Part shown: positions 1-2,257 of the stretch, piece after piece
Position numbering within the stretch: position 1 is the stretch's first letter
How the letters are laid out: each line of letters begins with the position of its first letter
Source: a plasmid
Reading direction: 5' to 3' (one strand)
Assembly (NCBI RefSeq): GCF_056746865.1
Contig: NZ_JBWKMP010000010.1
Length of the DNA: 2,257 bases
Program-made: the position numbers and the translations under genes
The notes under the pieces: model-generated
What the model was told of the DNA's origin: nothing
Database searches by the model: none
What the model saw: the letters and a program-made list of their open reading frames with translations, nothing else

Positions 1-837
1 AACGTCCTTAAGCACACCACCCGTCGCCACAAAACGGCGCTTATGTACCTGGCGTGTTAACTCTAGGAACCATTCAGGATCGACCAGCATGTCGGCGGGC
101 TTTGTAGAATATTTCAGTGTTTCAACCACCACCCCGCGCAGTTGATCCACCACAGAACAGGGCAACGATTCACCGTCTTTCGGTTTTCTGGACTTCACAA
201 CCCTGATGTCGACGTTCGGGTCATACTCCACCCGCAGACAGTCGCGCCACAACTCCACCCATCGGGCATGTTTCACATAACCATCACCGGACAACATCGA
301 GGGGGAAACCATCAGCAGGGTGTGGAAATGGGGATGAGCACTGCCGTCCTTGCCGCGGGTGACTTCCGTCGTGCGCACCCAACCCAGCACGCCGCGAAAC
401 TCTTTGCGATCTTTCAGGCGCTGGAAGGCCGCATTCATCACGGTCAGGGTGTCGCCAAGCTCCGTAATCGGACAGTTACGGACGGTCAGGGTCAGGAACA
501 GCCAGCGTGCATCAGGATATTCCGCAACGATCTTTGGCAGGGACTGATAGAAACGGGCTTGCCACATCAGGGAACGCCTCCACTGACAGATCGGACAGTG
601 CCGGACCCGACAGAACCGCGCATCACGTAACCGCAGGCGCGTTTCTCCGGTTTCCTCGTTGGTGGACCACCCAAAACGCAGAATGCCGCTACAACCCTCC
701 ACGCGTTCGCCGTAGCGTTCAAATCCGGCAGCCCGCAGATAAATTCCGCCCACATCATCGGAAATACTCCGGTGCTCATCCCACGTTTTGTCCGCAGGGG
801 AGTAATCCGCCAGATTCTGAAGTTCAGGGTTTTCCAT
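1..837 (-). CDS. Rolling-circle replication initiator, Rep_1 (pC194/pUB110-type HUH) family; 5' partial gene, start at 837, 3' end beyond window start
   Basis: Manual translation of the minus strand from ATG (complement of 835-837) is open for 279 codons to position 1: MENPELQNLADYSP...FLTLTVRN...HPHFHTLLMV...VETLKYSTKP.... It carries a Cys cluster CRVRHCPIC (612-586), motif I FLTLTVRN (498-475), HUH motif HPHFHTLL (336-313) and catalytic Tyr motif KYSTK (114-100) with Glu four residues upstream, the same layout as pC194 RepA. An in-frame TAG (850-852) sits just upstream of the ATG. Not in the ORF track because no stop lies inside the window. Confidence 0.9.
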   Translation of the reverse strand, partial: MENPELQNLADYSPADKTWDEHRSISDDVGGIYLRAAGFERYGERVEGCSGILRFGWSTNEETGETRLRLRDARFCRVRHCPICQWRRSLMWQARFYQSLPKIVAEYPDARWLFLTLTVRNCPITELGDTLTVMNAAFQRLKDRKEFRGVLGWVRTTEVTRGKDGSAHPHFHTLLMVSPSMLSGDGYVKHARWVELWRDCLRVEYDPNVDIRVVKSRKPKDGESLPCSVVDQLRGVVVETLKYSTKPADMLVDPEWFLELTRQVHKRRFVATGGVLKDV

Positions 838-845
838 GCCTGCCG

Positions 846-850
846 CTCCC
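846..850 (-). promoter_or_regulatory. Shine-Dalgarno (GGGAG) for rep, 8 nt upstream of the ATG
   Basis: Minus strand reads ctaGGGAGcggcaggcATG; purine-rich core with 8-nt spacing. Confidence 0.6.
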
Positions 851-872
851 TAGTGCGCGACAGGCGAAATTA

Positions 873-889
873 CGTGTTATCATTCCAAT
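873..889. repeat. Direct repeat copy 1 (CGTGTTATCATTCCAAT), iteron-like, upstream of rep
   Basis: 15 of 17 positions identical to the copy at 903-919; exactly 30 bp apart. Confidence 0.7.
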
Positions 890-902
890 ATCACCTGTAT
901 AT

Positions 903-919
903 CGAGTTATCAATCCAAT
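903..919. repeat. Direct repeat copy 2 (CGAGTTATCAATCCAAT), iteron-like, upstream of rep
   Basis: 15 of 17 positions identical to the copy at 873-889; minus-strand reading ATTGGATTGATAACTCG contains TTGATAA. Confidence 0.7.
907..913 (-). promoter_or_regulatory. Candidate rolling-circle nick-site motif TTGATAA (resembles the CTTG|ATA core of pC194/pUB110/phiX174 origins)
   Basis: Minus strand (the rep coding strand) reads GGATTGATAACTCGATATAC, about 70 nt upstream of the rep start and inside a direct repeat. Match to the consensus is partial (A instead of C before TTGATA). Confidence 0.3.
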
Positions 920-935
920 TTCTCAGGTGGTCATC

Positions 936-974
936 CCCCCGAACGACGCCCATCGTTGCGGGGGTTTATTTTTT
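936..974 (+). terminator. GC-rich hairpin plus T-run (intrinsic-terminator-like) on the + strand, antisense to the rep leader
   Basis: Stem 936-946 pairs with 953-964 (11 bp, one bulged G at 958, six G:C pairs at the base), loop cgccca (947-952), then TTTATTTTTT (965-974). No T-run follows it on the minus strand. Confidence 0.45.
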
Positions 975-1420
975 GACCGCTAAAACCAAAATACACTCAA
1001 AACCATTTCGGAGCAAATTGCCGTTCAGCCCAGTCCTGACAAGGTCTAGAGGCAAATTTGAATCCCAGAGTTATCCCTTAAGTATAAATACAAGGATCGC
1101 GCGCGAGATTTGCTCAAATTTCGAGCTATTTTTTTAGCCCCCCAAAGCCACACATCCCACCCACTTACACCCATCTCATCCACAGACTTTCACCCCGAAT
1201 TTGTGAACAACAAAAACAGCCTCACAGGTGGTTGGCCTCACTCCGTGACACCAACCACCACCACCAGTATCTTCCCCGTGCCATCGTCAATCACAAAATC
1301 GGAACCCACGCCGGAGGCGCGGGACCCCGCGATTTTCTGTTTGACGAGTTCGGGAACGGTGAGCGGGACGCGGAATTTTTTCGCGTGCCGTGAGGCGTTG
1401 GCGGGGTGTCGGGGCGAAGC

Positions 1421-1478
1421 CCTGACCAGGTGGGGAATGTCTGAGCGAGCGTGCGCGGTCCGACATTCCCACATCCTG
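1421..1478. repeat. Left arm of a perfect 58-bp inverted repeat (partner 1826-1883)
   Basis: cctgaccaggtggggaatgtctgagcgagcgtgcgcggtccgacattcccacatcctg is the exact reverse complement of 1826-1883. Imperfect similarity continues about 17 bp outward (to about 1403) and a few bp inward. Confidence 0.95.
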
Positions 1479-1586
1479 CCCCGATTTTTTCGCCAGAACG
1501 CTGGCAGAGCATCGGCAGTTCTGCGCCGTTAAGCCCTCCGCAGGAGCGCACAGTTTCCCGACGAAGGAGAGAAACGTCTAAGTACG

Positions 1587-1616
1587 CATCCGCACTTAAC
1601 TCGCGGATGATTTTTG
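1587..1616 (+). terminator. Intrinsic-terminator-like hairpin inside the inverted-repeat spacer (+ strand)
   Basis: Stem catccgc (1587-1593) pairs with gcggatg (1603-1609), 7 bp; loop of 9 nt; followed by ATTTTTGG (1610-1617). No T-run in the minus-strand orientation. Confidence 0.4.
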
Positions 1617-1825
1617 GCACCGCAGCCACCACAGCTACGCAAAAATTTCGGCGACCGGACAGCAAATCATTCTGCCGTTTTCGTGACGCAGCCGTTCCGC
1701 GCAATCGACAAACTGGCAGTACAGAAAACTCACGAAGTGCGCACTTATACAAACTTCACTTTGTTTCGTTTGTCGTGCGGTCTGCGACGCTCAAAAAAAC
1801 CGAGAAACGGCGGGAACTTTCGGGA

Positions 1826-1883
1826 CAGGATGTGGGAATGTCGGACCGCGCACGCTCGCTCAGACATTCCCCACCTGGTCAGG
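1826..1883. repeat. Right arm of a perfect 58-bp inverted repeat (partner 1421-1478)
   Basis: Exact reverse complement of 1421-1478; imperfect similarity continues outward to about 1900. The arms are separated by a 347-bp spacer (1479-1825). Confidence 0.95.
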
Positions 1884-2052
1884 ACTGCGCCCGACACCCT
1901 CGACACCGTGCCAAATGCACGTTAAAAAATCATTGCGCGCTTCTGGCAAACCTTCAGAGTCTGTTGCCGTGATAGCCAATATGTCAGAAGCGCGCTAAAA
2001 ACGATTCTGACGCGGTGAAGCATCAAATGTAAGGGGATTGCATTCCGGTAAT

Positions 2053-2077
2053 AAAAAAACGCGCCTGAGCGCGTTTT
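2053..2077. terminator. Bidirectional rho-independent terminator, probably ending the minus-strand ORF at 2105-2257
   Basis: aaaaaaaCGCGCctgaGCGCGtttt: 5-bp G:C stem (2060-2064 with 2069-2073), 4-nt loop, extendable by A:T pairs, flanked by A7 on the left and T4 on the right. In the minus orientation the hairpin is followed by seven T, 28 nt after the TAA stop at 2105-2107. Confidence 0.65.
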
Positions 2078-2104
2078 AGAGGCCTTAAAATCGATTTTTA
2101 GATG

Positions 2105-2257
2105 TTATTTCTGTTTTGGCTTATCCATTGTGCGATCGCGGCGATACTTTTTAGCCACCGCCCGCCATGAAAACGCCAGACGCGATCCGTCATCCGCACC
2201 CTCTGCCATGCCATCTGCCATAATCAAATCCTCGTTCGTTTCCCGCTCCAGTTGCAA
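2105..2257 (-). CDS. 3' end of an unidentified minus-strand ORF (open to the window edge), or a complete 38-aa basic small ORF starting at ATG 2219-2221
   Basis: Minus frame from 2257 is open for 50 codons (...LQLERETNEDLIMADGMAEGADDGSRLAFSWRAVAKKYRRDRTMDKPKQK*) and ends at TAA (complement of 2105-2107). The other two minus frames hit stops within 11 and 22 codons. An internal ATG (2219-2221) has GAGGA (2229-2233) 7 nt upstream. A strong terminator lies just downstream. Confidence 0.45.
   Translation of the reverse strand: MQLERETNEDLIMADGMAEGADDGSRLAFSWRAVAKKYRRDRTMDKPKQK

Follow-up and report, generated by a model that had tools for sequence, protein, structure and literature searches.

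The closest described relatives of the DNA considered here are pBuzz (Moran & Hall 2019, Plasmid 101:10-19; PMID 30468749; taken here from the papers that cite it) and plasmids like it. As the citing papers present it, pBuzz is a 1982-bp rolling-circle plasmid with two inverse oriTs that is mobilised by a B/O plasmid, and its relatives carry other oriT types (PMC9282650, PMC11389934, PMC7448864, PMC8765060). In two of these accounts pBuzz and pSZECL_a are characterized as small cryptic rolling-circle plasmids of the Enterobacteriaceae, with rep as the only gene and no relaxase gene, and the two inverse oriTs of pBuzz-like plasmids have their relatives in conjugative plasmids of the I complex (B/O, I1) or of the L/M group (PMC9282650, PMC7448864). 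The plasmid analysed here is built in the same way.

The window, that is, the whole 2257-bp stretch of DNA that was analysed, is a complete circular plasmid in circularly permuted form: circular relatives of the same 2257 bp cover 100% of it, and joining its ends (837 to 1, then 2257 to 2105) yields an intact 329-aa rep ORF. Since rep crosses the window ends, the separate "next gene" that the sequence-only reading had placed at 2105 is in fact the C-terminal end of rep itself. The rep product matches Pfam Rep_1 (PF01446, E=3e-85) and has the HUH (HPHFH) and tyrosine (ETLKYSTKP) motifs; in 16 relatives the gene is free of stops and its substitutions favour the third codon position. A Rep_1 (HUH) rolling-circle initiator as the sole gene on a replicon of ~2 kb, together with two inverse I-complex-related oriT copies and no relaxase gene, is the pBuzz-type arrangement. 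The reading of the window as a complete pBuzz-type rolling-circle plasmid, in which rep is the sole gene and 838-2104 is a set of cis-acting non-coding sites, has a probability of roughly 0.85; the assignment to the pBuzz type was made on the descriptions of pBuzz in citing papers. The plasmid adds another member to this known kind and reveals no new kind of system.

Within that kind, Rep belongs to the Col(MP18)-typed lineage and is 74% identical to the Rep of a pBuzz-sized relative of 1983 bp (L009), which has the same layout and is 83-93% identical in the non-coding modules. The nearest database plasmid is 94.8% identical to the window and has a different type of oriT1. Relative to the pBuzz type, the plasmid is longer by a 94-bp segment (1556-1649) and by 205 bp that separate oriT2 from the rep stop codon (in L009, oriT2 abuts that codon), and the first post-nick base of its oriT1 is a C. 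Non-coding DNA makes up 56% of it. The family is laid out as a single rep gene with 1-2.4 kb of other DNA, the latter amounting to 50-70% in 17 of 17 plasmids; a non-coding stretch that had been thought unusually long for a compact replicon is, for this one, the rule. The features are collected in Table 1.

Table 1. Predicted and observed features of the 2257-bp plasmid (positions in the window; strand left empty where none is assigned)
Feature	Position	Strand	Details
rep, N-terminal 279 codons	1..837	-	ATG at 837-835; runs on across window ends
rep 5' leader end	838..866	-	hairpin GCCUGUCGC...GCGGCAGGC around Shine-Dalgarno GGGAG just before AUG (RNA fold)
invariant blocks CGTGTTATCAT..ATCACCTGT	873-898		alignment of 17 plasmids
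invariant block CAGGTGGTC	924-932		alignment of 17 plasmids
GC-rich hairpin 936-965, then TTTATTTTTT	936..977	+	fold; alignment
candidate dso core	1070..1107	-	- strand reads CCTTG/TATTTATACTTAAGGGATAAC; predicted Rep nick between 1091 and 1090
candidate sso/ssi	1218..1352	-	fold, covariation, strand asymmetry
hairpin I	1227-1259	-	invariant 5'-CTG-3' at 3' foot (1227-1225)
hairpin II	1284-1347	-	apical stem 1305-1323
oriT1, IncI1/B/O-type	1402..1489	+	hairpin 1433-1470, then ACATCCTG; predicted nick after G1478
variable spacer between oriTs	1490..1721		1556-1649 absent from pBuzz-sized relatives
MOBQ4 oriT-like element	1722..1811		similar to positions 78-165 of 178-bp mobC-mobA oriT region
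oriT2, IncI1/B/O-type, inverse	1815..1899	-	hairpin 1834-1871; predicted nick 1826/1825 (CATCCTG/TCCCG)
spacer found only in Col(MP18)-type lineage	1900..2055		inverted repeat 1935-1948/1982-1995
rep transcription terminator	2048..2077	-	9-bp GC-rich hairpin 2077-2056, then T-run
rep, C-terminal 50 codons and stop	2105..2257	-	TAA at 2107-2105

The leader hairpin at 838..866 may serve translational control of rep. The terminator hairpin lies 28 nt past the rep stop codon and shares 92% identity with the DNA that flanks the Rep_3 gene of MOBQ4 plasmids on the 3' side; it is also the site of the sole hit that a permissive-threshold Rfam 15 search of the whole window returned, isrK, scoring 21.1 bits where the gathering score is 50. 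Of the earlier suggestion that the region holds replication origins and/or non-coding RNAs, the RNAs are not borne out, this sub-threshold match being all that Rfam offers; the origins stand by inference, on the strength of an invariant Rep_1-associated block and of the hairpin element immediately upstream, which covaries and is strand-asymmetric. A promoter scan found one weak site; no promoter of rep or of an antisense RNA reached the threshold, so that neither can be assigned one. As a separate observation on the leader, differences among relatives within the 838..866 hairpin appear, by eye in the alignment, to be partly compensatory.

Between the rep leader and the putative origin, invariant blocks at 873-898 and 924-932 enclose a hypervariable segment of ~25 nt (899-923), and 873..932 folds as a stem with a long loop in which CACCTG/CAGGTG pairs around the hypervariable part. 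This is a candidate region for rep control or incompatibility, within a rep leader and control region spanning 838-1000. A small RNA antisense to the rep leader, encoded by the + strand of ~890-977 and setting copy number and incompatibility, is a tentative supplement to the pBuzz-type reading and no replacement for it, with the odds against it. Antisense control is usual among rolling-circle plasmids, and the ingredients can be pointed to: the invariant TGtTATCAT at 876-883 looks like the extended -10 element of a + strand promoter, the CACCTG/CAGGTG stem surrounds a hypervariable loop, and the GC-rich stem at 936-965 is kept by compensatory changes in four relatives (L010, L016, L018 and L019) and is followed in this plasmid by TTTATTTTTT, which makes it terminator-like on the + strand. 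Against these stand the promoter scan, which no promoter here passed, the lack of a matching Rfam family and the T-run itself, which is not conserved in most relatives and so leaves the terminator reading weak. The 936..977 structure might be the end of such an antisense RNA or part of an extended double-strand origin. Origins of the pKYM type are long (173 bp, with an HU-bound enhancer; PMC4439123), so the hairpins around 936-977 could belong to the origin instead.

The likely double-strand origin (dso) is the block at 1070-1107. It does not vary across 17 plasmids, one of them with a Rep of only 46% identity, and it is also present in pVR50G, one of the 2.09-kb Col(BS512) plasmids. Each of 17 Rep_1 plasmids has a single copy of the dso 20-mer, in rep sense, and the non-Rep_1 loci have none. 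The position upstream of rep, on the rep-sense strand, and the conservation together with Rep are those of a Rep_1 dso; in the pC194/pUB110/pKYM Rep_1 family, likewise, the nick region lies upstream of rep in rep sense and the single-strand origin (sso) just upstream of the dso. The candidate nick sequence itself resembles the family consensus, CTTGATA (PMC10378824), without being equal to it: the exact motif is absent from the plasmid, and the conserved candidate reads CTTGTAT..AAGGGATAAC on the - strand. One-mismatch CTTGATA sites at 900-914 were considered as the nick and rejected, the segment not being conserved. With no exact CTTGATA and near matches lying in a non-conserved segment, the predicted nick position is a guess from conservation. 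Most likely, Rep, an HUH nuclease of the Rep_1 type, nicks the rep-sense (-) strand in 1070-1107, whereupon leading-strand synthesis would displace the - strand.

Displacement of the - strand would then reach last the two-hairpin element at 1218-1352, which is most likely the sso, at which host enzymes would prime the lagging strand. Its folding energy on the - strand has z = -5.2; 94.3% of cells are paired, with compensatory changes at 9 pairs; the covariation was reached by 0 of 500 shuffles, and slid controls gave 32-50%. The strand asymmetry is marked: 39 G.T pairs are possible only on the - strand, 2 only on the +. The CTG at the foot of hairpin I is invariant in 16 sequences. Measured along the - strand, 110-280 nt separate the element from the candidate nick downstream of it; an extensive conserved structure that the displaced strand alone forms, shortly upstream of the dso, is generic for sso/ssi elements. 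A small hairpin with a T-rich tail (1318-1322 with 1327-1331), noted earlier from the sequence, does exist, but as part of the larger conserved hairpin 1284-1347 and not as a separate terminator. A sigma-70 promoter rebuilt inside hairpin II was rejected because its spacing is wrong.

The element is unlike the ssoA and ssoU types of Gram-positive plasmids, and its homologues are found in Col(BS512), RepL and IncFII(S) plasmids. In the IncFII(S) plasmids it lies about 630-740 nt downstream of repA, roughly where the G site of R1/R100 lies; in R100 there is a 9-nt G4-like match at +633. Like the single-strand initiation signals of E. coli replicons (G4 oric and plasmid G sites, phiX174-type primosome assembly sites), it consists of stable hairpins on one specific strand. 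The invariant 5'-CTG-3' that directly follows hairpin I on its 3' side is the primase start triplet, and G4 oric has it in the corresponding place; G4 oric has three hairpins, however, and 1218-1352 two. BLAST of 1218-1352 against G4 oric (G4 3881-4010) and the R100 repA-downstream region gave no significant alignment, which leaves a G4-type label unestablished and downgraded to an architectural resemblance. Priming might be either by primase alone (G4-like), with a start at the CTG of the hairpin I foot, or PriA-dependent.

That 838-2104 lacks a credible gene, as the sequence-only reading proposed, is well supported. The ORFs listed there all exist and overlap one another; 0 of 12 have a Shine-Dalgarno-like motif upstream, and rep has GGGAG. 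Some are indeed mirror images: owing to the inverted repeat 1412-1484 / 1820-1892, 1238..1474(-) and 1614..1925(+) both contain the peptide MWECRTAHARSDIPHLV. On rep codon usage the ORFs score -0.35 to +0.11, against a reference of +0.44 that is rep scored on itself. Searches of these ORFs against NCBIfam and PHROGs gave no match. Comparison with 16 relatives shows no synonymous-type bias, the substitutions being spread evenly over the three codon positions (for example, 10:7:6 and 13:8:12 for 1238..1474(-)), whereas control segments of rep give 18:16:54 or 8:5:24, a 3-5-fold third-position excess, with no stops. Frameshifting indels and stops break the ORFs in relatives.

It is accordingly very unlikely, and already largely refuted, that any small protein gene lies hidden in the stretch, such as the 78-aa ORF 1238..1474(-) or the 53-aa ORF 1232..1393(+). 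Such genes would explain the "hypothetical protein" annotations over this stretch in relatives (WP_065898629.1, WP_109475618.1), the PGAP annotation of the 78-aa ORF, the slightly positive codon scores of both ORFs and the fact that 1232..1393(+) is open in 10 of 16 relatives. They would not explain the even substitution pattern, the lack of Shine-Dalgarno motifs and family matches, or the frameshifts and stops in the more distant relatives (L010, L012, L014, L016, L018 and L019). Moreover, the N-terminus of the 78-aa ORF sits in the oriT hairpin, a hairpin that is wholly different between relatives, and such conservation as there is can be accounted for by base-paired stems with compensatory changes.

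The view that the region holds origins and not genes was broadly right, and yet it missed the dominant feature, the transfer origins. The arms of the inverted repeat are 73 nt long and 96% complementary, and they match the oriT of ~500 IncI1/B/O conjugative plasmids at 94%. The likeness to this oriT (R64-type, MOBP12, with the NikA/NikB relaxosome) extends over ~87 bp at 94%. It takes in the nick region CACATCCTG as well as the inverted repeat and, to the left, the conserved block GGGGTGTCGGGGC.AAGCCCTGACCAGGTGG; in each of the two copies ACATCCTG comes after the hairpin. The homology is to the region directly upstream of nikA, where the oriT of R64 and the IncI1-B/O plasmids has its inverted repeat and nick region, and in both copies the nick region (...CATCCTG/T in that type of oriT) is 8 nt from the inverted repeat. 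In p3521 the oriT match lies directly upstream of a nikA-like mobA gene, and the arms are 94% identical to the p3521 oriT. By homology and by position upstream of nikA, then, the arms are identified as two inverse copies of an IncI1/B/O oriT. What differs from the conjugative plasmids is that there is no adjacent nikA or nikB here, that there are two copies in opposite orientation, and that on either side the similarity stops no more than a few bases beyond the core. Every relative has one oriT per strand. The hairpins occur in at least 8 variants with compensatory substitutions, and covariation extends across 19 variants. In the phage collection nothing was found except two tiny records carrying an oriT arm.

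Nick positions were placed from the R64 and RP4 sites. The bases flanking the predicted nick are G/T in oriT2 and G/C in oriT1, i.e., C for T. This C is unique to oriT1 among 23 copies, the 22 others having T, and oriT1 may therefore be less active. The mating apparatus would come in trans, along with NikA and NikB, from a co-resident helper; NikB would cut after CATCCTG, and either strand of the plasmid could be transferred. Transfer of pBuzz has been shown experimentally with a B/O helper, as related in PMC9282650.

Two other accounts of the inverted repeat are very unlikely. One takes it for a MITE-like non-autonomous transposon with 73-nt terminal inverted repeats, inserted in the plasmid: long, terminal-like inverted repeats do flank a variable core of 335 bp, and the core is found in both orientations among relatives. 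The arms, however, are homologous to a functional IncI1/B/O oriT, hairpin and nick region included; no direct-repeat duplication flanks them; the pair is present in all relatives, with copies that are often of different oriT types, unlike the terminal repeats of one transposon; and among 1094 matching plasmids the arms-plus-core unit was nowhere found at unrelated sites with target-site duplications. The other makes the arms oppositely oriented priming signals of a strand-displacement replicon, after the two inverted 40-nt ssi hairpins (ssiA/ssiB) of RSF1010 oriV as summarized in PMC8567376, and although each arm here has a hairpin, this is hardly credible for a plasmid that encodes no RepB'-type primase or helicase, whose sole protein is a Rep_1 rolling-circle initiator, whose arms match oriTs upstream of nikA, and which has a separate and better candidate priming element at 1218-1352.

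Next to oriT2, inside the inter-oriT segment, lies about half of a MOBQ4-type oriT. The element at 1722..1811, which includes the palindrome AAGTGCGCACTT at 1735-1746, is present in 15 of 17 relatives, nearly invariant, and is 81% identical over 91 nt to 3610-3697 of a plasmid (L027) whose relaxase is MobA_MobL (E=3e-70). Identity to the MOBQ4 oriT of the pIGWZ12/ColE9-J group (PMC6856555) is 81-86% over 70-90 nt and concerns its mobA-proximal half; the MOBQ4 plasmids have the same preferred helpers (MPF_I: IncI1, IncL/M). Of the complete 178-bp MOBQ4 oriT only positions ~78-165 are present, and mobA and mobC are absent. In the experimental definition of the MOBQ4 oriT both halves were required and the relaxase worked at least 500-fold worse in trans (PMC6856555), which makes a function of 1722-1811 doubtful. 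An Xer/cer-like site at ~1735-1765 was rejected, since only a XerC-like half resembles one, by eye.

More than half of this replicon consists of cis-acting DNA that makes use of machinery whose genes lie elsewhere, and the plasmid is a clear example of the relaxase-less, oriT-only kind ("pOriT"). A bolder picture, speculative and as a whole improbable, has it carrying docking sites for several trans-acting systems unrelated to one another: for its own Rep, for host priming (through a module shared with IncFII(S) virulence plasmids, Col(BS512) plasmids and a RepL plasmid), for the IncI1/B/O relaxosome on both strands and, at 1722-1811, for the relaxase of co-resident MOBQ4 mobilisable plasmids, with an inter-oriT segment that may invert by recombination between the oriTs. 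Should 1722-1811 work as an oriT, this would be a hitcher riding on another hitcher. Standard annotation labels such plasmids non-mobilisable or furnishes them with spurious "hypothetical proteins"; yet they can spread with IncI1/B/O/K/Z/L/M resistance plasmids. A map of the modules, covering the dso block, the shared single-strand initiation element, the oriT variants that swap between plasmids and the partial MOBQ4 oriT, can improve annotation and the prediction of mobility for hundreds of related small plasmids of E. coli, Salmonella and Klebsiella.

The plasmid carries one gene, rep; the rest, 838-2104, amounts to 1267 bp (56%). Circular 2257-bp plasmids of E. coli and Salmonella cover 100% of the window at 94.8% identity in two pieces, as expected from another linearisation point of the same circle. 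The rep ORF begins on the - strand with an ATG at 837-835 and leaves the window on the left; once the stretch 2257->2105 is appended, the ORF is intact and encodes 329 aa. The product falls in Pfam Rep_1 (PF01446, E=3e-85), a family of rolling-circle initiators, and has both an HUH motif (HPHFH) and a tyrosine motif (ETLKYSTKP). The separate "next gene" that a sequence-only reading had placed at 2105 is thus the 3' end of rep. In one relative, L011 (NZ_CP031921.1), scattered single-base indels disrupt rep (tblastn recovers residues 45-199 only) as well as the candidate single-strand origin; this looks like assembly error, not biology.

Features of the window plasmid and related elements in fetched plasmid loci (L-numbers; L001, nearest full-length relative; L009, 1983-bp pBuzz-sized relative)
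Feature	Position	Strand	Basis
rep leader and control region	838-1000		
Hairpin around rep Shine-Dalgarno, 9 bp, immediately before AUG	838-866	-	fold
Candidate double-strand origin (dso)	1070-1107	-	
Candidate single-strand origin (sso)	1218-1352	-	
sso-like element elsewhere	L020 3501-3609; L024 2501-2549; L021 1790-1878; L023 126-252		
oriT1	1402-1489	+	
oriT2	1815-1899	-	
oriT hairpin, 18-bp arms	1433-1470 (oriT1); 1834-1871 (oriT2)		alignment
MOBQ4 oriT-like segment	1722-1811		
Palindrome AAGTGCGCACTT, within MOBQ4 oriT-like segment	1735-1746		
Lineage-specific spacer	1900-2055		
rep terminator, hairpin then T-run, 28 nt past rep stop codon	2077-2056 (hairpin)	-	
"Hypothetical protein" annotations	L001 603-839; L004 1528-1755; L015 1429-1656; L009 1449-1880		RefSeq

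That 838-2104 is without a credible gene, as had been proposed, is borne out by comparison with 17 related plasmids, rotated to a common start, in which substitutions per codon position, frameshifting indels and stops were counted for each ORF. Control pieces of rep have an excess of third-position substitutions (8:5:24; 18:16:54) and zero stops. In all ORFs of 838-2104, substitutions are spread evenly over codon positions (for example 3:4:4, 10:7:6 and 13:8:12 among relatives for the 78-aa ORF 1238..1474 on the - strand), and more distant relatives have frameshifts or stops. The ORFs named earlier are all present and overlap one another; mirror images among them do arise from the inverted repeat (1412-1484 / 1820-1892, 73 nt, 96% complementary). 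No Shine-Dalgarno motif accompanies any of the 12 ORFs (rep has GGGAG), their codon-usage scores against rep are near zero or negative, and searches of NCBIfam and PHROGs with the 12 return no family match. The observation of a gene-free stretch is correct, far beyond chance. RefSeq/PGAP annotates "hypothetical proteins" (WP_065898629.1, WP_109475618.1, WP_148689360.1) over sso/oriT DNA of relatives; given the even substitution spread and the frameshifts and stops, these calls are most likely spurious. The length of the stretch, thought unusual for a compact replicon, is a family trait and not an oddity, since non-rep DNA makes up 50-70% of all 17 plasmids compared.

The proposal of origins rather than genes holds in outline, but it missed two inverted copies of an origin of transfer and misjudged the rarity of the layout. 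Judged by alignment, the 73-nt inverted repeat is two transfer origins of IncI1 type. Some 500 large conjugative plasmids contain a match to oriT1, at about 94%. In p3521 (typed IncI1/B/O, MOBP, MPF_I) the matching bases are the 14-100 that immediately precede a nikA-like mobA, with the relaxase gene next; this is where the IncI1-type oriT lies. Both arms align to the p3521-type oriT over three features, a conserved left block, the hairpin and the nick region, the last being CACATCCTG in both. As in R64 and RP4, the relaxase is taken to cut after the final G of this nick region; the predicted nicks are then 1478/1479 (+ strand, oriT1) and 1826/1825 (- strand, oriT2). The base just after the predicted nick in oriT1 (1479) is C, not T, unique among 23 oriT copies.

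Every relative has one oriT-type site per strand. The relatives' oriTs comprise at least 8 hairpin sequences, and the two copies within one plasmid are either identical or of different types. Pairing in the proximal stem reaches 93%, and 7 of its 8 pairs show compensatory changes; the structure fits a recognition hairpin whose sequence would set helper specificity. Because the hairpin type at oriT1 of the nearest full-length relative (L001, 94.8%) is unlike that of the window, and because the types (at least 8) occur in various pairings across relatives, oriTs are, on this comparative evidence, exchanged between plasmids as cassettes. In L017 and L018 (rotated non-rep regions, window 1485-1819 compared) the oriT-adjoining segment corresponding to 1643-1819 is reversed and joined to the other oriT copy, the product that inversion through recombination between two inverted oriTs would be expected to produce.

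In the rep-proximal alignment, the candidate dso is the one never-varying block, even where Rep is only 46% identical, and it is also kept in the 2.09-kb Col(BS512) plasmid pVR50G. Each of 17 Rep_1 plasmids has a single copy of the block's - strand 20-mer, CCTTGTATTTATACTTAAGG, always on the rep-sense strand, and the fetched non-Rep_1 loci all lack it. Rep_1 initiators nick at CTTGATA (PMC10378824). The window plasmid has no exact CTTGATA, and near matches at 900-914 were rejected because that segment is not conserved, which leaves the conserved CTTG/TAT of the block as the best candidate for the Rep nick.

Next to rep, 838-1000 forms its leader and control region. Relatives differ partly compensatorily in the Shine-Dalgarno hairpin, which suggests translational control of rep. 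A hypervariable segment of ~25 nt (899-923), flanked by invariant CACCTGT and CAGGTGG, may be a copy-control or incompatibility determinant; in the window plasmid's lineage it duplicates the adjoining conserved block at 85% (direct repeat 873-892 / 903-922). pKYM has a (+) origin of 173 bp, with an enhancer to which HU binds (PMC4439123), so the hairpins of the control region may be part of the dso instead. One may reasonably guess at an antisense RNA, the region holding a covarying GC-rich hairpin with a T-run after it on the + strand in the window plasmid, but no promoter passed a scan, the T-run is not conserved and an Rfam search finds nothing.

Upstream of the candidate Rep nick on the - strand lies the candidate sso, more widely conserved than the dso block: every relative has it, as do Col(BS512) plasmids and an E. 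albertii RepL plasmid, and virulence-type IncFII(S) plasmids of Salmonella have a homologue that lies downstream of repA, at 630-740 nt. This two-hairpin element is, by sequence comparison, a portable module. Its folding-energy z-score is -5.2 on the - strand; when 16 distinct sequences are aligned, the fold pairs 94.3% of cells, with compensatory changes in 9 pairs, a level that 0/500 shuffles reach (slid controls, 32-50%). G.T pairs possible on the - strand only occupy 39 cells, vs 2 on the + strand only, so it is the - strand that folds. A "weaker hairpin with T-rich tail" noted at 1318-1331 is real as a hairpin, the tip of hairpin II; the "tail" is the 3' arm of hairpin II. A Rep_1 nick would displace the rep-sense (-) strand, of which this element would be the last-displaced part, as is classical for a single-strand origin. 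Hairpin I has an invariant CTG at its 3' foot, which recalls phage G4 oric, but the element has no sequence similarity to that origin or to the DNA downstream of R100 repA; priming may be by primase alone or may depend on PriA.

The MOBQ4 oriT-like segment, nearly invariant among relatives and present in 15 of 17, adjoins oriT2 and shares 81-86% identity with the half of the 178-bp MOBQ4 oriT that lies nearer mobA (3610-3697 of L027, a MOBQ4 plasmid). The segment may be a third oriT or what is left of one. The 178-bp oriT (pIGWZ12 / ColE9-J group) was defined experimentally and requires both halves, its relaxase has a strong preference for acting in cis, and MOBQ4 plasmids rely on the same MPF_I helpers, IncI1 and IncL/M (PMC6856555); the need for both halves and the cis-preference make oriT function of the segment doubtful. 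The rep terminator is a module common to different replicons. The DNA around it (2053-2103) has 89-92% identity to the sequence flanking an unrelated MOBQ4 Rep_3 gene on its 3' side (L027 2000-2049) and recurs in the 54-kb plasmid pMO17_54 (L003 5125-5171). That plasmid (L003 4001-4708) and the 151-kb CP057369.1 also carry integrated fragments related to the window plasmid, without intact rep nearby, equivalent to window 1082-1790, which takes in some of the dso block, the sso, oriT1 and the spacer.

The window plasmid belongs to the already described pBuzz-type oriT-only rolling-circle plasmids. In the passages of later papers that describe Moran & Hall 2019 (PMC9282650, PMC11389934, PMC7448864, PMC8765060), a B/O plasmid in the same cell mobilises pBuzz with high efficiency, and the oriTs found in pBuzz relatives belong to other Inc types. 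The window plasmid is 94.8% identical to its nearest record and has its own combination of modules. What is modestly new is a single-strand initiation module widely common to different replicon types, a partial MOBQ4 oriT, and evidence for oriT-type swapping and for inversion of the inter-oriT segment among relatives.

Follow-up and report, generated by a model that had tools for sequence, protein, structure and literature searches.

The window (the whole stretch of DNA analysed, 2,257 bp) is a complete small circular enterobacterial plasmid of the Col(MP18)/ColpVC type. Several E. coli and Salmonella plasmids of exactly 2,257 bp align to it end to end at about 95%, and its relatives are typed by PLSDB as Col(MP18) or ColpVC. 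The sole convincing gene of the plasmid is rep, which lies on the minus strand with its ATG at 837. Its first 279 codons occupy positions 837 to 1, and the last 50 codons and the stop continue over the circular junction from 2257 to 2105, which gives a protein of 329 amino acids. Rep matches the Pfam family Rep_1 (PF01446) with an E value of 2.6e-85 over 252 of the 253 profile positions, and the motifs HPHFH (HUH motif) and YSTK (catalytic tyrosine) are visible in its translation; NCBIfam gave no match for Rep. The profile match and the two motifs identify Rep, by its sequence, as a rolling-circle initiator of the pC194/pUB110 type. A terminator-like site is present on the minus strand at 2077 to 2056, 3′ of the rep stop codon. 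A 158-amino-acid open reading frame on the plus strand (507 to 983) was rejected as a gene because the length of the region differs among relatives by non-multiples of three and the reading frame is not kept.

Upstream of rep, a nick block, CCTTGTATTTATACTTAAGGGATAAC (1071 to 1108, minus strand), was assigned as the double-strand origin from its conservation and its likeness to that of pC194, and the putative nick would fall within it. The block is 97% identical in the pKYM-like Col(BS512) plasmids, although their Rep is only 67% identical, and it is unchanged in Rep_1 plasmids on contigs labelled Acetobacter, Salinivibrio, Vreelandella, Legionella, and others. In a relative whose Rep is 51% identical, the place of the nick block is taken by the canonical CTTGATAC..CTTAGGCATAAC. 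In pC194 (NC_002013.1), the origin TCTTGATAATAAGGGTAAC is found on the rep-sense strand, upstream of repA by about 200 nt, and it shares with the nick block of the window both CTTG and TAAGGG-TAAC in the same arrangement. The window thus has a CTTGATA-type origin, as in pC194/pUB110-type replicons, upstream of rep and on the rep-sense strand. Directly beside the nick block is another inverted repeat, at the site that the origin repeat occupies in origins of the pC194 type.

Relatives of the control region were gathered in four ways: by BLAST of positions 780 to 1110 against plasmids, an exact-pattern scan of metagenomes, a Rep protein search, and a genome scan for the nick block. The BLAST search matched the control region in hundreds of plasmid records, and about 50 relatives of this region (52 variants) formed the comparison set. 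Several metagenome contigs carry two different control-region variants.

Structure and conservation of the hairpin

The hairpin under study (936 to 964 on the plus strand, termed stem-loop II or SL-II) was defined by folding, covariation, and RNAalifold. Its 5′ arm, CCCCCGAACGA (936 to 946), pairs with TCGTT (953 to 957) and CGGGGG (959 to 964), forming a stem of 11 pairs (8 G:C and 3 A:T) arranged as 6 bp, a bulged G958, and then 5 bp, with a 6-nt loop, CGCCCA (947 to 952). The T-run TTTATTTTTT (965 to 974, with T at 9 of 10 positions) follows directly 3′ of the stem on the plus strand and is the proposed U-tail, within which a plus-strand RNA is predicted to end at about 970 to 973. The strong, G:C-rich hairpin of 11 bp with a T-run that the first-pass annotation had reported at 936 to 974 is therefore confirmed, with the addition of the single bulge.

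The folding energy of the hairpin alone is −16.8 kcal/mol. Its 61-nt context (925 to 985) folds on the plus strand with −27.6 kcal/mol (z = −3.8; 1 of 200 shuffles was as good), and the fold of the same context on the opposite strand is weaker (−24.4 kcal/mol, z = −2.8). The T-tail score in the window is 4.28 on the plus strand versus 0.33 on the opposite strand. A standard terminator scan did not have the hairpin among its matches because it permits no bulge. With a custom scan that allowed interior loops and required a ΔG of ≤−15 and a T-tail score of ≥4.0, the hairpin with its T-run was the only plus-strand match in the plasmid, and 6 of 150 dinucleotide-preserving shuffles gave any such site on either strand. 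A chance origin of the hairpin and T-run is unlikely. A search of all Rfam families on both strands (E ≤ 10) returned no relevant match.

Among 23 distinct variants, the 11 hairpin pairs were paired in 99.6% of cells, and 5 of them showed compensatory changes on both sides. The observed covariation score was reached by no shuffle, and sliding the partners by one to three columns lowered pairing to 39 to 49%. The bulged G is kept in every variant compared, and RNAalifold recovers the hairpin independently. On this comparison of sequences, the hairpin is a selected structure and not a chance inverted repeat, because of the near-complete pairing, the two-sided changes, and the shuffles that all fell below the observed score.

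The tail after the stem is T-rich on the plus strand only, as seen in the scores of the two strands, and its strength depends on the subtype. The tail score is 4.28 in the subtype of the window and ranges from 2.8 to 4.3 in a subgroup that carries an insertion. The commonest ColpVC relatives have the tail TCGCTTTTAA or UCGCUUUUAA (score of 1.5), and the pPM18 type has CUAAUUUAUA (score of 1.1), both of which are poor terminators. In the pKYM-like clade, the equivalent position is occupied by a covarying GC hairpin that is not followed by a U-run on the antisense strand. The initial description of a “textbook” intrinsic terminator thus suits the stem and the tail score of the window but not the family as a whole, in which the T-run is subtype specific and is poor or absent in relatives. 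In the commonest relatives, a small hairpin of GGUCGC and GCGACC around UUUU was also considered; it was rejected, being broken without compensation in variants.

In the insertion subgroup (L033, L041, L044, L059, L061, L066, and L070 and also L091 and L098), 60 to 100 nt are inserted between the hairpin and a conserved segment beyond the T-run (arm c, described below), and similarity on the plus strand ends right after the T-rich tail (TTTTTCAT, TTTTCTCATTATTTT, and TTTCTCAT). In addition, distant Rep_1 plasmids with the same nick block have an antisense-strand hairpin and U-run at a homologous GGTCAAA(A/G)AAAACCCC site, on contigs labelled Acetobacter, Salinivibrio, and Vreelandella.

The consensus of the predicted plus-strand RNA obtained with RNAalifold contains three columns in which either A or G stands opposite a U. 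The wobble cells, 22 in total, are without exception G·U pairs on the plus strand and would be C·A mismatches on the other strand, with none of the opposite kind; this asymmetry rests on few independent events, which are consistent in direction. As judged from the T-rich tail and the wobble asymmetry, the polarity of the structure favours the plus strand.

Sequence variability is distributed unevenly over the control region. The arms of a second stem-loop (stem-loop I or SL-I), the plus-strand promoter block, and the lower stem of SL-II have column entropies of about 0 to 0.3 bits, and the upper stem of SL-II has 0.65 bits. The loops of SL-I (0.96 bits) and SL-II are the most variable columns, with 0.96 to 1.08 bits. 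Conserved stems with diversifying loops are the pattern expected of the specificity determinants of antisense RNAs, which this analysis suggests the two loops may be.

The candidate rep promoter and the predicted leader

The candidate rep promoter lies on the minus strand at 1016 to 988 and consists of a −35 element TTGCTC (1016 to 1011), a 17-nt spacer, and a −10 element TATTTT (993 to 988). With a rough position weight matrix (PWM), it is the top sigma-70-like site on the whole minus strand of the plasmid. The −10 element is kept as TAT[T/G][T/C/A]T, and ATTTGC around the −35 element is conserved, each in 52 of 52 variants. The predicted transcript start is near 981, beyond the T-run, which together with the rep start codon would define an mRNA leader of about 144 nt (838 to 981, minus strand). 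Since the best conserved minus-strand promoter is located beyond the T-run, the hairpin most likely lies within the predicted rep leader, of which its complement would be the 5′ stem-loop. Another promoter for rep, TTGATA-15-GATATT at 892, between the hairpin and rep, was rejected; its final T is lost in most relatives.

A second hairpin of the leader, formed by GCCUGUCGC and GCGGCAGGC (838 to 865, minus strand), is located directly before the AUG at 837 and encloses the rep ribosome-binding site, with the Shine-Dalgarno sequence AGGGAG at 851 to 846. It is predicted in every variant folded, and its arms differ by subtype and are still complementary. No rep-sense attenuator (a hairpin with a U-run) is visible between 838 and 890. 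A pseudoknot between the loop of the leader hairpin and the ribosome-binding region was rejected, as relatives with different loops have identical ribosome-binding regions; no covariation for such pairing was found among the relatives.

Read in the rep sense, the region begins with the nick block and its adjacent inverted repeat, which are followed by TTGCTC/TATTTT, arm c (981 to 974), the A-run that corresponds to the plus-strand T-run, and the hairpin. Arm a (933 to 924) and a hypervariable stretch (923 to 899) come next, and then arm b with an invariant block (898 to 873), the hairpin enclosing the ribosome-binding site (865 to 838), and the AUG at 837. Arm c, TGACCGCT on the plus strand (974 to 981), can pair with GGTGGTCA (926 to 933) in an outer stem that encloses the hairpin. 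In the insertion subgroup, arms c and a covary, with GGTGATCG/CGATCACC versus GTGGTC/GACCAC. The wobble pairs of this outer stem favour the plus strand in the subtype of the window and the rep-sense strand in others. Because arm c is conserved and yet lies beyond the T-run, another molecule (the rep leader, a read-through RNA, or the DNA itself) would also use this region.

Such features could mean that the hairpin acts solely in the rep mRNA, with no functional countertranscript and an incidental T-run on the plus strand. Closed by the outer stem of c and a, the 5′ stem-loop would then stabilise the leader or set its folding and hence rep translation. With the predicted start at about 981, the leader would open with the outer stem and the hairpin, arm c covaries with arm a, some relatives keep this pairing through G·U only in the rep-sense RNA, and the enclosure of the ribosome-binding site in a conserved hairpin indicates that leader structure clearly matters. 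However, the wobble asymmetry in both stem-loops favours the plus strand, and the antisense-strand T-rich tail recurs in several lineages, even with unrelated flanking DNA. A role in the leader only would also leave the conserved plus-strand extended −10 element described below without explanation, and the high variability of the loops is not expected of a simple stabilising hairpin. This explanation is considered unlikely.

Candidate plus-strand promoter, stem-loop I, and the predicted RNA

The first-pass annotation had suggested looking for a plus-strand promoter between 780 and 935, and a candidate was found there: a conserved extended −10 element, TGTTATCAT (TG-n-TATCAT, 875 to 883), which sits 52 nt before the hairpin stem and has a predicted start at A890. 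This element lacks a good −35 sequence, and it ranks 12th on the plus strand with the rough PWM. All 15 relatives obtained by BLAST carry it unchanged; in the metagenome loci it is necessarily invariant, since these were selected with a pattern that included the block. The pKYM-like plasmids, which were retrieved through their Rep protein and not through this block, have TGGTATATT or TGTTATATT at the homologous place, and therefore the key −10 and upstream TG positions are kept while others change. With this clade included, the element is kept as TGnTAT(C/A)(A/T)T. Two other plus-strand candidates inside rep, TTGTCC-17-CAGATT (788 to 816) and TTCAAA-16-TAAATT (740), score well in the window and were rejected because relatives do not keep them. 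Either of these would make an RNA that overlaps the ribosome-binding site.

Stem-loop I (890 to 931, plus strand) begins at the predicted start of the RNA. Its arms, AUCACCUG (890 to 897) and CAGGUGGU (924 to 931), are invariant or have only G-to-A changes opposite a U, and they enclose a hypervariable loop (898 to 923). The RNAalifold consensus consists of SL-I (890 to 897 with 924 to 931), a spacer of 3 to 4 nt, and SL-II. From A890 to the T-run, the predicted RNA is about 83 nt long (83 to 91 nt among the relatives), and two stem-loops and a tail appear in every variant folded. A consensus of two covarying stem-loops with exposed loops and a terminal T-run corresponds to the architecture of a countertranscript. 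The predicted RNA (890 to 972) does not overlap the Shine-Dalgarno sequence (846 to 851) or the AUG (835 to 837), and it stops 39 nt short of the former.

A simpler function for the site would be that of an insulating terminator, with no dedicated regulatory RNA. Plus-strand transcripts that had crossed rep in antisense, having begun at weak internal promoters or come round the circle, would be halted there, short of the rep promoter and the origin. On the plus strand, the site does directly precede these two elements, and promoter-like sites occur upstream on that strand at 740, 811, and 1268. However, these upstream candidates are not conserved, and SL-I, the extended −10 element at a fixed distance, and the hypervariable loops would be unexplained, so that pure insulation is very improbable.

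The spacing of the elements bears on whether the hairpin belongs to a transcription unit or to the origin. The distance from the promoter to the hairpin is constant among relatives. In the window, 107 bp separate the hairpin from the nick block, with the hairpin on the side towards rep, and the distance from the start of the nick block to the hairpin ranges from 126 to 224 bp among relatives, so the hairpin has no fixed position of the kind sought for an origin hairpin or enhancer. The constant distance to the promoter and the variable distance to the nick block fit a transcription unit that would end at the hairpin, and the latter is at odds with an origin component of fixed spacing. It had been suggested at the outset that the hairpin might be a structural part of the origin beside direct repeats. 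A direct repeat does exist (873 to 892 and 903 to 922, 85% identical), with its first copy in the invariant block and its second copy in the hypervariable loop of SL-I, where it is absent from relatives. Since the second copy is not conserved, the repeats were rejected as iterons or origin repeats, and this suggestion finds no support in the form in which it was made, as the nick region lies at 1071 to 1108 and at a distance that varies.

A looser connection with replication was also weighed, in which the hairpin would act as DNA, in the role of an accessory element to the rolling-circle origin, like the downstream “enhancer” of pKYM. The inverted repeat and its A/T tract would extrude or bend, HU or Rep would bind through the flanking CAGGTGRT, and the element would help the initiation or termination of leading-strand synthesis. 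The 173-bp origin of pKYM is reported (PMC4439123) to consist of a core RepK-binding region and a downstream enhancer recognised by HU, and that source describes the region as an HU-bound origin enhancer and not as an RNA gene. By our own count, 173 bp from the start of the nick block in pKYM-like plasmids ends just past the equivalent hairpin; the location of the pKYM enhancer is deduced from this count. Both clades have an inverted repeat and an A/T tract, in one polarity or the other; covarying copies of CAGGTG(G/A)T lie on the two sides of the hairpin, inverted relative to each other; and the full compensation seen on both sides of the stem suits a DNA cruciform as well as an RNA. However, it is the other inverted repeat that lies directly beside the nick, insertions of 60 to 100 nt are tolerated between the nick block and the hairpin, and neither a strictly conserved bulge nor wobble on one strand only is expected of a cruciform. 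An accessory role at the origin is thus thought improbable.

Slightly more doubtful than this is a dual use of the same DNA, in which the hairpin would be both an RNA terminator and recognition stem-loop and, as DNA, an origin enhancer recognised by HU. Under this model, three CAGGTG(G/A)T segments (c, a, and b) would form mutually exclusive pairings in the rep leader, either c with a or a with b, and the countertranscript would resolve the choice between them. If it were true, a single module of about 110 bp would carry the signals for origin firing and for both the transcription and the translation of rep, and the two hypervariable loops would distinguish many subtypes of the common 2-kb plasmids that are compatible with one another.

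Proposed mechanism and comparison with known systems

With moderate confidence, the hairpin and T-run are interpreted as the intrinsic terminator of a copy-control countertranscript, of which the hairpin would also be the 3′ stem-loop. Termination of a countertranscript had been put forward in the first-pass annotation, and it is the best-supported reading here, given the conserved promoter-like elements and the two-stem-loop shape; against it stand the weak tail in relatives and the lack of overlap with the ribosome-binding site. The proposal builds on the hairpin and its covariation, the promoter-like elements on both strands, and the two-stem-loop consensus, all of which are present in the sequence, and from these it is inferred that either promoter fires, that transcription terminates at the T-run, and that pairing inhibits rep. 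A plus-strand RNA would run from about 890 to about 972, starting from the extended −10 promoter at 875 to 883, and would consist of two stem-loops with hypervariable loops and a U-tail, with termination at the T-run. Its complementarity to the rep leader would be perfect over approximately the first 90 nt of the latter (target, 890 to 972). Pairing of the two RNAs, probably initiated from the complementary loops, would reduce Rep synthesis and so set the copy number and incompatibility. The stop at the T-run would spare the convergent rep promoter, 10 to 20 bp further on, and the origin from the polymerase of the countertranscript. Because the predicted RNA misses the ribosome-binding site, which is itself in its own hairpin, inhibition would be indirect, through altered folding of the leader or cleavage of the duplex, and not through direct occlusion.

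Antisense control of rep in rolling-circle plasmids is textbook knowledge. In pC194 and pUB110, which also have a Rep_1 initiator and an origin upstream of rep on the rep-sense strand (verified here for pC194), antisense RNAs are the reported or predicted control, according to the work of 1988 as summarised in PMC5703833. The window resembles these plasmids in its predicted small RNA against the 5′ region of rep as an inhibitor of copy number. According to the same summary, their RNAs are counter-transcribed in the translation-initiation region of Rep and block translation directly, whereas the predicted RNA of the window is confined to the 5′ part of the leader. The control region showed no sequence similarity to pC194 or pUB110.

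In pMV158, RNAII is made up of a 5′ tail, a terminator hairpin, and a U-tail, with the terminator hairpin as the body of the antisense RNA and with its loop and upper stem among the recognition elements (PMC4485353). Like RNAII, the predicted RNA is a short antisense RNA in which a G+C-rich hairpin with a 3′ poly(U) tail would be the intrinsic terminator. However, RNAII contains one hairpin only, preceded by a single-stranded 5′ tail, and two stem-loops are predicted in the window. In addition, RNAII works with the CopG repressor on the copG-repB intergenic region of a Rep_2 plasmid, whereas the window has no Cop gene and a different Rep family. Overlap with the rep ribosome-binding site is part of the pUB110, pC194, and pMV158 models and is not seen for the predicted RNA of the window.

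RNAI/RNAII of pT181, which act by attenuation, and RNAI of ColE2 target the 5′ leader and not the ribosome-binding site, and their inhibition is indirect. These antisense RNAs have stem-loops and end at a terminator close to the rep promoter. The initiator of pT181 is of the Rep_trans family, and ColE2 is a theta replicon with a primase-type Rep. As in pT181 and ColE2, the target in the window is the 5′ untranslated leader upstream of the ribosome-binding site, and if real, the predicted RNA would belong to this leader-targeting mode. Unlike pT181, the window has no visible rep-sense attenuator from 838 to 890.

pKYM of Shigella sonnei is a studied Gram-negative Rep_1 plasmid. The pKYM-like plasmids, of about 2.1 kb, share with the window the same type of nick block, the inverted repeat, a covarying GC hairpin, and an antisense extended −10 element, and the order of these elements upstream of rep is unchanged. 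The sequence of their hairpin is different, as is their likely rep promoter (TTGACA-17-CAGAAT). In the literature searched, which takes in only a minority of subscription journals, no functional study of control in ColpVC or Gram-negative Rep_1 plasmids was found.

A countertranscript would be an incremental and unsurprising result, since control of this kind is ordinary among plasmids. Plasmids of about 2 kb belonging to the ColpVC, Col(MP18), and Col(BS512) types occur very frequently in E. coli, Salmonella, Klebsiella, and Shigella and are regarded as cryptic; the literature searched contains no description of how their copy number is controlled. If the countertranscript is real, antisense control of Rep_1 replicons would be extended from Gram-positive models to enterobacterial plasmids, with a leader-targeting geometry, and the region would provide a small portable copy-control module for Gram-negative rolling-circle vectors. 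Its two variable loops would also give a rational basis for incompatibility subtypes, and the countertranscript would explain how several such plasmids share one cell.

Control region and rep start

On the minus strand, a 9-bp hairpin at 838-865, with arms GCCUGUCGC and GCGGCAGGC, encloses the Shine-Dalgarno sequence of the initiator gene rep and the bases up to its AUG. Because relatives of the plasmid keep this hairpin over the Shine-Dalgarno sequence despite quite different arm sequences, translation of Rep is probably limited by structure. On the opposite (+) strand, an ORF of 158 aa lies antisense to rep at 507-983, with its stop codon (981-983) just beyond the T-run that follows the putative countertranscript hairpin. 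Its reading frame is not conserved in relatives, and the ORF is therefore probably not a gene.

In a subgroup of nine loci (L033, L041, L044, L059, L061, L066, L070, L091, and L098), an insert of 60 to 100 nt separates the putative countertranscript hairpin from the candidate rep promoter region. The insert holds another small hairpin, e.g., CTTCGGGTGGTTCCGAAG, and a TTGACA motif resembling that of the pKYM-like plasmids, a related clade. Two copies of the control region, belonging to different subtypes, were found on single metagenome contigs at L026, L028, L039, L067, L068, and L072. In all six, the paired copies differ in the loop of stem-loop I and also in the loop or upper stem of the hairpin. 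Either compatible plasmids that were co-resident may have been fused during assembly, or the contigs may be genuine cointegrates.

Replication origin and its occurrence under other genus labels

The nick block of the double-strand origin, CCTTGTATTTATACTTAAGGGATAA (1071-1108, minus strand), also turns up, without any base change, in small contigs that bear the labels Acetobacter, Gluconacetobacter, Salinivibrio, Vreelandella, Legionella, Xenorhabdus, Marinobacter, Rhodosalinus, and even Streptococcus. Some of the small contigs carry clearly different Rep_1 plasmids; others bearing the block are near-identical to enterobacterial plasmid types, and these may reflect either contamination or a very wide spread. 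A second strong hairpin occurs on the minus strand at 1206-1260 (arms 1227-1241 and 1245-1259; dG of about -18) and is followed by TTTTTGTTGTT on that strand, with a further ACAGGTGGT motif at 1224-1232 on the + strand within the same region. The hairpin lies on the would-be displaced strand, approximately 100 to 150 nt upstream of the nick block, and this is the usual place of a single-strand origin.

Inverted repeat and putative oriT

Two 73-nt arms (1412-1484 and 1820-1892), 96% complementary and separated by a spacer of approximately 335 bp, form an inverted repeat. Each arm is palindromic in itself and ends in ...CACATCCTGCCCC. One arm matched 1,844 plasmid records, including 1,659 from conjugative plasmids. 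The matching stretch of an IncK2/Z plasmid is found immediately upstream of its mobA and relaxase genes, at the position of the I-complex (R64-type) oriT. The 2,257-bp plasmid therefore seems to carry two oriT copies in inverted orientation without a relaxase, which would explain why MOB-suite classes its relatives as "mobilizable."

Follow-up and report, generated by a model that had tools for sequence, protein, structure and literature searches.

A perfect inverted repeat in non-coding DNA raises the question of what has made, or keeps, its two arms identical. The window, that is the whole stretch of 2257 bp that was analysed, carries an exact 58-nt reverse complement at two places:

1421-1478: left arm of the 58-nt perfect repeat, its inner end being the predicted nic position
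1826-1883: right arm of the 58-nt perfect repeat

The repeat had been described in the earlier note and was confirmed, as was the fading of similarity outward from the arms, seen here over about 17-20 nt. The repeat finder extended it to 1412-1484 and 1820-1892 (73 nt, 96%, with 335 nt between the arms). About 3e-29 such pairs would be expected in 2257 bp, in agreement with the view that a chance origin is as good as impossible. Four explanations had been offered: a miniature inverted-repeat transposable element or IS remnant, an invertible segment, a giant stem-loop, and a structure homogenised by gene conversion. None of them names origins of conjugative transfer, which is what the arms resemble. 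Our analysis indicated that the unit at 1403-1900 is very probably a cluster of borrowed conjugative oriTs on a relaxase-less, one-gene rolling-circle plasmid.

The plasmid and its coding content

The window was one complete circular rolling-circle plasmid in its entirety, a point absent from the earlier note. It was a member of the Col(MP18)/pPM18 rep group, with rep as its sole gene; transfer genes, a relaxase gene and a MobC gene were absent. rep spanned the circular junction (837..1, then 2257..2105) and encoded a Rep_1 initiator of the pC194/pUB110 HUH family (Pfam PF01446, E 3e-85).

1-837, minus strand: N-terminal 279 codons of rep, with the HUH motif HPHFHTLL; the gene runs on past the circular junction
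2105-2257, minus strand: C-terminal 50 codons of rep and the stop
2077-2056: rep terminator hairpin
876-919, minus strand: probable double-strand origin, with two direct repeats ATTGGAWTGATAAC at 919-906 and 889-876 (minus strand)

Both ATTGGAWTGATAAC repeats contained TTGATAA, a pC194/pUB110-like nick motif that we take to approximate the consensus of that family. The double-strand origin is thus probably placed at 876-919 on the minus strand, and the minus strand would therefore be the displaced one. The repeat had been tied to the biology of small rolling-circle plasmids, which was borne out.

The other ORFs were short, overlapping or non-coding. A 78-aa ORF (1238-1474, minus strand) was rejected as a gene, having no third-codon bias and being frameshifted in pPM18, and the judgement that no credible ORF lies inside the unit therefore stood. 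The same ORF overlapped the left arm and was annotated by RefSeq in relatives. The NCBIfam search of Rep and of this ORF returned no match, and a promoter scan gave one site, within chance expectation. In the Rfam scan of the whole window, the sole match was isrK RNA, whose 21 bits fell short of the gathering score (50); it coincided with the rep terminator and was discarded. No homologues of 1893-2060 were found outside the close family.

I-complex oriT mimics in the arms

Judged by its sequence, each repeat arm is a full I-complex (R64/NikAB, MOBP) oriT, and the unit would thus act at the DNA level, as had been supposed, with non-coding oriT-like sites as its arms. That each arm also forms an imperfect palindrome of 18 nt had gone unremarked in the earlier note.

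1403-1490, plus strand: left oriT mimic, I-complex (R64/NikAB, MOBP), hairpin type A
1408-1415 and 1419-1426, plus strand: its 8-bp inverted repeat GTCGGGGC/GCCCTGAC, which pairs in 98% of cells across copies
1433-1450 and 1453-1470, plus strand: its 18-nt imperfect inverted repeat, the presumed NikA site
1471-1478, plus strand: its nick region ACATCCTG, with the nic predicted between 1478 and 1479 by analogy with R64
1814-1901, minus strand: right oriT mimic, type A, in inverse orientation
1871-1854 and 1851-1834, minus strand: its 18-nt inverted repeat
1833-1826, minus strand: its nick region ACATCCTG, with the nic predicted between 1826 and 1825

The predicted nic follows the cut position that Furuya and Komano are said to have found in R64 in 1991. 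The 18-nt inverted repeat of each arm was 83% complementary and ended 8 nt before that position. I-complex oriTs have a conserved nick region of the form ..CATCCTG, shared with IncP. ACATCCTG was found in both arms and in every copy of types A, B, C and E, while type D copies had GTATCTTG. The published features of the R64 oriT are an 8-bp inverted repeat, a 17-bp inverted repeat and a conserved nick region (PMC3817090; PMC4743918), and all were present here, the longer repeat as a 17/18-bp one.

The position of the homologous sites in other plasmids pointed in the same direction. The arm matched 2712 plasmid records, 1891 of them conjugative. In pE275a_123, for example, the left mimic was 94% identical over 86 nt to sequence lying directly upstream of that plasmid's nikA homologue, and the match stopped about 15 bp before that gene. 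In all conjugative plasmids examined, the site lay about 15 bp upstream of a nikA homologue with a nikB-type relaxase gene next; the loci L006, L013, L021 and L022 showed the same position. This is also where the R64 oriT sits, upstream of nikA (PMC3817090).

The two copies were not equally intact. In the right mimic, loss of 1 nt and a C>T change had weakened the 8-bp inverted repeat, and the folding energies were -25.7 kcal/mol for the left copy and -19.5 for the right. At nic+1 the left mimic had C, in contrast to the T of the 22 other copies. The C at the left nic+1 and the damaged right 8-bp repeat, along with the degenerate core and inverted repeat of the left MOBQ-type site described below, were counted against the oriT reading.

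Hairpin types and arm swapping among relatives

Across 23 oriT copies, 96% of the hairpin pairs were kept, against 32-46% in slid controls, and compensatory double changes occurred in 8 of the 15 pairs. The 8-bp inverted repeat and the nick region were invariant in these copies while the hairpin covaried. At least five hairpin types (A-E) were distinguished among the relatives. Types A, B and C went with three different NikA proteins, whose N-terminal halves differed and whose C-terminal halves were nearly identical. For type D, no annotated relaxase was found near the hairpin in pMO17_54, the best large match.

Two inward-facing inverted oriTs were present in 10 of the 11 related small Rep_1 plasmids, so that the inverted symmetry for which homologous replicons were to be checked was indeed recovered. 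The arm pairs of these plasmids were matched (A/A, B/B, C/C) or mixed (B/A, D/C, A/B, E-B/E). In the closest relative, 94.8% identical to our plasmid, the left arm had a different hairpin. Because relatives' arms carry varied hairpin types, each checked type with a different NikA, the perfect 58-nt identity is a matter of recent homogenisation and not a functional feature. It reflects recent recombination or gene conversion that swapped out a different left-arm hairpin type. Gene conversion, one of the options of the earlier note, hence gives a fair account of the identity seen here, and what it missed is that the arms are oriT-like.

MOBQ-type oriT mimics in the spacer

Going by sequence likeness, the spacer has a further pair of oriT look-alikes, which are of MOBQ (RSF1010-like) type and mutually inverted.

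1551-1590, plus strand: MOBQ-type mimic, R1162/RSF1010-like, of the Col156-plasmid type
1553-1559 and 1569-1575, plus strand: its inverted repeat GTTTCCC/GAGAAAC, aligned with the R1162 inverted repeat
1579-1587, plus strand: its nick core TAAGTACGC
1725-1811, minus strand: second MOBQ-type mimic, of the pDPT3 / 4-kb-plasmid type
1773-1768 and 1754-1749, minus strand: its inverted repeat ACAAAC/GTTTGT
1747-1739, minus strand: its nick core TAAGTGCGC, inside a 12-bp palindrome AAGTGCGCACTT (1735-1746)

The left mimic shared 83-95% identity with a stretch of 60-90 nt lying directly upstream of the Col156 MobA/MobL relaxase gene, and 531 of the 557 records that matched it were typed as mobilizable. 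The right mimic was 78-87% identical to the mobC-mobQ intergenic region, and its inverted repeat covaried, reading ACAATC/GATTGT in L009, L012, L015 and L017. In the cognate plasmids, the homologous sequence was situated 13 bp upstream of mobQ (L017), 3 bp upstream of mobA/mobL (L018 and L019), or adjoining mobC (L015). The MOBQ core consensus is quoted as NWACCNNTAAGTGCGCCCTYNN (PMC3832669), and the nick cores were scored against TAAGTGCGCCCT. The right core TAAGTGCGCACT (minus strand, 1747-1736) agreed with the consensus at 11 of 12 positions and the left core TAAGTACGCATC at 8 of 12; a plain search for AAGTGCGC was uninformative. Compared with its own cognates, the left mimic was slightly degenerate: its nick core, elsewhere conserved, had a G>A change and its inverted repeat a single mismatch, and because of these two changes it may be decaying.

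Alternative explanations

One reading of the repeat is that its arms pair, in the single-stranded intermediate of replication, into a giant stem-loop with the role of single-strand origin or packaging signal. The plasmid does produce ssDNA through its Rep_1 initiator, and in the single-stranded form the identical arms paired into a 73-bp stem, the unit folding at -176 kcal/mol (z = -15.7). The spacer by itself was barely structured compared with shuffles (z of -1.7 and -2.1). Among relatives, the hairpins differed between the arms in 6 of 10 relatives, being only about 76-78% alike in three, and in one the left arm was just a remnant. Since most relatives have differing arm hairpins, the long stem is not a conserved feature, and with it usually absent, the stem-loop reading lost its footing. 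Moreover, the arm sequence is common to the nikA-upstream oriT of conjugative plasmids that replicate by the theta mode, and a better conserved and more structured block lies outside the unit:

1219-1411, minus strand: conserved non-coding block, candidate single-strand origin, just outside the left arm, with hairpins at 1227-1259 and 1318-1331

The structure of this block reached z values down to -7.5, and part of it was similar to a site located downstream of IncFII repA, at a distance of about 630 bp, which we presume to be a primase 'G-site'. Nothing usable was found in the literature on pKYM and on the IncFII G-site. As a candidate, this block fits a single-strand origin better than the arms do, and we regard the stem-loop as a very unlikely explanation of the repeat. 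A segment whose spacer is flipped by a recombinase acting in trans or by RecA appeared just as improbable. Identity over 58-73 nt would suffice for occasional homologous recombination, and NikB is described as able to recombine oriT copies; the relaxase recombination reported, however, is that of tandem copies. A recombinase ORF was absent from the plasmid, all 10 aligned relatives had the spacer in one orientation with respect to rep, the strand assignments of the same accessions agreed across searches, and the spacer held no orientation-dependent feature such as a promoter or a split gene.

The terminal inverted repeats, the length of about 500 bp and the lack of coding sequence would suit a MITE or an IS remnant with long terminal repeats. 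However, in similarity searches for further copies the whole unit was confined to this plasmid family; elsewhere single arms turned up, either upstream of nikA, in conjugative plasmids, or by themselves on a RepL plasmid. The spacer halves were separately homologous to MOBQ oriT regions, arm types had been exchanged without regard to the opposite arm or to the spacer, and transposase-related sequence was absent; a mobile element is therefore exceedingly improbable. We give as little credence to an assembly artefact. The exact window sequence was indeed absent from both collections searched, PLSDB and RefSeq E. coli, with a best full-length match of 94.8%. However, the two-arm layout occurred in at least 10 independent records, including the independently sequenced S. 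Enteritidis plasmid pB (NC_005002.1), whose arms were identical over 73 nt, and p7_020022, whose arms were identical over about 72 nt. The artefact against which the earlier note had cautioned was thereby dispelled.

Proposed transfer by helper plasmids

The cluster of borrowed oriTs was preferred on the basis of homology, the position beside nikA/nikB or mobA/mobQ in the cognates, hairpin covariation, the co-variation of NikA with the hairpin, and conservation of the layout. With borrowed oriTs in both arms and spacer, the 2257-bp plasmid, which has no transfer genes, is therefore probably movable between bacteria by neighbouring plasmids. Nicking and mobilisation are predicted to proceed as follows, and the exact nic positions are likewise predicted. 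The helper would be a co-resident conjugative plasmid (IncI1/Igamma/K/B/O/Z) with a matching NikA, which for type A would be of the WP_001291058 type. NikA would bind the nic-proximal hairpin arm, and NikB would make its cut after ACATCCTG and lead one strand out by way of the helper's type IV secretion system ('relaxase in trans'). Given the inverted arrangement of the copies, the left oriT (nic between 1478 and 1479) would send the plus strand and the right oriT (nic between 1826 and 1825) the minus strand, and because both nic sites face inward, the spacer would enter the recipient first in either case. The MOBQ look-alikes, one per strand, could admit the relaxases of co-resident small mobilizable plasmids if these copies work.

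The inverse orientation would be the stable one, because NikB recombines tandem (direct) oriTs and would delete the DNA between them. The recombination of tandem oriTs by NikB is attributed to Furuya & Komano (2003) in two later papers (PMC5714925, PMC4902927). Perfect identity of the arms, in this model, may be a cost rather than a benefit, because the 73-bp stem could compete with the local hairpins that the relaxase needs to terminate transfer.

More speculatively, the unit at 1403-1900 may be a roughly mirror-symmetric, four-way transfer hub. It would comprise four oriTs, a pair of MOBP type and two MOBQ ones that differ from each other; each strand would carry two of them, and all nics would be directed toward a shared leading region, so that either strand could be launched by the relaxases of large conjugative or small mobilizable plasmids. 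Recombination in the conserved hairpin loop and flanks would re-assort helper specificity, the A/A pair found here and the chimeric arm of NZ_CP039589.1 being snapshots of this process. We consider this extended version possible, yet rather doubtful.

Comparison with known systems

The two-oriT arrangement has already been published for pBuzz (Moran & Hall, 2019, Plasmid 101:10-19). As described in other reports, pBuzz is a rolling-circle plasmid of 1982 bp that has two oriTs in inverse orientation and no relaxase, and is mobilised efficiently by a B/O plasmid (PMC9282650; PMC11389934; PMC7448864). Like pBuzz as portrayed there, our plasmid is a Rep_1 plasmid of about 2 kb with rep as its sole gene and two inverse I-complex-like oriTs. 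It joins the pBuzz kind, and the cluster of four oriTs is a modest addition. Unlike the pBuzz-like plasmids of 1.98-2.1 kb, it belongs to the Col(MP18)/pPM18 rep group, with about 80% DNA identity. The 1983-bp pB, about 80% identical over 76% of the window, likewise has a type-A oriT in both arms; its spacer is 255 nt long as against 335 nt here, and it lacks the Col156-type MOBQ mimic.

Regarding the models of each oriT family, the arms are similar to the R64 / I-complex oriT in the 8-bp inverted repeat, the 17-bp inverted repeat, the nick region 8 nt from that repeat and the homology upstream of nikA. In contrast to R64, the oriT is here present twice, without nikA or nikB, and the type A hairpin (GGGGAATGTC...) is about 78% identical to the Igamma/K1-type copy. 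The right MOBQ-type site resembles the RSF1010/R1162 oriT in having an inverted repeat followed by the nick core TAAGTGCGC, and its homologues adjoin a MOBQ relaxase gene. It differs in its core, as does the left one (TAAGTGCGCACT, 11/12; TAAGTACGCATC, 8/12), and relaxase and MobC genes are absent here.

The two oriTs of R6K are reportedly inverted and both functional, according to work ascribed to Avila et al. in 1996. R6K shares with our plasmid the presence of two copies of one oriT family on a single replicon, and its oriTs have been called 'typically duplicated' (bioRxiv 10.1101/2024.01.30.577996). However, it is large, self-transmissible and has its own relaxase, whereas the oriT mimics here are parasitic and lie on a 2.3-kb plasmid. 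A further related class, known from S. aureus and E. coli, is that of the oriT-mimic ('pOriT') plasmids, which have no relaxase and carry the oriT of a helper (O'Brien, 2015; Ares-Arroyo, 2023). About 88% of oriT-bearing E. coli plasmids have one oriT, a few have up to 5, and multiple oriTs usually go with multiple relaxases (Ares-Arroyo, 2023, PMC10123127). The plasmid described here has four candidate oriTs within 0.5 kb and no relaxase.

With as many as four oriT mimics, addressed to two families of relaxase, the plasmid would be a dense case of helper dependence. Mimics of this kind would explain the spread of very small 'non-mobilizable' enterobacterial plasmids by the carriage of nothing but the cis-acting transfer sites of others. 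Furthermore, cointegration of such small plasmids can render larger resistance plasmids mobilizable (PMC7448864, PMC8765060). Among the relatives, NikA-site hairpins have been exchanged naturally and can be matched to NikA variants, a series that should be useful for studies of oriT specificity. Typing of the relatives was inconsistent, since MOB-suite labelled them 'mobilizable' in some records and 'non-mobilizable' in others.

The arms as probable origins of transfer

The exact 58-nt reverse complementarity described in the earlier note (1421-1478 vs 1826-1883) was borne out, and with mismatches the repeat grew to 73 nt (1412-1484/1820-1892, 96%). Chance would supply about 3e-29 such pairs; that either arm is itself an imperfect 18-nt palindrome had been missed. 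When both arms were aligned with the equivalent arms from four relatives, three parts appeared: a variable hairpin, flanked by one conserved box on its left (GGTGTCGGGGCGNAGCCCTGACCAGG) and another on its right (ACATCCTG TCCCG). Of the 2712 plasmid records matched by the 88-nt arm, 1891 were conjugative. In all five conjugative plasmids inspected (pE275a_123, p9134dAT, pYZLc23-1_NDM-13_96k, pO26_2313_1 and CP061760), the match stopped about 15 bp upstream of a 110-aa NikA/'MobA' gene, after which came a 2.7-kb gene for a NikB-type relaxase, and the typing was MOBP and MPF_I. The oriT of R64 lies directly upstream of nikA and contains 17-bp and 8-bp inverted repeats, the R64-type 17-bp repeat being the NikA site, which differs according to NikA (PMC3817090; PMC4743918). 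The position of these matches and the anatomy of the arms are those published for the R64 oriT:

1408-1426, left arm: 8-bp inverted repeat GTCGGGGC/GCCCTGAC
1433-1450/1453-1470, left arm: 17/18-nt inverted repeat
1471-1478, left arm: nick region
1478/1479, + strand: predicted nic of the left copy, by analogy with R64 and RP4
1826/1825, - strand: predicted nic of the right copy, by the same analogy

The cut position used for this analogy is reportedly that of Furuya and Komano in 1991. Both predicted nic sites point inward, and therefore the spacer between the arms would leave first from either origin. On its inner side, the perfect 58-nt repeat stopped precisely at the predicted nic. Position 1479 (predicted left nic+1) was C in the left copy vs T in 22 of 22 other aligned oriT copies; a plain point mutation or the trace of a relaxase-mediated join could account for it.

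We compared 23 oriT copies, taken from the window, from 11 small plasmids and from four plasmids that were conjugative or large. At least four types of hairpin (A-D) could be told apart, with a fifth, E, in NZ_CP039589.1, while the 8-bp inverted repeat and the nick region were essentially invariant. Hairpin pairing was kept in 96% of alignment cells vs 32-46% with a slid partner, and 8 of 15 hairpin pairs showed changes on both sides. Three different NikA proteins adjoined types A, B and C, respectively (overall identity 59-68%), divergent in the N-terminal half and nearly identical from residue 66 on. Such pairing, two-sided changes and NikA differing with type are evidence, at the level of sequence, pointing to the hairpin as a selected specificity element. 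Large-plasmid matches to types B and D reached 96-98% identity each; for type B, the oriT was confirmed to precede a nikA homologue, and no annotated relaxase was found near the type D match.

Arrangement and identity of the arms

Two inward-facing inverted oriTs were present in 10 of 11 related small plasmids, in the following left/right hairpin types:

Matched pairs: window A/A; pB A/A; p7_020022 C/C; pPM18 B/B
Mixed pairs: p88COLEC-4 B/A; three plasmids D/C; one A/B; one chimeric E-B/E

The left arm was reduced to a remnant in one related plasmid. In NZ_CP063460.1 (2097 bp; 113-140 and 250-390), the 8-bp inverted repeat part is what is left of the left oriT, and short CCCACA-type repeats abound in the stretch that replaces the missing portion.

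The earlier note had offered a miniature transposable element or IS remnant, an invertible segment, a giant stem-loop acting as single-strand origin or packaging signal, and homogenisation by gene conversion. Only the last was retained, and for the perfect identity alone. No inverted spacer was found among the relatives compared, which argues against an invertible segment. The nearest full-length relative, p88COLEC-4 (94.8% identical), differed from the window in patches, at 801-950 (rep 5' end and putative double-strand origin), 1401-1500 (left hairpin), 1701-1750 and 2001-2050. Because its left hairpin is type B and the chimeric arm of NZ_CP039589.1 switches type at the conserved loop, the perfect 58 nt are best read as recent recombination or conversion making the arms alike. 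Perfect identity is then best regarded as no requirement for function, the conserved trait being the arrangement.

The left hairpin of NZ_CP039589.1, a Salmonella plasmid (1360-1432), combined an outer half of type E (GTGTTTGT) with a nic-proximal inner half of type B (TATACGATTAC), with the crossover within the conserved loop GCGTGCGTGCGCGG and pairing between the halves lost; its spacer was 99-100% identical to that of the window. NZ_CP151402.1, a 1902-bp S. sonnei plasmid of the unrelated RepL type (Col(MG828)), carried a lone type-A I-complex oriT at 512-599, and the arm also matched 1.5-kb plasmids (~76%), so the module by itself moves from one small-plasmid backbone to another.

Putative MOBQ-type sites in the spacer

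The right half of the spacer (1650-1819) was conserved in all relatives, and 661 of 681 records matching it were typed mobilizable. Within it, 1721-1811 matched the region between mobC and mobQ in MOBQ plasmids of 4 kb and 8 kb (78-87%). The common core, TCACGAAGTGCGCACTTATACAA, reads GTTTGT-A-TAAGTGCGCACT on the - strand: the inverted repeat is ACAAAC/GTTTGT, which covaries with ACAATC/GATTGT, and the putative nick core after it agrees at 11 of 12 positions with the MOBQ consensus TAAGTGCGCCCT (quoted in PMC3832669). The left half (1485-1649) was found in some relatives only (531 of 557 matching records typed mobilizable), and 1529-1614 matched, at 83-95%, the 60-90 nt that immediately precede the MobA/MobL relaxase gene in Col156 plasmids. 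It aligned with the R1162 oriT (CAGTTTC.C...GAGAAAC...TAAGTGCGC), with a G>A in the nick core and one inverted-repeat mismatch in the window. The nick-core strand was antisense to the relaxase gene in both cognate plasmid families; the window has one mimic on each strand. With the two arms, the 500-bp unit (1403-1900) thus holds four putative oriT-like sites, each strand carrying two. In the window (1558-1570) and Col156, the loop of this MOBQ hairpin was CCCGACGAAGGAGAG; NZ_AP027210.1 (1850-1870) has the exact reverse complement, CTCTCCTTCGTCGAG, with the loop flipped and the stem retained.

Proposed mobilisation

We propose that the plasmid could be mobilised by a relaxase in trans. A co-resident I-complex plasmid with a type-A NikA would provide NikA, NikB and the mating apparatus, and nicking at either arm would send either strand. 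The inverse orientation would avoid the NikB-mediated deletion which has been reported, as cited by others, for tandem oriTs (Furuya & Komano 2003, via PMC5714925; PMC4902927). Mixed arm pairs in relatives would widen the choice of helpers, and the MOBQ mimics may recruit small mobilizable plasmids as further ones. Mobilisation of pBuzz, a small rolling-circle plasmid with two inversely oriented oriTs (Moran & Hall 2019), was demonstrated experimentally according to citing papers (PMC11389934; PMC9282650), and pBuzz-like plasmids with L/M-type oriTs are mentioned in later work. Plasmids with several oriTs are a known minority: among E. coli plasmids that bear an oriT, about 12% carry two or more, with a maximum of five (PMC10123127). 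The window is a further member of the pBuzz kind, differing in its rep group and carrying an A/A pair; the pair of inverted MOBQ-type mimics in the spacer would extend this layout modestly.

Replicon and candidate origins

Several 2257-bp records from E. coli and Salmonella, typed Col(MP18), matched the window (2257 bp) end to end as two pieces. The rep ORF runs across the junction (837..1, then 2257..2105; 329 aa), agreeing with the 990-nt rep of relatives, and encodes a Rep_1 (PF01446) HUH initiator (E 3e-85). The end-to-end records and the junction-spanning rep indicate that the window is a complete circular rolling-circle plasmid, with rep as its single real gene. Upstream of rep lie two direct repeats:

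919-906, - strand: ATTGGAWTGATAAC, with TTGATAA motif, pC194/pUB110-like
889-876, - strand: second copy of the same

TTGATAA is presumably the pC194/pUB110-like nick motif; if the repeats are so read, the - strand would be the nicked, displaced strand. The patch most divergent from the nearest relative (801-950, 43 of 129 differences) spans the rep start and these putative double-strand-origin repeats (876-919), a pattern compatible with exchange of the Rep N-terminus together with its origin specificity.

The single-strand origin probably lies outside the unit. Just outside the left arm, the non-coding block 1219-1411 was 92-95% conserved where rep was only ~80% identical, and was the most structured non-oriT region (z down to -7.5; hairpins 1227-1259 and 1318-1331). 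Within it, 1225-1334 could be aligned with a site in pSLT-type virulence plasmids that lies ~630 bp downstream of IncFII repA, the changes in the stems being partly compensatory; the R1/R100 primase-dependent 'G-site' presumably lies at this location. The active strand would equal the - strand of the window, i.e., the displaced strand. The block is a candidate 'G-site'-type origin, a lead and not a demonstration.

An ORF on the - strand (1238-1474), overlying this block, is a 75-78 aa 'hypothetical protein' in RefSeq in several relatives (WP_065898629, WP_000263637, WP_109475618), with its start codon inside the oriT nick region. Its substitutions lacked third-codon bias and pPM18 carried frameshifting indels, so it was rejected as very probably a spurious call. 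A 14-nt inverted repeat (1935-1948/1982-1995, 93%, 33-nt loop) lies after the right oriT and before the rep terminator, in a region with strong ssDNA structure (z about -5) for which no homologues were found beyond the closest relatives. A weak Rfam isrK match (2054-2161, - strand; 21 bits vs a gathering score of 50, E 0.099) was rejected, since it corresponds to the rho-independent rep terminator (hairpin 2077-2056, then a T run).

What the first reader, a model, noticed from the sequence alone, without database searches (positions are those of the whole stretch)
1138..1300. Strongly strand-asymmetric C-rich, G-poor block (G-runs on the minus strand)
The + strand here is dominated by C and A (cccccaaagccacacatcccacccacttacacccatctcatccacag..., ccaccaccacc). 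As RNA this would be a C-rich, G-poor unstructured segment like a Rho utilisation site. On the minus strand the same region has clustered G-runs (complements of 1170-1172, 1160-1162, 1156-1158 and 1138-1143) with G-quadruplex potential. Such skew is atypical of coding DNA and may mark a termination or origin-related element.
Basis: seen in the sequence. Interest (0 to 1): 0.35.

Follow-up and report, generated by a model that had tools for sequence, protein, structure and literature searches.

The report
C-rich spacer in plasmid replication origin
The C-rich stretch is non-coding DNA in the replication-origin region of a tiny rolling-circle plasmid: a variable spacer next to the nick site, plus the first hairpin of the signal where host primase starts second-strand synthesis, so it is an ordinary part of a known plasmid family and probably not a Rho terminator or a dedicated G-quadruplex.

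Summary
Window 1138-1200 has 3 G against 32 C, the most skewed stretch of the replicon, matched in 1 of 1000 shuffles or fewer.

The window is a complete 2257-bp E. coli/Salmonella plasmid. Its only clear gene is a Rep_1 rolling-circle initiator on the minus strand.

The flagged block covers two different things:
- **1138-1224:** an A+C-rich, G-poor spacer. It lies between the double-strand origin (invariant core 1066-1108, predicted nick on the minus strand at 1091/1090) and the single-strand origin.
- **1225-1300:** the start of a phage-G4-type primase priming signal (1225-1350), with a CTG start site and covarying hairpins. It is homologous to a site about 630 bp downstream of repA in IncFII plasmids.

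The G-rich strand is the displaced single strand. Spacer sequence varies between relatives: it is deleted in one, replaced in others and unalignable in several. The A+C-rich composition nevertheless recurs in 15 of 18 relatives.

The G-quadruplex motif (loops 12/1/7) is what the composition predicts and is absent from half the relatives. No + strand promoter supports a Rho site.

My reading, which is inferred, is a structure-free flank or insulator of the origin. Interest is low.

The parts
1..837 (-). rep gene, first 279 codons. The gene starts at 837 and continues across the circle junction.
   Evidence: Translation across the junction gives a 329-aa protein. Pfam Rep_1 PF01446, E=2.6e-85. 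It is 67% identical to the Rep of Shigella sonnei 53G plasmid C and 31% to pUB110 Rep.
2105..2257 (-). rep gene, last 50 codons plus stop. It is followed by an intrinsic terminator at 2077->2056.
1066..1108 (-). Double-strand origin (dso) core. The minus strand reads GATCCTTG|TATTTATACTTAAGGGATAACT. The predicted Rep nick lies between 1091 and 1090 on the minus strand.
   Evidence: 95-100% identical in the relatives compared. The core is found in 533 plasmid records. It resembles the pC194 sequence TTATCTTGATAATAAGGGTAACT, and in pUB110 the CTTGATA motif lies on the rep-sense strand upstream of rep. The nick position is inferred, not mapped.
1109..1155 (.). Variable junction between the dso core and the conserved right part of the spacer. 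It includes a short inverted repeat (GCTC 1112-1115 / GAGC 1123-1126), a T run, and the C6 run at 1138-1143.
   Evidence: Only 61-76% identical in relatives other than the near-identical L001. Replaced in L002, L005, L010, L011 and L017.
1138..1224 (.). A+C-rich, G-poor spacer, which is G+T-rich and C-poor on the displaced minus strand. This is the core of the finding.
   Evidence: Minus-strand composition over 1138-1225 is G39 T29 A14 C6, GC skew +0.73. It is the least-structured 80-nt stretch of the plasmid as single-stranded DNA: MFE -1.7 to -2.6 against a mean of -10.0, sd 3.8. The 87 nt fold to only -2.6 kcal/mol. It is deleted in L007 and replaced in others, but the same composition recurs in 15 of 18 relatives.
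1138..1172 (-). Relaxed G-quadruplex motif on the minus strand: G6 N12 G3 N1 G3 N7 G3.
   Evidence: Regex and G4Hunter score -1.88. Not beyond composition. Canonical (loops 7 or less) in L003, L004, L008 and L009. Absent in L002, L005, L006, L007, L010 and L011.
1225..1227 (-). CTG trinucleotide at the 3' foot of hairpin I. This is the predicted primase start site, with the primer copying towards higher + coordinates.
   Evidence: Invariant in 13 homologues. It sits in the same position as the CTG of phage G4 at 3996-3998, where the record annotates the primer at 3970-3997 and the origin at 3998. The IncFII homologue reads CTGCAAAGCCA, identical to G4.
1227..1259 (-). Hairpin I of the single-strand initiation signal. 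It lies inside the finding.
   Evidence: Inverted repeat I13. Compensatory changes in the stem across homologues.
1284..1347 (-). Hairpin II of the single-strand initiation signal, a long stem with a nested hairpin. Only its first bases (1284-1300) lie inside the finding.
   Evidence: Inverted repeat I4. Compensatory changes, plus invariant G.T wobble pairs that exist only on the minus strand.
1225..1350 (-). Whole phage-G4-type single-strand initiation signal, which serves as the single-strand origin (sso) of the plasmid.
   Evidence: As single-stranded DNA it folds to -35.1 kcal/mol, z=-6.5. 9 of 38 pairs are compensatory. Matches in 1217 plasmid records, including IncFII plasmids about 630-640 bp downstream of repA.

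Best explanation
The window is a whole 2257-bp rolling-circle plasmid of the enterobacterial pKYM-like branch of the pC194/pUB110 (Rep_1) family.

**How the replicon works.** Rep nicks the minus strand at about 1091/1090 in the invariant origin core (1066-1108). The minus strand is peeled off as a single-stranded circle. Host primase then starts the second strand at a phage-G4-type priming signal on that strand (1350->1225), at the CTG at 1227->1225.

**What the flagged block is.** It is two things joined together:
- 1225-1300 is the start site, hairpin I and the beginning of hairpin II of that priming signal.
- 1138-1224 is the spacer between the priming site and the nick site.

On the displaced strand the spacer is G+T-rich and almost free of C, so it cannot fold.

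**Proposed role (inferred).** The spacer stays extended and coated with single-strand binding protein. It forms the 3' flank of the primase start site and keeps the priming hairpins and the nick-site region from mispairing with each other. Under this reading its composition matters while its sequence is free to change.

The G runs and the rut-like composition are by-products of that composition.

**Shown:** the replicon type, the positions of the origin core and the priming signal, which strand folds, and the variability and composition of the spacer.
**Inferred:** the exact nick position, primase use, and the role of the spacer.
For: **Replicon type.** Rep_1 domain, E=2.6e-85. The Rep is 67% identical to that of Shigella sonnei 53G plasmid C and 31% to pUB110 Rep. 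2257-bp plasmid records match the whole window at about 95%.

**Origin core.** 95-100% conserved and present in 533 plasmids. It resembles the pC194 nick region on the minus strand, and the pUB110 motif lies on the rep-sense strand.

**Priming signal.**
- BLAST matches to IncFII plasmids downstream of repA.
- That IncFII site carries a hairpin followed by CTGCAAAGCCA, identical to the annotated phage G4 complementary-strand origin.
- Two hairpins with 9 of 38 compensatory pairs, and invariant G.T wobbles valid only on the minus strand.
- Fold z-score -6.5.

**Spacer.**
- It holds the least-structured single-stranded DNA windows of the plasmid.
- It is deleted in L007, replaced in L002 and L018, and of unrelated sequence in L005/L011, L010, L017/L022, L019, L020 and L021.
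- In 15 of 18 plasmids, the 100 nt after the origin core fall in the lowest 5% of GC skew for that plasmid.

**Mutation bias alone is too weak.** rep four-fold sites have GC skew +0.13 on the minus strand. Other non-coding segments range from -0.41 to +0.21. A crude substitution spectrum predicts about +0.26. The spacer shows +0.73, with G far above A.

**Related plasmids.** In pIGRK an ssi is dispensable, but its loss causes multimerisation and instability.
Against: - The role of the spacer is not tested.
- One natural plasmid (L007) lacks 1139-1207, so the core of the block is not essential.
- Its low folding energy follows from its composition (z=-0.43). The argument from structure is therefore not independent of the observation.
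- A G-rich flank could pair with C-rich hairpin arms or form quadruplexes, which fits poorly with a structure-free role.
- 1156-1224 is 87-94% identical in plasmids whose rep third codon positions are only 52-66% identical. That suggests either a sequence-specific function I have not identified, or simply co-transfer with the priming-signal/oriT module by recombination.
- In L020 and L021 an A+C-rich tract follows the origin core although the priming signal is far away. This ties the tract to the nick side rather than to the priming side.
- The window's own start site reads CTGTGAGG, not the CTGCAAG/CTGCAAAG of relatives.
Confidence: 0.55

Rival explanations
1. Neutral spacer. The skew is only the footprint of strand-asymmetric mutation, such as cytosine deamination on the displaced single strand, acting on DNA under no constraint.
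For: The bias has the right sign across the plasmid. rep four-fold sites on the minus strand have G>C (+0.13) and T>A (+0.31). Per-site C>T exceeds G>A, and A>G exceeds T>C, on the minus strand. The spacer is hypervariable and can be deleted.
Against: The size is wrong. The spectrum predicts a skew of about +0.26 with A roughly equal to G, whereas the block has +0.73 with G39 against A14. Other variable non-coding segments on the same strand are not skewed: +0.06 for 1412-1892 and -0.02 for 1893-2104. Several unalignable spacer variants share the composition. 1156-1224 is far more conserved than rep synonymous sites.
Confidence: 0.17
2. Double-stranded accessory part of the plus origin. This would be the counterpart of the pKYM 'enhancer', where the host protein HU binds and helps Rep bind the core.
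For: The pKYM plus origin is 173 bp, with a RepK-binding core and an adjacent enhancer bound by HU (PMC4439123, summarising Yasukawa 1997). The A+C-rich tract always abuts the origin core, even where the priming signal is distant (L020, L021). HU binding is not sequence-specific, which would fit a variable sequence. Deletion being tolerated fits an enhancer.
Against: The enhancer is described as downstream of the core. Downstream in the direction of replication is 1065->945, which is on the other side of the core and contains phased A/T tracts. The primary papers could not be read. Nothing about HU explains a G-poor strand asymmetry.
Confidence: 0.13
3. G-quadruplex on the displaced minus strand that slows or regulates second-strand synthesis or the termination of a replication round.
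For: The motif G6 N12 G3 N1 G3 N7 G3 at 1172->1138 has a G4Hunter score of -1.88 on the + strand. It lies on the strand that becomes single-stranded. Four relatives carry a canonical motif with loops of 7 or less.
Against: The number of runs and the motif are what the composition predicts: P=0.39, and 20% of block shuffles carry a motif. 36% of whole-plasmid shuffles carry some relaxed motif. There is no motif in 6 of the 12 sequences scanned, and the segment is deleted in L007. The window's own motif has a 12-nt loop.
Confidence: 0.07
4. Rho utilisation site on a + strand RNA that terminates transcription running into the origin.
For: C 44%, G 6%, C/G 6.8 over 78 nt, essentially unstructured as RNA (-5.1 kcal/mol over 87 nt), with hairpins downstream that could act as pause sites.
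Against: No + strand promoter is predicted between 975 and 1137. A strong + strand terminator-like hairpin at 935-975 precedes the block. There is no + strand gene. The tract follows the origin core across relatives, not any transcription unit.
Confidence: 0.04
5. Protein-coding DNA, either the 140-aa + strand ORF 1110-1532 or the annotated 78-aa minus strand ORF 1238-1474.
For: RefSeq annotates a hypothetical protein over the equivalent of 1238-1474 in two relatives. Both ORFs are open in the window.
Against: No Pfam match. Length differences are not multiples of three, and the open stretches are shortened in close relatives. A 70-nt deletion and replacements fall inside the + strand ORF. The conservation pattern is that of hairpin stems with compensatory changes.
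Confidence: 0.02

Closest known systems
pKYM of Shigella sonnei and the small enterobacterial Rep_1 plasmids typed Col(MP18), ColpVC and Col(BS512)
   Same: About 2 kb. A single Rep_1 initiator, 67% identical to that of a 2089-bp S. sonnei plasmid. The same invariant origin core upstream of rep. A priming signal about 120 nt further upstream. An A+C-rich spacer between the two.
   Different: The spacer sequence is not homologous to that of the S. sonnei plasmid. This plasmid also carries two inverted oriT-like arms. I could not confirm that the S. sonnei plasmid examined is pKYM itself, nor read the pKYM origin papers.
Phage G4 complementary-strand origin and plasmid 'G4-type' single-strand initiation signals, such as the G site downstream of oriR in IncFII plasmids R1/R100 (the latter from my own knowledge of Masai and Arai 1989)
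   Same: Hairpins on the template strand with a CTG at the 3' foot of hairpin I, where the primer starts. BLAST-level homology to the IncFII site, which shares CTGCAAAGCCA with G4.
   Different: There is no detectable sequence similarity between the window and phage G4 itself. The window's start context is CTGTGAGG. Only 1225-1300 of the finding belongs to this element, and the C-rich core does not.
pC194/pUB110 double-strand origin (nick at CTTG|ATA, from my own knowledge)
   Same: The motif lies on the rep-sense strand upstream of rep. CTTG is followed by TAAGGG(A)TAACT, as in pC194.
   Different: CTTGTAT instead of CTTGATA, with extra bases between the two motifs. The Gram-positive plasmids have no comparable G+T-rich flank 5' of the nick.
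Rho utilisation (rut) sites
   Same: A C-rich, G-poor, unstructured stretch of about 80 nt.
   Different: There is no evidence that the + strand is transcribed here.

Membership tests
Rep_1 (pC194/pUB110/pKYM) rolling-circle plasmids | Initiator protein with the Rep_1 domain and an HUH metal-binding motif | tested here: met
   PF01446, E=2.6e-85, covering 68-317 of 329 aa. HPHFHTLL is visible in the translation. 31% identity to pUB110 Rep, E=2e-48.
Rep_1 (pC194/pUB110/pKYM) rolling-circle plasmids | Double-strand origin with a CTTG|ATA-type nick motif on the rep-sense strand upstream of rep | tested here: inconclusive
   The minus strand has CCTTGTATTTATACTTAAGGGATAACT, against pC194 TCTTGATAATAAGGGTAACT. 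The position and strand match pUB110. The core is invariant in relatives. The motif is not identical and the nick is not mapped.
Rep_1 (pC194/pUB110/pKYM) rolling-circle plasmids | Single-stranded circular replication intermediate | not testable with these tools
   Needs Southern blotting without denaturation, or S1 nuclease sensitivity.
Phage-G4-type single-strand initiation signal (primase-only priming) | Conserved hairpins on the template strand | tested here: met
   -35.1 kcal/mol, z=-6.5. 38 pairs, 9 with compensatory changes. G.T wobbles are valid only on the minus strand.
Phage-G4-type single-strand initiation signal (primase-only priming) | 5'-CTG-3' start site just 3' of hairpin I | tested here: met
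   CTG at 1227->1225 is invariant in 13 homologues. The G4 record places the primer start at the T of CTG 3996-3998.
Phage-G4-type single-strand initiation signal (primase-only priming) | Homology to an experimentally defined member | tested here: inconclusive
   77% identity over about 100 nt to IncFII plasmids about 630-640 bp downstream of repA, E=4e-9. That site shares CTGCAAAGCCA with G4. That it is the published G site rests on my memory of its position. There is no direct similarity of the window to G4.
Phage-G4-type single-strand initiation signal (primase-only priming) | Priming by DnaG alone on SSB-coated single-stranded DNA | not testable with these tools
   Needs an in vitro assay or an M13 ori-deleted plaque-rescue assay.
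Rho utilisation site | About 80 nt of C-rich, G-poor, unstructured RNA | tested here: met
   C 43.6%, G 6.4% over 1138-1215. RNA MFE -5.1 kcal/mol for 87 nt.
Rho utilisation site | Lies in a transcribed, untranslated RNA | tested here: not met
   No + strand promoter-like site upstream of the block. The only + strand site is at 1245-1273, and the count equals the chance expectation. A + strand terminator-like hairpin lies at 935-975. This is prediction only, with no RNA data.
Rho utilisation site | Rho-dependent 3' ends | not testable with these tools
   Needs Term-seq with and without bicyclomycin.
G-quadruplex-forming sequence | Four G3+ runs with loops of 1-7 nt | tested here: not met
   The window has loops of 12, 1 and 7, so only the relaxed definition is met.
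G-quadruplex-forming sequence | Run clustering beyond composition, and conservation in relatives | tested here: not met
   P=0.39 for the number of runs, and 20% of block shuffles carry a motif. The motif is absent from 6 of the 12 sequences scanned.
G-quadruplex-forming sequence | Folding in vitro | not testable with these tools
   Needs circular dichroism or a polymerase stop assay.
pKYM plus-origin enhancer (HU-binding) | Adjacent to the Rep-binding core, on its downstream side | tested here: inconclusive
   The tract abuts the core in all relatives. It lies 5' of the nick on the nicked strand, whereas the review calls the enhancer 'downstream'.
pKYM plus-origin enhancer (HU-binding) | Binds HU and stimulates Rep binding | not testable with these tools
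   Needs footprinting.

The most novel reading that the evidence does not exclude
The composition of the spacer, rather than its sequence, is under selection. At least six unalignable spacer variants in pKYM-like plasmids have arrived at the same G+T-rich, C-depleted displaced strand just 5' of the nick site. This would mark a previously undescribed origin component: a structure-free (or quadruplex-prone) single-stranded segment that sets how efficiently a replication round is terminated or the second strand is primed.
Probability: 0.2. Interest if true: 0.45.

Novelty: new member of a known kind. Interest (0 to 1): 0.2.

Why it matters
It matters mainly as a clarification. An eye-catching skew in a raw sequence turns out to be the origin region of a common family of 2-kb cryptic plasmids of E. 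coli, Salmonella, Shigella and Klebsiella.

The useful outputs are:
- a map of the nick-site core, the primase priming signal and the spacer for this plasmid type;
- evidence that a RefSeq 'hypothetical protein' over the priming signal is probably spurious;
- the observation that an A+C-rich tract next to the nick site recurs in unrelated sequence variants.

If that compositional constraint proved functional, it would add a small new component to the model of rolling-circle origins in Gram-negative bacteria.

Tried and rejected
- **Rfam.** The scan of the whole window found nothing relevant. The only hit was isrK at 2054-2161, E=0.099, below the gathering score.
- **Phage collection.** No match in 'near' mode. 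'Distant' mode gave only E=0.6 hits of 1284-1352 to a non-coding end of Erwinia PEar phages.
- **DnaA boxes.** TCATCCACA at 1176-1184 is one of 6 one-mismatch matches, against 3.8 +/- 1.8 expected, so there is no enrichment.
- **Long-range pairing.** Pairing of the G-rich spacer with the C-rich stretch at 1395-1420, which would enclose the priming hairpins, appears in the MFE. It carries only 0.01-0.19 paired probability per nucleotide across relatives, so I did not pursue it.
- **Gram-positive relatives.** I looked for a G+T-rich flank 5' of the nick. It is weak in pC194 and absent in pUB110.
- **NCBIfam on Rep.** No family matched.
- **Literature.** The pKYM PNAS 1991 paper and the R1 start-site EMBO J 1992 paper are not held. 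Searches for the IncFII G site returned nothing usable. The identification of the IncFII match with the published G site, and the side on which the pKYM enhancer lies, therefore rest on memory and a review sentence.
- **Coding readings.** Rejected.

Full report
**Observation**

The block is real. Window 1138-1300 has A48 C68 G18 T29 (GC skew -0.58). The core 1138-1200 has only 3 G against 32 C (-0.83). The replicon as a whole has skew -0.12. These are the most negative 63-, 89- and 163-nt windows of the sequence. In 1000 dinucleotide-preserving shuffles, a window as skewed appeared once (63 nt) or never (163 nt).

**What the window is**

Megablast shows that the window is a complete small plasmid. 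Records of exactly 2257 bp from E. coli and Salmonella match it end to end at about 95%. Hundreds of 1.8-2.8-kb plasmids typed Col(MP18), ColpVC or Col(BS512) share parts of it. No phage matches.

The only convincing gene is on the minus strand. It runs 837->1 and continues across the circle junction 2257->2105, giving a 329-aa protein.
- It has a full-length Rep_1 domain, E=2.6e-85.
- It carries an HUH motif (HPHFHTLL).
- It is 67% identical to the Rep of the 2089-bp plasmid C of Shigella sonnei 53G, and 31% to pUB110 Rep.

The plasmid is therefore a rolling-circle replicon of the pC194/pUB110 family. It belongs to the enterobacterial branch typified in the literature by pKYM of S. sonnei (PMC4439123). 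Everything from 838 to 2104 is non-coding.

**Double-strand origin**

An alignment of eleven relatives shows a nearly invariant stretch at 1066-1108. It is 95-100% identical even in plasmids whose rep third codon positions are only 52-55% identical. The core is present in 533 plasmid records.

Read on the minus strand it is GATCCTTGTATTTATACTTAAGGGATAACT. This resembles the pC194 nick region TTATCTTGATAATAAGGGTAACT. In pUB110 the CTTGATA motif lies on the rep-sense strand about 180 nt upstream of rep, the same arrangement as here.

I infer a Rep nick on the minus strand between 1091 and 1090. The minus strand, which is the G-rich strand of the block, would then be the strand displaced as single-stranded DNA.

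**Single-strand origin**

The right part of the finding is conserved and structured.
- Window 1226-1400 matches 1217 plasmid records.
- Among them are IncFII virulence plasmids of Salmonella, where the match lies about 630-640 bp downstream of repA in non-coding DNA.
- On the strand complementary to repA, that IncFII site has a hairpin followed by CTGCAAAGCCA.
- The same eleven bases follow hairpin I of the phage G4 complementary-strand origin. There the GenBank record annotates the RNA primer at 3970-3997 and the origin at 3998, so the primer starts at the T of CTG 3996-3998.

In the window the minus strand has the equivalent elements:
- hairpin I at 1259->1227;
- a CTG at 1227->1225, invariant in 13 homologues;
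- a long hairpin II at 1347->1284.

RNAalifold on 13 homologues recovers both hairpins. 9 of 38 pairs change on both sides, and several G.T wobble pairs are invariant. On the + strand those would be A-C mismatches. This independently identifies the minus strand as the one that folds.

As single-stranded DNA, 1350->1225 folds to -35.1 kcal/mol with z=-6.5. From my own knowledge, IncFII plasmids R1 and R100 have a G4-type, primase-only 'G site' a few hundred bp downstream of oriR, where leading-strand synthesis starts (Masai and Arai 1989; Bernander et al. 1992). The position and strand of the match fit this, but I could not read those papers. Similar ssi elements are described in other small enterobacterial plasmids. 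In pIGRK the ssi is dispensable, but its loss causes multimerisation and instability (PMC6854812).

So 1225-1350 is best read as the plasmid's single-strand origin. The finding's last 76 bases (1225-1300) belong to it.

**The C-rich core (1138-1224)**

This is the spacer between the origin core and the priming site. Its sequence is not conserved across the family:
- It is cut to 47 nt in L007 (CP119476), by a deletion between short (G/A)CAAC repeats.
- It is expanded to about 250-260 nt in L002 and L018.
- It has different, unalignable sequences in L005/L011, L010, L017/L022 (Col(BS512) plasmids, L017 from S. sonnei), L019, L020 and L021.

The composition nevertheless recurs. The S. sonnei spacer has A48 C42 G11 T19 (skew -0.58), and the 55-nt pVR50H spacer has skew -0.62. 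In 15 of 18 plasmids, the 100 nt after the origin core fall in the lowest 5% of GC skew for that plasmid, with A+C at 0.57-0.77 (0.62 or more in 14 of them).

Within the window's own lineage, the right part (1156-1224) is 87-94% identical in plasmids whose rep third positions are 52-66% identical. The left part (1109-1155) is only 61-72% identical. The plasmids are clearly mosaics, so this may reflect co-transfer with the priming-signal/oriT module rather than purifying selection.

**Is the skew just mutation pressure?**

A bias of the right sign exists across the plasmid. On the minus strand, rep four-fold sites have GC skew +0.13 and T>A skew +0.31. A crude polarised substitution count gives more C>T per C than G>A per G, and fewer T>C than A>G.

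That spectrum predicts an equilibrium skew of only about +0.26, with A roughly equal to G. The spacer has +0.73 with G39 against A14. Other variable non-coding stretches on the same strand are not skewed (+0.06 and -0.02). Mutation bias contributes, but I do not think it suffices.

**Proposed function**

The spacer holds the least-structured single-stranded DNA windows in the plasmid. MFE is -1.7 to -2.6 kcal/mol per 80 nt, against a mean of -10.0 with sd 3.8. The 87 nt fold to only -2.6 kcal/mol. This follows directly from the near absence of C on the displaced strand.

It lies immediately 3' of the primase start site on the template and immediately 5' of the nick site on the displaced strand. 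I therefore propose, as an inference, that it is a structure-free segment coated with single-strand binding protein. It would flank the priming site and insulate the priming hairpins from the nick region.

There are weaknesses:
- The structural argument is not independent of the composition (z=-0.43).
- One natural plasmid lacks the core of the spacer.
- A G-rich flank is not the obvious way to avoid structure.
- In L020 and L021 the tract stays with the origin core although the priming signal is far away. That points to a role on the nick side, either in termination of a round or as the HU-binding enhancer described for pKYM.

The review sentence available calls the enhancer 'downstream' of the core. 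In the direction of replication that would be 1065->945, on the other side, so I rank that rival lower. I cannot exclude it.

*G-quadruplex.* The minus strand has G6 N12 G3 N1 G3 N7 G3 at 1172->1138, with a G4Hunter score of -1.88 on the + strand. This is the only such motif in the plasmid, and it lies on the strand that becomes single-stranded. However:
- the number of runs is what the composition predicts (5 against 4.15, P=0.39);
- 20% of shuffles of the block carry such a motif;
- 36% of shuffles of the whole plasmid carry one somewhere;
- six of the twelve sequences scanned have none.

*Rho site.* The composition qualifies (C 44%, G 6%). But the scan finds no + strand promoter upstream of the block. 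A strong + strand terminator-like hairpin at 935-975 (RNA -27.6 kcal/mol, z=-3.8) lies between the rep leader and the block. There is no + strand gene.

*Coding.* The two ORFs overlapping the block have no family match and are not kept in frame in relatives.

**Verdict**

The 'origin-related' guess is right in a general sense. The rut reading is unsupported, and the quadruplex reading is weak.

What is there is a known kind of object: the origin region of a pKYM-like rolling-circle plasmid, with a G4-type priming signal and a variable spacer. The only mildly new point is the recurrent composition of that spacer. Interest is low.

Noticed in passing
window 1412-1484 and 1820-1892 (similarity extends to 1398-1490): A 73-nt inverted repeat, 96% complementary, with 335 nt between the arms. 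Each arm contains its own small palindrome. One arm matches 3251 plasmid records, mostly conjugative I-complex plasmids. In an IncK2/Z plasmid the match sits immediately upstream of mobA and the relaxase gene. The plasmid therefore seems to carry two inverted copies of an IncI-complex-type oriT mimic although it has no mob gene. This would explain the 'mobilizable' typing of relatives and would allow either strand to be transferred.
   Followed up: partly
window 935-975, + strand: A GC-rich hairpin followed by TTTATTTTTT. RNA MFE is -27.6 kcal/mol, z=-3.8. It looks like an intrinsic terminator on the + strand, just upstream of the rep start as read on the minus strand. It could end an antisense RNA to the rep leader. 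The consensus scan missed it.
   Followed up: partly
window 873-892 and 903-922: Two direct repeats, CGTGTTATCATTCCAATATC and CGAGTTATCAATCCAATTTC, 30 nt apart and just upstream of the rep start codon on the minus strand. They are candidates for rep promoter or operator elements.
   Followed up: no
window 1238-1474, minus strand; L001 603-839: RefSeq annotates a 78-aa hypothetical protein (WP_065898629.1) here in a near-identical plasmid. The ORF overlies the priming-signal hairpins and an oriT-like arm, has no family match, and is not kept in frame in relatives. It is probably a spurious call.
   Followed up: partly
window 1156-1411 versus 1-837, compared with L006, L008, L009 and L004: The plasmids are mosaics. 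Against L006, L008 and L009, rep third codon positions are 52-55% identical while 1156-1411 is 87-95% identical. L004 has a 99% identical rep but only 71% identity over 1485-1819. One module boundary falls inside the finding, at about 1156.
   Followed up: partly
window 1255-1267 (minus strand ACTGGTGG at 1269->1262): The window-specific CCACCACCACCAG reads ACTGGTGG on the minus strand, which is 7 of 8 bases of Chi (GCTGGTGG). Relatives have CCATCCCCAG instead. Chi is known to protect rolling-circle plasmid multimers from RecBCD, but this is a near-match only.
   Followed up: no
window 1351-1411: Immediately beyond the priming signal the skew reverses: the minus strand is C-rich with GC skew -0.41. 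In the minimum-energy fold this stretch pairs weakly with the G-rich spacer across the priming hairpins. The paired probability is low and inconsistent in relatives.
   Followed up: partly
L007 (CP119476.1) 1495-1543: A Salmonella Newport plasmid of this family lacks the equivalent of window 1139-1207, with the deletion falling between short (G/A)CAAC direct repeats. The record also has about 220 bp of terminal redundancy, so it is probably an assembly of a plasmid of about 2.04 kb.
   Followed up: partly
window 2054-2161, minus strand: A weak Rfam match to the isrK Hfq-binding sRNA (21 bits against a gathering score of 50, E=0.099). It overlaps the rep stop codon and the rep terminator. It is most likely just the terminator hairpin.
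   Followed up: no

Follow-up and report, generated by a model that had tools for sequence, protein, structure and literature searches.

What is the short hairpin that lies nested within each arm of a large inverted repeat on this small plasmid, and which protein would recognize it? The window, that is, the whole stretch of DNA that was analyzed (2,257 bp), is a complete circular rolling-circle plasmid opened within its sole clear gene, rep. The larger inverted repeat has 73-nt arms at 1412-1484 and 1820-1892 (96%). An earlier note, made from the letters alone, had proposed that a 9-bp stem inside each arm marks a structured recognition element rather than a simple duplication, comparable to the subterminal hairpins recognized by HUH enzymes or to origin or packaging hairpins.

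The nested repeat and the plasmid that carries it

The 9-bp stem was confirmed, with GGGAATGTC (1433-1441) being the exact reverse complement of GACATTCCC (1462-1470), as was its mirrored copy, in that 1834-1871 is the exact reverse complement of 1433-1470. The loop, which had been put at 20 nt, turned out to be shorter: the repeat runs further inward, giving 18-nt arms that are complementary at 15 of 18 positions with 2 nt between them. Secondary-structure prediction for the 38-mer as single-stranded DNA gave a fold of -11.4 kcal/mol (z = -4.1), a stability reached by 0 of 200 shuffles. At least one perfect 9-bp stem with a loop of 3 to 30 nt was present in 21% of dinucleotide shuffles of the window. 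A perfect 9-mer stem is thus not rare by chance, and the significance of the hairpin rests on the extension of its stem and on homology. When the entire segment from 1395 to 1910 was folded as a single strand, arm-to-arm pairing prevailed (-167 kcal/mol, z = -14.5) and the nested hairpins were absent. Arm-to-arm pairing is thus much the more stable state when the plasmid is wholly single-stranded, so that on this molecule the nested hairpin has to arise kinetically or with protein assistance.

The rep product (329 amino acids, read from 837 to 1 and on from 2257 to 2105) matched Rep_1 (PF01446, E = 2.6e-85), and this Rep_1-family gene was the only recognizable gene on the circle, as in pBuzz-like plasmids. 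Relatives found by megablast formed a family of 1.98- to 2.8-kb plasmids in E. coli and Salmonella, with annotations that comprise rep and at most one hypothetical ORF. The closest was p88COLEC-4 (E. coli, 2,257 bp, Col(MP18) replicon), with 94.8% identity over the full length; in the collections searched, no record exceeded about 96% identity over most of the window. Just past the rep stop codon, at 2056-2077 on the minus strand, a GC-rich 9-bp stem with a T-run is the likely rep terminator. It is overlapped by a weak match to isrK (2054-2161), the sole match, below threshold, when the whole window was scanned against Rfam with a permissive cutoff; none fell at the nested hairpin. Between the candidate double-strand origin and the left transfer origin (both in the table), two further hairpins were seen within 1227-1259 and 1284-1347, one with 15-nt arms (87% identity, with a perfect 9-bp core) and one with 18-nt arms (89%, with a 28-nt loop); these could belong to a single-strand origin.

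Table. Features of the window. Positions count from its first letter; a slash marks a predicted nick.
Feature	Positions	Strand	Remarks
rep gene, 5' part	1-837	-	Rep_1, PF01446; runs over the circular junction into 2105-2257
rep gene, 3' part (final 50 codons)	2105-2257	-	In-frame continuation of 837-1
Candidate double-strand origin (Rep nick region), TCCTTGTATTTATACTTAAGGGATAA	1071-1096	-	Invariant in the window and 10 relatives
Left orphan oriT, IncI-complex (R64/B/O/K/Z) type	1402-1489	+ (nicked strand)	97.7% identical to the pECOED sequence upstream of mobA(nikA)-relaxase
8-bp inverted repeat GTCGGGGC-GAA-GCCCTGAC, "repeat B" of R64-type oriTs	1408-1426	+	Nearly invariant in 36 copies, 95% paired
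18-bp imperfect inverted repeat, "repeat A" (the nested hairpin)	1433-1470	+	15/18 paired, outer 9 perfect
Left nick region, ACATCCTG/CCCCG	1471-1483	+	Predicted nic 1478/1479, 8 nt past the repeat; position by homology
MOBQ-like oriT motif, GTTTCCC..GAGAAAC then TAAGTACGC	1553-1587	+	87% to the sequence upstream of the MobA/MobL gene of 5,167-bp Col156 plasmids
MOBQ-like oriT motif, ACAAAC..GTTTGT then ATAAGTGCGC	1739-1773	-	83% to the pSE11-6 mobC-mobQ intergenic region
Right orphan oriT, same hairpin type	1815-1902	- (nicked strand)	95% to the left copy over 81 nt
Right nick region, ACATCCTG/TCCCG	1821-1833	-	Predicted nic 1826/1825; by homology
Mirror hairpin, repeat A of the right oriT	1834-1871	-	Exact reverse complement of 1433-1470
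Weakened 8-bp repeat of the right oriT, GTCGGG-CGCAGT-CCTGAC	1878-1895	-	One base lost and one C>T relative to relatives

Homology to transfer origins and compensatory change

The sequence of the arm, about 90 nt, had a similar match in 3,231 plasmid records of PLSDB, 1,925 of which were typed as conjugative. The nik locus was inspected in eleven conjugative or MOBP plasmids, and in all eleven the match was single copy and lay directly upstream of nikA-nikB. It stopped 12 to 15 bp short of where nikA (annotated mobA) begins; the relaxase gene, nikB, comes next. By family matches in these plasmids, the accessory protein is NikA-like (PF21983) and the relaxase is a MobA/VirD2-like nuclease (PF03432); R64-type NikA also matched PDB 2BA3, the NikA ribbon-helix-helix domain. 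The identity between the window arm and pECOED (IncK2/Z typing) extends through the hairpin, which is the same in both, base for base. The R64-like plasmid pSTM7 has the flanks of the window, GGGGTGTCGGGGCGAAGCCCTGACCAG and CACATCCTG/TCCCG, and a wholly different hairpin, GCAATTGTAATAGCGTC..GACGGTATTACAATTGC, yet this too is an inverted repeat.

The layout of the arms is that of R64-type origins of transfer (oriTs). The minimal oriT of this type lies directly upstream of nikA and holds two sets of repeats (17 bp and 8 bp), the longer of which belongs to the NikA binding site and varies among plasmids with differing NikA (PMC3817090). In the window, the nick core ACATCCTG/Y was found at 1471-1479 on the plus strand and at 1833-1825 on the minus strand, the 17- to 18-bp imperfect repeat ends (at 1470) 8 nt 5' of the predicted nick, and the 8-bp repeat lies farther from the nick, intact in the left copy and weakened in the right. 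Judged from that lesion in its sequence, the right oriT may be less efficient. Among 36 aligned oriT copies from conjugative and small plasmids, ATC.TG was invariant (36/36), and the fourth base was C in 34 and T in two IncL/M-like copies (ATCTTG). The nic of the IncM oriT, ACATCTTG/T, has been called "similar to that of the IncI1 plasmids" (PMC8125031).

The nested hairpin is, with high confidence, the 17- to 18-bp imperfect repeat A of an R64-type (IncI-complex, MOBP) oriT, on a plasmid that would move by means of a relaxase supplied in trans. MobA/VirD2-type relaxases belong to the HUH superfamily. The suggestion of an HUH enzyme was therefore right in kind, given the adjoining PF03432 relaxase of the homologous loci, and wrong as to the partner, which would be NikA and NikB of a helper instead of the plasmid's own Rep. 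Of the proposed analogies, the origin stood, as an origin of transfer, and the transposon end, the packaging site and the replication origin did not. The segment from 1433 to 1470 is accordingly predicted, from sequence and from the literature (PMC3817090, PMC5863519), to be the hairpin for NikA recognition and for termination of transfer.

The same 36 copies bear on whether the repeat is maintained as a structure. Their flanks and nick core were nearly invariant, while the hairpin took 24 distinct sequences. Compensatory changes were abundant: 8 of the 19 pairs of the hairpin helix had changed on both sides, one pair, for example, being U-A in 14 sequences, G-C in 8 and C-G in 6. Paired cells made up 92% of the hairpin and 93% of the whole three-helix structure, and fell to 34 to 44% when the 3' partner was slid by one to three columns as a control. 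The observed covariation was reached by 0 of 500 shuffles, the 24 hairpin sequences being related and hence non-independent. The outer nine pairs were unpaired in 11 of 315 cells, so the uncompensated breaks of the 9-bp stem that the earlier note had named as evidence against its view are not what the homologues hold. Between them, oriT homology and these changes bear out a structured recognition element rather than a simple duplication. An additional helix, between CCAGGTG and the nick core (helix 2), was also tried; it was nearly invariant, with one pair broken in 7 of 35 sequences, and so uninformative.

The two strands of the hairpin did not behave alike. At non-Watson-Crick positions, the nicked strand showed 46 cases of G·T and 3 of A·C. 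A G·T on the nicked strand is a C·A on the other, and the former can pair whereas the latter cannot; an excess of G·T over A·C on the nicked strand is what would be expected if pairing were selected on that strand. Frequent exposure of that strand as single-stranded DNA, with a bias toward C>T mutation, could account for part of this asymmetry.

A pattern scan with the conserved flanks across 100,044 species genomes returned 31 matches, most of them by chance within GC-rich coding regions. The true matches were one Escherichia contig and about ten contigs of 0.4 to 2.3 kb that hold one small oriT-bearing sequence in unrelated "genomes." Nine of these short contigs, nearly identical and with an R64-like oriT variant, were noted from assemblies labeled Flagellimonas, Clostridium, Corallococcus, Micromonospora, Bradyrhizobium, Rhizobium, Acinetobacter and Paramuribaculum; their probable source is a contaminating E. 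coli plasmid, small (~1.55 kb) and of Col(MG828) type. In NZ_CP019265.1, a 54.7-kb plasmid, the left flank of the oriT (27 nt, GGGGTGTCGGGGCGAAGCCCTGACC) matched at 10 places. Two small oriT-bearing plasmids, p13C1079T-3 (7,475 bp) and pKC25-20925_4kb, resemble head-to-tail multimers of four and two units, respectively, and are either assembly artifacts or true multimers.

Helper specificity, proposed mechanism and competing explanations

The NikA proteins of the eleven inspected plasmids have a variable N-terminal, DNA-binding half and a nearly invariant C-terminal half (residues 61 to 110), and the grouping by N-terminal half coincides exactly with that by hairpin type. Identical NikA is encoded by the three plasmids that share the hairpin type of the window, and the NikA of pECOED and pRM10466 is of the WP_001291058.1 type. 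Across 1401-1500, the window and p88COLEC-4 differ at 14 positions, 13 of them in 1432-1469 (797-834 of p88COLEC-4) and one at the base after the nick, with identical flanks. Differences so confined indicate that the hairpin acts as a swappable cassette for helper specificity. Both arms carry one hairpin type in the window, pB, pPM18 and p7_020022, and the arms differ in type in p88COLEC-4, pRHBSTW-00176_7, pF200-4 and NZ_OZ040276. The sequence of the repeat arms would thus decide which helper is usable, the flanks and nick core being common to the whole plasmid complex. Because its hairpin is unlike that of the R64-like pSTM7, the window plasmid is predicted to use a helper of B/O/K/Z type and not R64 itself. 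A 78-amino-acid ORF at 1238-1474 on the minus strand, annotated as "hypothetical protein" in relatives (WP_065898629.1, WP_000263637.1), starts within the oriT hairpin; it is probably an annotation artifact, given that this hairpin is exchanged among closely related plasmids. MOB typing of pBuzz-like relatives varied between "mobilizable" and "non-mobilizable" despite the same kind of oriT.

For the window plasmid we infer NikA binding, nicking and mobilization from sequence and by analogy with R64. A co-resident conjugative plasmid of IncB/O/K/Z type would supply NikA, NikB and the transfer apparatus. NikA, a ribbon-helix-helix protein, would bind the nick-proximal repeat arm in duplex DNA and position the relaxase NikB, which would cut 8 nt downstream of the repeat, at ACATCCTG/Y. 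The cut strand would be transferred 5' end first, so that the repeat would reach the recipient last; there, the two arms would fold together into a hairpin within the transferred single strand, which the relaxase would recognize so as to terminate transfer and rejoin the circle. For R64, the nick-proximal arm suffices at initiation while the complete repeat is required at termination (PMC5863519, citing Furuya & Komano 2000), and these requirements in R64 and R1162 are read there as duplex recognition at initiation and recognition of a folded single strand at termination. Transfer from the left origin would deliver the plus strand, and transfer from the right origin the minus strand. Since the copies are inverted, the transferred strand would never contain a second origin in cutting orientation, by which premature termination and deletion between the copies would be avoided. 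Arm-to-arm pairing would compete with the hairpin at termination, yet pBuzz is efficient in transfer.

Some of the evidence for a hairpin can be read in another way, namely, that the repeat serves solely as an operator or as a palindrome bound by NikA in duplex DNA, the single-strand hairpin being either never formed or without function. Ribbon-helix-helix proteins such as NikA are a class that binds duplex repeats, complementary variation of the arms, with its two-sided changes, fits a symmetric duplex site equally well, and on the window plasmid local folding has a competitor in arm-to-arm pairing. What favors the single-strand hairpin is the 46:3 ratio of G·T to A·C, unexpected in a duplex, where both are equal mismatches of symmetry, together with the R64 literature, in which a need for the inner arm alone at initiation and for the whole repeat at termination is taken as recognition of a single-stranded hairpin (PMC5863519). 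We therefore regard a purely duplex role as unlikely. It is far less probable still that the hairpin is the plasmid's own rolling-circle replication signal, either a Rep hairpin at the double-strand origin or a single-strand origin, toward which the earlier note had leaned. The window does encode an HUH Rep, and such origins often have hairpins. However, pJNE082640-4 and a second plasmid (L055), with rep genes 99.3% and 99.6% identical to that of the window, have different hairpin types, and about 1,900 conjugative plasmids of theta type, which lack this Rep, have the same sequence once, ahead of nikA. The hairpin did not covary with Rep, and an invariant CTTGTAT block typical of this Rep family sits at 1071-1096. 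This uncoupling of hairpin type from Rep and the presence of the invariant block elsewhere argue against Rep as the partner and against a replication signal at the hairpin. The block is invariant in relatives whose rep genes are only 75 to 99% identical, and 1071-1096 (minus strand), a likely Rep nick region, is a better candidate than the hairpin for the Rep nick site; its position on the minus strand would make the minus strand the displaced one. We take TCCTTGTATTTATACTTAAGGGATAA, with its CTTGTAT block, to resemble the CTTGATA nick core of pC194/pUB110-type origins.

Two further explanations, each with hardly any probability in our estimate, concern the arms as mobile ends and the hairpin as RNA. 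The 73-nt inverted repeat flanks 335 bp and its outer ends begin with GGGG like those of the Tn3 family, as though a miniature transposable element ended in these arms, with the nested hairpins as subterminal sites for an HUH or Tn3-type transposase. Against this, the arms are single and at a fixed position beside nikA in conjugative plasmids, relatives can have two arms of different hairpin types, the arm-flanked segment keeps one place and one orientation with respect to rep in 10 of 10 relatives examined, and the window has no transposase gene; the marks of HUH transposons of the IS200/IS605 and IS91 types (a mobile unit, a transposase and varied sites) were thus missing. A transcription terminator or regulatory RNA could be suspected from the T-run at 1484-1489 after the left copy. 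That run begins 13 nt past the stem, however, a terminator scan did not flag the site, the right copy has no T-run, and the hairpin had no Rfam match. Repeat A of an R64-type oriT remains the reading that we carry forward.

Neighboring motifs and relation to known systems

Between the arms lie two MOBQ-like motifs, one per strand, each with a short inverted repeat followed by TAAGT(G/A)CGC (TAAGTACGC or TAAGTGCGC). The matching regions are 1721-1801, for the mobC-mobQ intergenic region of pSE11-6, and 1529-1591, for the sequence upstream of the Col156 MobA/MobL gene, and about 1,160 small mobilizable plasmids matched these inter-arm pieces. The minus-strand motif was kept in 11 of 12 other aligned sequences and altered in pKC25-20925_4kb, and its repeat showed a compensatory change from ACAAAC/GTTTGT to ACAATC/GATTGT in pPM18 and pSE11-6. 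All four predicted nick sites, two I-complex and two MOBQ-like, converge inward on 1588-1738. Tentatively, the ~500 bp from 1400 to 1900 may be an organized cluster of four origins, two MOBP and two MOBQ-like, with two per strand and with hairpins as swappable helper-specificity cassettes, exchanged from arm to arm and from plasmid to plasmid. In such a cluster, the inward direction of all four nick sites would bring the central ~150 bp (1588-1738) into the recipient first, whatever the helper or strand. If that were true, 2-kb plasmids would be generalist hitchhikers on conjugative and on other mobilizable plasmids. As many as five oriTs on one plasmid have been recorded (PMC10123127).

Several other observations concern this segment. 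In pJNE082640-4 (~1846-1868, compared with 1553-1575 of the window), the loop of the plus-strand MOBQ-like hairpin is inverted (GTTTCTCTCCTTCGTCGAGAAAC versus GTTTCCCGACGAAGGAGAGAAAC), which looks like a hairpin flip with the stem preserved. The 136-kb Klebsiella plasmid pmk1, typed as nonmobilizable, has at ~1493-1594 an I-complex-type oriT with no adjoining nikA, close to a copy of the MOBQ-like motif, and this suggests a pBuzz-like oriT block integrated into a large plasmid. Inversion of the inter-arm segment, by recombination or relaxase action, was not seen in ten relatives. The conserved inter-arm half (1640-1815) was considered as a single-strand origin and rejected, as its folding on either strand was no better than that of shuffles (z about 0).

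Orphan oriTs explain the spread of plasmids without transfer genes, and the repeat arms decide which helper carries the hitchhiker. The window is a clear example, as the whole difference in specificity from its closest relative lies within the 38-nt hairpin. Since the biology is established, the value of the present analysis is in correct annotation, and the additional MOBQ-like origins are a modest lead.

The feature itself is already known, as the oriT pair on a pBuzz-like rolling-circle plasmid: like members of that class, the window has two I-complex-type oriTs in inverse orientation and no relaxase gene. The two-oriT arrangement of pBuzz was reportedly published by Moran & Hall in 2019 (Plasmid 101:10-19). 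According to PMC9282650 and PMC11389934, pBuzz is a 1,982-bp rolling-circle plasmid with two inversely oriented B/O-type oriTs, only rep besides and no relaxase, and it is mobilized at high efficiency by a co-resident B/O plasmid; pBuzz-related plasmids bear oriTs of other Inc types (same sources, with PMC7448864 and PMC8765060). In Salmonella pB (NC_005002, 1,983 bp), both arms are 98.8 to 98.9% identical to the left arm of the window. Unlike these two plasmids, the window is 275 bp longer and, relative to pB, it belongs to the Col(MP18) lineage, has a rep gene only about 75% identical in DNA and carries an extra MOBQ-like motif (1553-1587).

The oriTs of R64 (IncI1) and of the I-complex (IncB/O, K, Z and I-gamma) share with the window the flanks GGGGTGTCGGGGCGAAGCCCTGACCAG ... 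CACATCCTG/YCCCG, the 8-bp repeat and, at the same place, a 17- to 18-bp imperfect repeat with 8-nt spacing to the nick core. In contrast to those, the window copies are orphans with no adjoining nikA/nikB, and there are two of them, inversely oriented, on a 2.26-kb rolling-circle plasmid. The RP4/IncP oriT, served by TraJ and TraI, is alike by description, with an inverted repeat bound by an accessory protein and an ATCCTG/C nick core a few bases on, and unlike in its repeat sequences and proteins. Likeness to the RP4/IncP oriT figures in the title of Furuya & Komano 1991 (a reference of PMC3817090), and PMC5587640 remarks on conserved nick motifs. The MOBQ oriT of R1162/RSF1010 also has one repeat beside the nick, of which the inner arm serves initiation and the whole serves termination (PMC5863519), but its nick core is TAAGTGCGC and its relaxase is of another family, so that the hairpin studied here is not of the MOBQ type.

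Follow-up and report, generated by a model that had tools for sequence, protein, structure and literature searches.

A perfect 12-bp palindrome lies in the spacer of a small rolling-circle plasmid, and the question is what, if anything, recognises it. The window, by which we mean the whole stretch of DNA analysed, is a complete circular plasmid of 2257 bp; this exact length is shared by three public plasmid records, and the one compared in detail is collinear with the window, allowing for circular permutation. A sequence-only reading had drawn attention to the palindrome, AAGTGCGCACTT, which is indeed a perfect dyad, occurs once in the window and falls in the 335-bp spacer between two 73-nt inverted-repeat arms (1412-1484 and 1820-1892, 96% complementary). 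Taken alone, such a palindrome is within chance expectation: shuffled windows contain on average 0.54-0.61 perfect 12-bp palindromes, with a probability of about 0.42-0.46 of at least one, and the window holds a second, AAAATCGATTTT at 2087-2098. The latter sits just past the rep stop codon, beside a terminator-like hairpin (AAAACGCGCTCAGGCGCGTTTT, 2056-2077). Two things lift the spacer palindrome above chance: its minus-strand reading agrees with the MOBQ nick-box consensus at 12/13 positions, and it is conserved in homologous elements. We consider it probable that the palindrome is the nick box of a borrowed MOBQ4-type oriT on a pBuzz-type rolling-circle plasmid. Within that reading, the palindrome is very likely a homologue of the MOBQ4 oriT core, and we hold with good confidence that it serves as a relaxase nick box on the minus strand (Table 1).

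The published MOBQ oriT consensus is NWACCNNTAAGTGCGCCCTYNN, with the core TAAGTGCGCCCTY (quoted in PMC3832669). The minus strand of the window reads TATAAGTGCGCACTTCG, within which TAAGTGCGCACTT (1747..1735) differs from that core at a single position (12/13; P about 0.002, from shuffles). When RSF1010-type, module-1-type and MOBQ4 oriTs were aligned with both window copies (modules 1 and 2 in Table 1), a common plan emerged, consisting of CCGCAGG.GCGCAC, a left arm, a loop CGA..AAG, a right arm, 1-4 nt and TAAGTGCGC; the conserved upstream element of the window, TCGCAGACCGCACG, is the counterpart of CCGCAGG(A/G)GCGCAC in natural MOBQ oriTs. On the nicked strand, a hairpin with a 6-bp stem lies one base (A) 5' of the nick box. 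Its arms are paired at 6/6 positions in 29/29 distinct haplotypes, and its two forms, ACAATC/GATTGT in MOBQ4 plasmids and ACAAAC/GTTTGT, amount to one compensatory double change. As single-stranded DNA, the window copy of module 2 folds no better than shuffles (z about +1), as against z=-2.95 for a genuine MOBQ4 oriT. The TTATAC stretch that had been described as AT-rich sequence beside the palindrome is present at 1745-1750, but it is not a separate element, being made up of the 1-nt linker and part of a hairpin arm (ATACAAAC).

On the minus strand, nicking is predicted at G|C, between 1740 and 1739, a placement taken over from the RSF1010 consensus. In the accessible literature on MOBQ4 plasmids, we found no mapped MOBQ4 nic site. 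Since the family consensus AAGTGCGCCCTY is already one substitution away from a palindrome, the dyad symmetry is probably largely incidental, and the site would be read as a single strand. More speculatively, a nick box with perfect dyad symmetry could serve as a cutting site on either strand.

A rival nick box on the plus strand, GTGCGCCCT, which lies 3' of the hairpin in MOBQ4 plasmids, was rejected on three grounds: it is allelic among functional MOBQ4 plasmids (CCCTGCGGGGC vs GTCTGCGACGC), it is the complement of the upstream element conserved across all MOBQ oriTs, and its orientation relative to mobA and mobC is wrong. Separately, a tiny hairpin with a 3-bp stem was observed at 1776-1790, for which there are two MOBQ4 alleles, CCC-TGC-GGG and GTC-TGC-GAC, set apart by compensatory changes at two pairs; both occur among functional MOBQ4 plasmids, and the window has the GTC/GAC form.

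Table 1. Features of the 2257-bp plasmid; a vertical bar marks a predicted nick position
Feature	Position	Strand	Basis
Rep_1 (pC194/pUB110-type, HUH) initiator, N-terminal 279 codons	1..837	-	PF01446, E=9e-80
Same rep gene, C-terminal 50 codons and stop	2105..2257	-	continuation across circle junction
Candidate double-strand origin TCTCGCGCGCGATCCTTGTATTTATACTTAAGGGATAAC	1070..1108	-	invariant across Rep_1 plasmids but for one C/T position
Candidate single-strand (lagging-strand) origin	1225..1334	.	conserved hairpin 1227-1259; IncFII likeness
Left I-complex (R64/K/B-O type, MOBP) oriT; hairpin 1433-1470; nick region ACATCCTG|CCCC 1471-1482	1402..1489	+	homology, fold z=-3.8
Module 1, RSF1010-like MOBQ oriT core; inverted repeat 1553-1559/1569-1575; box TAAGTACGCATCC 1579-1591	1525..1614	+	homology
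Module 2, copy of about the central half of the 178-bp MOBQ4 mobC-mobA intergenic oriT	1721..1811	-	homology; PMC6856555
Perfect 12-bp palindrome AAGTGCGCACTT	1735..1746	.	direct sequence check
MOBQ-type nick box TAAGTGCGCACTT	1735..1747	-	12/13 match to consensus TAAGTGCGCCCTY
Hairpin 5' of nick box, arms ACAAAC (1773..1768) / GTTTGT (1754..1749), 13-nt loop	1749..1773	-	pairing and alignment
Conserved upstream element TCGCAGACCGCACG	1774..1787	-	alignment of MOBQ oriTs
Right I-complex oriT, inverse orientation; hairpin 1834-1871; nick region ACATCCTG|TCCC 1833..1822	1815..1902	-	homology

The 335-bp spacer matched 1,191 plasmids, of which 1,162 are typed mobilizable, and the matches fell into two distinct blocks; a phage collection searched with it gave no match. 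Module 2 alone matches about 1,000 small MOBQ-typed mobilizable plasmids and was found in 571 of the 5,426 complete E. coli genomes, at 689 plasmid places vs 5 chromosomal ones. Donor plasmids of about 4.07 kb, which are pIGWZ12-like and ColE2-like MOBQ4 plasmids, carry it between divergent mobC and mobQ genes; their relaxases belong to PF03389 (MobA_MobL), and their MobC is without a Pfam match and described as uncharacterised (PMC6856555).

The experimentally delimited oriT of MOBQ4 plasmids is the 178-bp mobC-mobA intergenic region (PMC6856555), and module 2 shares about 80-87% identity with the middle of that region in both the pIGWZ12-like (MOBQ41, Rep_3) and the ColE2-like (MOBQ42) plasmids. 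The AAGTGCGCACTTATACAA block, which is invariant in MOBQ4 mobC-mobQ intergenic regions, the hairpin geometry and the upstream element are identical in the two. Unlike the MOBQ4 oriT, the window copy keeps only about 91 of the ~178 bp, lacking the mobC-proximal ~60-70 bp and the mobA-proximal end; one of its hairpin pairs is swapped from T-A to A-T; and it resides on a rolling-circle rather than a theta plasmid. Because neither mobA nor mobC adjoins it, the window site is an orphan oriT copy and not a complete MOB module. No mob genes were found in the window, where Rep_1 is the sole Pfam match. The remark of the sequence-only reading that the cognate protein is not encoded in the window thus held good, inasmuch as there is no relaxase gene there and MobA/MobL is encoded elsewhere, on the donor plasmids.

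The same arrangement recurs in the IncQ1 plasmid compared, where mobA/mobB (divergent) come first, followed by hairpin, box, about 85 bp and mobC; read on the minus strand, the MOBQ4 oriT starts from mobQ (divergent) and continues with hairpin, TAAGTGCGCACTT, about 90 bp and mobC, so that synteny with the RSF1010 type is exact in order, orientation and spacing. The oriT of RSF1010/R1162 (IncQ1, MOBQ1) shares with the window the hairpin, the short linker and the TAAGTGCGC box, and with the donor plasmids the position and orientation of the box relative to mobA and mobC as well as the relaxase family MobA_MobL. It differs in its stem (about 10 bp with a 3-nt loop, compared with 6 bp and 13 nt in the window) and in the end of the box, which is CCCTC in RSF1010/R1162 and CACTT in the window, the latter making the palindrome perfect; overall, the two are only distantly alignable. 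An RSF1010 oriT 62-mer used as the query matched 80 plasmid records at an identity of at least 99%, all typed mobilizable.

How well is the box itself conserved? Genome and metagenome collections were scanned with a hairpin-loop pattern that leaves out the palindrome and so avoids circularity. On contigs that also encode a MOBQ4 relaxase, the palindrome was intact in 104/104 instances and 44/44 distinct haplotypes, and the bases just upstream of it vary among these haplotypes. On contigs encoding a Rep_1 initiator, it was intact in 12/22 instances and 12/18 distinct haplotypes, with the box mutated in 6/18 rolling-circle haplotypes vs 0/44 MOBQ4 haplotypes (Fisher p=3e-4). The rolling-circle variants comprise AAGTGCGCACTC on a plasmid of pBuzz size, AAGTGTGCACTT in the closest relative of the window, AAGTGCGTACTT and an insertion. 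Conservation in homologous elements, which had been put forward as a check on the palindrome, therefore bears it out, completely among MOBQ4 haplotypes and in two-thirds of the rolling-circle ones. To judge by these counts, selection on the rolling-circle copies is relaxed, the window's own copy being intact. The conserved stretch is also asymmetric, reaching into ATACAA and the hairpin instead of extending evenly around the dyad. At a larger scale, 8/9 complete relatives keep module 2, with an identity of 88-99% that holds even where that of rep drops to about 75%, and 4/9 keep module 1.

Four metagenome contigs (L040, L043, L075 and L026) carry one to two extra tandem 9-bp units, CAC(G/A)AAGTG, abutting the palindrome; on the nick strand these units start at, or one base from, the predicted nick. 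The duplication could stem from slippage or from aberrant initiation or termination by a relaxase.

Module 2 lies between further sequences that resemble oriTs. Each of the two arms enclosing the spacer is a strong hairpin (z = -3.8 as single-stranded DNA) followed by ACATCCTG, and both can be aligned over a nick region, CACATCCTG.CCCG, that is invariant. Of the 1,882 plasmid records matched by one arm, 1,661 are conjugative, and on an IncK2/Z plasmid the match is located directly upstream of genes for a NikA-like accessory protein and a MOBP relaxase. The R64 nick was reportedly placed by Furuya and Komano, in 1991, 8 nt past the repeat, as in RP4 (ATCCTG|C). In a 5.2-kb Klebsiella plasmid, module 1 has a MobA/MobL relaxase gene directly downstream of it; Col156 plasmids carry the module too. 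In the window, its box is TAAGTACGC where natural copies have TAAGTGCGC (a G-to-A change), and its stem reads GTTTCCC, with a mismatch, where natural MOBQ copies have GTTTCTC (a T-to-C change), which suggests that module 1 of the window may be decaying. Modules 1 and 2 are homologous to each other and face one another, forming a nested, diverged inverted pair inside the I-complex pair.

How might the orphan site work? By homology, a MobA/MobL-family relaxase supplied by a co-resident MOBQ4 plasmid would recognise the small minus-strand hairpin (1773..1749) together with the adjoining single-stranded TAAGTGCG|CACTT, cleave the strand at G|C (1740|1739) and become attached to the 5' end, and the DNA would be exported via the type IV secretion system of a conjugative plasmid of the MPF_I class; what has been observed is the homology, position, orientation and conservation of the site. 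The best helpers of MOBQ4 plasmids are MPF_I plasmids such as R64 (PMC6856555), and the two I-complex oriTs would rely on the same helper class as MOBQ4 relaxosomes. MOBQ4 relaxases nevertheless strongly favour an oriT in cis, being 500-1000 times less effective in trans, and splitting the MOBQ4 oriT fragment at nt 70/71 abolishes transfer (PMC6856555). This trans penalty, the loss of half the oriT, the damage to a third of the rolling-circle boxes and the weak fold tell against use of the orphan copy, whereas the intact box, linker and hairpin of the window, the retention of the module across the family and the MPF_I helper in common speak for it. We regard its actual use in trans as a real possibility, if a somewhat doubtful one.

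The foremost alternative is that module 2 is an inactive relic, that is, a homologue of the MOBQ4 oriT core that is carried, unused, between two selected I-complex oriTs within a cassette. A box mutated in a third of rolling-circle haplotypes and never in MOBQ4 plasmids would be expected of such a relic, as would the survival of just about half of the 178-bp oriT, the preference of the relaxase for cis substrates and the weaker hairpin context of the window copy; the neighbouring module 1, too, has box and stem mutations. Less easily reconciled with it are the intact box, linker and hairpin of the window, where pairing has been compensated, and the presence of module 2 at 88-99% identity in eight of nine complete relatives, across which rep falls to about 75%. 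A low frequency of transfer in trans may, moreover, still be selectable. On this evidence, disuse is a serious contender, to which we give a minority share of belief.

A different function was suggested by the sequence-only reading, namely that the dyad is the operator of a dimeric helix-turn-helix protein; in its broader form, the palindrome would be a duplex site for a dimeric DNA-binding protein such as MOBQ4 MobC or a host regulator. The perfection of the dyad is in keeping with this, as is its place in MOBQ4 plasmids between divergent mobC and mobA, where autoregulation would be expected, and MOBQ4 MobC, uncharacterised and without a Pfam match, is a protein that could bind there. However, no promoter-like site was found in 1400-2257, and the window has neither a regulated gene near the palindrome nor a regulator gene. 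The MOBQ nick-box consensus, besides, explains the sequence base by base, with the non-palindromic AAGTGCGCCCTC of RSF1010 as a functional example, and the conservation extends to one side only, toward ATACAA and the hairpin. The helix-turn-helix operator was thus not borne out, and an operator or duplex site of any kind is unlikely here. What survives of the original proposal is a conserved protein-recognition site, and the suggested recombination site is loosely matched as well, a nick site being a site of site-specific strand transfer. In the donor plasmids, it may have a secondary role as a MobC site.

The palindrome might instead belong to the plasmid's own replication origin, as the nick site of Rep_1 (double-strand origin) or as the single-strand origin. 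The initiator gene runs across the circle junction (837..1, then 2257..2105) and encodes a protein of 329 aa with the HUH motif HPHFHTLL; the other ORFs of the window are without a Pfam match, and scanning the window against Rfam gave no RNA explanation, the sole match, to isrK at 2054-2161, being weak and below threshold. In favour of an origin, module 2 occurs in most family members, relaxases, like Rep_1 initiators, are HUH nucleases whose cuts fall beside hairpins, and the minus (rep) strand has TTTGTATAAG, which is faintly like the CTTGTAT of the candidate double-strand origin. Yet the complete Rep_1 plasmids L133 and L141, whose Rep proteins are 75% and 67% identical, have no palindrome, the module is also present in theta-replicating Rep_3 and ColE2 plasmids that lack Rep_1, and there are better candidates for both origins elsewhere. 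A different block, TCTCGCGCG(C/T)GATCCTTGTATTTATACTTAAGGGATAA (1108..1070 on the rep strand, ~39-45 bp), is invariant in all four Rep_1 plasmids compared (Rep 67-75% identical) and is likely, on this cross-plasmid conservation, to be the double-strand origin. The candidate was derived from that conservation and not from the Rep_1 nick motif CTTGATA, which has three one-mismatch matches vs 3.5 expected, none of them at the palindrome, and is uninformative alone. For the single-strand origin, 1225-1334 is the better candidate: it is similar to a segment that, in IncFII plasmids (Salmonella virulence-type), lies about 630 bp past repA, and since R1 and R100 have a primase-dependent single-strand initiation site at that spot downstream of repA, it is a plausible lagging-strand origin. 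We therefore think it very improbable that the palindrome is part of either origin.

Three further observations concern the replication region. The 1070-1108 block holds a 10-bp palindrome, TCGCGCGCGA (1097-1106), and the CTTGTAT that recalls the CTTGATA nick motif of the pC194 family. Another conserved hairpin region is found at 1284-1347. Just upstream of the rep start, direct repeats conserved in relatives, CGTGTTATCATTCCAATATC (873-892) and CGAGTTATCAATCCAATTTC (903-922), may be a Rep binding or autoregulation site.

That the palindrome is a product of chance or a restriction-enzyme site (it includes TGCGCA and GCGC) without any role is refuted by its conservation and hardly deserves credence: about 45% of shuffled windows do have a perfect 12-bp palindrome, and there is the second one at 2087, but the site is intact in every MOBQ4 context (104/104; 44/44 haplotypes) while adjoining bases vary, and the 12/13 consensus match has a P of about 0.002.

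Returning to the nick-box reading, the plasmid has known relatives. As far as the accessible accounts of pBuzz (Moran & Hall 2019, Plasmid 101:10-19) and pSZECL_a go, it resembles them in being a cryptic Rep_1 rolling-circle plasmid of ~2 kb without a relaxase and in having two inversely oriented copies of a conjugative-plasmid oriT; the same accounts report mobilisation of pBuzz by a B/O or other I-complex plasmid. The papers citing pBuzz describe two I-complex or L/M-type oriTs only and do not mention MOBQ cores in the spacer, unlike the window, which has them. Relative to the pBuzz type (roughly 2 kb), the window adds module 1 and reaches 2257 bp; its arms reach 98.6% identity with the arms of a 1983-bp relative that itself has module 2. 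Small relaxase-less plasmids with several oriTs are exemplified by pEC156, which has F-type and R64-type oriTs (PMC4743918). Mobilisation by three elements, with a borrowed relaxase and a conjugative T4SS, is exemplified by pST1030-3 and its orphan mob-associated oriT, as cited in PMC9282650. Going by what these sources present, both differ from the window in having ColE1-type replicons, other oriT types and experimentally demonstrated function. Orphan oriTs, multi-oriT plasmids, three-element mobilisation and pBuzz itself are thus already known.

The main value of the present case lies in the prediction of a MOBQ4 nic site and in an example of a four-oriT cluster. The prediction is a concrete one for the widespread MOBQ4 plasmids, found in roughly one in ten complete E. 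coli genomes. Boxes beside a relaxase gene (44/44 intact) set against orphan boxes (12/18 intact) amount to a small natural experiment, showing how selection on an oriT weakens when a cis-preferring relaxase acts in trans. As for the cluster, the ~500 bp of 1402-1902, with its two I-complex MOBP, one RSF1010-like MOBQ and one MOBQ4 oriT copy, might, tentatively, act as a mirror-symmetric battery of four inward-facing oriTs addressing three relaxase systems, which would make the plasmid a second-order hitchhiker. We think this rather unlikely. If such a battery existed, the plasmid would exploit the relaxase of a conjugative plasmid as well as the relaxases of mobilizable plasmids parasitic on the same MPF_I apparatus, and either DNA strand would be exportable. 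A small plasmid that has no relaxase gene is often classed as non-mobilizable, or credited with one oriT through which it can be mobilized; the case suggests that a 2-kb plasmid can stack oriT copies for several relaxase families within a few hundred bases, which would widen its range of co-resident mobilizers and bears on the sequence-based prediction of transfer networks.

Individual relatives add some detail. In a plasmid of 2617 bp (L139, NZ_CP039589), spacer positions 1433-1767 are 99.7-100% identical to the spacer of the window, while Rep is only 47% and the arms 81-85% identical; the oriT cassette thus appears to be mobile between quite different rolling-circle replicons. The closest relative (L001, NZ_CP070910) has I-complex hairpins that differ from each other, GGTAATCGTATAAC.../...GTTATACGATTAC (777-849) vs GGGGAATGTCTGAG.../...CCGACATTCCC (1184-1256), and its two arms may answer to two different NikA/NikB specificities. 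In L133 (1989 bp) and L141 (Col(BS512), 2089 bp), an inverted MOBP-like pair, (G)TCTATCCTGCATT and CAATGCAGGATAGAC, replaces the I-complex arms; L141 is typed as non-mobilizable by MOB-suite despite that pair.

Follow-up and report, generated by a model that had tools for sequence, protein, structure and literature searches.

In enterobacteria, canonical intrinsic (Rho-independent) terminators consist of a G:C-rich stem with a tetraloop and an immediate U-tract, located tens of nucleotides past a stop codon. Bidirectional terminators between convergent genes are palindromes with an A-run and a T-run, giving a hairpin followed by U residues on both strands. Convergent transcription has itself been described as able to enforce termination where two such units meet (bioRxiv 10.1101/2022.10.23.513370). 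A further system that is close to the locus discussed here is the 3' flank of rep in the pIGWZ12-like plasmids of the MOBQ4 (MOBQ41) type, such as pSMS35_4, pDW54_4 and pYU39_5.1, in which rep and mobQ converge. The iteron-containing origin of pIGWZ12 has been placed upstream of rep (PMC6856555).

In this analysis, a hairpin at positions 2053-2077 of a stretch of 2,257 nucleotides (the window) is compared with these systems. Judged from the sequence and its relatives, the hairpin is probably the intrinsic terminator of rep, efficient in the direction of rep and at most partial in the other direction, and located on an exchanged cassette. The hairpin adds one more example to a well-known class of elements, in a plasmid family that has already been sequenced, and the finding is of little importance by itself. 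It does allow the 3' end of rep to be annotated correctly in these cryptic enterobacterial plasmids, a common family, and the gene map is corrected to one wrapped rep instead of two genes.

The plasmid and its rep gene

The window is an entire circular plasmid of 2257 bp, of the Col(MP18) type, and matches complete 2257-bp plasmids of E. coli and Salmonella over its full length in a rotated register. The metagenome contigs L020 and L018 cross the 2257/1 junction without a break, and L001 is a rotated copy. On the minus strand, joining 2105-2257 to 1-837 results in a single in-frame open reading frame of 329 amino acids, which matches Rep_1 (Pfam PF01446, 286 bits, E 2.6e-85). This rep gene encodes a Rep_1 family rolling-circle initiator and is the sole conserved gene of the plasmid. 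Because the reading frames at both edges join in frame over the circular junction, the right-hand minus-strand reading frame is the 3' end of rep; the initial annotation had called it the right-hand gene, and the reading frame at the left end is part of the same gene. A literature search on Col(MP18) and pPM18 yielded nothing relevant. The parts of rep and of its 3' flank are as follows.

1-837, minus strand: 5' part of rep, with the ATG at 837; 279 codons
2105-2257, minus strand: 3' part of rep, the last 50 codons and the stop codon, continuing from position 1 over the circular junction
2105-2107, minus strand: rep stop codon, TAA
2078-2104, minus strand: 3' UTR spacer of 27 nt between stop codon and hairpin, common to pIGWZ12-like plasmids
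2053-2103, minus strand: module of about 50 nt (A-run, hairpin and TTTTAGAGGCCTTAAAATCGATTTT), found downstream of several different rep genes
2053-2059, minus strand: A7 run, which is UUUUUUU on the rep-strand RNA, the U-tract directly 3' of the G:C stem
2056-2064, either strand: left arm of the palindrome, AAAA and CGCGC
2065-2068, either strand: tetraloop, CTGA on the + strand and UCAG on the rep strand
2069-2077, either strand: right arm of the palindrome, GCGCG and TTTT

Anatomy and stability of the hairpin

Positions 2053-2077 read AAAAAAA-CGCGC-CTGA-GCGCG-TTTT, and the perfect G:C stem between an A-run and a T-run that had been noted initially is found at exactly these positions. C2060-C2064 and G2069-G2073 form five G:C pairs around the loop C2065-A2068. 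In addition, A2056-2059 can pair with T2074-2077, resulting in a perfect stem of 9 bp at 2056-2077 (five G:C and four A:T pairs). The spacer next to it contains the palindromes AGGCCT (2080-2085) and AAAATCGATTTT (2087-2098). When folded as RNA, the core and the extended stem have energies of -7.9 and -12.3 kcal/mol on the minus strand and of -7.0 and -11.4 kcal/mol on the plus strand, and with flanks the palindrome folds at -14.8 versus -13.5 kcal/mol on the two strands.

No other perfect hairpin in the window reaches 9 bp with at least five G:C pairs. At least one such hairpin is present in 99 of 3000 dinucleotide shuffles (3.3%), and this frequency, together with the lack of covariation described below, would fit a chance palindrome without function. 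However, a hairpin of this kind combined with a T-run on either strand, with at least six T within 8 nt past the outermost G:C pair, is obtained in only one of 5000 dinucleotide shuffles, and the presence of the hairpin at these coordinates is therefore beyond chance. Also, it is identical in diverged relatives, despite changes in the neighbouring sequence, and has the same placement relative to the stop codons of unrelated genes, so that a chance origin is extremely improbable.

With the hairpin as the terminator of rep, the following course is predicted from its anatomy. RNA polymerase transcribing the minus strand would pass the rep stop codon (2107-2105) and then 27 nt of 3' UTR, after which AAAA-CGCGC-UCAG-GCGCG and UUUUUUU would be transcribed. 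Formation of the hairpin beside the weak rU:dA hybrid would lead to release of the transcript near 2053-2057, and transcription of rep would thereby be kept out of the structured, oriT-rich non-coding region. The G:C core of 5 bp counts against this, being near the lower limit of core length for efficient terminators.

Direction of termination

The hairpin starts 27 nt past the rep stop codon. On the rep strand, the tail after the G:C stem is UUUUUUUAUUACC, with a tail score of 5.19. The tail on the + strand is UUUUAGAGG (UUUU and then AGAGG), with a tail score of 3.13. On that strand, the flanking runs are unequal, with seven A upstream and four T downstream, and TTTT at 2074-2077 is the only U-run open to a + strand transcript. 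A consensus terminator scan called the hairpin on the minus strand only, both in the window and for the module hairpin in pSMS35_4. A rough d'Aubenton-Carafa discriminant is approximately +32 for the minus strand and -12 for the plus strand. Four hairpin-proximal U residues can yield some termination. Because just four U follow the palindrome on the + strand, termination there would be partial at most, and at best weak.

The initial annotation had described the element as a bidirectional terminator that insulates the non-coding region from the right-hand gene. Anatomy and position agree with this in the direction of rep, whereas the symmetry is not supported. It had also assumed a convergent arrangement of rep and + strand transcripts, which was not borne out. 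No + strand protein gene was conserved among the relatives compared. The + strand reading frame 1451-1972 (173 aa) was rejected as a gene ending at the hairpin, with a protein identity of 74-76% and 12 gaps at a DNA identity of about 93%, and a stop codon in L024. Near the hairpin, no consensus sigma-70 promoter was found on the + strand; the sole sigma-70-like + strand site in the window is located at 1245-1273, about 780 nt upstream, and one site equals the chance expectation.

A truly bidirectional intrinsic terminator would stop rep and would also stop + strand transcripts efficiently, shielding rep from antisense transcription. Both strands of the palindrome fold equally well, the + strand has the layout of A7, hairpin and U4, and in pIGWZ12-like plasmids the homologous module lies between the converging mobQ and rep; the reported role of convergent transcription as a driver of termination (bioRxiv 10.1101/2022.10.23.513370) would also favour this reading. 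A + strand RNA is conceivable, as no variation is seen within the subclade in the element TCGACA-17-TAAAAA (1900-1928), and pPM18 keeps both hexamers with a changed spacer. A vestigial mobQ promoter could also be present in the MOBQ4 oriT-like segment at 1711-1811. Against this stand the short + strand U-run with its lower tail score, the missing + strand call, and the lack of a conserved reading frame and of a nearby consensus promoter on that strand, with the candidate -10 element TAAAAA lacking the final T. Furthermore, mobQ, which converges on rep in pSMS35_4, has a strong + strand terminator of its own upstream of the module, CCCCCGTATATGGGGG-ATTTTTTT (L004, 2011-2037), at a distance of about 75 nt. 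As predicted from the sequence of this one pIGWZ12-like plasmid, the only one in which a separate mobQ terminator was examined, the mobQ/rep layout is one of two back-to-back one-way terminators rather than one shared two-way terminator. Efficient termination in both directions is therefore considered unlikely.

Within the right oriT arm, a vestigial promoter of nikA was considered as well and is not supported. The nikA gene of pDV45 begins immediately next to the repeat, and because of this the nikA promoter lies beyond the matched segment.

The module in other plasmids

The module at 2053-2103 was matched in 447 PLSDB records, of which the majority are MOBQ plasmids of approximately 4.07 kb of the pIGWZ12 type. 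In these plasmids, an unrelated Rep_3-type rep, read on the strand of the module, has its stop codon directly next to it, and mobQ approaches from the other side with its 3' end. The rep genes that carry the module are the Rep_1 gene of the window, a second Rep_1 gene (338 aa) in L018, and the Rep_3-type gene of the ~4-kb MOBQ4 plasmids. Overall, the module is found 0-27 nt past the stop codon of three to four different genes, and the long U-run (5-8 residues, mostly 7-8) is always on the strand of the gene.

The 4207-bp metagenome contig L018 contains two Rep_1 genes, of 329 and 338 aa, with the module within a few nucleotides of each (reverse-complement coordinates 62-84 and 2319-2341), and has the appearance of two small plasmids joined as a cointegrate. 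An exact copy of 27 nt, comprising the hairpin and its flanks (AAAAAACGCGCCTGAGCGCGTTTTAGA), is present at 1501-1527 of L029, a 5078-bp MOBP plasmid of Aeromonas hydrophila. There, a hypothetical gene on the minus strand ends 86 nt before the hairpin, with the U-run on the strand of that gene, and the rest of the plasmid is unrelated. A scan of genome contigs with the 23-mer TTTTAGATGCCTTAAAATCGATT gave a single match. This 23-mer is also present at 1486-1508 of L022, which derives from a 104-kb metagenome contig, without the hairpin, in AT-rich sequence and near a tyrosine recombinase gene, an occurrence that may be due to chance.

The module is probably spread by recombination among small plasmids residing in the same cell. 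A terminator cassette that is common to Rep_1 rolling-circle, Rep_3 theta and Aeromonas MOBP backbones would point to modular exchange at gene ends between co-resident small plasmids. Other functions for the module were considered as well. The module is not the origin of pIGWZ12, since that origin sits upstream of rep (PMC6856555), and a ColE2-type origin downstream of rep was rejected, with the ~4-kb plasmids being of the Rep_3/iteron type. Inspection of the module by eye for an Xer/cer-type site showed no convincing XerC/XerD arms.

A second role, as a 3'-UTR regulatory or Hfq-type small-RNA element or as a preferred crossover point, would be compatible with the terminator. The occurrence of the module 3' of three different rep genes and in so many PLSDB records, its presence 3' of both rep genes in L018, and a spacer (TTTTAGAKGCCTTAAAATCGATT) that is better kept than the stem all speak for such a role, as does a weak resemblance to isrK, an Hfq-binding RNA. 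However, among the ~4-kb plasmids, conservation of the spacer does not exceed that of the adjoining 3' coding sequence of rep, and the spacer varies in the variants selected by BLAST; the sample was partly selected by the requirement for the 23-mer, and no Xer-type core site was visible by eye. In a scan of Rfam at E up to 1, isrK (RF01394) was the sole match, with 21.1 bits against a gathering threshold of 50 and an E-value of 0.099. This match was rejected as a generic resemblance, driven by the terminator itself. A second role is thus held to be quite unlikely.

Variation of the stem among relatives

Covariation was tested on both strands with 16 distinct variants. A scan of metagenome contigs gave 15 loci as a source of stem variants, a sample that is biased because the 23-mer was required, and variants selected by BLAST were added to offset this bias. 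No compensatory changes were found in the stem, with zero pairs altered on both sides among the 16 variants. One of the two innermost pairs is disrupted in 8-9 of these variants and the other in 4-6, and the percentage of paired positions is alike on the strands (85.4 plus versus 86.1 minus). In many ~4-kb plasmids, only AAAACGC/GCGUUUU is left, with an 8-nt loop.

The substitutions in pSMS35_4, L002/L025 and L008 result in G.U pairs on the rep-strand RNA and A.C mismatches on the other strand, while pYU39 and pDW54_4 have the opposite G.U direction. Within the Col(MP18) subclade, the sole stem substitution (L002, L025) leaves a U.G pair in the rep-strand RNA but a C.A mismatch on the + strand. 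On the + strand, 14 of the 16 variants have the tail TTTT-AG and none has more than four T, and the minus-strand run has a length of 7-8 in most variants from ~4-kb plasmids and of 5 in L030. The case for function is therefore based on anatomy and repeated position, not on covariation.

Some Rep_1 relatives manage without an intact hairpin, which counts against the terminator reading. In pPM18, only a degenerate homolog of the hairpin is present (AACGCTTCTGAGCGCGTTTCT), and the ColpVC-type Rep_1 plasmids are without the hairpin and have an I-complex oriT directly past the rep stop codon.

oriT copies and structured elements around the hairpin

Two inverted copies of an I-complex (IncI/K/Z, MOBP) oriT are present at 1402-1489 and 1820-1892, with the nick motif CACATCCTG. 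The arms of this inverted repeat (1412-1484 and 1820-1892) are 73 nt long and 96% identical. The oriT arm matches approximately 1600 conjugative plasmids, and in pDV45 it adjoins nikA/mobA and the relaxase gene. The ColpVC-type relatives have a single copy. Between the arms, 1711-1811 is 77-83% identical to sequence located immediately before mobQ in the pIGWZ12-like MOBQ4 plasmids. It contains the invariant core TCACGAAGTGCGCACTTATACAA and is likely a third oriT, of the MOBQ4 type. Despite these copies, a relaxase gene is absent from the window.

Just upstream of the start of rep, a strong + strand hairpin is located at 936-974 (CCCCCCGAACGA...TCGTTGCGGGGG, then TTTATTTTTT; z -3.5). It has the appearance of a + strand terminator, at which a counter-transcript to the rep leader could stop, or it could be part of a double-strand origin. 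Between this hairpin and the ATG of rep, direct repeats are found at 873-892 and 903-922 (CGTGTTATCATTCCAATATC and CGAGTTATCAATCCAATTTC), which read TTGGA(A/T)TGATAAC on the rep strand and resemble the nick regions of the pC194/phiX174 type. These repeats are a candidate double-strand origin.

In the region 1935-2011, two mutually exclusive hairpins have the segment 1983-1995 in common. The pairing 1935-1948/1982-1995 varies among relatives solely via G.U pairs on the + strand. In the pairing 1983-1992/2002-2011, a compensatory change from A-T to G-C and a repair of G.A to G-C are observed in L001 and L024. The conserved TCGACA-17-TAAAAA is located just upstream of both hairpins. This region may encode a + strand RNA or act as a signal for single-strand initiation. 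The three oriT copies without a relaxase gene, the structures at 1935-2011 and the + strand hairpin upstream of rep are more notable than the terminator.

These structures bear on two further readings of the hairpin at 2053-2077. Its stem could also form the 3' end of a + strand small RNA of approximately 140 nt, starting near 1935 from TCGACA-17-TAAAAA and containing the hairpins of 1935-2011. Variation that is compatible with G.U pairing on the + strand only is in favour of a + strand RNA; the small-RNA reading is nevertheless considered unlikely. If it were true, the ~50-nt cassette would be a two-way terminator and a portable boundary between replication and transfer modules among unrelated small plasmids.

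The hairpin could also be one stem of a larger folded single-stranded DNA signal that primes synthesis of the complementary strand, i.e. a single-strand origin or an initiation site used after conjugative entry. Because the plasmid encodes a rolling-circle Rep_1 initiator and has three oriT copies, single-stranded forms of both strands are expected. The region 1935-2080 is packed with hairpins, one of which shows a true compensatory change, and a region of 111 nt folds better on the minus strand than its shuffles (z -2.6), both of which favour such a signal. However, the module is also found in the theta, iteron-type pIGWZ12-like plasmids with their origin upstream of rep (PMC6856555), where the stem is eroded without compensation, and the sequence between the hairpin and the neighbouring hairpins is poorly conserved. 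Known single-strand origins are far larger than a hairpin of 22 nt. A role as a single-stranded DNA signal is considered very unlikely, and termination of rep is the preferred reading of the hairpin.

Comparison with known systems

The hairpin resembles the canonical intrinsic terminators of enterobacteria in its G:C-rich stem, tetraloop, immediate U-tract (U7 on the rep strand) and location tens of nucleotides past a stop codon. It differs from them in that only the 5 bp of the core are G:C, and that the other pairs are A:U and use part of the U-tract. The likeness to isrK (Rfam RF01394) lies in AU-rich sequence ahead of a terminator hairpin with its U-run. Like bidirectional terminators between convergent genes, the locus has a palindrome with an A-run and a T-run, and a hairpin followed by U on both strands; unlike them, the runs are of unequal length (7 versus 4), and the plasmid is without a converging + strand gene. 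A likeness in sequence is to the 3' flank of rep in the pIGWZ12-like MOBQ4 plasmids pSMS35_4, pDW54_4 and pYU39_5.1, in which the module has 84-93% identity over 44-51 nt and is located directly past the rep stop codon in the same orientation. In those plasmids, however, the module follows a Rep_3-type theta rep instead of a Rep_1 rolling-circle rep, and the stems are mostly eroded, whereas the stem in the window is perfect.
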